The position numbers and the translations under genes were made by a program. Shown one piece after another: positions 1 to 64,000 of a DNA stretch of 64,000 bases. This DNA comes from Callorhinchus milii (taxonomy: Eukaryota). The notes under the pieces were generated by a model. It ran no database searches. It saw nothing but the letters and a program-made list of their open reading frames with translations, and had not been told where the DNA came from. The stretch is from the NCBI RefSeq assembly GCF_018977255.1, contig NW_024704744.1, positions 63,116,001 through 63,180,000 of the forward strand, read 5' to 3'. Numbering within the stretch: position 1 is the first letter of the stretch; every line of letters begins with the position of its first letter.

Positions 1-290
1 TCGAAAGAAACGTTAAACCACGGTCCCTATCCAGCTGGAGGTTAAATATCCCATAGCACTATTCAAAAAGAGAGGGGAGTTTTTCCCAGTGTCCCGGCCA
101 ACAATCCCCCAAATAAAATTGATCACTCATTCCACAGCTGTTTGTGGGACATTGCTGTGCATACAACTGGCTGAAACATTCACCCACAAATACCCACAGT
201 CACACCACATTAAAGTATAAGTGTGAAGCACTTTGAGACATCTCACCGACAATGATAAGGCGCTCTATCAAATGCAAGGATTATTATGAT
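1..290 (+). mobile_element. Older Deu-domain-like SINE sharing the same L2 tail
   Basis: GTTAAACCACGG...ATCCCATAGCACTATTCAAAAAGAGAGGGGAGTT...GTGTCCCGGCCAA resembles the DeuSINE core as recalled. Confidence 0.7.
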
Positions 291-2639
291 ATAACAACCA
301 GGAGTTGGTGGTGTCAACACCCTTAAAAAGCAGTAAAAGTGAATTTTAAAAACAGAAGTTTTAGCTGGCCCACTGGAGAGCAGTGAGGGCATTCGCTTTG
401 GAGCCAAACCTTTAGAGCTAAATAATTGAGTACCATATCTACTAGAAAGTCAGTCAGATGCAATTGTAAAATGTAAAATCAGTGAGGAGAACTACACTGG
501 GCAGATTAGAGGTGCACTTTCACCCTTCATGTCGAAGACCTCAGTTCAAATCCATTCCAATTAAATGGGTTCAAACGTCTTCCTAATTACTCCAAGGATC
601 CTATGTGAAATGATTCAGTACAGCCTGCCAACTTTCAATGTCCAGTACAGATGCGCAGTCAATCACTTGGTAAAACTGTACCCCAGGATGGTCAGAATCT
701 TCAGGTGAGCAGATGAGACAATTGCAAATTAAAATGCTTTACTCTGCAGTTAATATGTCTCCATTTAGGGATTTTCTGCTGGGGGGAAACAGCAACCTTT
801 AATAGAATCGCCACGATGAGATAAAAACAAATCGAGTATAATCACCTTAAGTAATAAAAGAGCAGTTGGAGGGTTTTTTTTCCCCACACACATAGGTATA
901 ATATGGTATACATTACTACCAATGGCTATTGAAGATAACTCAATAACAGCATCTAACATGGAAACTATTAAATACTCAAAGAAAAATATTAAATAGTGTG
1001 AAAAAAGAGATCAAAGTACATAGCTCCAGTGGGTGAGCTAGCATCAACAGACACAATGAAGCAAATGGGCCTCCTTCTGTACACTAAACATTTTATGAGT
1101 CAAAATATATTTGAATCATCTTATCATATCTGCTGCTCGACCTGCACTATTTACATAAGTCACATGTGCTCAAAACTATCTTTTCACAATTACTCTGAAA
1201 AAATAGTTTATTTAAATTTCCAGGAAGCTGTAGGCGAAACAGATAAGTGTGTCTGAATTGTCTCAATGGGAAAATGCAAACTTTCAGTCAGGCTGAAACT
1301 TTACTCATCCCACCTGAATAAGTGGGTGAAAATTTGATGATACTGTATTTCATTCATGCATATGTAAAAACAGGTCAGGTTCATTTGGCGGTTGTTCTCA
1401 GCAATTGAACTTCAAATTGCAAACAAAAAGATTAACTCAATGCAACCGGTTGGAATCGAGTAAATCCTCTGTGGCAGTCTTGGTCATCTAGATTCTGAGC
1501 GAGGCAGACCAAGTGACTCCACAGCATTGCTGATGACAGACGTTGGGGACAAAGATTCTTGCCACTCAGCCCTGTTAACCCTGCAAGCCAAAGCCCTGTA
1601 ACAAGTAGAGTGGTCTTTGCTGGACAAGCAGCGGTTAGCTTGCCAAATAGTCCTCTCAATGACAAGTTATGCGGCTAAACTCCAGTAAAACTCCCAACGT
1701 ATACCCTGGAGTCCTCAAGTCTCTTTTGCCCACCTGCCCCTAATAATATAATAATCCTTGCATTTGATTATAGCGCTTTATCACATCTTTGAGACATCTC
1801 AAATCACTTCACAGAATATAATGTAAAGTGAATTGGCTGTATATTCTGTATATTAATTGTATACTCTCCGGAATTAGATAAGCAGGATGCATCCCTGAGA
1901 GAGAGTGCTCATTCCATTACAAACGCAGGGAAATTTCTACATGTGGGTGACATACATATGTGAAATTATCAGTCTGTTTGGGGAATTCTTAAGAATAGTG
2001 ATAGGTGTCTGCATGTCTCAGAAATCTGGCTGAACAATACAAACGTCTGCACAGAAAATCATTAATCTATAAGCTCAGAGCACCACTGCATGACTATAAT
2101 TTAGCTAAAGCCCTCAACCAAGCAAACCCCAGGATAACTATTTCCCAGCTTTAAATGACTACTGAAAGCAAAGTTAAAAATAAACAACTTATTATCACAT
2201 TCGGGTCAAGAATGCTAGACTTTCCTAAAACTAATGCAACACACTCACATGCTGCTTAAATTATTAACCCAAGCTTTGATGCCTCGTATATTTTCATACA
2301 ATAAGTAAAGACCTCTGAACTTTTCAATGGTGCCCTCTTCGTTCCCTCGCCCCTGCTATTGTCCAGGACCTTGCCCAAGTAGCCATTCTTCAAGGGAAGC
2401 ACTAGAGACAGTACAAATGTTTGCAAGTTGTTTGAGGGGGAGGGTGGCAAATGATAATTTCGTCATTCAATCCACGGCAATTTGCTGCAGCATTTCGTCC
2501 ACAAATTAGTCAATTCACTTAACAGTATATTCTGTGAAGTTCTTCGACACGGCTCAATGACGTGATAAGGTGTTGTATCAAATGCAACGACTTATTATTA
2601 TTATTATTTTATGATAACCAAAACTTCCCTCACCCAATG

Positions 2640-2825
2640 TTCACACACGTGCACTTTTCAGCAGGGTGTCGATGGAAGTGTCGATGAATCAGTTGTTGAA
2701 ACCCAAGCTAATTCTTGCTTCCCTAGCCCAAGGGCGCTGTGGACAATTGTGGCACCCCTACTGCAGGCCGAAATGAGATCAGCTAATTCAGGGAAATCGA
2801 ACCTGGGACCTTCATGGTCTGTATC
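2640..2825 (-). mobile_element. Old SINE-like family; related pieces at about 55935-56010 (+) and 57040-57150 (-)
   Basis: B-box-like CCCAGGTTCGATTTCC followed by TTAGCTGATCTC...ACAATTG...GGGCTAGGGA...CCCTGCTG shared among the copies. Confidence 0.45.
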
Positions 2826-3639
2826 ACTAAATTATGCCCCAGGCAATGGCTGTACCAAAGGAACCAACAGTGTAGCCTCAGTTGTTCTAAAATGAGAATA
2901 TTCCCATCTACTAATTTATGTTACAAATGCGGCGACGATGAGATGATCCACGATTACTGTTACAATGCATATTAATACAGTGAAATTATTCCTAAATTTA
3001 TTTCTATATGCAGAGCTGCTCAAAACTTACTGAAGCAGTTGCTGACCTGAATGGAAGGGAAATAGCAATGAGTGGAGAGAGTGATGTATCACGAATGATC
3101 CGAGAATGATTACAATGGATTCTCTGTGTTGAGCACAGATACAGTAACAAGTTAAATCAGTTACATAATAACCACCGGAGTCTTACGCATACTTCTCCAG
3201 GCAGTTCACCCAATAAAAAGAAGTTATGGTGTAGGATTGTTGTGCAGTTGCCAGAGTGCGCAAAGATGTAAAGGGTTCCGCATGTTTTCAAACAGAAGTC
3301 TTAAGGAAAATACCTCCAATACCCCCTATTGATAAACAAACTCAAAAAGCTCATTGAAAAAAAGTGCACTCACTTGAAAACAACCTCTGTCCAGGTCGGG
3401 ACATAAATAATATCGGAGAAACATAACTGCGTGTCCAATGGCAGATTAATGAACACTGCGAACGGGTCAGCAATCAGCAGCTTAGATATTCTGCCACCGG
3501 AATATTTAATAATAATATTTAATAATAATACCAGGAGGGCATTCGGGGATTTGTGGGGGACAAGTAACGTGGGACCGAAAAACCAGCAACCGATCGATCT
3601 CCGGCCATCTGAGCGATTTGATTTGGCGGATCGGACAGC

Positions 3640-3994
3640 NNNNNNNNNNNNNNNNNNNNNNNNNNNNNNNNNNNNNNNNNNNNNNNNNNNNNNNNNNNNN
3701 NNNNNNNNNNNNNNNNNNNNNNNNNNNNNNNNNNNNNNNNNNNNNNNNNNNNNNNNNNNNNNNNNNNNNNNNNNNNNNNNNNNNNNNNNNNNNNNNNNNN
3801 NNNNNNNNNNNNNNNNNNNNNNNNNNNNNNNNNNNNNNNNNNNNNNNNNNNNNNNNNNNNNNNNNNNNNNNNNNNNNNNNNNNNNNNNNNNNNNNNNNNN
3901 NNNNNNNNNNNNNNNNNNNNNNNNNNNNNNNNNNNNNNNNNNNNNNNNNNNNNNNNNNNNNNNNNNNNNNNNNNNNNNNNNNNNNNNNNNNNNN
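3640..3994. other. Assembly gap (355 N)
   Basis: Run of n. Confidence 1.
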
Positions 3995-4605
3995 GACCAC
4001 GTTTATCTTTGAGCAGTGAAACTGGGCTTTGAGGGACTGTGAGGAACAGACGACATTGCAACGCTTCTAAAGGTGAGGACATCTGTGTCCACATCACTTT
4101 GCGGGTTGGGTCGAGCACATCAGCTTTCACAACTTGAACTGCACACGAGAGACTATTAGGGGAAAAAAATGGCCCAATTGCTAATCAATCTGCGACTGAT
4201 CGCCTTCTTACATCGAAGCTATTTTGTTGTACCCCCAAAAAAAAATCAGATACGTTAAGAGCTGAGACCAGAGGCTCCTCCTGTGAGCAATCCATGTGGA
4301 AGCGAAGAGTGTCTCTCTCTTTTTTTCAAAAAAAAAGAAACTCACCTCAGTGATCGAAATAGTTCTTGAAAGTTTGCGGATCGGGGGGTCACTTTTTTTA
4401 GGGGGGAAAAAAAATACACATATAAAATGTTTTCTGCAAAGAGGTGCGAAATTAAAAAAAAAAAGAAGAAGACTCCCAACAGCAATCCATTGATCAGAAG
4501 AGACTGAATTGTGCACAACTTTTTTTGGGGGGTTAAACCCCCCCCAACAAACAAAATAATAAAAACAACAACACACACACACACACACACATACAAAAAA
4601 AGTAC

Positions 4606-4983
4606 CTTTTGGTCCACGATGGAGCAAACGAGGTCTTTGACGGCGGAGAGGGAGATGTCTTGAGCCTCGATGGTAACCGGTTCCCTTGTGAGGCCGATCT
4701 GGAGTAGGAAGGAGACGCCGTTGAAGGATCCCCGGGAGTTGGTGGGACTGGGGGCGCTCAGGCTGCCGTTGGAGAGGCGGCCGGAGAGCAGGGCGGTGCA
4801 GGGCGGCGAGGGCGACGGGCTGGGAGAGCAGGGAGGCGGCACAGGCACAGGCGGCTGCACAGGCGGCGGTGTTGGCGGCGGCGGCGGCTGCTGTTGCTGC
4901 ACAGGCGGCGGCACAGGCGGTGTCGGCGGCGGCGGCGGCTTCTGCGACGCGGGAGGAGACGAGTTGCTGGCGGCGGCTGACAT
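4606..4983 (-). CDS. PRKD3: Protein kinase D3, first coding exon (126 codons); rest of gene lies left of the window
   Basis: MSAAASNSSPPASQK...LSGRLSNGSLSAPSPTNSRGSFNGVSFLLQIGLTREPVTIEAQDISLSAVKDLVCSIVDQK matches the PKD3 N-terminus; phase-0 donor AAG|GTACTT at 4605; linked to QPCT as in mammals. Confidence 0.93.
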
Positions 4984-6500
4984 CTGGCTCCCCGGAGTGC
5001 GAGAGAGATCTCACTTGCAAACTTCCCGCCCCTCTGGTGCACACACGCACACGCACACACACACACACGCGCACACGCACAGAGAAAAAAAATTGTTTTT
5101 TTTTAAAAAAATGTTTGGATTTTTTTTTTGCAAAACAAAAGCCGCGATCCGCTCTCTGCCGCCGCCGGGCACTGTCAGGGGAAAGCCGGAGCTCCCCGGG
5201 AGCAGTGCATTTGATGTGGAGCTGGTTCAGCTGCAGCCTGTTGATATCATTCCCCAGTCATCTCCTCCCTCCCTCTCCTCTCTCCCTCTCTCTCTCTCTG
5301 TCTCTTTCTGTCTCTCTCGCTCTCTTCTCCTCCTCTGGCTTTCCTCTCTCTCTCTCTCTCTCTGTGCTCTGACTGTAGTTTCAATCCGCCGTCGCCAGAC
5401 GCCCCAAAACCCGTCACCGGAAATACTCTGAAAAAAGAAAAAAAAAGTGTGTGTGTGTGTGTGTTGGGGGGGTGGGGGGGAGTGGGGAGTGGGGAGCGAT
5501 GCAGTGTTTTTTAATGGTTTGCTTTCAAACTTGAAGGGAGGAGGAGGAGGAGAGAGAGGGAGTGAGAGAGAGAGATCCAGATCTGCAGAAAGCCCCTTTG
5601 TGATTTGGTTGGGATGCAGAGGAGGATCCCGGAGTGAGTTCAGGCGCTGCTCTGACTGTGAGTCCCTGTGTTGGCAGCAGAGCCGCAGAGCGCTCAGGAC
5701 ACAACTGCAGCTCCGGCCCCCGCTCTGGGCTCCCAACCTGTTACACCCTCACTTACACCCCCCCCCCCACCCCCTCCCCACCACAGCACCGGGACCTCTC
5801 GTGCGACTTCGCTCGGATATTAAAGCAAATGCTTTAAAATCCTGCACCACCCCCCCCTCCCCCTCCTCGTCGTTACGTCTCGTTTATACCGGGGGCTGCT
5901 TTTTTTTTATTACTGTTATTACGTTATTATTACATTAAAAAAAAAGTTCTGCTTATTCCCACCGCAGCTTCCACTCAAACCCGCAAACGTGGCGAAAAAG
6001 AAATGACATAAGTATTCCTCAGGTGGGATATCTTTGGAATGGACGATCCGAGGTGAGAGCAGTGTCGTTTTGTCGTTTTATCTCCAATAACCACTGCAGA
6101 TTAACACTGTCCCCGTTTACAGATACAGTGTCGTGCGTCAAAAGATTGCAGGACCGGGGTTCGGGGATTCGTGCCTTCAATTGGCTTCACCCCCGGTCAC
6201 CAGAGTTGGTAAGAAACGTTTACCGCTAAAATAGTGTGAACACCGGAGCAAAAAAAAAGGAGCGATTGCACCGAATGGTGACAAAGTGGAGCCAAACCAC
6301 AGCAGCGCTCACTCTCACTCACACACCACACACACACACACACACACAGAGAGAGCGACTCGCACAAGAAACTGAGCTGTTTTCAACTGAAAGATCCACA
6401 ACAGGACGGGCGACTGAAAGCCGAAGAGATGTTACTACATCCCCTATTTATTGCTGTGATGCAACTGGTTCACAGCGAGTTACAAAATCGCGGATCTTCC
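4610..6500. promoter_or_regulatory. CpG-rich region over the PRKD3 coding exon and adjacent intron (possible alternative promoter)
   Basis: High CpG density compared with the flanks. Confidence 0.45.
4984..5427 (-). other. PRKD3: PRKD3 5' UTR portion of the first coding exon
   Basis: Strong acceptor (minus strand TTTTTTTTTCTTTTTTCAG, 5446-5428) upstream of the ATG; contains CA and CT microsatellites. Confidence 0.6.
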
Positions 6501-9047
6501 ATCCGATTGCAGGATTACCGGTTTTCAATTTGCTTTGCCAATTTCTGCCCGGTCACTGGGAGTACATACCCATTTGTCAGTGAAATCCGATACAAGTCAT
6601 ATGGTTTGTAAACAGATGGCACTGTTGCACTTAATTTACTCCATCATAAAAAAAAGTGCTGTGGATTTAAAACTTTAATTCGCTGTGTACGTATCTGTGG
6701 GATTATGTGTTATAGTTGCAGAGCGATGACCATACACAACGCGCAAACATGCAAACCCCAATGCTATATTAATGGATCGGCGTGTGGTTTGAGATAAGAT
6801 TCAGAACAAACATCACTCGATGCCTCCAGTCCTGCGAATGCACACAATAAATTCAAATAGTTTTTTTTTAATCTGAAAATGTTTTTAGAGTTTTTTTTAA
6901 TATAACGGCAATAAAAAGCAAACATATACTGAAACGTCGTGTACTCTTTGGAAGGTGAATATTTACACACACAAGTACATGGGAGGAGCCGTTGAACCGT
7001 TATATCAAAAGGTGCTCCACTTGGAAGAGAAAAAGAGCAGCAAAGACCCGATGCGCTGAATAAGCCGTTTTCTATGTTGTAACAGTTTATCACCTCATTC
7101 ATCCTTTCTTGAGCACTGTTGTAAAACACACCATCTAGAAATCAGTTTGATTTGGATACTCTTAAATGCATGGTGATGCGTTTCCACTTGTGTCAGACAC
7201 TCGGCGGACCAAAACAAATCAAGTTACAACTTATTGACAGTGCTGCCCTTCCAAAAACCTTTCAATCTTTGCTCCTGGGACTGAGTCACAGAACTGTATG
7301 ATTTGTCCAGTGAACGGTGATGCCAAACACTGGTGTTTACTCGAAGGAATCCTCTGGATCTGTTTGCACAAGTAAACTGGAAGTTAGTGACATCCGGAGC
7401 ATGAAGTGGTAGCTGTGTCTTAAGCCAGTGAGACACAGGAGGAAGGGGGACTGTTTTCGAAAAAAAATAAGAAAAAATATTATTGCCTACTGATGGAGAT
7501 GAAGGTTTAACAATTCTATCGTTGATGGGTAGGGTGAAGCTCTGAGGATGTGCAATATAAAGGAAATCATGATCCCCGAGTGGAATCTTAAATGAAAGGT
7601 TGTGAGAATGTACTTGTCTGGACAACACAAAGAGAAATAAACTGAAGTATTCATTTATTAACACATAATAGATAGTCCAGAAGTAAGTGCACTAAGGATA
7701 GAGAGAAAAGTCAAGGACATTTGACTTTTTGGGGGGGAAAAAGCTTCTATTAAGTATAAAAATGGCAGCGCAGGATCCACGGTCCAAATGTTCCTGTTCC
7801 CATTGGCATGAACATTGGTAAGGTGGGATGATAAATGGAAGAGAGTATTCGTGTGAAAAAGAAACAAAAAGAGAGACAACAGAGCCCCGCATACTGTCCT
7901 TGTTGGTGGTAAAGGAGGCAGAGGAACACCTACCAAATACCAGCAGCACGAACAGCGATCTGAGGGGAAGCTGGAAACACGGGATATTAGTGGAGGACAG
8001 AAAGATGTTTTGCCCCTTTAGAAATGCATCATGACGGGGCATGTCGAGGGGCTTCGGACACGGCAATCACTAACTTATTGAAGAGTGGATCAATCAGTAG
8101 TGAAAATAATACTGACAATAGTGTATGGGTCAGAACATCCAATGCGATGGATAATTTGAGTTGTCACCGCTTCTTCCATAACTCCGGGGGTATAAATGTA
8201 AAGACGTTACTCTGGATGTTAAGAGGGGCCAACGAACCCGGACTTGGCTTTGAAATAGTCACATTCAAGAGTCACATTGCAGGTCTTTCATTTAAACCGC
8301 TTCATTGGGATCAGTGAAGGACCGGATCGAATCTGATACAGAGCGCAGTTTTCTGGCGACTTTTGTGCGATCACTTTTAACTACAGACGTTGCACAATTT
8401 GAGTTTATATTGACGAAAAGCTGAAGTTTCCTAAAGCAGCATCACTTCTATTACTTCTAACTTTTATGCAGGTGTGGGGGGGGGGGAGATGGCAATGCAA
8501 GCGATACTACCTCCATCCCTTCGTCATTTCCCAAATGACTGAACCTGACTGGAGTCGGGGGGGGAATGCTGAACCGGGGGTTTGGCTGCAACTGGTTCCG
8601 CACAGTGATCAAATCCAATTCATGTTCACGTGTGCCCTCGTCTGAAGGAAATGCGGACAGTGTGGAGCCGCGATAAACACACAGCAGTCCCTGGAACTTC
8701 AGGCTGAAGCGACGAGACCAGGAGCGACGATGACCGCCGACTCGGGCCATGTTCCTATCTGATGTGTTTAGGAAACAACAGGTTTCGGAACCGACAACTG
8801 CAGGTCACCGCATTGGAAAAGAACAACGGGGACCACCATTTACCATTTGATTTGCGTGCAGCCGGTCTTCACTCCTGACTAACCCCCATCAAGGTCTCCG
8901 AGCAAACTCCGAGATGTGCTTTTTTGTTAAAAAAAACGCTTTAATGCTCAGTTTTCTTTCCAAGGGATTGTTTTTGCAGATGAAAAGCTCATCCTCTGTT
9001 AAACTCCTGCAGGCAACGGTGAGCTTCTGGTTGGATAAAATACTCAC

Positions 9048-9230
9048 TTTTTTTGGCTGGATTGTATGTTAGTATATATATATATGTGTGTGCGCGCGCG
9101 GAGTGGGGGAGGAGTGAAAAGTTGTAACTTTGGTTAAGTTGTTTCCCGGCGGCGGTGCGGGTGGACGCGCTGCTGCTGCTGCGGCATTTGCGCCCCATCC
9201 CCTGCAGCTGAGTGACCGCGGGCCGCGGTG
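9048..9230 (-). other. PRKD3: Probable non-coding first exon of PRKD3 (5' end approximate)
   Basis: Donor AAA|GTGAGTA at 9047-9041 on the minus strand at the edge of a CpG island; pairs with the acceptor at 5428. Confidence 0.45.
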
Positions 9231-9660
9231 CATGCTGGGACTTGTAGGCCGGCCGCCCGAGGCTCGCTTTGCCTCCCAGGCGGGAAGTGACAGCGAACGG
9301 ACTACAGCTCCCGGCGAGCCCCGCGGCCGCTCAGGTGACAGAGGAGCTTGCTGCGCGTGCGCACTGGAGCGCAGGCCCCCACGTCCCGTTATGGGCGAGG
9401 AGGCGGAGGAGGAGTTGATGGGCGGTGTTGCGGCTTCCAACCGCCCAGCGCTGCCGAGCCCCTCAAACACACAGCTGCACAGCTGTGAGAGGAGGCGCCG
9501 TCTCAGAGGGAAATCTGCTGCCCGGAGATCATGACTGGAGAGTTTAAGCGGCGGATGTGAAATGCGGAGTGGCGCCGTTACCATGGCGACCCGACCCGCC
9601 CGCCCGCCCGCCCCGAGCTGTCACTCAGCCTCAGGGGCGGCGCCAACTCCATCGTCAGTC
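9090..9660. promoter_or_regulatory. CpG-island promoter (probably PRKD3) with two ZNF143/THAP11-type motifs, an ETS site and an RFX X-box
   Basis: CpG-rich; CCTACAAGTCCCAGCATGC on minus (9230-9248); GACTACAGCTCCCGGCGAG on plus (9300-9318); GGAAGT 9283-9288; GTTACCATGGCGAC 9577-9590. Confidence 0.7.
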
Positions 9661-9664
9661 AGAC

Positions 9665-11160
9665 ATCCCCCCCAGTCCTCCAACACCAGTCCTCCAACAC
9701 CAGCCCCCCCCCCACACCAGCCCCTCCCCCCCACACCAGCCCCTTCCCCCCACACCAGCCCCCCCACACCAGCCCTCCCCCCACACCAGCCCCTCCCCCA
9801 CCCAGCCCCCCCCCACACCATCCCCCCCCCCACACCAACCCCCCCCACACCAACCCCCCCCACACACACCCCCCCCCCCACACCATCCCCCCCCACACCA
9901 ACCCCCCCCCACACCAACCCCCCCCCACACCAGCCCCCCCCCCACACCAGCCCCCCCACACCAGCCCCCCCACACCAGCCCCTCCCCCCCACACCAGCCC
10001 CTCCCCCACACCAGCCCCCCCCACACCAGCCCCCCCCCACACCAACCCCCCCCACACCAACCCCCCCCACACCAGCCCCCCCACACCAACCCCCCCCACA
10101 CCAGCCCCCCCACACCACCCCCCCCCACACCACCCCCCCCACACCAGCCCCTCCCCCCCACACCCACCCCCCCCCCCACACCAGCCCCCCCCACACCAAC
10201 CCCCCCCCACACCAGCCCCCCCCCCACACCAGCCCCCCCCCACACCAGCCCCCCCCCACACCAGCCCCCCCCCCACACCAGCCCCCCCCCACCACCCCCC
10301 CCCACCAGCCCCCCCCACACACCAGCCCCCCCCCACACCAGCCCCCCCCCACACCAGCCCCCCCCCACACCAGCCCCCCCCACACCAGCCCCCCCCCACA
10401 CCAGCCCCCCCCACACCAGCCCTCTAACACCAGCCCCCCCCCACACTAGCCCTCTAACACCAGCCCCCCCCCACACCAGCCCCCCCCCCACACCAGCCCC
10501 CCCCACACCAGCCCCCCCCCACACCAGCCCCCCCCACACCAGCCCTCTAACAGCAGCCCCCCCCCACACCAGCCCTCCCCCCACACCAGCTCCCCCCACA
10601 CCAGCCCCCCTCCCACACCAGCCCTCCCCCCACACCAGCCCCCAACACCAGGCCCCCAGCCCCCTCTACCCCCAACACCAGCCCCCCAACACCAACACCC
10701 CAGCACCAGTGCCCCAACACCAGCCACCTCCCCCAACACCAGCCCCCAACACCAGGCCCCCAGCCCCCTCTACCCCCAACACCAGCCCCCAACACCAACA
10801 ACCCAGCACCAGTGCCCCACCAGCCACCTCCCCCAACACCAGGCTCCCAGCCCCCTCTACCCCCGGCACCAGCCCCCCAACACCAACAACCCAGCACCAG
10901 TGCCCCACCAGCAACCTCCCCCAACACCAGGCCCCCAGCCCCCTCTACCCCCCGGCACCAGCCCCCCAACACCAACCCCCAGTCCCCTCTACACCCCAGC
11001 AACAACCCCCCAACCCCAAAGCCCCCTCTACCCCCCAGCACCAGCCCCCCAACACCCCAGCCCCCCAACCCCAAACCTCCAGCCGCCTCTACCCCCCAGC
11101 ACCAGCCCCCCAATACCAGCCCCCTCTACTCCCCAGCACCAGCCCCCCAACACCGACCCC
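9665..11160. repeat. C-rich minisatellite, core ACACCAGC(C)n of about 14-16 bp, grading into a longer composite unit
   Basis: Tandem cccccccacaccagc; after about 10640 the units include CCAGGCCCCCAGCCCCCTCTACCCCC. Confidence 0.95.
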
Positions 11161-11334
11161 CTGAGCTTGTCCATTCCCAGTCCGTCCATCCCGAGCCACC
11201 CAACCGCCCCAGCCTACTGCCACCCGGCTACCCAGTCCTCTGACACCCAGCCCGCGCATCCAACAGATTGCTGCGAACTATTCCACTGCAACTGACTGCT
11301 ACTAATTATTATATAATCATTATTATTCCCTCCA

Positions 11335-11650
11335 CAAGATGCAGATCATCCAGAACTCACCCACACCGATCACTATGACGCTATAACTACCATCCTTGCC
11401 CGGCTCCCCATCCCTCATCATCACGTTTAAAACCATCCACCATCTTGCTCCTTTCCACCTCCGCAACCTACTAAAATGTTACCAATCTGTCTGCTCCCTC
11501 CACTCAGTGTGAGTATTGACCTTCTCCATGCCCCCCTTGCCCTCCACCCTTCTGGATACCAATCCCTAGCTTGGGTGCAAACCTTCACTGTCCAGGATCT
11601 TGGGATGTCTTCCCGACGTGAAGGCGCCATATAAATACAATTGTATTATT
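11335..11650 (+). mobile_element. L2 LINE 3' fragment
   Basis: TGCAGATCATCCAGAACTC... and tail GACGTGAAGGCGCCATATAAATACAA. Confidence 0.7.
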
Positions 11651-11764
11651 GTAGTAGGTCTAGTTATTTTAAAAAGAGGAAGGCATTGTACCCAGGAGGG
11701 AATATAGCTATGAATAATAATTAATAAATAACTGGGTTCACAATACATAACTAATAATTATTAA

Positions 11765-12030
11765 ATATAATAATAATACTTTTTTTTGAACCTCTTCACC
11801 TGAAAAGATTTCAAAGCGCTTCACATAGTGACATGGCAGCCAATTTGTGCACAGCAATGTCCCACAGAAGATTAGTATCCAATTTAACTGGAGGATTTGT
11901 TGCCCACTACACCAGGCAAAACTCGTTTCCCTTTCAAATTCAATCTCTAATGGTAATCTTAAAGCAAATGGGATTAACACATTCAACAAAGATGTGCAGC
12001 ACTGCACTGGAGTGTCAGAAGAGACTGTCA
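11765..12030 (-). mobile_element. Deu-like SINE remnant
   Basis: GGCAGCCAATTTGTGCACAGCAATGTCCCACA and degraded core. Confidence 0.55.
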
Positions 12031-12594
12031 GCTCAATGTACTACCTATTGAAGCTCCTCCAATTCCTTCCTCTTTCTGTACCTCTTTACTATTGTTTTTT
12101 TGTCAAAAATGTATCCATTTCCCTTTTAAATGTCACTATGTTTAGCTTCAATAGTGACAAGTGGCAAAGCATTCTGTTCTGCTAATGAATTGTGAAAATA
12201 ATTCTTCTAATTAACTCTTCTAATTGATGACAATCCTGTGCTCATTCTATCTTGTTACCAAGTCACCAACCTTGCTTTGCCTGTGCCCAAAGAAAGTTGA
12301 CAAAGCCTAACTGATAGCGTTCACTGGGTGTACTCCCGAATTGTACCAGGTAAAACCACACAGTTTACCACGACTAGGCACTTTATTGTTTGTCCAATAT
12401 TCTGACATTATCACCTTGGAGCCAGTTCATCTTTAAGGAAACCCCGCTTACCTCCTCCCCCCCTTCCGAAGGAAGGAAATAACCAGCGGAAAAAATGTTT
12501 CTTAATTCATCCTGTCAAACCGCTTTTTGAGTTTCAATATATTCAATGCATATGGTATTTCCAAACCCAATCTGGGGAGAACAACAACAAAATA

Positions 12595-14600
12595 ACATAT
12601 TTCTACCACCTTTCACTTCAGGAGGATGTCCCGAGGCACTGGACAATCAGTTTTTTGGACCCAAGCTGGAGATCAGGATCAGGGAGGGTGGCGGTTGGAG
12701 GGAGGGGGGGGAGGAAGGGAATCAAAGGCACGGTCGAAGAGGAGCTTGAAGGAGGCAAGGGAGGGGGCGAGGTGGAGGGACTGCAGAATGGAGTTCCAGA
12801 GGGTGGAGGCAAAGTGGCTGAAGGCCTGCCTGCCAATGGTGGGGTGGGCAAAGCGGGGGACTTGAAGCAGTCCAGAGCCCGCTGAGCGGAGGGAGAGGCA
12901 GGTTAGTAGGGGGTTAGGAGATTGCAGAGATAGGGGGGAGCGAGACCATGCAGGCCTTTGAATGTGAGGACCAGGATCTTGAACTGTATCCTACTGTGTG
13001 ATGGGAAGCCAGTGGACTCGGGTGAGGATGGGGGTGATAGGTTCGTGGAGCCTGGTGCGGGATAGGACACGGGCTGCAGAGTTCTGGATGATCTGCAGCC
13101 TTTGGAGGGAGGAGTTGGGGAGGCCAACAAACAGGGAGTTTGCTTAGTCAAACCTGGATCTTATGAATGTGTGTATAAGGGTCTTGGTGGCCTGCAGTGT
13201 GAGACTGGAGAAGCCGAGTGATGTTGCGGAGGTGGGGGAAGGAGAGCGGGTCATGGCATGGATGTGGAGTAGAAAGGATAGTTGAGGGTCAAACAAGACA
13301 CTAAGGTTCCGGACTGGCTCAGTGAGGTGGAGTGTGCATCCTTGGATGGTGATGCTGTCAGTGCCTGAGGTGTGGAGGCTCTGACGGAAGCCAATCAGGA
13401 GAGCCTCGGTCTTGTTGATGTTTAACTGTGGAAAGTTAGCTCTCATCTAGGACTTGATGTCTGACAGACATATAGATATTGAAGAGGAGGGGATCAAGGA
13501 CGGAGCCCTGAGGAACACCGCATGAGTCAGTGCAGGGGATAGAGGAACAGCCATTTGTGGAGATGAAGTGGAGACCATGTGTGAGATAGGATCTGAACCA
13601 TTCAAGGACAGAACCATGAAGGTTGAGGTGAGAGGAGAAGTGGTGGAGGAGGATAGAGTGGTCAACAGTATTGGAGGCAGCAGAGAGGTCATGGAGGCAG
13701 AGAGAACACTGGTCGCAGAGGGACAAAATGTCATTTGTCACTTTGACCAAAGCTGTTTCTGAGCTGTGGGCAGCACAGAAACCCAATTGGAGGGGTTTGT
13801 GAAGGGAGTGGTGGGAGAGGAACGAGTGAAGCTGGGAAGCAATGACTTGTTCCAAGACCTTGGAAAGGAAAAGAAGGTTGGAGTTGGGGAGGTAGGTTGA
13901 GAGCAGGGATGAGTCCAGGGATGGTTTTTTAAGGCTAGGAGTGATGACGGGCGTTTTTAAAGTAGTGGGCACAGTGCCAGTGGACAGGGAGGTTTATGAT
14001 GTCTGTGAGTAGTGGGGCAAGGCCGTGAAGCTGGGAGGTAAGGAGAGGGGTAGGGATGGGGTCGAGAGAGGAGGTGGTGATTTAACGTGAGTTATGGTGG
14101 TGGTGAGAAGTGGGAGACAGGTTTGAAGGCGTGGAGGGAGGGATGTGTAGTGGCCGGGGTATGAGGGGGAAATAGGAAGGGGGTAGTAGACAGAAGGGCA
14201 GAGGCAGCTGAATGGATATCCTCAACTTTGAGCAGAAGGAGAGGGAAGATAGGAGGGTGGAGATGTCCGAGATGAAGGTGGGAGAGGGTTTGGGGGGACA
14301 ATAAAACAAGAAAATTTTGAGGGAAAGGTTGGTGGGATGGTAGAGGGTAAGGTGCTGAAAGAAGGGGAAGGTTCCGGAGGAATAAGGGGATAGGCATAGT
14401 GGGGATCATGGGATGAGAACCACACCACCACCACAGCAGTTAGGTCATGAGGTATGGTGGAAGGTGTAGCCGGGTGATGTGGCCTCGGTCAGGGACTCAC
14501 TTGGATTGACCCAGGTTTTGGTGAGGGCAAGGATATTGATGCCTTTGTCCACAAAGAGGTCTTGGATGGTGAGATTTTTACTGGAGACAGAGCGGACATT
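12595..14600 (-). mobile_element. L2-clade LINE, degraded ORF2 (endonuclease remnant, RT, 3' end)
   Basis: KKPSLD...FLSKVLE...HSSETALVKV...DLSAA..TVDH...GVPQGSVLDPLLF; LNINKTE; RIQFKILVL; ILALTKTW near 14520; frameshifts and an internal deletion. Confidence 0.92.
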
Positions 14601-15479
14601 TTGTAGGCCTATGCGGAGGGGACAGCTGGTGGTAGAGGGATGAGGGAGTGGAGTGGGAGGATTGACAGGGAGGGTGGGGATGCGGATGAAGGAGGAGAGG
14701 TTGGCTCTCAGGGTCAGGGACCGATGGACTTTGTGCCAGAGGTGGGAATTGGGCAGACAGGGTGGCTGCTGTTGGACAGCCAGCTGCGTCTGCCATGTTG
14801 GGCATGACAGAGGATTCGCAGCTGGAGCAAAGGGAGGTTGTGGGACGGTCGAGCAGGGATAGGAGAATACGGTATTCTAAAAATTGAGTGAAAAACAGAA
14901 ATCAAAATTGTACTAATAACATTTGATTAAAGTGCCTCTCACATCAATCAGGAAGGCATCTCAAAGCATCTCACAGGATTTTGTGGGCAAACACAACATT
15001 TATTTTGTGCAAAGCAGTGTCCTACAAACAGCCACGAAGTAGAGAAAGTGAAATGACAAAGTGAGAAACAGTATGAAAGAAAGAGATGAAAAGAAAATAG
15101 GAGGGATTTCAGATGACTGGAGCTATGGAGGCTATCAGGTAGAGCAGTGGAGAAGTCTAGAGATGGTGAAGATGTGGATGAGGGTTGAGTAGTGATTGGG
15201 GGTGAGGTAGTGACTGGGGGAAGTGATGTTGCAAAAATGGAAGGAAGTAGACTTGGCCAGTGTTCAGATTAAATGCTTAAATAGGTCAGGTCAAACAAAA
15301 TGGTAAGATTTCTTCCTGCCTCCATGAGACAGATTGATCACTCACCATTCAAGAGTGGTAAGATCTGATGGGAGCTGAGCAAGGAAAGCTTCAGTTTCGT
15401 AACATTAAGGATCATACATAATTTGATGTGTATCAGGTAAGTTCAGACCACACTTCGAAACTTAAGATCATTATTCAGG

Positions 15480-15742
15480 CTCACACTCTGAAGCAGTGCT
15501 GGGGGAGTTCTAACTTGTTGGAGGTATCGTCCTTTGGTTTAGTCATTAAACCAACATCCCACCTGTCTGTTCAGATGGATGTTAAAGATCTCATGGCACT
15601 ATTGGAAAAGAATAGCCACTTCATGGCTTTGTGAGACATTGCTTTGCGCAAATTGGCTTCCATGTTCGCCTAAAAATGCAGTTAAAATCCTGTGAACTGC
15701 TTTGACGGCTTGATAAGGTGCTATATCAAATGCAAGGATTAA
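15480..15742 (+). mobile_element. Deu-like SINE remnant
   Basis: GATGTTAAAGATCTCATGGCACTATTGGAA core plus tail. Confidence 0.6.
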
Positions 15743-16263
15743 TTTATCCAAATGGGAGCTTGACTGAGAGCGTGGCAGGTTTTTGATTTATGCAGAGGAA
15801 TCGCAGCCAAATTCGATCCTGCTCTCACCTGATATCCACAGATCATTACAGTATGTCATACTGTTCATTTGTTGTTTTAAGTACTCTCCCTCAGCAGATT
15901 TCAAAATGCCACACCTCTAATTAATCACATTTCTTGCAGGTCAAAGATTAGATAGTATGATCTCTCTTTAAATTTAGTTTTTGAGGCATTTACAAAATCT
16001 CATCATTTTATCCCCTTAAGCTTCCTTCCCAACTCCATGTTTCTTCAATTTGCATTTATATAGCTTCTTTCATGTTGGCAGGATCTCAAAGCACTTTAAA
16101 TGTTCTCCTGCAGTCAAGACAGCAGGTTAGTCTGGGCTGCAGTCGTCAACATCAGTCCTTTCTGTCAGTTGAAAGAATTAGTACAGAACATTTTAAGTTA
16201 CATTTTTGTGCGAATTTATGCCTCATTCCCCCAAGATTGTTTTACCACTGTTCATGCTCCATC

Positions 16264-16580
16264 TCCTGTAGCTCAGTGGTTAGAGCACTCGCTTTGCAAG
16301 TGAGAGACCTGAGTTCAATTCCAGGCAGAGGGCGAAACCTTGGGCAAATTTCCTTACTCCACACAGAGCCTAATAATAATCCCTCCAAAACCAAAAACAA
16401 TAATAAGTTGGTCATTTTCAATCTACGACTGTTTGTGGGACATTGCTGTGCGCAATTGGCTGCCGCGTTCGCCCACAAATATACAGTCAATTCACTTTAC
16501 AGTGTGTTCTGTGAAGCGCTTTGGGACGTCCTCCCGACGTGAAAAGCGCTATATCAAATGCAAGGATTATTATTATTATT
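16264..16580 (+). mobile_element. Near full-length tRNA-Ala(TGC)-derived SINE with L2-type tail (short subfamily)
   Basis: TAGCTCAGTGGTTAGAGCAC (A box), GAGTTCAATTCC (B box), (ATT)n tail; near-identical to copies at 33117 and 47407. Confidence 0.92.
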
Positions 16581-17849
16581 ATCTCACAGCCCACTCAAGA
16601 ATGTTACAAAACTCTCACAAAGGGGGAAGCCATCCATGAATGACTGGTATTCAAACATAGGCACTTTAAACAGCAAACAAATGACACAAAATGAGTAAAT
16701 TAGTGAACTGGAATCTTCTTATAAATGCACTAATATCTAGTGAACAGATTGGCCACCTTCCATATTAAATTGGTGTAAATGATTACAGGAATATTTTCTA
16801 GATCTTTTTCCAAAATAATTTCATCCTCACAAGTAACATTCTGTGGACAGCATACTGGAACTAAATTCTGTATCCTGATTTACTACATGCACCTTTTCTA
16901 TCAATGCAAAACCATTGAAACACATTCAATTTTTCCTTTAGAGTCAGTGATATGGTTAATAAATAGCATTTATTCATAATGTAACATAGTAGGATTTCTA
17001 CATTCAAAACAATATTCAATCTAATTTTAAACTGACATAGCCCAAATATTTTGTTGGGAGCCAAATTTGGTTTCACAGCTTCAATGTACCATCTCTAAAA
17101 GGAATAAGATGGAAAAATACAGCATATTCTGTGAAATGCTTTAAGACGTCTAGAAGACGTGGAAAGCGCTATATCAAATGCAAGGATTATAGTATTAAAT
17201 AGTTTTCAGAAGTGGTACACTAGATCTGTGAAACCAAATTTGGCTTCAACCAAAGATTTTGTTGGTTTCAGGAACTGAATAGGATTAGTAACAAGAACAT
17301 GTAAAATGCAAACCTTGATTCAGCTTCAAATAGTCTCTTGGCCTGTTCCCGTCAATCTCAATAATTATTTATATTTTCTGTGTTAAATAACTGAGCAGTG
17401 ATTTGAGCACCATGATCAATGGTGAAAATATGCAAACCCACATATCAAAACTGTAATGGAAAAGGGACAAAAAGGTAGCTCATTTAGGTAAATGACTCAT
17501 AATCAAATATCAAAAGTGATAAGACTAAAAATGTTGTGGTTAAAATGTTGGTACCAATTCATTTGGGAGTCATGCAATTTGCTCATCCCAAATACACGAC
17601 TGCAATCAATTTTGTACCACGTGTAAATCATGTGTAAAGCAGGATTTATGCATGTGCTTAATTGTATAATTAATGACAAATGTAAAGCCTTGGATGCTAA
17701 ATGTAATTAATAGATTATTTTGTTGTTAATTGCATGTCTTACACATGACTCTTCACATACTTGAGTTTATACATGGTGCATAATAGACCACAAAGTTTAA
17801 AACCATTCCCCAGAATGAGTGCAAATGAGGTCAGACATTTTATAATAAA

Positions 17850-18180
17850 AATAACAATTCTTGCATTTGATATAGCACCTACATCAAAATGTCTCAAAGG
17901 ACTTCACAGGCATTTGTGGTCAAGTGTAGACATGGTGGTCATTTTACCCACAAGATCTTACAAACAACAATTAAGTGAATAACCATATTATTAATCTGGA
18001 GGATTATTTGCCAGATAATCTGAAGAAATTCCTTTTCTTAAAAATATATTGCCTTGGGATCTTTAGCATTCACTAGAGTATCAAACTAGACTTCGAATTC
18101 AAATACTGGCAATAATAGGATGTGAACCCACAACCTTCTGACCCAAAGCGAGGTGCTGTCAACTGTCCTAAACTAATATA
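17850..18180 (-). mobile_element. Deu-like SINE remnant
   Basis: TGCCTTGGGATCTTTAGCAT core, GAACCCACAACCTTCTGAC head remnant. Confidence 0.55.
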
Positions 18181-18884
18181 CAGGTGTGTTGTATAGACTT
18201 TCTACACTCTACCACCACTAAACATTAACAACTCTAAAAAAAAATTAAAATTAAAATTACTACAACGCTAAGGGAATTTATTTTCTGTTCACAATCTCCT
18301 AGTTATCCAGTATGAGGCTGAGCATTGCTACACTAATGCACTATCAGCAGTTTATGAATACCTCCATTATGAACCCCCAGTCACAAGATCAACCAGTCGT
18401 GTTTAATGAACACTAATTAATTGTGATAAATTCCCTCAATTTTATTTTAAAATACTGTAATTTCTTGCCCTAAATTACAAATGTAATTGATGCAAACAGG
18501 CAATTCAAGACTATCCAACTCTCTTAACAGTGTAATATAATCAACAGGGATAATTTTCGTATAGATTCAGTTGTTATATCTTGAATCACTTTAAATTTTT
18601 GTTACAAAAACATTAGATAGTAATTTGACAATTGTGATTAAACAAAAGACATTGGCAGAACAATTATTGTAATACCGTATTTTTTTTAGTAAATAAAAAT
18701 ACAAGTTAACACATTTAAGAAATAAGATAAAACAAAAATTATAAATTAGATAATAGCAGTTCTCAAATATTGACAATCAGCAATTTACCATTTCTGTATT
18801 GGAGTTTTACGTCATACCCACTCTGTGCTGTTATAGCACAAGAGAAAAGTACAACATTGTTTACATTTGAGAACAATCTGCATT

Positions 18885-19088
18885 AATAATAATCCCTCAA
18901 GAAGATAAAACAATAATAAATTGGTCACTTCAAACAACGACTGTTTGTGGGACGCTGCTGTGCGCAATTAGCTGCCGCATTTCTCCCTCAAATATACAGT
19001 CAATTCACTTTACAGTCTATTCTGTGAAGCGCTTTGAGGTGTCTAGAAGACATGAAAAGAGCTATATCAAATGCAAGGATTATTATTA
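18885..19088 (+). mobile_element. SINE 3' half
   Basis: GTTTGTGGGACGCTGCTGTGCGCAATT...ATCAAATGCAAGGATTATT. Confidence 0.85.
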
Positions 19089-20964
19089 GTCTTTGATACA
19101 ACTTGTGCATGTCTAGAATCAATATAAATTGACATGTGTGGTATACAGGAACAAACTTTGTTTGTTTTAGTCTCAATTTGTTTTATTGAAATCGTTTGGA
19201 TAGCCTCAAATTCAGACTAAATTGTGTATATTATCTACATTATACACTATAAAACAAAACCGTTCTAAAGATTCATTTTCTTCCTAATACATTATCCTAT
19301 TTATATCAGAATATTTTCTTGCAGGAGAAACATTATAACTAAGAAATTGTCTCAAACATAATTTGATATGGAAGCAAAGAAGAACCACAAGGAAAATGAC
19401 CGTTGTGTGTTTTGCCAGAAGATATCCAGTTTTCAGTTCATCAATTATAGAATGAAAGATTAGGGAATGTATTTATTGCCAGGAATGGACATAAGTGGCA
19501 ATAATATCTTAGAAATAGGCTGGTTGTAGAAAGATATTTTTTCTTTTGACATTTTTTCACATGAAGTTAAACATTTTCTAATTTTAGAACTCAAATATTC
19601 AGTTAAACATTATTTAAATTTTGATAATAATCAAAGATTTGGGAGTTCTAAAAACATACGAATACAATATGACAAAAATTGCAATTGATTAAATGTCAAA
19701 GGACAGATTACTTGACAGACATGATATTCTCATTGGTAACAGCAAATGTTTTATATTGGGCATCCATTGGATAATTTACCCAAACAAACAAACCTGATGA
19801 AATTGTAAATTATCAGGTCTGTTCAATATATGTATCTCACATAATGGGTGTTTAACGTATATTTTTGATTTATACCTTAGGTAAGTGTATTGATTCTGAT
19901 AGCCAAACTAACTGCCATATCATACGATCAGTCCGTTAGCTCCCACATGATCAAAGGATTGCAATCACCCTCATGAAGTTGTTATTTATCACAATGTGCT
20001 GCTGGTTCACATCTTACATTTGCAGTAGATTGTTATTGCTTTTGGAACACCCTAAATAAAAGCTGACATTTTTTGTGTTCTGCATGAAGGGTACTATTGT
20101 TGTGATGCCATCCTACTGAAAATATAATTAATTCAGTTTAAAAGGAATTACTTTTTTTTTAAAGTGATTCCAATCTATCCATCCAGATGATTTGAAATTG
20201 TGAGCCATCCATGCAAACAAATTATATGCAATCCAATTATTAAGAATGTAAATCATATTCCTTTTATCCATAGATTTCAATACTACAGTAATAGAACCCA
20301 TGTAGAAGCAGTATTAACTGAGGTGTAGAATCATGAAAGCTTTATTCAATTTCGGCAAAGTTATAAACAAAGACAAATTTTGTTGATACAAGTTCCACTA
20401 TTGTTAGCATGAGTATTAACTGCTCTGAGCAATATGATGATGATTATGTTCACAGTCTCAACTCTTTTTGCCAGAATTTCTGTATGGTCCATTTGTTTCA
20501 TTTATTTGTAATGTATCAATTGCCACTTATTGGTCAGTCTTTAGTCCTCATCATAGGTTATTAGTAATTCAGTACCACATGAGTTGGTATGTAACACAAA
20601 GTACATAATAAAATAAATTAACCGAATAACCCAAGAGATTTTCCACACAGCTGTATTTAGTTACTAATTGGTTGTGACCTGATCACTGAAAGGCTAAATG
20701 CACAATGACACTAGACACCAACAATTGGCATAGATATTACCTGTCCTTAGAATGATTTATTTTCCAACAGAAACATTGTGCAGGTTATTTTTTCTAGCTA
20801 CAAAGAAACCAATGAGTAGACAAAAAGGATTTCTTCCATTGCATCTGTTCACTTAACAGTAATTAGCTATAGATGGAAAATGTAAAACATTAACAAGTGC
20901 TTTTTATGAAAACTTCAGAATTTATGTTCAATGTTTTTTTTCTCTCTCCCCATCTTTATAAAAA

Positions 20965-21122
20965 TCAGTACTGTGGGAAAGTTTTGTCAATCTTACGAGC
21001 CCAAGCCATTAGTCCACCCTGGATATCCTTCACAAATAATGTGCCCAGGCCTTTGTCCAATATCTCTTCTAAGATTTTAACAGCCTTCTGGGAATCATTT
21101 CCTTGTTTACAGATGACAAACA
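20965..21122 (-). CDS. MOCS3: MOCS3 exon 13 (terminal coding exon)
   Basis: [55 protein letters not shown]; minus-strand AATAAA candidates at 20756-20761, 20501-20506, 20341-20346. Confidence 0.95.
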
Positions 21123-24100
21123 CTGGAATTAGAAAAGCAGGAAATTAGGCTATATTGCACCTCATGGAACAAAAATCTTTTCATGATGAAGTGCTATACA
21201 AATAGTATCTCAAGATTTAGCAAAGATCATCTGAAGCAGAACAGAATGTACAGTAGAACCTCCCTAATCCGGTCACTCAAGTAACTGGTCAAAAGTGACT
21301 TATTTGGTGAGGTGACCAGATTACTGAAACAGGATTACATAGGATGAACACTGAACAACTATACTTCGCAGTTTCACTAAAATAAGGGCATTGTCACATT
21401 TAAAACAGATCTTAGGTTTCTTTATTCAAAGTTTACATGAGAAGTTAAAATCACAGTTGTTTGTACCGCGTTTGTACCGGAGGGCGCTTGTAGTGGCCAG
21501 AGTCACTGACCATTGTCCTGAATAGTGAGGTGCCCAGCAGACAGCCTATCTTTTAACATTGACAATGAAAGTGACTGAAAATGTGTTCGTAATTGTGAGG
21601 TGGCTGGATTACTGAGGTGACTGCAAACCGTGTTTCTACTGTACTGCTAGGCAGTACAATTTACTGCTTTTCTAACAATACTATTCCATAGCATTGTAAT
21701 GTTCCCCGATTTTTCCATTAATTCTAAGCCATTTTGTAATTTGATAGTTATATCAAATTTATCCAGATGTCTTGGAGTTGGACTTCCACTCCCCCCCCCC
21801 CCCCCCGTCCTCTCACCACCATTCTCATTAGAAAGCCAGGTACGTGAAGGATTCGCATCATTTTGACTGCTGCTGTCCTGCTAACTGGTAGCAAAAGTCA
21901 AAAGCTCCAATGCCACGATTATCACAACTGAGAATAGCATTGGGGTAACTGGATTGGTTCTGGCACATCCATATACATTCAATGTGATAAATATCAAACA
22001 TACTGGCAATTTAGCCTTAATATTGTGTGTTCCAGAGTAGCTTTAGTGGATTGTCCTTTTCCAAAATGCTTCACCTCAATTAATAGCTCCCTCTGGTGGC
22101 GAATATAATTAATGATATTGTTTTCTCAGTCGTAAGGACATTGCTCAGATTTGGCAGCAGGCATTATTTTTAAGTAAACTATCCTCAAGAGCTTTATTAA
22201 TGCTCCTCATGATAGTTTTGATGCTGTGACAAGCATGCCACTTTTCCCCTAAGCCTTACATGAATGTGTTCCATCTAAAGTTTTTTTTCCTTTGAGAACA
22301 CAATTCGGCATTTTAATTATTCGTCATAAAAAGAAGTGTCAAATTACTGTAAATACATCTCAATGTTAATATATCTGGATATTCTTCTATTATGAAGGCA
22401 TTCATTACCTAGCAATTTGCCTGCCATCTATCTGAAACCAGAATAGAACTACAAAGGGGACAAAATTGATTGGATTGTTTTTGGTGGTCAGGTTACCAAT
22501 AACAGCAAGCTGAATTCTATCCCAGTCTACTTCTAATTAAACAGAGGTACTATGTTTAGTATTCAAGATTATGTTATGATGGCATTGTAGTCATGCCGTG
22601 AATTCAAAGATAAGGTTACCTGAATTGAAGAATGTAAGATTACATGGAGATCCTTGCAGCTTATACATAACACAATCAGATACTAATCCTTATAGAATAG
22701 TCTAAATCTGTATTTGGTACCAGAATGTGTCAACTCATATATAGTGCAGTTAAGGTAAAGGCAAAAATATGTATTATTTATGCAGCAGTTGACGGCAGTA
22801 AAGCACCTTTATATAAAAACACTAAAATGAACACTGAGATCTTGGATTTAAGGTCAAACAGCAAACACAAGAGATGCATACAATATCTTGCATTACAGAT
22901 TCTCTTTAAAAAGAGTGAACGTATTCATACTTAAATAATAATTTAGTAAAAAAGTTAATAAAAAGTTAAACGTTTCAGATATGTTTTGGCTAGCAGCTGA
23001 GCCAGGACTGTCAAAGCAAGAGCCTGGGAATGTCCTCCTGATGTGGAAGGAACAACATAAATGTAAATCTGCATTGTATTTATTGGTGAATTGATTTACA
23101 AGCCAGTATCAAGGATATTAAGCCTGGAACAATGTAGCTAATACCCAAACATCCATAGAAACAGTAGAGATTGGCTGAATGCAACAAGTGCGCCTGACAA
23201 ATATGAACTCCTTACAAAGAGCACAAGACTGAACTACATCTCTGTCCAAACAATATGTTTTACTCTTGGTCCCACCACAGTCCATTTGAAGGGAGTTGAG
23301 CAGACATCGGCTTTTATCTTGAACAGCACCCGGTTTTAGAGGCACAAAATTATAATCTAAATTATCTCAAGTCAAAATGTTCTTTTAGCATTGTTCTTAT
23401 GTCAAACAAGTTATTCATAGGCAACTTAATGCAAGTATAAAATTGCACGTGATTACTGCAGTCTGAAAGTAGTATTGTGATATGTAAACAATACTAAAAG
23501 AACACCTTGGCAGTGTTCTTTCAGTATTATTTACATATCACATAAAACAAAGTTACAACTAAACCCATTCAATGTTCTGAAAACAGTGCTTGATCTAATC
23601 TGAAGCTGCTGAGCCAGCGAATCTCCAGTCAGTCAATCAGTTCTCACACGGTTGAGATTCTCACTGCACCAAATTAGCCACTCAACACTTGGTAGTTTAA
23701 GGTTTCCAAAGCATCAAATACTAACATCTGCTGTTGTAAGATACTAGACCGATTATCATTAAAGAGTGTCCTGGGAGAACATTTTGTCACAGGAAATGGG
23801 CTAATTTTTCCTAATGAAAGATTCCAACTCTATACAGCTGGTAGCTGATAAACAGTCTCATTCAATTATTTAAACAAGGAAGCAGTTGGATTTATAATAA
23901 TAATCCTTGCATTTGATATAGTGCCTTATCACATCTTCAAGATCCTCAAAGTACTTCACACAATATACTGTAAAGTGAATTACTGTATACTTTGTGGGTG
24001 AAACGTGGCAGCCGATTGAGCACAGTAGTGTCCCACCAAAAGTCCTGGATTGAGTGACTAAATTATCATTATTTATTCTGAAGGGATTATTACCCCCAGG

Positions 24101-27100
24101 AAAGTGATCCGCCAATTGAATAATAACCGGTTCCTACTTACTGCTAGCGTGTAGAGTAAACAGAGGCATGTAGAGTAATAAAACCCAGGTCTCAAAGCAC
24201 TTCACAGAATATATTGTAAAGTGGATTGACTGTATATTTTGTGGGCAAAACAATTAAAATTGAAAATGAGTAAGAGACAGTGTGGTCATTTTTTGATGAA
24301 TTTGAAACAAAGCAATTGAAGCTTAGTAGGCACAGTAGAGAAAATTTTCAAAGGAACAGAAATCTCATTACAGCAGTATTAATATGATAAAAAAATAAAG
24401 TTGTGACTGGCTGAGCAAGGGTGAACTTTCCCTTTCCTTCCCCTCATACCTATTGCTCCATGCATCTCCAGACCATTACATACAACCAACCAGCAGTGTT
24501 GGAGAGAAATACAAACATACAGAAAGTAGGACCCTCAAAAATGTTTGTAATACTTCTCTAGTAACTAGTTACAGCCCCAGAGGCACAACAGCTATATACC
24601 AAAAGCAAGGATTACCCCACCCTTTTGACCAGTGAGCAATACATGAATCTAAAAGCCGGGGGTTGGGGGGTGGAAATCATTTTTAAAAATACATATTTTC
24701 GAAACCTAAACATAAACCTCTTTGGTCAAACATGTAATTTTAGGTCTATGCCAACAGATGCATATTTTATGTTTAAGAGGGACATCCCCAGAGTGCCTTA
24801 ACAGAAAAATTTATTTCAATGCAAAAAAGGCAGATGTTTTTTCCTAGTTTTCCTACATGAGAGGGAAAAGGATGAAATTATACAGCTCTTGGCCCTAACT
24901 ACAAAGGTATTTCAGGTTCAACCACTCTTGATTGTAAGAACTCTGCCAACTCCATGGCTCATCTTCCTTAGATCTGTCCCAAAATATCTGGCAACATGAA
25001 ATTGCTATAAAGTTGTTAAACCATCAGAAGGCACTCATGGCTGTGGATGATGAAAAACACATTGCTTGATGCTTCTAGCATGCACTTTTAAAGCAATTGT
25101 AAGCAATAACTCAATTTTTGAAGATAAGCAAACTTACAGAATTGTCATCTATAGACTATTTGAATTTTTCTCTTAGATGCAAGGGGGATTTCAGCACCTG
25201 GATGAAGGGCTAAAATCCAGTTCAGCACATTTGCAAACACATCTGTAATCATCTTCTATTTTACAAAACGGGACCTTGTAAATGAAACCCTCTGTTGAAC
25301 TGTTTCTTGGCATCTCACAATGTAACCATAAGACTTTATAAAGCACGATCTGGAAGAACTCTCTTAGTTGGTACATGCTTAAAATGTATGAGTCTGAATT
25401 TTAGTGTCTGATTTTCTGTATCTCATTTGGCAATGATATTAAAGTGATTCTTTGCCCAAACCTCAAATTATTTTCTGAATCCTTAAATTTTTAATGATAC
25501 AATCAAATAAATGAAAAGACAATATATATTTGCCATGTGGACGAAAATGAATCTCTATCCTACTAATTAATTGGACCGACTCTTCATAACTTCTCTCATT
25601 GATTTCAGTCCTTAGGGACTAGAACATTGATGCCTCAATCTTCAAACAGAATTATGGCTGGATGAATGTAACTTTGATAATATTATTGTTCGTTACGTGT
25701 AAAGGCCCATTTTTTTTGAATGTAGGTATAATATCCATTAATCCCCCCCCCATCCCCATCAGCTCTCAACTCATCCTCTTGATTATCTTACTCGGTTGTA
25801 ATCCTGTGTACATTAATCATCCTTGCCTTTGGTTTAGCACCTCTTCTAGTCTTTGAGATGTCTCAAAGTGCTTCACTGTAAAGTGTCGTGACTGTAATTT
25901 GTATGCAAAACATGCCAAATTTGCAAACAGTAATGTTCCACAAACAGCTATCAAGTGAATGACCAATTTAATTTAGAGGGAATTGTAGGCCAGGATATTG
26001 AGGAAACCTCCTTTCTTTTCAAACAGTGCAATGGGATCTTTAACATCAACCTAAACAGAAAGTCTGGACCTCGGTTTAATATTTAGAGGACGGCAAAAGA
26101 GGGCTCCCCAGCATTGTACTGTAGTGTCAACCTAGACTGTGAGTTCAAAGTCCTGATGTGGAGACTGAACCCACATTTCATTTTTGCTGTCTGTTTAGCA
26201 TTTTTTTGAAAAAATGTGTTCATAAATTAATATTTTAATTTTCTATTATTAAAAAACATTTTTTAGAGAAGTTGCCAAACCATATGCTAGAGATGAAGTT
26301 GTTTGCTCGGGCACCTTGCATAAGTGATTCTAGCAGAAGTGATGTAGCAGAAACAGGAAGTACAATGATTTTCCACATTAAACATACACAGAGTAAAATC
26401 ACGTACATCAACAAATATCAATATGCAGTGAGAAAAATACCTGGTAATGTGGCTGAATCACATGCTGCTTCTTTTCTACACATGGTGATGTTACTCTGTA
26501 AAAGCTTCATGGAGTCCGCATTCTTTTCCTCTAATTTGGCTAAAGGAACATCTGATGTTATGCATAGGAAAGTCTTCATTCAAAAGCAAGGACATAATTA
26601 ACACAATAATTATATTTATTTCCCCAGTGCTAGCCAGATTAAAGCAACCAATGCTTAAAGAAAGGTTTTTCAGAAGTTATTTCCATTCATTAGTGAAGTC
26701 AGTGACTAGACGACATAGTAATGAGATAGCCACAAGAACAGTAAAAGGAGTACTTAGGAGGAATTTTTTCATGCAGTTGTTTGGATGCAGAATGCCCTGC
26801 CAAATAGGGTGGTGGAGGCAGAGTCCCCTGTAGCTTTCAAGAGGGAGGTGGACAGGTATATGAAAGGGACTTGAAGGGGTATGAGGATAAGGTGGGACTC
26901 TGGGATTGAATTGATCTCCTTGCTCTGTGAGCCAGTATGGACTTGACAGACCGAATGATCTCCTTTTGCACTGTAGATTTCTGTTTCTACGAGGTGATGC
27001 TCCTCCCCCACCCCACACACAAACTAACTTAAGTGAGAAGGTTGAATATATAATATATAATAATCCTTGCATTTGATATAGCACCTTATCACATCTTCAC

Positions 27101-30100
27101 GACATCTCAAAGCGCTTCACAGAATATACTGTAAAGTGAATTGACTGTATATTTTATGGGCGAAACGCAGCAGCCAATTGCGCACAGCAGTGTCCCACAA
27201 GTAATCGTGGACTAAAGTGACCAAATTATTTTTATTTATTTTGAAGGAATTATTTCCTCCGGAAAAGCAATCCGCCAATCATCTAACTACCGGGTTCCTA
27301 CTTACTGCTAGGTAAACAGAGGCGTGTGGAATAAGGAAACTTTCCAAACGTTTCGCTCTGCCCGGGAATTGAACCAAGGTCTCTTGCTTGCGAGCCAAGT
27401 GCTCTAACCACTAAGCTACAGGACTCCTTTATAGGAGGATCAAATTTGATGGATTATTTTAAGGACATTGTGAATCATCTAGAAATGCACTGTTTAAAAG
27501 AATAGTTTAAGTAGCCCCTTTATATCATTCTCAGTGTCGAATAAAGGGGTTAGGTATCTGAGAGGAAGATTCATAATATTCTGGAGTGGGAGAAGAACCA
27601 CTGCAGAGGGAGATGGAGAATATCATAAAATTTGAAAGCACATTAGTTTAACATGATGCAATACTAGCTTTAATACTTTGAACTTATTTTATATAAGATC
27701 CTTCTAGCCAGCAGAGACTTTCAACTCATTAGTCCTGTATGGAGTCCTGGAGCTCAGTGGTTAGAGCACTCGCAAGCTATAAACCTGGGTTCAATTCCCA
27801 GCAGGGCGAAATGTTGGGCAAGTTTCCTTACTCCACACGCCTGTTTATCTAGCAGTTGTTAATCGATTGGTGGATCGCTTTTCCAGGAGTAATAATTCCT
27901 ACAAAAAAATAATAAATTGTTCATTTCAATCCACGACCGTTTGTGGGACACTGCTGTGTGCAATTGGCTGCCAACACAAAGCATACAATCAAATCACTTT
28001 AAAGTATATTCTGTGAAGTGCTTTGAGATATCTCGAAGATGTGATAAGGAGTTATATCAAATGCAAGGATTATTATTATTTTTAAAGTTCCCCTTGAATT
28101 CCAGAAAGCATTAGGTGCAGGATGGCAAGGAGTTTAAGCAGCTAAAAATGTGTAGCTTGCCATTCAAAAAACACTGGCTGGCAAGCTTCCTGCTGCTTGT
28201 CCAGCTAGGACCACCCTAACCCTGGCTTTCGGGGTTAACAGAAGCTGAGTGGTAAGAATTGCTTCTCCCAGTGACTAGCCTCTCTCTCCAATTCTTGCCG
28301 ACGAACCAGGTTGGTTGGTCTGTCATCAGCAGTGTTCTGGAGTACTGCAGACTCACCTGGCGGTTTGGCTCGATTCCAACATTTCACTGCCAAACACGTC
28401 ACCATGGAGTTAGTCCAAGGGGATCCTGCTTATCTCCTCCTCATATTTAAACTGTTGATTGTAGATTCCTTTTATATCCGCCTCACAATGAAAAATTTAG
28501 ATGCAAGTGGACATATCAGCACTTTATAAGGTGAGGAAGACAATCAACAGGATATTTCCTCACTAACCTGCCCTGTTTCAAGTGACAGATGGGCCTGCTT
28601 GTATTTTACAGTATTATTATACTGCATATCACACATTTTACTGTTTGAATACAACAGCTAGGTGGTTAAAATCTGAGGAAAAAAGGCTATCAACCTCTCT
28701 ACATCATAAGTTTAGCCTCAGTTCATACAGGAGTTATCCTGCAGCTGTTCTTAGGCACACACTGGACATGTAGTGTTAAGACTTTTTTTTTAAATATAGA
28801 TTTTGGATTTGCTCTAAAATCCAATCTTTTAGACATCAAATTATAAATAACATAGATCATGTAAAACGTAGATCTCTGGAGTCAATTAATTATCTCCTGG
28901 ACTCGGTTCAGCGGCAGCATAGAACTGTGCCTTATGAGAATTAATTCAGGTCATGTTAACAATTTGGGATGCTTTATCCAGTTTTATGACCAATGGACCA
29001 TTTATTCGTCAATTGAGCTGTGGTTGAATTCCTGAATTGAAAATTACAACTGGGAACAATCTTACAAAATCTCTTTTGAATGGCCCTTTTAATGCAATGC
29101 AAGTTATTTTTATGATTGTTAATTCAGGGGTAATGAAATAGGATGAATATTTTATCCACATGAAAATCAAAAGACTAAGAAGTATGAATATGTACTTGAT
29201 CGGCTATTTGGGTGATGTACAAGGCCTAAATTTGCAAGATGCAAGAATCTGTTTTTATGTCTCTTATACAAGGGCCAAAAATCTAGATATTTACACTTTA
29301 TTAAAAACTGTATTAGTCAACAACTTGCATTTATATAGCACCCCTCACACAGGGTAGCGTCCCAGAGCGCTTATGGCATAGTCAAACAAGGCATGCTCTT
29401 TAGAAACACATGCTGACCCTCATTGCTGCACTGGACTAGGCTATGCTCAGCCTTCACTATGAGTTCACAATCCCAACATGGATCTTGAATCCAAACCTTC
29501 TGAATCAGTAAAAGTGCTTCCAACTGAGGTAGACTGAAAACTCATGATTCTTTTGTCTTTCTGCATCTTTAGCAATCTCCAGATCATTGGCAAGTCTTGA
29601 TCTCTACTAAAGTCCATATGTTCATTTGGTTTCACTCCTTCCCTTGATCTTTTTATTTATGAATCCGAAGCCAAATAAATTTATTCTGGGGAACAGATTT
29701 TACAGGTTATACAAACGAAGGAGTGTGAAGATGTAAACATTTTGTTATCTAGATGTAAACATTTGGTTCGTCAGTCTTCAGGAGGGTAAGTTGAAAACAT
29801 TACGCTCAATTTATTTCACCCTCACTCGTTTACAAAACTCATTTTTTCCTGAATGCGGGAACCTGTCCTATATTTTCTAGACCTGACCTGTGAAACAGTG
29901 TTGGGTCACGATCCTTATGGGAATTAAAATTACAGATATTAACATTTGACCCAAACGCTCAAGTACAAATGGTTAACAAACTAAAATAAACCAACAAAAA
30001 AGATACAAATAGAATGAGGCAAGCGGCAAATGTCAACTTCTACTTGTGGCCGAACGTCTACCAGGATGTGAGGGACCACTTGATCCAAAAGTTGTTTATA

Positions 30101-33100
30101 TTCCTGAAGTAATGAAAGGAAAAGTAAGTCACTAATAGCCTATTTTCTGCTGAGCATTAGGATACGTTATAAAGATACTGTCTAATACAGACTGTAGGAA
30201 GTAGTAGACTCTAAATATTGGTGTTGCTGAACATTTGCTTTTCTGAACTAACTGCAGGTTAAATCCTTCCTCCAAAGGTTTGTAATCAGTACAACTAGAT
30301 TGGCATTAAATAATTTAGATTTGAAATATCTGTAATGTTGATTATATTAACATTCCAATGACACCATCAAGAAAGCCTGCAGTCAGCTTGATAAAGCTGT
30401 AAACTACTGAAATCATGCAATGGTAGTTTTTATGCCTAACTCTCTTGATAAAGGGAGATCACAATATCATTCTTATCAGGAAAGGCAGCATTTTCTTATG
30501 GAATGTTGGTTATCCTATGTGTTCTCAAGCATTCATTGGAAATGAAGCAAGTGTTACATACTGCAGATAATTTGCATGAAACAACATTCGATAAACAATT
30601 AATTTGAAATGGGGTGGCATATTTGGATGGGGGGATTATAAACGAGGATGATGTGCTATTTCACATTTATTTGAAATAACAATGAATTAAATTACTAACT
30701 ACATTGGAGGAACTATTGTTAAAATAATAACATGCATTTTTATTGCACCCTTTACACAGGGTAACGTCTCAGAGAACTTGTGAAAGATATATGGTATTCT
30801 GGTTTGGAGTTGCTTGGCTCAGTTTCACGAACACCATTCTCCAATACTACACTTGAAGACACTTAGTGAAAGTTAGCACTGTAGCAGACTTCTGATCTGT
30901 TGTTCTAAATGTATTGGGTTTTTTTTCAAAAAAAACTTCATTAAGTAAATTATTTTCTCTACCCATTTCCCCCAAATAGATGTGTGAGGCTGGTGACTCA
31001 TTTCCAAGTCCTTAATCAATACGACTATTGAACAGAGGATGCTTAGGTGATATACCAGACTGGCCTGGAATGATCCACCCTCTAATTCTTCCCACCTTCA
31101 AACTAGCACTTCAGCTTAAGTGAATCTACTACTGTATACAGAAACCTCAGCAAATTTGAGCCTTCATTCTGAGGCAATTCAAATTTATTTAACCATTATA
31201 CTTTTAGAGATAAATATGACTACAATCTGTAATGCACCTACTAAATAAAACTGCAATACATCTTTGTTATGGAAATAAAATTAAACTTACCTCAACAGTT
31301 ACTCTTTGTTCTTTTGGTAGTAATTTAAGTGTCCTGCACTGAAATTCCAAAAGGCAAACAGGAGTTATAAAAAACATTACTAAACACATTATATGAGGCC
31401 TTCAGTTAAATGATGCAGCAATGTTACCATTTCATCGATTATAGTTTCTTCAAATGTCAGAGGTTCAGTCCCAAACTTGCCAGGGAGGGAGGTTGTTAAA
31501 GGTGCAACTGTATTTCGTGTTCTTGTGATAATGATCACATCATATCAAGCTTTCTTGAAAATTGCCTCTCTTCTGTTACATTTTCTGACCATCTTCAGAA
31601 AATGTATTATGTATGATTCCCAGCAGGGCAAAACCTTGGGCAAGATTCCTTACTCCACACGCCTGATAATAATCCCTCAAGAAATAAAAAAAAGCAATAA
31701 AATTGGTCGCTTCAATCCACGACTGTTTGTGGGACATTGCTGTGCGCATTGGCTGCCGCGTTTCGCCCACAAATATAGTCAAATCATTTTACAGTATATT
31801 CTGTGAAGCGTTTTGAGACATAAGAACAGCACTATATCAAATGTAAGGATTATTATTATTATTTTTCTTGGCCTAGTCTATAGTAGGCCAAGAAAGATGG
31901 TCAGAATATGTAACAGGAGAGGAAATTTTCGTGAGAGCTTAATTCTATGTACTATTTCTTCACTTTTCTACTCAGTCTATATTAATGGGAATGGTCCCTG
32001 AATTAAATGTGAGTGAAAACTAAAATGTTTCCATTGAGATTTCCACAAGAAACTATCAATGTTTTTTTATTTGGTCAGCCAGATGCCTGACATAATGCAG
32101 AAACCCATCACCATGCTTAAAAGTATCCAAACCAGATAGTTTGATGCATGTCACCTCCACCATGGACATTTCTATGTCTAGAATGGAATGCTCACTCTCC
32201 ACCCGGAGGGACAAATCCTGTTTACCCAATTCTAGAGAATATTAGGCGCCGATTGGCAAGAGCTAAGGCAACAGGACCCCAGGGTTTGTTGGGGTAGTGC
32301 TGTAGTTTCACCAGCTTGTGTTGTAAGTGTATGTAAAATGGTTCAATGTAGTAAATGGCCGATAAAGTATTGTTTACATGTTGCTCAAAAATACACATTT
32401 ACAGCTGGAGCCATTTAATGCATACTTATTCTCAGTGCACTGACCTTATCAGTTGCTGCTGAACCACAAAATCTCTCGTAGTTAATCAATTCTTTTATTG
32501 TGGGATTGTTACTGCACACTGCACAGGCTGGCTGTTTAGGTCGAAGTTTAATATTGCGGAATCGAGCTTCTAAAGCATCAAACACTAACATCTGTTGGCT
32601 GTAAGATGCTGAAGGATTACAGTGAAGGAACCTTCTGGGAAAACATAGTTCTGCCTCAGGAAACATGTTCAGACACAGGATTATACCCACAATTTAAACA
32701 TATCGTTATTGCTGGGCAATGGTTTCTGTCAAACAAACACGAAGATAAAAATACATAACAAACATGGTCCAAGCATAACTCACTAACATTACCTAGAATA
32801 AAAATGTGGTCTGAAACTACTTTAATTTAAAATGGAATGTCACTTAATAAATATACCATAGAACATTTCTAAATTAGCTTTTTGACCACTGGTAACCGAA
32901 GGGAATTTTCAGTGCTTTTATCAGCTTTCAGCTCGGATGCAATAACGCTGAGACAAATACTGTTGGAACAATAAAAATATTCTAACGTTACAAAAGGCTT
33001 TAATGATTATATTAACCTCATTAATATTAATACTCATTAAGGTTAAACAAACATGAAACACATTGCACTGCTGTTTGTTCTCTCTCCTATTCCCCATCCT

Positions 33101-36100
33101 GCCTTTTCTTGTACTTGGAGTCCTGTAGCTCAGTGGTTAGACCACTCGCTTTGCAAGTGAGAGACCTGAGTTCAATTCCAGGCAGAGGGCGAAACCTTGG
33201 GCAAGTTTCCTTACTCCACACAGAGCCTAATAATAATCCCTCCAAAAACAATAATAAATTGGTCATTTTCAAACTACGACTGTTTGTGGGACATTGCTGT
33301 GCGCAATTGGCTGCCGCGTTCGCCCACAAATATAGTCAATTCACTTTACAGTGTGTTCTGTGAAGTGCTTTGGGACGTCCTCCTGACGTGAAAAGCGCTA
33401 TATCAAATGCAAGGATTATTATTATTATTATTACTTGCACTTTACATTCAAAAATAACTCAATTTCTTTATTTGATGCCTTGTTCTCGTTTACAAAATCG
33501 CCAGGACAATTCAGTTATATTTCTTTCTGTGTTACATCCTATAGTCTATTTTGGAGACAAATGTCACATCCACAAATATGGTTGGCTAAAAATGGTCTGT
33601 AAAGGCCATATTTTCACAATCATTCATGACTATTGACTAATCAGATGGCGCATTTTTAGGTTACCAAGTAGGTGTTTACCAAGACAGAACTGGCTTTCAA
33701 TAGGGTCAGGCAGCTCCAGATCAGCTCCCAGACCAGTGAGAAGCACTCCTTTCCAAAATGAATCAAATCATTCCGGTTGCTCATAGCTCCTTTCCAGCAT
33801 TGTTACTGTCTTGGCCTAATAGAAGAGACTTGAACCGCTAAGGCTCTTCTCATCAGGCTGCCCCTGAAGATTTTTTTTCAATGTTAAATAAGGATGTTAC
33901 CATAGCCTTTTAATAATCTTTGCATTTGATAGAGCACCTTATCACGTTTTCAAGACGTCTCAAAGTGCTTCACAGGATATACTGTGAAGTGAACTGACTA
34001 TATCCTTTGATTGGCGAAACTCGGCAGCCAGTTTGCACACAGCATTGTCCCACAAATAGCCATGGAGTGACCAATTTTATTTGGAGGATTTGCTGGCGAG
34101 GACACCAGAAGAAATGCCTTTCCTTTTCAAATAGTCTTTTCCAATGTACACTAACAGGAATTATTCTCCCTAGGCTGTCCTTCCCCTTTATGGTGATCAA
34201 CCGTTGTAATAATACAAAACTACACAAAACGCTGAGAAGAGCCACATGATGGCAGTGTTCTCCTGAAATAATTCTAGTTGGTACTATGATTGCTATTCTT
34301 AGCACAATTTGCTTTGAGAATGCTAAATCTTGAAAACTGTAAAAGTAACCAGTACTTCATCCTATTTCAGGTGCCAAGTGGGTATTAAGCGTTGATATAG
34401 GCACGATATAAATGTAAAGTTGTATTGTATTGCTTCGAATCCACTGGAAACATCTACAGGAAAATACTTTGTAGTTATCTCAATGTTTCTAAAAGATTTA
34501 ATTAATTGAGGCGTATATCCTGAAAAGAAAATTATGAACACACATATGCAAATGGCAAGGAAATAAAAAGATACATCCTATTCCAGAAGCAATCTTCAGC
34601 ACCTCCAAAGCCTGAATGCATCCCATAATTCCTGGTACTGGAACATATAAAAATATATTAAAATCATTGTTCTTAACACAAACTTGATTGTCTCAAACAC
34701 TATTTACAAATTCTGGACTATGGCTTTTTGACTAAAATAAGCGTACAAGTGATACCCAAAATAAAGGAAGAAATATATGAATCCGTGCACATTCCCAAGT
34801 ATCCAGTTAGAAAATAGCACAGGCTGGGAGCATGTTCTCATTTGTAGTTTCAGTAAGCAAGAAAATGGAACAGTGAGGGAGAACCGGAACCTACAGGACT
34901 GAACAAAATACGCCATAGATATTATAACATGCTTTGTCACTTCTGAATGAGAAGCGATTAAATTAGATTACTTGTACCTGTTGCTGCCATGTTAAATCCT
35001 GATGTGTTTAAAAGGAGCTAGCAAGCCATTGTGCAAGGCTGAGAACAGAATAAATAAACCTACTTCTGACCACAGGAAGCTTTTACAGATTGAGACATTG
35101 CAACGTTTGCATCCTGCTGGTCAAGATTATTTTTACATCTTTAGAATTGCAGCCTATGTTTGTATAATGCAACAACAGCAAAGGAATTAAGTTTGACTCT
35201 TTTTACCATTAGCCTTTTCAATGAACCATCCATCAGCAGGAATAAAAACGTTCATATCATACTTTTATCAAATTGTGTTTTAAGACTTGAATTTCAGATC
35301 AATGACAACTATACAGAATACACATAATGAAAGTCAACAGTAACAACTTGCATTTATGTAGCATTCTTCACATAGGATAGTGTCTTTGAAAAGTTATGGA
35401 ATGAAGACTTACCAACACCCAGTACTCCTCCATCTGCACAGTTAGTTACAGTTTCAGCTGGAGGTGGTTTTGGGTAGAGACATCTATAGCATGGACCACC
35501 ATTGTAATTATATACCGTGAGCTGAAATAGTTAAATCATACACAAATGTATACTTAGCTAATAGACAAATATCCAAAATCTGGAAAAAAAACAGTAGTAC
35601 AGTAAACCCCCAGCTTAGCGTACTCCAGGTATCCGGAATTCATACCTAACCGGACCGAGCCCGAAACAGGAAACATTTTTAAAAAATTCTGGGGCCGCTC
35701 CCACCAGGTCACTTTCCTAGCACGCACCCCTACCTAACCATGATTGCTGGCTTTTGTGGCCAGGGATAATCACTTTGACTCAGTTTGAATGCTGTGGCTC
35801 TACTTTCTGTTCACGGATTTTAAACAATTACAATGCAAAGTGCTTCACACGATATACTGTAAACTAGTTTGACTTAAGTTTTGTTGGCAATACACGACAT
35901 AGCATTTACAAATTATTTCTCTCTCCTTTAATTACTCACCAAAGTATTTGCTGCTAAAAAATAAAATAATACTAATAATTCTTGCATTTTATACAGCGTA
36001 TCTTATTTTATGAACCCAACAAATGTGTTAAAACTGGGCGTGTATTATTTATTTTACTAAATATCTTGAGTTTTATTTTATTTTCATTACCTGTCCTTCA

Positions 36101-39100
36101 AACCTCAGAGCACTAGCTGAAACCAGCGGCTTCCCACTCAGTACACAAGTGTCATTGACAAGAAAACGGGTGGGTACGTTGTCAGAACAATCTACTATAA
36201 TGTCATATATAGAGAAAAAGAGTTAAGAAACATGTTGGCTTTTAACAAAAATATGGATCTACCACACAAAATAATACAGAAAAAGGATACTGTTGAATAA
36301 GCTGAATTGCATTCTTGTAATTCAATTGAAAGTGGTAAGGTATGCATTCAACCTTTGAATTCAACCTGTAGAACAGAAAAGATAGTGTAAAATAAATTAA
36401 AGCTATGACATTTTATAACTTGCTTTTTATCTTCTAATCTTTCAATATTAATAATGCTATCTATGCCTATAACAATAATTGTATAAAGGGTAAAGTGTTG
36501 CTGCACAACTCTCAGTGCCTGGCACTGAACCTTGGAGTAGTTTCACTCATTCAATTCCAGAATTTCTGATTTCAGACGCGAGGTCATTGAAAGTTGATTA
36601 AGCATAGACTTAATACTTTCCCACATGATCAGGTAAGACACAACAGTCTTTCAAATGTTGTGAAGAACATGTTATGTTCACAGCAGCAAAGACCTGGGAG
36701 CAAGTTTGCCCTCACAGCCAAGACACAATCTTGAGATTGGAAAACAAAAGAGAAGTTGGAAACTGAAAATTAAAGAATGCAGTAGATTAGTACATTGTAC
36801 TTCAATTTCTAGGGCATGGAATTGAATGCAGCGTAAACCTTCCACTTCCAATGACAACCTGAGCAATTCTAGTGTACCAGTTACACAAGCAGCCCTCTGG
36901 CCAGCAGGCATTTTCTAGGGTTTTAAATTTGTCCCATAATTTGAAGCACTGGCTTCCATTAAAATTAACAACTTTCAGGGTCTGGCATTGCACCTTGGAG
37001 TAGTTTCACTCATTCAATTCCAGAATTTGAATAAATCACATCATCACAGGAGTTCAGAACCAAATAGAAATCCCAAATTGCTGGTCAACATGTGGGAAAA
37101 AATTACACAACTAGAAGAAACATAAAAAGGTACAAAATTCCGTACTTTTTCTTTATTGAAAAGGAATTGGAGTACAATATTGACCTTTACAATAATAATC
37201 TTTGCATTTGATATAGCAACTTATCACATTATTTAGACGTCTCAAAAAGCTTCAAAGGATGTATTGCATTCTGAGATGCGATCTATGTGAAGAGCGCTAT
37301 CTAAACACAAGTAGTTGTTGATGTTATTGTACTATAGAGTGATTGTGTGCATTTTGTGGGTAAACATAATAATAATCCATGCATTTGATATAGCGCCTTA
37401 TCACGTCGTTCAGACATCTCAAAGCGTTTCATAGAATATACTGCAGTGAATTTTACATGGTATTAAAATAATGTGTTTTTCTTTCTTACTTTCTTTTTCT
37501 CTTTCTTAACATGGCAACCAATATACGCACAGTAATGTCCCACAGACACCCATGGTGACCATTTGATTTGGGGGGATTGTTGGTCAGGACACCGGGGAAA
37601 ATTCTATTCTCTTTTCAAATGATGCCATGAGGTATTTAACATTCATCTTGACAGGCAACTAGACCTCTGTTTAATGTCTCTTTCAAAGGACACACACTCG
37701 GCACAGCACTGCAGTGCCATTTAGGTTCCAAGTCACAAGGTGCAACTTGAAAACACAGAAGCAACAGTGCTACCAAGTGAACCAGGCTGACCCAAACAAT
37801 ACAATATAATTTACATTATATGGTGCCACGTTGGGAGGACGCCTCAAAGCGCTTTAAACTGTTGGCTGCGTACCCAAGCTGGAGTTGGGAGACAAAGGAG
37901 GTGGGAGGGTAAAGGTGACTGAATGCACAGTCAAAGAGGGATTTCTTGACTTTTGTATAGAAGACATTCCTCCAAGACTTTTAATCTCCTTTAAAGGACA
38001 GTGTGATATTGAACAATTTTGTCATTACAGAACCAAGCTGGGGAGGATTCTTAATAATGGTTTCCCACTTCACAGTTGTATTTGCAGTCCTGTAGCCTTG
38101 TGGTTTGAGCACTCGCTTCGCAAGCGAGAGACCTGGGTTTGATTCCCAGCAGGGCGAAACCTTGGGCAAGTTTCCTTACTCCACACGCCTGATAATAGTC
38201 CCTCAAGAAAAAAATAAATATAATAAATTGGTCACTTCAATCCACGACCGTTTGTGGGACACTGCTGTGCGCAATCGGCTGCCGCGTTTCACCCACAAAT
38301 ATACAGTCAATTCACTTTACAGTATATTCTATGAAGCGCTTTGAGAATTCTTGAAGACATGAATAGCACTATATCAACTGCAAGGATTATTATTATTATA
38401 TTATTGTTATTTATGTGCCTGAGTGAAACTAACTTTTCCACTGAGTAGGAGAATATCATTAATTAAATGTTGCTTTTCCAGTATCAGTACATCTCACTAA
38501 TCAAGGCACCCTTTTAGATTGTTTTTCTCCTGTAATATTGACTGTACACAAGTTTCACTAAAGCAGGCAATTCTGCAGTCATGGTTCTAGGATGAGAGGG
38601 GCTGGCACGCCGGGGAGAGATAAAGGATGGCATACTTACCGATTTATTGTGACTGCTGCAGATAATGCTTTCTGCACACCCACTCTATCTTCTCCATGGA
38701 GGACCTGCCTCTGTAGGTTACTAAGCTCAACTTCATCCCAATCAAGTAAGCCCAATCGACCTGCAATGATATTGACACATTGAAACACATTACCAAAAAA
38801 TGTACTGCATACATTTCCCACATACCTTCATAGTTCACTTTATGTCAACATGCTGCTCTACAAGTTTTGGATGTAGCAGACCCAATAGTAGAAAAGATAC
38901 TTAATATTTTGCCAATTAAAACTAGATCAGAGGCACAAGAATGTAAATCTAGAAAAGATATAAATGCAGGATGTCTCAATGCCAAATTCCAAAATGTACT
39001 GAAGAAGGTTACTGCAAGATGTTGTTAGGTTGAAACATTCTTGGACTTCTTGGATATGAATTCAAACCCAATCTAGTTATTCGTACAAAATGTCCAGAAC

Positions 39101-42100
39101 CTAAAAACAAATTAAATATCATGGCTCATGAAGGTCAAAGGACTGGTGTGGAAAATAAGAAAATATGGAAATGGAATACAAGGGAAATAAACATTAGGAG
39201 GAGTCGCAAAGCATTTCATATAGCTGGCTGCGTACCCAAGATGGGAGGCGGGGAGGGGAAAGGGTGCTGAGGAAGGGGGAAAAGACGACCAAAAGTAGTC
39301 ATAAATAAGTTGTAAGATGGTTTCGAAGGTGGGAGGCAGCGGCGGGGTGGAGGAACTCTAGAATGGAGTTCCAGAGAGCAAGGGCAGAATGGCTGAAAGC
39401 TCTCCCACTAATGGTGGAGTGGATCAGGCTGGGGACACAAAGCAGACAATGTTTGCTGAGGGATTTAGAGGGATTTGAATTCAAGGTTAAGGATCTCAAA
39501 TTTAGTCCAATGGGGAATGAGGAGCCAAGCGGCGAAGGCAACGGAAAATGACACAAGCCTGGGACTGAAGAGGACACTGGCTACAGAGTTCTGGATGGTT
39601 TGAAGCTTGTGTAGGAAGAAGCTGGGAAGTCCGGTGACTAGGACATTGGAATAATCAAGCCTGAACATGATGAAGACATGAATGCGGGTCTCAGCAGCCC
39701 CAGGGAAGATGGAGTGGCAGAGATAGACAATGCGGTAGAGATGAGGGAAAGCTGAGCAAGTATGACACAGGATGCGACACATTTGGGTGTCAAACAAGAC
39801 ACCAAGATCCTGCACCGACCGTGTGTGATGGAATGAGAATCCGCGCAGGACGATGTGGGCAGAGCCTGAGCTGATGGGAACCAAGAAGAGCCTCAGTATT
39901 GTTTAATGACGAAAGTTAAAGCTCATCCGGGATTTAATGCCTGTCAGGTAATTGGACAGAACAGCCTGCAGTAGCTAAATATCTTACCAATGCCTGCAGC
40001 AGCTAAGTACTGTGCAGCTGGACAACCTAGCCCTCCACATCCCACTATCAAAACAGCTTTCTTGGACAGGTTGAGTTGACCTAGAAACATAAAAAAATAA
40101 AAATAATCAGTTTGAAAAACTAAATCTTAAACACTGAAAAACACTTCAAATCACAGAACAGATAGAGAGGTGTGTACCTAGCATTGGTAAGGTAAACACA
40201 CTATTCTTATACTAAGACGATGGCGCCAGTAAAATTCACAAATTTTAAGTGCACACAGAAATAAAAGTCCTTCCTTAAAAAGAACACAATCTGTACTTTA
40301 AAAAAAAAGGTTGTTCCTATCGGATATCAATCGATAAAAAGAACTCATTAAATGTTACCTCATCATTTGTATTCTAAGATTGTTAGTATTTTATATTTAA
40401 AGTGCACCATATTGTAGAAAGAAATTACAGTAATGTATATCATACAGATGAGGAATAACATAAATCAGAGGGGATCCACCTTTTGGCTACTGAGGGCTGG
40501 ATTCCCTATTCGAGAAATGTCCGCAGGCCGTATAAGCAATATTTTTGCGTTTCCTTTCCAGAATCATAACATTTACACAGCACCTTTTTCATATCGGAAG
40601 CACGTCTCGAAGCGTTCAACACTGCCAGCTGGGTAACTGAGCTGGGGATGGGAGCTGAAGGAGGTGGGATAGAGAGGGAAAAATGTGACCAAAAGCGTGG
40701 TCAAAGAGTTAGGTCTTGATGTGCCTTGAAAGAGGGAAGGGAGAGAGCACGTCAGAGGGACTATGGGAATTGAGCTTCACAGAACAGGGGTAAAATGGTG
40801 ATGTTAGGGCAGGTGGGATGAGGAGACCTGAAGCAAGCCGGTGTTTGCTGGGCCAAGGGAACTTCATAATGAAATATTTAATCTTACAATTTAAATGTAT
40901 TCTAAAACTGTAGTACCTTTGACTCCTAGTTCTGGAAGGACAAGCTGCCTGCTGTATCTCATTATTTCTTCTTGAGAGAGAGATGATTTTTCTCTCAACG
41001 AAGCAACCTTCGTTACTTGTGTAGCTAAAGACATGTTTCTGGGTTCAGCAAAGGTACAACACGATTTCTGAAAAGCAATCAAATTTTTACCAAGCAGCAA
41101 TAGGAAAACAAGTCCACGAGCCCTGGCACCTGAGCTCAGCAGTCTTAATACCTACAACACAAACTACATTTCAACACAATTAAAATGATGGAAACATTTC
41201 TAAGTGCATCTATCAGTTAGTGATACACTGAAGTATCCCGGCCCCCAGACAAAATTGTTCATGGCTGCTTGTGGGACATTTCCATGCACAAATTAGCTGC
41301 AAAACTACAAAACTAGTCACTGCACGTTACAGTAAATCACGTGAAGCACTTTGAGAAGTTCTCCTGGCATTAAAAGCACTATATCAAATGCAAGATTATT
41401 ATTTTGATATAGGTACCCTTAAAAAGCATTCCAGAGAATAAAAAGATGCAAAAGACTTTAATCTTTAAAAAGGATGCTGATCAACGCTCAATTCTAAGTA
41501 TTTCTTCTTTAAAAGAAGTATTCTTCCAAGTGCTGTGTTGTTTCATTAAACAGGTCTTTTGGCATACAAATATTCCCAAGGTCAGCCTCAGAGTACTGAT
41601 AATAAAGCAAGGATTCTCTGGTGCCCACTGACCTACAATCAGATCAGGAGGCAGGATATTCTATTATCAAAATATTCTCCTATCCATTTAGGCAATTTGT
41701 TTAATTTCATACATTTTCAAATTTATGCCCTTTTTCGTTTTTTTTTAATTTCTAAGAAAAGGCCTGGAAGCTGTGTTTAAGCACTCCAGAGAAAGAACAT
41801 CCCTATGGAATCTTCCTAACAAGACATAATAGTGGGGTCTGTTATGTCAATTGATTAAATCACATATAAATGTATTTGTACTGTACTATGCGCATGATTT
41901 ACACAACTTATAACAACACTTGCATTTGGTGCACCACTTTATCAGATTATTGAGAGGTCTCAAAGCGCTTCACAAGATGTTATTGTGAAGTGTAGTGACA
42001 GTGTGCACTCTGCAGGCAAACTCATTCACATCATGGCTGGTTGTGGGCCCTCCGCACACAGCAATGGACCACAAACAGCCATGAAGTCGATGACCAATTT

Positions 42101-45100
42101 TATCTGGGGGATTGTTGGCTTGGACACCGGGAGAGCCTCCCTAATTGATATAGTAGACCTCAATAAAAATATACCGGCTTCCTTGAATAATGGGATGGGT
42201 AAATGCCGACTTCTCAAGTAGAATAGGAGATTAAACCTGCTATTTTTTTTATTTATTAGCTTTTTATTGGCTACTTGCAGTGTAGCTCCGGGACGCTAAC
42301 CCACACGAAGGGTGCTATATAAATCCAAGTTATTCTTCTTATTTTGAAAAAGGGAAGCAGATAGTACTGCCAATCCATATTATACCTTAAATCAGCACAC
42401 TGTCAAGACACCACTCCTAATATTCTCCAAAATTAGGTAAACAGGAATCAGCCCTCCAGGTAAGGGTCCGCATTCCATTCAACAACACCAACTTGTACTT
42501 ATATAGCGCCTCCACGCAGGGTAGAGTCTCAGAGACAATCCTGGCAAAAAGCACGGTTTGGCAGCTTTTCTCAAGGGAATGCAGCCTAATTACTGATCTC
42601 AACTGGTTCTGTAGAGAAATTCAAGGTCAAGTAAAACATATCAAACTCTTGTATCCATTGTTGGAGCCTGAGAAGCTCTGGGCGTAGTGAGAGCACTCTC
42701 AGCTCGGAGTCACTTGTGGGTTCAAGCCCCATGTCAGGATTTTGATCTCACACAGTGAGATCTCTCAAATGATCTCTCAAGTGCGGTGCTGGAAGTCATC
42801 GTGACTTGTACTGTATTTTGTGTATTTATATACAGTGTGCATATATGTATTGACTCCCGATATATGCATCCATATGACATCTTACATGTAGAATGTGCAT
42901 TTCTGTGTGTAATAATGTGATTGTATGTGTGTATACAGTGTGTAGTAATGTAAATATATATTGCATGTGTGTATACTGTGTAGTTATGTAAATGTACACG
43001 GTGTATGTATATATTTTGTGTAGTAATGTAAAGCGATATTGTGTGTGTATACTGTGTACTAATGTAAATGTATATTGTGTATATACTATGTGTAATAATG
43101 TAAATGTACATTGTACGTATATTGTGCATTGATATGAAGGTGTATACATAATGTGTCTAACTGTATACACAGTATGTACTAATGTAAATGGGAATTGTGT
43201 GTGTATATACTGTGTGCAGTAATGTAAATGTGTATATATACTCTGTAACTGTATATACTGTGTGTAAACATGTACATATACTGTGTGCAAACTCTCTGCT
43301 TGTCAGCCTCCCCAACTCCTCCCTCCATAGGCTGCCGATCATCCAGAACTCTGCAACCGGTGTCCATTCCCACACTAGGCTCTGTGACCCTATCACCCGC
43401 CATACTCACCCAACTCCACTGGTTCCCATCACACCGAGGATACAGTTCAAGATCCTGGTCTTCACCTTCAAAGCCCTCCATGGCCTCACTCCGCCCTACC
43501 TCTGCCACCAGCTAACCCCTACAAAACCTGTCCGCTGCCTCCGCTCAGCAGGCTCCGCATTGCTTCATGTCCCCCAGCTCGCCTGCCATTGGTGATGCAG
43601 AGTTGTATATACACTGTGTGTAGTGATGGAGAGGTGTATACACACCGTGTCTAGTGATGGAGGTGTATACACACCGTGTGTAGTGATGGAGAGGTGTATA
43701 CACTGTGTGTCGTGATGGAGAGGGGTATACACTGTGTGTAGTGATGGAGAGGTATATACACTGTGTGTAGTGATGGAGAGGGGTATACACTGTGTGTAGT
43801 GATGGAGAGGGGTATACACTGTATGTAGTGATGGAGAGGGGTATATGCACTGTGTGTAGTGATGGAGAGGGGTATACGCTGTGTGTAGTGATGGAGAGGG
43901 GTATATGCACTGTGTGTAGTGATGGAGAGGGGTATACACTGTGTGTAGTGATGGAGAGGTATATACACTGTGTGTAGTGATGGAGAGGGGTATATACTGT
44001 GTGTAGTGATGGAGAGAGGTATATGCACTGTGTGTAGTGATGGAGAGGGGTATATGCACTGTGTGTAGTGATGGAGAGGGGTATATACTGTGTGTAGTGA
44101 TGGAGAGGGGTATATACTGTGTGTAGTGATGGAGAGGGGTATACACTGTGTGTAGTGATGGAGAGGGGTATACACTGTGTGTAGTGATGGAGAGGGGTAT
44201 ATACTGTGTGTAGTGATGGAGAGAGGTATATGCACTGTGTGTAGTGATGGAGAGGGGTATATGCACTGTGTGTAGTGATGGAGAGGGGTATATACTGTGT
44301 GTAGTGATGGAGAGGGGTATACACTGTGTGTAGTGATGGAGAGGGGTATACACTGTGTGTAGTGATGGAGAGGGGTATACACTGTGTGTAGTGATGGAGA
44401 GGGGTATACACTGTGTGTAGTGATGGAGAGGGGTATATACTGTGTGTAGTGATGGAGAGGGGTATACACTGTGTGTAGTGATGGAGAGGGGTATACACTG
44501 TGTGTAGTGATGGAGAGGGGTATACGCTGTGTGTAGTGATGGAGAGGGGTATACGTTGTGTGTAGTGATGGAGAGAGGTATATACACTGTGTGTAGTGAT
44601 GGAGAGGTGTATACACTGTGTGTAGTGATGGAGAGGGGTATACACTGTGTGTAGTGATGGAGAGAGGTATATACACTGTGTGTAGTGATGGAGAGGGGTA
44701 TACACTGTGTGTAGTGATGGAGAGGGGTATACACTGTGTGTAGTGATGGAGAGGGGTATACACTGTGTGTAGTGATGGAGAGGGGTATACACTGTGTGTA
44801 GTGATGGAGAGGGGTATATACACTGTGTGTAGTGATGGAGAGGGGTATACACTGTGTGTAGTGATGGAGAGGGGTATACACTGTGTGTAGTGATGGAGAG
44901 GGGTATACACTGTGTGTAGTGATGGAGAGGGGTATACACTGTGTGTAGTGATGGAGAGGGGTATACACTGTGTGTAGTGATGGAGAGGGTATATACACTG
45001 TGTGTAGTGATGGAGAGGGGTATACACTGTGTGTAGTGATGGAGAGGGGTATACACTGTGTGTAGTGATGGAGAGGGGTATACACTGTGTGTAGTGATGG

Positions 45101-45708
45101 AGAGGGGTATACGCTGTGTGTAGTGATGGAGAGGGGTATACACTGTGTGTAGTGATGGAGAGGGGTATACACTGTGTGTAGTGATGGAGAGGTATATACA
45201 CTGTGTGTAGTGATGGAGAGGGGTATACACTGTGTGTAGTGATGGAGAGGGGTATACGTTGTGTGTAGTGATGGAGAGAGGTATATATACTGTGTGTAGT
45301 GATGGAGAGGGGTATACACTGTGTGTAGTGATGGAGAGGGGTATACACTGTGTGTAGTGATGGAGAGGGGTATACGCTGTGTGTAGTGATGGAGAGGGGT
45401 ATACACTGTGTGTAGTGATGGAGAGGGGTATACACTGTGTGTAGTGATGGAGAGGGTATACACTGTGTGTAGTGATGGAGAGGGGTATATACTGTGTGTA
45501 GTGATGGAGAGGGGTATACACTGTGTGTAGTGATGGAGAGAGGTATATACACTGTGTGTAGTGATGGAGAGGGGTATATGTGGGGGGCGGGGCCCGGTAC
45601 CTGCTGCAGCTGCTCCATCGCGGCTCTGAGCCCCGCCACCTCCGCCTCCTTGTCGCGCAGCTCCTGCCGCAGCCTTGCCATCTCCCTCTGACTCTCCGCC
45701 GCCTCCAT
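20965..45708 (-). CDS. MOCS3: Adenylyltransferase and sulfurtransferase MOCS3/UBA4, complete 13-exon gene, 471 aa
   Basis: Exons of 108,151,93,121,75,118,109,63,164,48,97,111,158 nt join in frame (1416 nt). MoeB/ThiF motifs [37 protein letters not shown]; rhodanese DVRP, CKQGND; C-terminal FPQY-stop. Confidence 0.96.
21251..21641. mobile_element. Non-autonomous Tc1/mariner-pogo (Tigger-like) MITE in MOCS3 intron 12
   Basis: TA|CAGTAGAAC...GTTTCTACTG|TA terminal inverted repeats with TA duplication; sub-terminal GAGGTGAC...GATTACTGA motifs. Confidence 0.75.
23895..24250 (-). mobile_element. SINE (long subfamily), rearranged
   Basis: Tail 23895-24040, body to about 24190, second tail piece to 24250. 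Confidence 0.8.
25815..26175 (-). mobile_element. Deu-like SINE
   Basis: CAAACAGTGCAATGGGATCTTTAACATC...CCTCGGTTTAA core plus tail. Confidence 0.65.
26441..26551 (-). CDS. MOCS3: MOCS3 exon 12
   Basis: [37 protein letters not shown]; phases 1/1 fit both neighbours. Confidence 0.85.
26735..26990 (+). mobile_element. CR1 3'-end remnant
   Basis: AGGAATTTTTTCATGCAG...AGGGTGGTGGAGGCAGAGTC...GACAGACCGAATGATCTCCT. Confidence 0.65.
27058..27427 (-). mobile_element. Full-length tRNA-derived SINE (long subfamily)
   Basis: Same head and tail plus an extra CTGTTTACCTAGCAGTAAGTAGGAACC segment. Confidence 0.92.
27741..28080 (+). mobile_element. Full-length tRNA-derived SINE (long subfamily, diverged)
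   Basis: GGAGTCCTGGAGCTCAGTGGTTAGAG head, ATCAAATGCAAGGATTATT tail. Confidence 0.9.
30007..30103 (-). CDS. MOCS3: MOCS3 exon 11 (start of rhodanese domain)
   Basis: [32 protein letters not shown], donor GTATCTTTTT. Confidence 0.93.
31291..31338 (-). CDS. MOCS3: MOCS3 exon 10
   Basis: [24 protein letters not shown]. Confidence 0.9.
31615..31863 (+). mobile_element. 5'-truncated SINE
   Basis: GATTCCCAGCAGGGCAAAACCTTGGGCAAG body through (ATT)n tail. Confidence 0.85.
32445..32608 (-). CDS. MOCS3: MOCS3 exon 9
   Basis: [55 protein letters not shown], donor GTCAGT. Confidence 0.94.
33117..33433 (+). mobile_element. Full-length SINE (short subfamily) with probable 9-bp target-site duplication
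   Basis: Flanked by CTTGTACTT (33108-33116) and CTTGCACTT (33434-33442). Confidence 0.93.
33912..34140 (-). mobile_element. SINE 3' fragment
   Basis: TTGCATTTGATAGAGCACCTTATCAC...TGTCCCACAAA. Confidence 0.7.
34575..34637 (-). CDS. MOCS3: MOCS3 exon 8
   Basis: [21 protein letters not shown], donor GTATCTTTT. Confidence 0.93.
35413..35521 (-). CDS. MOCS3: MOCS3 exon 7
   Basis: [44 protein letters not shown]. Confidence 0.96.
36091..36208 (-). CDS. MOCS3: MOCS3 exon 6
   Basis: [39 protein letters not shown], donor GTAATG; preceded by TTCTTAAC branch site and AT rather than AG. Confidence 0.9.
36291..36365 (-). CDS. MOCS3: MOCS3 exon 5
   Basis: [25 protein letters not shown], ends at U12-type donor GTATCCTTTT. 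Confidence 0.9.
37190..37790 (-). mobile_element. Cluster of SINE tails and a Deu-like SINE
   Basis: Tails at about 37195 and 37370; GGACACCGGGGAAAA...GCCATGAGGTATTTAACAT core. Confidence 0.65.
38086..38400 (+). mobile_element. Full-length SINE, CGC-anticodon head, short body
   Basis: CTCGCTTCGCAAGCGAG anticodon arm; shared body and tail. Confidence 0.9.
38640..38760 (-). CDS. MOCS3: MOCS3 exon 4
   Basis: [48 protein letters not shown]. Confidence 0.96.
39195..39960 (-). mobile_element. L2 LINE 3' fragment in MOCS3 intron 3
   Basis: DLGVLFD...[12 protein letters not shown]...KLQ.IQNS. Confidence 0.85.
39988..40080 (-). CDS. MOCS3: MOCS3 exon 3 (nucleotide-binding loop)
   Basis: [38 protein letters not shown] boundaries. 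Confidence 0.96.
40575..40860 (-). mobile_element. L2 LINE 3'-end remnant
   Basis: Tail CATTTACACAGCACC...TCGAAGCGTT followed by purine-rich L2-like sequence. Confidence 0.55.
40917..41067 (-). CDS. MOCS3: MOCS3 exon 2
   Basis: ttttcag|KSCCTF...[22 protein letters not shown]|GTACT. Confidence 0.92.
41910..42140 (-). mobile_element. SINE 3' fragment
   Basis: GTCTCAAAGCGCTTCACA...ACAAACAGCCATG...GGACACCGGGAGA. Confidence 0.6.
42810..43288. repeat. Degenerate AT-rich tandem repeat related to the 29-bp unit
   Basis: Recurrent TATACTGTGTGTAGTAATGTAAATG-like units. Confidence 0.75.
43289..43595 (+). mobile_element. L2 LINE internal fragment between the two tandem arrays
   Basis: [13 protein letters not shown]...[22 protein letters not shown]; closely similar to 63145-63445. 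Confidence 0.9.
43605..45580. repeat. 29-bp minisatellite (TACACTGTGTGTAGTGATGGAGAGGGGTA), roughly 65-70 copies, in MOCS3 intron 1
   Basis: Direct periodicity of 29 nt with 28-31 nt variants. Confidence 0.98.
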
Positions 45709-45925
45709 AACCCCTTCAAACCGCCAACCGACACTCCACGTGCCCCGAGCACGGCCGCAGGACACGACAGGAAGTGACATCAGCAGACGGCTGTCTGTCT
45801 GACGGTGTGACCTGACGTCGCCACTGGCGGAAGCTCCTTTACTAAAATGGCCGCCACATTATTGCCCCTTTAGTAAGATGGCTGCCACACTGCTTCCTTT
45901 GCTAAGATGGCCGCCGCACTGCTTC
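45580..45925. promoter_or_regulatory. MOCS3 CpG promoter with E-box, ETS, CRE-like and three YY1-like motifs
   Basis: CACGTG 45737-45742, CAGGAAGTG 45768-45776, TGACGTC 45813-45819, AA(A/G)ATGGC(C/T)GCC three times in 45844-45915. Confidence 0.7.
45601..45708 (-). CDS. MOCS3: MOCS3 exon 1 (coiled-coil N-terminus)
   Basis: [36 protein letters not shown], donor CAG|GTACCG, in a CpG island; an in-frame upstream ATG exists at 45780. Confidence 0.82.
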
Positions 45926-46510
45926 TCTTTTGTTTTGGTCAGCCTGGTACCAGTTATTTGCCAGTTGTCACACCAAGCCTTCAGACCCACTGTTGTAGAT
46001 ATACAAAGCCAACAGAGTGGGTCAGACATAGGAACAAGTGAACCTAATTAATTGCATGAGGCCCAATTGAAATATTAATATTTTAAGCATGGGGCGTGTG
46101 CCTGAGCTGCAGACAGGAAGATGGTCGCAATGCTCTCGTGTATTGCCAGGAAGCTTGCAGAGAGTTTATGGTACCAACCATCTACCCAGGGATGGCTCAA
46201 ACCTATGCTTATCCCTATCTCTGCAATCTCGTCCAGCCATATTCTGTTCATGTCCTTTGACTGTGGTCCACTACAAGTTTCTCAGTGCTCTGACCAACTA
46301 TTGGTTGCTGAGCCTTCAACCACTATACCCCTACTCTGGAACTCTTCCCAAAATCCTTTCACTGTCCACTTTCTATTCCTACATTCAAAACCCTCTTAAA
46401 ACCTCCATCTCTTTTACCATGCCTTTGGTTCAATATCTTCCTCTCCTTCATTTTCAGAGGTCACTGTTGTTGTGAAGTGCTTTGAGACGTTTACCCTACA
46501 TGAAGACTTT

Positions 46511-46799
46511 AGAGCACTCGCTTTGCAAGTGAGAGACCCGAGTTCAATTCCAGGCAGGGCGAAACCTTGGGCAAGTTTCCTTACTCCACACGCCTAATAA
46601 TAATCCCTCCAAAAAAAAAAAATAATTAAATTGGTCATTTTCAATCTACGACTGTTTGTGGGACATTGCTGTGCGCAATTGGCTGCCGCTTTCGCCCACA
46701 AATATACAGTCAATTCACTTTACAGTGTGTTCTGTGAAGCGCTTTGGGACGTCCTCCCGACGTGAAAAGCGCTATATCAAATGCAAGGATTATTATTAT
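46511..46799 (+). mobile_element. SINE, slightly 5'-truncated
   Basis: Near-identical to the 16264 copy. Confidence 0.9.
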
Positions 46800-47029
46800 A
46801 TATATTATATTTATAAGGATAAGTTCCAGTTGATTTCCATCCATCTGTGCAGAACAATGCCAAAGAATAAGAAGCCACTTGGGCAGGTGAGCTTCTTAAA
46901 GGTGGCAGCCACTGCAGTTTAAATAGACATTCCTGAGCAGATTGTTGAAGTATTCGAGCAGCAGTCAATGATGTTTTGGATCGTGGATTTGCAATGCTAC
47001 TTTAAAGGGTAGGAAATAATTATCTTGGC

Positions 47030-47390
47030 ATTATGCAAGGATTATTATTATTATTTGATATAACACCTTTTTACATCATTGAAACATCTCAAAGTGTTTC
47101 ATAGGAAATATTGTAAAGCTCAGTGATTGTGTATTATGTAGGCAAATGTAGCAATCATTTTGCATGCAACAATGTCCCACAAACAGCAAATGTCAATGAC
47201 CAATTTTATTTGGAAGATTAGTTGGCCACAATACTAGAGAAATTTATTGTCCATGGGATCTAAATCCATCCATAAAGGAGGTCCAGGCAGAAAGGACCTC
47301 CTTTTAACATCTCCCCTGAAGGATGGCATCTCAAACAATCCAGTACCATACTGGGATGTCAGCTAGACTATGAGGTTATGGGGTTTGCTT
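47030..47390 (-). mobile_element. Deu-like SINE remnant
   Basis: CCATGGGATCT...TTTAACATCTCCCCTGAAGGATGGCATCTC core plus tail. Confidence 0.6.
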
Positions 47391-47406
47391 AGCAGCAATC
47401 TAACAT

Positions 47407-47733
47407 AATAATAATAATAATAATCCTTGCATTTGATATAGCGCTTTTCACGTCAGGAGGACGTCCCAAAGCGCTTCACAGAACACACTGTAAAGTGAAT
47501 TGACTGTATATTTGTGGGCGAACGCGGCAGCCAATTGCGCACAACAATGTCCCACAAACAGTCGTAGATTGAAAATGACCAATTTAATTATTGTTTTTGG
47601 TTTTTTGGAGGGATTATTATTAGGCTCTGTGTGTAGTAAGGAAACTTGCCCAAGGTTTCGCCCTGTGCCTGGAAATGAACTCAGGTCTCTCACTTGCAAA
47701 GCGAGTGCTCTAACCACTGAGCTACAGGACTCC
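47407..47733 (-). mobile_element. Full-length SINE (short subfamily)
   Basis: Reverse complement of the 16264/33117 type. Confidence 0.93.
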
Positions 47734-48889
47734 ACAAACATGGCAGCTCAAAACATTTTCAGCCGTGATTGGTCAATACTATTATCAAAAAATTAGGAGG
47801 GGAATATTTCAAAACACTTTTTAATTAAGGAACAGCATTTTGATTTCTACATTTCAAACTTGCATCCTTCTGATTGGTGTGCCTTATTGCTGCATTATGT
47901 GGTGCCTTTACATGTCAAGCCATCAGAAAACCTAAATGGAAGATATCCGTTTAAGATGAAAAGCAAGTCATCACATTTATATTTAAGAGATGATTAATAA
48001 CATGCAATCTGCAATCTATTTTCCTAAAAAATTTTTATCTGTTGAGTAGTCCATCGCCAGGCTCATTTTTTGCATTAGCTTTCACCTAAGGATGAACCTG
48101 CCTTCATTGCCCAGTCTGTATTAAAATTTAACCCAATCAGACTGAAGCTTCAGATCCTCAAAGTTGATCATCACAAACAGTTGGATTCCTAATCTTGGAA
48201 ATATAATAAGGGGAAAGAGGTAAATGGAAATCAGGAATTTTCCAACAGGGAAGATAAAGCGGAGGGTGAATAAACCCAAAATATTCTTGGGGACCACCTA
48301 GCGCCTGGCTGCAGGGCTATATTGGCATCACTAAGTGCAGTTTCCACTCTCCTTTTTTTATCTGCTGAACAACATTGTGTGGTCTGGTGGTGGGAAGAAA
48401 GAAAAATAGAATTGTTGAAGGCAATGTGGAGCACAGGATATTGAAGCTCCATCATCTTTTGCCACAGTTGTAAGGTATGGGCTTGCTCCCACAATTTGCC
48501 ATACAAACAGCTACTGCAAGCTGCTGACTGAAGACATTCACAAGGAGTAAAGGAAATTGGAGGTAGGGTTGCTCCTGTCTCCTCTCGTGCAATCTTAGCA
48601 TCTGGCTTCAGAGCAGCATTGAGAGAGGTCAACGAACAGATCATCTACACACCTCCCCTTGTACCTGGGATGGTGGAACCGTAAGGAGAACTACCTTGGC
48701 ATGTTGTTTTGTATCTCCATGAAGGTCAACTCAAATTATGTCACAAAAACCTGAGAGTTGTCTCTTGGCTGGACTCTACTGCTCAGGTTCAAACATTGAA
48801 CTGAAATATAAAATAGAAGGGAAAATTATAATTGTGTGCAATTCATGTCCTAGCACCTCCCTACCTCTCCAACTTGCTTTTACCCCACT

Positions 48890-49150
48890 CCACTACCCAC
48901 ACCCCCTTTACTCAGTTGGCTCCAGCCATCAACACTCCTTAATCAAATTCCACTCTAAATGCTTTCAGCCGATATGCCTCGAAACTCAAACTTTCTGCCT
49001 CAATGCCTTACCTCCTCCGTGCTCACCTTCAGGTCGCATCTGATGACCTTCCTCTTTGACCGTGCCTACAGTCGCCACCCCTCTCCCCTGCTGTTCAGCT
49101 CTGCGGGACGCTACCTTGATGAAGGAAGTTATATAAATGCAAGTTATTTA
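48890..49150 (+). mobile_element. L2 LINE 3' remnant
   Basis: CTTCCTCTTTGACCGTGCCT...GGGACG...TATATAAATGCAAGTT tail. Confidence 0.55.
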
Positions 49151-49904
49151 ATAAATTTTAAAAACCTCAAAGAATCTTTTCGAGGTAAGATGACAAAAAA
49201 ACTGAAAGCAAAACAAATATAATTTGGAGAACGCATTCATAAGCAGAACAGGGTTCTAAAAGGGTTAATCAGTGAAATCCTTTGTGTACTAAACGAATTA
49301 TAAAGTGCACACATGGTTTCTATCACATGACACATGGTTTCTATCACACCATGTAATGGAAACCATGTGTGGATTGTATAATTCATTCAATATACAAAGG
49401 TTTTCACACAAAGTAATTTTCTGCAAATGGCTATGGCTGATTATAATTAAGCATGACGGGGACATTTAAAGACAAGGAGCATTTATATCGGGACGCTATC
49501 TGTAGCAAACCTGTTTACCAATTTATTTTTATTTGAGAAGGCAAGCAGAGTCAGAACGGCCAAGAATTGTTAATTTTGTCTGAATGATTTCACGTGCAAG
49601 TGAGCGGATGATTTGTTTGACCACAATCAATGTCTTTATTCTTAAGTGTTTACTTATGCGGTGATTGCTATTCCATGAAGATGGTGTCCCTTTAATTTGT
49701 GGAATTTAGAGAATAAAATACAGTAGAAAGGGACTTAAGACACTCTGATTCTCATCAGTAGTCAACTTTTTGTTTTATTCTTTAGAACATTGCAAATTTC
49801 ACAAAACATTCACTGCTGTTAGAAGTTGGACTGTGTCAGACCCCAAAATGTCATTTTGATGCAACAAACTATCACAACTCTGGACATGATAGAACAACAA
49901 TTTA

Positions 49905-50420
49905 TATATACAATATACATTTATATAGCACCTTTCATGTCAGAAGGATGTCTCAAACCAGTTCACATCACTGTCGTGGAGCCTGAACTGAACTGGGGGA
50001 GAGGGAACTGAGTGGGGAGGGAAAAGATTGGCAAAAGAGCAGAAGAAGAGGAGATGGGTCTTAAGGTAAGTTTTGATGGCAGGCAGGGAGTCAGGGGATA
50101 AATTAGTAGTATTCCAGGTTGCCAAATAGCTTAAGTTTGTCCACCTGATGGTTTCAGAGGTAAGGTGTGGCGAGGGCCAAGGAGGCATTTGAAAGTGAGG
50201 CTGAGGATCTTAATTTTCAATCCGTTGGGGGATGGGGAGGTGAGCAGGGATGAGGGTGAAGGGATCACAGAGCCTGGTATAGAAGAGGACTATGTGGGGG
50301 GATGGAGAAGTTATTGGAGAAGATTGTGCAGAAACTGAGATATGTAAGAGCAAAATTAGGAAAGGACGGAGCCATGGAGGTTGAGCAGGGAAGAGCGACG
50401 GTGGAGAAGGGTAGGCAAAC
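49905..50420 (-). mobile_element. L2 LINE 3' fragment, degraded
   Basis: IPQRIEN and KTYLKTHL remnants plus L2 tail at 49915-49965. Confidence 0.65.
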
Positions 50421-52761
50421 AAACTACAAACCTCTTGAGATAAAGTAAAATGAAGGAAGAATAAAAACAACAAGTCTTGGGTGTGATGTTTCCTAATTCT
50501 GGTGGAATAATTGAACTCTCTGACTCTCCAGCCAGCATCTAAAATCTCCCATTCAATCTCTTGTTTCTAAACTAGAACATATAATCCTCCCTAAGGAAGC
50601 AATTGGCACACTGATGGAATGTCTGGATTGTGCTCTCAGGAGCATTATTCTACAGAGAAAGTTTGGGTCTGAATCTCAAAAATAGCAAGCAGCAAAGCTT
50701 TTGATTCTAGCTTCATCCTCCTTTTCCTGTGCTCTCTGCCACCAGTGATCGATTGGAGGGCAACTACTGCAGCAGCTTCATACACCAATGCAATGATCAG
50801 CAGCTCAATGTCTTCTCCAAACATCTGTCTTCTTCCTGGCCCTTCCTGACCATTTCCAAGTCAAACAATACTCCAGTTCAGGCCTACGGTATCCGGCCCC
50901 AGAATTTCACAAGTGACTTCAGATTCTCTACAGACTCTACAAGCTGTTCAGTAAAGGTCCTTATCTCCCCTCCAAACCCCTGGCCATCCATGCTCTGAAG
51001 GCAGATGTCCCTTGAATAGCTGATAAGGAAATTTTGAGGTTTGAAATGGCAGCTGCTGGAAGGCTTGATACGGAGTCTGAGTTTATGAACACCACATGCT
51101 GATATGTCCAGAGCTTGTTATCTACTTGTTAGAGCTTGTGTACAGATAGATAAGTAGCTACTGCTCGAATTCCACATCTCCAACTGGTGAAATTATTGTT
51201 CTATGGGTTAGGAAATGGGTCACCGGCAAATGTCATAAAACCCAAATTCACCATCTTCTGAGTACACATTTCAGCTGCCACTCTGTGACCAGAGTCTTTT
51301 TCTCTTTTCCGTCTCTCTTCCATCCCCTGCTCTATTTCCACTCTTCTCTTTTGTTCTGTGCCTTTTGATGGCCTCTCTAGCTTCTCCACCCCTCCTCACT
51401 ACCCCCCTCTTCCCTCACCATCCTCACTGTCTTCAATCTGTCTTCAACAGGCCCTGAACCTTCCTCTGCTCCAGCCTGGAAATCCTCTGCTGCGCACACC
51501 GTGGCTCATGTCACCAGTTGACCCAAAGCAGCCAGCCTAGGTGACAATATCCAGGCTCCCCTGTCCCAATACCCAGGCTCCCCTGTCTCCAACATATCAA
51601 GATCCTCACCCTCATGTTTAAATCCCTTCACACCCTACCACCTCCCTATCGCTGAGATCTATTCCTACCCTACTCTTCTGCTCCCCCCACCTCCACTTGA
51701 CAAACCCGGGTCCTCTTTGATGCTTCCTTTCCCCCTCTGTTCCATCTTTGGGAGCTGAGCCTTCACACCCTCTAGAACCTGTTCTATCTACCTCCTGTCC
51801 CACTGTCTGCTACCTTCTCTATCTGCCTTTAAATCCTGCCTTAAACCTAGTTCTTCAACCATGTGTATAATCACCTTCCCCTCTTTCTTTGTTTTTCATC
51901 TAACACTATCTCTGTGAAGTGATCCAAAACACTATGCTGTAGGAAAGACACTTTACAAATGCAAGTTGTTGCATGAAAGATTTTCGTCTCCCCACCCCCA
52001 CACGTTTAGTTAATTTCCTTGGACAGTTTGTACTATGTAAACTTTAGTATCAGTTAGCCCAGGGCATAGTACACTAACATACAGTACAGTGTTAGAGCAG
52101 GCAATGTAGTTGCTGCTCATCCATGGATCCCAGGGCCATATGTGCTTCACCTCTAAATCTGAGTGAAGTACTCAAGTCATTTCCAGAGGGTGAATCAGAG
52201 GATAGATAGGATGGGTGTGCGTCTGAAGCAACCAAACCAAAATCACGCATAAGTGGCAGTGGAGAAGTCTGATTGTACCCCTAACATCCAGCTTGTCTGA
52301 TTCTAAAACGTCCCAGAATTTGAAACTTTCTTAAATCGTTTTCAAAGATATTGTATTTTTTCCACATTGCATATATGAATATCTATGTAGACTATTCCTG
52401 TATGCTGCTGTTTAACTTAGCAAAAATAGGAACATATTGCTGGTCTGACTAGACTCCTTGCTAATACAGAGGCACTCCAGCTTTAAGTGGCTAAGGTTTA
52501 TTATTCCCCTCTCAGTTTACAAGCGTTTAAAAACATGTTCCGAAGACAGACAGACGGGCATCAATTATAGTGACCTCAAAGATCTGTGGCGAGGGCCTCC
52601 CATTTGTTTGTTAAAAGACATCTCAGGTCTGGAAATGATAAAAGGGGTTTGAGTGCCCTCTGGATTCTCCTTCACTGATTCCACATCAATGAATGACGAA
52701 AGCATAGGAAAGGGGAAGAGAGAGAGAGAGCAGAGAGACTGTTTATTACAAGGAGCAGGAG

Positions 52762-62487
<9,726 letters not shown>

Positions 62488-62926
62488 TAATATAAGATAA
62501 CACATTGCAATTCTTGGTCTTTGTGGTTTTGTCCGTTGATGTTCTTTTATACCTCTGCTTCACTTTGTCATAGGAGAAGGTGGGGGGTGGGGAGAAAGTG
62601 ATGTCTTCCTGGAGTTAACAGTTTGGCTCCAATGAAATACACGAGTAGATCAATCTGCAAATATAGGTATCCATAGCTGCATAGGCGCCATTGACATTTA
62701 CCAGTGCTTCATAAGTGTTCACTATAGTATTGCCAAACCAATTGCCCACTAAGTATAACCAAATGTTTTGATTTCCGAGATAGAGCATTTCCACACATTT
62801 TACTGTTTGAATTCTTCTTGTTCCTGTTTTTTTGTTCCTGTTTTCGTACCTTCTTCTTTTTGAAGGTCAGCAAGTAGGAAATAAAGGATGAGATTAGTGT
62901 AGAGGTCACTTGAGTGCATGCTTAAA

Positions 62927-63692
62927 ACCATCCACGGATCCACACTCCACCTTACTAAACGGGTCCGGAACCTTGGTGTCTTGTTTGACCCTCAACTATC
63001 CTTTCTACCCCACATCCGTGCCATGACCCGCTCTGCCTTCCCCCACCTCAGCAACATTGCCCGGCTCCGCCACTGTCTCACACCGCAGGCCGCCAAAACC
63101 CTCATACACGCTTTCATTACATCGAGGCTTGACTATGAAAACCCCCTGCTTGTCGATCTCCCCAACGCCTCCCTCCATAGGCTGCAGATCATCCAGAGTG
63201 CTACAGCCCATGACCCCTCTTGCACTAGGCTCCGTGACCCTATCACCCCCATCCTCACCCAACTCCACTGGCTTCCCATCACACAGAGGATACAGTTCAA
63301 GATCCTGGACCTCATCTTCAAAGTTCTCCATGGTCTTGCTCCCACCTACCTCTGTGACCTCCTAACCCCCTACCAACCTGCCCACTCCCTCCGGCCAGCG
63401 GACTCTGGCCTGCTTCACGTGCACTACATTGCCCACCTCACCATTGGCGGGTGGGCCTTCAGTTACTCTGCCCCCACCCTCTGGAACTCCATCCCACAGT
63501 CCCTCCGCCTCGCCCCCTCCTCCCTTGCCTCTTTCAAAACCCATCTCAAGACCCTCCTCTTCGACCATGCTTTCGATCACCCTGCTTCCCTCCCCACCAC
63601 CCTCCCCAATCCCGACCCCTAGCTCGGGTTCAAAACTCTGAATGTCCAGCAACTTGGGGCTTCCTTGCGACATGAAAGGTGCTATACAGATG
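62927..63692 (+). mobile_element. L2 LINE 5'-truncated copy, relatively intact ORF2 C-terminus and tail, in QPCT intron 6
   Basis: VRNLGVLFDPQLSF...SRLDY...LHWLPITQRIQFK...PTLWNSIP...FKTHLKTLLF; tail GACATGAAAGGTGCTATA. Confidence 0.93.
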
Positions 63693-64000
63693 TGATGATT
63701 GAAATTGATTGAAATTAATATTTCAATTGGACCTCATGCAAGATAGGTTTTAATGAGGTTCACTTGTTCCTATGTCTGACCCACAGTTGGCTTTCCATAT
63801 CTACAACATTGGTTCTGAAGGTTTGGTGTGATAACTGACAAAGAAATGTTGGAAACAACAGCATCTTGCATTAATATAGCGCCCTTCACATGGAGAAGCA
63901 TTTCAAAGGGCTGAGATCGTATTACACTTTTTGATTTTTTTTAAAAAAAAGGAATATGAACAAAGGGCGAATGGTCCAAAATTAAGTGTGTAGACCTTTC

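What the first reader, a model, noticed from the sequence alone, without database searches (positions are those of the whole stretch)
36209..36290. 82-nt minor-spliceosome intron with non-canonical GT-AT termini
Seen (minus strand): exon 5 ends CAA CA|GTATCCTTTT, a perfect U12 donor. The 3' end reads TTTCTTAAC-TCTTTTTCTCTAT|A TAT GAC ATT, a U12 branch site 13 nt from the junction with no AG. Splicing after AT gives ...[13 protein letters not shown], the conserved MoeB segment. The next two AGs (in ATTATAGTAG) both shift the frame, and retention (82 nt) does too. GT-AT is a rare U12 terminal pair, and automated annotation would likely mis-model this junction.
Basis: partly seen in the sequence, partly recalled or inferred. 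Interest (0 to 1): 0.82.

Follow-up and report, generated by a model that had tools for sequence, protein, structure and literature searches.

The report
Verified GT-AT minor intron in MOCS3
An 82-base intron in this fish-like MOCS3 gene really is removed at unusual GT...AT ends, carries the signals of the rare minor splicing machinery and seems shared with bony fishes, so it is a well-supported example of a known rarity, not a new kind of thing.

Summary
On the minus strand, exon 5 of a MOCS3/Uba4-type gene ends CAACA, followed by GTATCCTTT (36290-36282). TTTCTTAAC lies 13 nt before an AT intron end (36210-36209).

Transcript-like contigs from two studies (X5, X7) skip exactly 36209-36290, with no ambiguity. 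A DNA contig from a third study (X11) carries the same intron letters. An assembly error and a different junction are therefore excluded as the main form.

The best reading is a U12-type (minor spliceosome) intron of the documented rare GT-AT subtype.

New here: the 3' AT is not private to this genome. In 13 of 13 relatives' sequences that read in from the intron side, the codon before YD is ATG or ATA. These are 10 ORF fragments from assembled contigs with teleost-identical exon 6 and 3 named fish models. Nineteen of 120 listed fish MOCS3 protein clusters read QQYP through the donor, as xTATCC predicts. In all, 26 of 120 are mis-modelled at this junction.

U12 dependence is inferred from motifs.

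The scan had not noted this intron on other DNA. Earlier notes cover two other introns of this gene and one U12 intron elsewhere in the genome.

The parts
36209..36290 (-). 82-nt intron 5 of the MOCS3-like gene, GT...AT termini, U12-type by motifs
   Evidence: Sequence. Joint 36208->36291 in contigs of X5 and X7, both = 0. Intron letters unchanged in the X11 DNA contig.
36282..36290 (-). 5' splice site GTATCCTTT (9 of 9 to the recalled U12 consensus RTATCCTTT)
   Evidence: the only minus-strand match in the window, lying exactly at the exon 5 end.
36222..36230 (-). Branch-site box TTTCTTAAC (TTCTTAAC is 7 of 8 to the recalled TCCTTAAC); its two A's lie 14 and 15 nt from the last intron base
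   Evidence: No AG or AC between it and the junction.
36209..36210 (-). Non-canonical 3' terminal dinucleotide AT
   Evidence: X11 DNA contig without a difference here. Relatives have ATG or ATA at the same codon.
36291..36365 (-). Exon 5 (75 nt): (R)[24 protein letters not shown](Q), ends with CA of a split Gln codon
   Evidence: X5 contig piece 36291-36366 (the last letter is ambiguous with exon 4's last G).
36091..36208 (-). Exon 6 (118 nt): A + [39 protein letters not shown]
   Evidence: ThiF profile 111-149, E 1.7e-12. Uba4 6yub residues 124-162, E 2.8e-10. Contig pieces 36091-36208 in X5, X6 and X7.
35413..35521 (-). Exon 7
   Evidence: Joints 35521->36091 (X5, X6, X7) and 34637->35413 (X5, X7), both GT-AG on the minus strand. 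ThiF profile 149-185 at 26.1 bits, below Pfam's 28.1 cut-off.
34575..34637 (-). Exon 8
   Evidence: Contig pieces in X5 and X7.
32609..34574 (-). Intron 8: a second U12-like intron of the same gene (GT-AG; donor GTATCTTTT; TTCCTTCAC 13 nt before the AG)
Evidence: Sequence. Joint 32608->34575 in X5 and X7.
32445..32608 (-). Exon 9
   Evidence: Contig pieces in X5, X6 and X7. 862 library proteins at E <= 0.001.
38640..38760 (-). Exon 4 (inferred from sequence only)
   Evidence: ThiF profile 45-84.

Best explanation
Intron 5 (36290..36209, minus strand) of a multi-exon MOCS3/Uba4-type gene is a U12-type (minor spliceosome) intron of the rare GT-AT subtype. Proposed mechanism: the U11/U12 di-snRNP recognises the GTATCCTTT 5' splice site and the TTTCTTAAC branch box together. 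The 3' cut falls a fixed short distance (13 nt) downstream of the branch box. The minor spliceosome tolerates a terminal T when the intron starts with G, so cleavage falls after AT and not at the AGs 14 and 17 nt further on. Shown: the letters, the use of exactly this junction in mature transcript contigs, and the AT in independent DNA. Inferred: that the minor spliceosome does the cutting (from motifs and literature), and that the AT end and the TATCC donor are ancestral to this organism and teleosts (from protein-level read-throughs).
For: Letters. Donor 9 of 9 to the consensus, lying at the exon end. Branch box 13 nt from the 3' end with no AG or AC between. As a U2 donor, ACA|GTATCC is poor: it lacks G at -1 and at +5 (my reading against the recalled consensus). 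Junction: joint 36208->36291, ends AT..AC on the + strand, both = 0. It lies in X5's 1997-nt contig, which also skips introns 6, 7 and 8 precisely, and in X7's 200-nt contig. X5, X6 and X7 have zero depth in unique intronic bins, while X11 has about 8-20 in most non-repeat bins, so the first three behave as transcriptomes. DNA: the X11 contig 35365-36558 has no listed difference in the intron. Frame: ThiF profile positions 84 | 26 positions | 111. Conservation: 10 of 10 ORF fragments from assembled contigs that extend upstream of a teleost-identical exon 6 have M or I before YD. Three of 3 named fish models that read in from the intron do too (P0216 Astyanax, P0233 Pampus, P0195 Triplophysa). 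None has R, T or K, as AG, AC or AA would give. Nineteen of 120 listed fish MOCS3 clusters read QQYP through the donor (= CAR|TAYCC). Three models (P0212, P0219, P0266) join LIQ-H-GKPLVS. That is what a GT at this same donor position, joined to an AG inside exon 6, would give. Literature, passages seen: 'A 5'G can splice to 3'G or T nucleotide (GT-AG or GT-AT)' (PMC4176328). GT-AT is listed among human G-type minor introns (PMC8280824). GT-AT is among conserved non-canonical minor termini in animals (10.1101/2022.09.24.509304). The U11/U12 di-snRNP recognises the 5'ss and BPS cooperatively, without a polypyrimidine tract or U2AF (PMC6558932).
Against: There is no functional test of U12 dependence, and no formal classifier (intronIC) was available. 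The branch box differs from the recalled consensus at one position. The transcript evidence is assembled contigs from runs only guessed to be RNA. They show presence, not proportion, so a minor isoform using another junction, or intron retention, cannot be excluded, and 139 further joints were not shown. X6's contig stops 6 letters past 36208 and says nothing. Relatives were compared only through translated read-throughs. Gln is CAA or CAG, so G versus A at intron position +1 is not resolved there; those introns could be AT-AT. Ten further fragments begin at the M and are biased by start-codon choice. The fragments carry no organism names. Their assignment to teleosts rests on exon 6 being identical to that of named teleost proteins. 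The window's own organism is coded, so the depth of the conservation is not established.
Confidence: 0.9

Rival explanations
1. The AT is an assembly or sequencing error; the true intron ends AG or AC.
For: A single-base error at 36209 would turn AG into AT. The window has a masked or gap run elsewhere.
Against: A Logan contig of run X11 (1194 nt, 7 differences from the window, so another haplotype or individual) shows no difference in 36209-36290. Relatives have AT at the same place in 13 of 13 unbiased cases.
Confidence: 0.01
2. The intron is removed by the major (U2) spliceosome using non-canonical sites.
For: The 13 nt before the 3' end are pyrimidine-rich (TCTTTTTCTCTAT). U2-type introns with odd termini exist (PMC4176328, abstract and passages).
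Against: The donor lacks -1G and +5G but matches the U12 consensus 9 of 9. A U12-type branch box sits at the U12-typical distance. There is no AG for U2AF. TATCC is kept in 19 of 19 donor read-throughs in fish models.
Confidence: 0.04
3. The real or co-dominant mRNA uses a canonical in-frame pair, GT at 36267 with AG at 36195 or 36192, and the GT-AT form is a minor by-product.
For: Such pairs exist and keep the frame open without stops. Several public fish models use analogous solutions (QQYP...CSDN).
Against: It would replace the conserved YDIIV that aligns residue for residue with ThiF and Uba4. The only joints shown across this region in X5 and X7 are 36208->36291, including the near-full-length contig of depth 65.8. 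Ninety-four of 120 fish clusters have QQ|YD.
Confidence: 0.04
4. The junction is a cDNA or assembly artefact (template switching at a repeat).
For: Non-canonical junctions in contigs can arise that way.
Against: There is no shared letter at the two sides (both = 0). The same joint appears in two studies on two alleles (36314 C in X5, A in X7). It restores the conserved protein exactly.
Confidence: 0.01

Closest known systems
GT-AT ('G-type', GT-AN) U12-type introns described in human and other animals (PMC4176328 discussion passage; PMC8280824 passages; 10.1101/2022.09.24.509304 section 3.6 passages)
   Same: GT start, AT end, U12 5' splice site and branch box, and rarity. The tolerance of a 3' T after a 5' G is stated in the PMC4176328 passage.
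   Different: This instance is in MOCS3. My two literature searches did not connect MOCS3 with minor introns. Human MOCS3 is, from recall, a single-exon gene, so human-centred catalogues would lack it. Catalogues held in supplements (IAOD, MIDB, U12DB) could not be opened and may already list the fish gene.
Conserved non-canonical junctions such as the GT-GG intron of BANP (PMC4176328, section 18 passage)
   Same: A non-canonical 3' dinucleotide kept over large evolutionary distances.
   Different: BANP is GT-GG in most vertebrates but GT-AG in fishes. Here the fishes themselves carry the non-canonical AT, and no AG state was seen in any relative examined.
AT-AT and AT-AA minor introns ('A-type'; PMC8280824; 10.1101/2022.09.24.509304)
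   Same: U12 introns with a variable last base. The teleost orthologues could formally be AT-AT, since +1 is not resolved at protein level.
   Different: The window's intron begins with G. Three fish models are best explained by a GT donor at this position.

Membership tests
U12-type (minor spliceosome) intron | 5' splice site /[GA]TATCCTT at intron positions +1 to +8 | tested here: met
   GTATCCTTT at 36290-36282, directly after the exon end used in transcripts. The consensus itself is recalled and agrees with the review passages.
U12-type (minor spliceosome) intron | Branch-site box TCCTTAAC-like, close to the 3' end (about 10-20 nt) | tested here: met
   TTCTTAAC (7 of 8) at 36229-36222, 13 nt before the last intron base. 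The distance range is recalled.
U12-type (minor spliceosome) intron | The intron is actually excised at the predicted boundaries | tested here: met
   Joint 36208->36291, both = 0, in contigs of X5 and X7.
U12-type (minor spliceosome) intron | Excision depends on U11, U12, U4atac and U6atac snRNPs | not testable with these tools
   Needs knock-down, mutant or in vitro splicing.
U12-type (minor spliceosome) intron | Position and type conserved in orthologues | tested here: inconclusive
   Protein level only. Donor read-throughs give QQYP in 19 of 19 models. The 3' codon is ATG or ATA in 13 of 13 sequences. L-N, L-D or F-L-T codons compatible with CTTAAC, CTTGAC or TTCTTAAC lie 12-15 nt upstream (my reading). 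No orthologous DNA could be fetched.
U12-type (minor spliceosome) intron | Score above threshold in a trained classifier (intronIC or similar) | not tested
   Not installed in the sandbox.
GT-AT subtype of minor introns | First two bases GT and last two bases AT in genomic DNA, not only in one assembly | tested here: met
   Window and the X11 DNA contig with no difference.
MOCS3 / Uba4 (adenylyltransferase and sulfurtransferase) | N-terminal ThiF/MoeB adenylation domain followed by a C-terminal rhodanese domain | tested here: met
   ThiF PF00899 above Pfam's cut-off on exons 3, 4 and 6. Exon 7 has 26.1 bits against a cut-off of 28.1. Rhodanese PF00581 on exon 10 has E 8.7e-4 and 20.1 bits against a cut-off of 22.2, as expected for a piece. 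Uba4 6yub E 2.8e-10. Exon 9 matches P0040, a protein its source names 'Molybdenum cofactor synthesis 3'.

The most novel reading that the evidence does not exclude
The terminal T has been held since the common ancestor of this organism and teleosts. On this reading it is held by selection, not by neutral tolerance: a deliberately weak minor-intron 3' end would make intron 5 a slow, retention-prone step that sets MOCS3 output (tRNA thiolation and molybdenum cofactor supply). The gene's second, and perhaps third, U12-like intron would compound this. The in-frame retained form annotated in Astyanax (P0216) would be one visible product.
Probability: 0.1. Interest if true: 0.55.

Novelty: new member of a known kind. 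Interest (0 to 1): 0.3.

Why it matters
This is a clean natural example of a minor intron that ends in AT after a GT start. It has transcript support and appears to be kept across distant fishes. Three uses follow. (1) It is a ready test case for how the minor spliceosome picks a 3' end by distance and not by AG. (2) It explains a recurrent annotation error: about one in five listed fish MOCS3 protein clusters lose or garble the conserved YDIV(A)DCSDN segment of the adenylation domain (26 of 120). (3) Together with a second confirmed U12-like intron in the same gene, it marks fish MOCS3 as a multi-minor-intron gene. From recall, mammals have replaced this gene with an intronless copy. None of this changes what is known about the kinds of introns that exist.

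Tried and rejected

2. One metagenome scan with the fish-like fragment P0278. It returned 80 loci, the best at 85% identity. I translated six of them (L001-L005, L011). All six read straight through the site as continuous MoeB/MOCS3-like ORFs, so none is a vertebrate locus with this intron. This led nowhere.

3. The listing of cluster members on 10 fragments gave no names and no accessions. The fragments' origin was instead inferred from exon 6 being identical to that of named teleost proteins.

4. PDB and Pfam searches with exon 5 alone (24 aa) found nothing. The exon is too short and too variable.

5. Assembly error, U2-type splicing, a canonical alternative junction and a cDNA artefact were considered and rejected (see rivals).

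6. The third homologue search (exon 5 ORF) was not spent. It could not resolve G versus A at +1 and would have carried no names.

7. Literature: 'MOCS3'+'U12' gave 2 papers, both irrelevant by title and abstract. 'mocs3'+'minor intron' gave 0 papers. Supplements are closed, so minor-intron catalogues were not seen.

Exons were handled one by one. Frame tests were done by length arithmetic and by translating each side separately.

9. Organism identity was not pursued, because the tools code it. Exon 6 differs at five positions from a stretch that is near-invariant in the listed teleosts. So the window's organism is probably not one of that teleost group.
Full report
WHAT IS THERE. The minus strand of the window carries a multi-exon gene. 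Translated one by one, its exons hit the ThiF/MoeB adenylation domain. Exons 3, 4 and 6 pass Pfam's cut-off; exon 7 scores 26.1 bits against 28.1. Further downstream exon 10 gives a rhodanese hit of 20.1 bits against 22.2. The best solved relative of exon 6 is Uba4 (6yub, E 2.8e-10, residues 124-162). Exon 9 finds P0040, a protein that its source names 'Molybdenum cofactor synthesis 3'. So the host gene is a MOCS3/Uba4 orthologue of about 12 exons spread over roughly 25 kb (45708 to about 20968).

THE OBSERVATION. One search shows ...CAACA|GTATCCTTTTTCTG...CATGTTTCTTAACTCTTTTTCTCTAT|ATATGACATT... on the minus strand.
- The intron is 36290..36209, 82 nt long, and runs GT...AT.
- The donor nonamer is at 36282-36290.
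- The branch box TTCTTAAC is at 36222-36229, 13 nt from the end.
- No AG or AC lies between the box and the junction.
- The Pfam profile fixes the frame. Exon 4 ends at ThiF position 84 and exon 6 begins at 111 with its first residue. Exon 5's 24 whole and two split codons fill the 26 positions between.
- Each motif alone is no more frequent in the window than in shuffles (2 against 1.48; 4 against 5.31). Their joint placement at the two ends of one intron has, by my arithmetic from those numbers, a probability of about 6e-9.

TRANSCRIPTS AND DNA. One run search listed 14 runs of a coded 'organism A' from four studies. I laid four of these 14 (X5, X6, X7, X11) on window:32400-36700.
- X5, X6 and X7 have no depth in unique intronic bins, and their contigs skip the introns, so they behave as transcriptomes. 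X11 has about 8-20 in most non-repeat bins, so it is DNA.
- The joint 36208->36291 ('skips 82, ends AT..AC' on the + strand, both = 0) is present in X5. It lies in a 1997-nt contig of depth 65.8 that also skips introns 6, 7 and 8 at GT-AG ends.
- The same joint is present in X7, in a 200-nt contig with 52 and 118 letters on its two sides.
- X5 and X7 belong to different studies and carry different alleles at 36314.
- X6's contig ends 6 letters beyond 36208 and is uninformative.
- The X11 DNA contig (35365-36558; 7 differences from the window) shows no listed difference inside the intron.
- Caveats: these are contigs and not reads. Proportions, retention and rare isoforms are not measured, the 'RNA' label is the tool's guess, and 139 further joints were not displayed.

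ALTERNATIVE JUNCTIONS. One search enumerated 77 canonical pairs (GT-AG, GC-AG, AT-AC) around the site, of which 23 keep the length class.
- With the 36290 donor, the only in-frame AG (36239) brings in a stop.
- However, GT at 36267 paired with AG at 36195 or 36192 is in frame and free of stops. It would replace the conserved YDIIV with intron-derived residues.
- That pair is not among the displayed joints. It is exactly the kind of solution seen in wrong public models of relatives (see below).

RELATIVES. I therefore used translated read-throughs.

(a) 3' side. A search with the stop-to-stop ORF around exon 6 gave 24 proteins among 25 candidates. I aligned 21 of the 24, dropping the three weakest, which are bacterial-type JGI entries. 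One search added five cluster members.
- Exon 6 of most fragments is letter for letter the sequence found in named teleost MOCS3 proteins.
- In the spliced protein, the residue before Y is Gln from a split codon CA|R. The genomic codon at that place is therefore the last two intron bases plus R.
- All 10 fragments (8 clusters) that extend upstream show M (5) or I (5), that is AT+G or AT+A.
- Ten further fragments start at that M. They are biased by start-codon choice and are not counted.
- None shows R, T or K.
- Three named models that read in from the intron agree: P0216 (Astyanax mexicanus isoform X2, M), P0233 (Pampus argenteus, I) and P0195 (Triplophysa rosa, M).
- Four fragments, and the L001 locus, read straight through with sense residues. 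They have no intron at this site.

(b) 5' side. I classified the 120 fish MOCS3 clusters listed (of 5631 at E <= 1e-20); searches give the result.
- 94 have the spliced QQ|YD form (F/E/N variants allowed).
- 19 read QQYP through the donor, as CAR|TAYCC predicts. Two of these retain the whole intron in frame.
- 3 join LIQ-H-GKPLVS. This is best explained by a GT at this same donor position joined to an AG inside exon 6.
- 1 has an acceptor-side extension.
- 1 lacks exon 6 (Amia).
- 2 are garbled around exon 5.
- In total, 26 of 120 are mis-modelled here.

(c) Branch site. In the read-throughs, the codons 12-15 nt upstream of the AT end are L-N, L-D or F-L-T. These are compatible with CTTAAC, CTTGAC or TTCTTAAC. 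This is my inference from degenerate codons, not a demonstration.

The limit of all three lines is the same. G versus A at +1 is not resolved by Gln codons, the fragments are nameless, and the window's organism is coded.

MECHANISM. Review passages (PMC6558932) state three things. The U11/U12 di-snRNP recognises the minor 5' splice site and branch sequence cooperatively. Minor introns lack a polypyrimidine tract and do not need U2AF. Urp/ZRSR2 contacts the 3' site. A passage of PMC4176328 states that in U12-dependent splicing 'a 5'G can splice to 3'G or T (GT-AG or GT-AT)', with G preferred. The anatomy here fits this picture: a perfect donor, a near-consensus branch box, a 3' cut 13 nt downstream, and AGs only 14 and 17 nt further on. 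That 3' site choice goes by distance from the branch is from my recall of the Padgett laboratory's work, not from a paper opened here. The use of the junction is shown. The identity of the machinery is inferred.

KNOWN OR NEW. GT-AT is a documented rare class.
- It is listed among human G-type minor introns (PMC8280824 passage).
- It is listed among conserved non-canonical minor termini in animals (10.1101/2022.09.24.509304, section 3.6 passages).
- Long-conserved non-canonical ends are also known, for example BANP GT-GG (PMC4176328 passage).
- Searches for MOCS3 with U12 (2 papers, irrelevant by title and abstract) and mocs3 with 'minor intron' (0 papers) found no description of this intron.
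- Catalogues in closed supplements may hold it.

The verdict is a new, well-supported member of a known kind. Its modest added value is the apparent conservation of the AT end and the documented annotation failures. The earlier notes of this scan concern two other introns of the same gene and one U12 intron elsewhere in this genome, not this intron on other DNA.

Noticed in passing
window 32609-34574 (minus): Second U12-like intron of the same gene (GT-AG): donor T|GTATCTTTT and TTCCTTCAC 13 nt before the AG. The junction 32608->34575 is confirmed in contigs of X5 and X7. A fish fragment (P0295) reads ...GKVCILF through the same donor, compatible with GTATCCTTT.
   Followed up: partly
window 26552-30006 (minus): Intron after exon 10 also starts GTATCTTTT, but has only a poor branch-box candidate (GCATAAC, 5 nt before the AG). 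It was outside the stretch laid with reads, so its type is undecided.
   Followed up: no
window 43608-45578: A 29-bp minisatellite of 67 copies with 94% matches fills the start of intron 1, directly after exon 1. It gives spurious 600-740-aa ORFs in all three minus-strand frames.
   Followed up: partly
window 36314: Polymorphism C/A on the + strand in exon 5 (AAG Lys to AAT Asn on the coding strand). X5 has C; X7 and X11 have A.
   Followed up: partly
window 33120-33400, 33840-34130, 35280-35420, 35860-36000 and eight tRNA-like hits (16262, 27358, 27743, 33123, 38086, 47666, 60070, 62129): Very high summed contig depth in all four runs, and eight Rfam tRNA matches of 29-50 bits. These are most likely copies of tRNA-derived SINEs scattered through the introns.
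   Followed up: no
window 9557-11164 (+): A 535-aa open frame of proline-rich short repeats (PPHTSPPPHQ...) lies in a region of 0.57-0.62 GC and strong negative GC skew. It may be a low-complexity repeat or a repetitive coding exon; this was not examined.
   Followed up: no
public fish MOCS3 models P0040, P0151, P0154, P0155, P0162, P0172, P0174-P0176, P0181, P0190, P0192, P0195, P0203, P0212, P0216, P0219, P0223, P0228, P0231-P0233, P0243, P0254, P0258, P0266: Twenty-six of the 120 listed fish MOCS3 protein clusters are mis-modelled at the orthologous junction, by read-through, partial exon loss or exon skipping.
   Followed up: yes
window 3640-3994: Run of 355 N.
   Followed up: no
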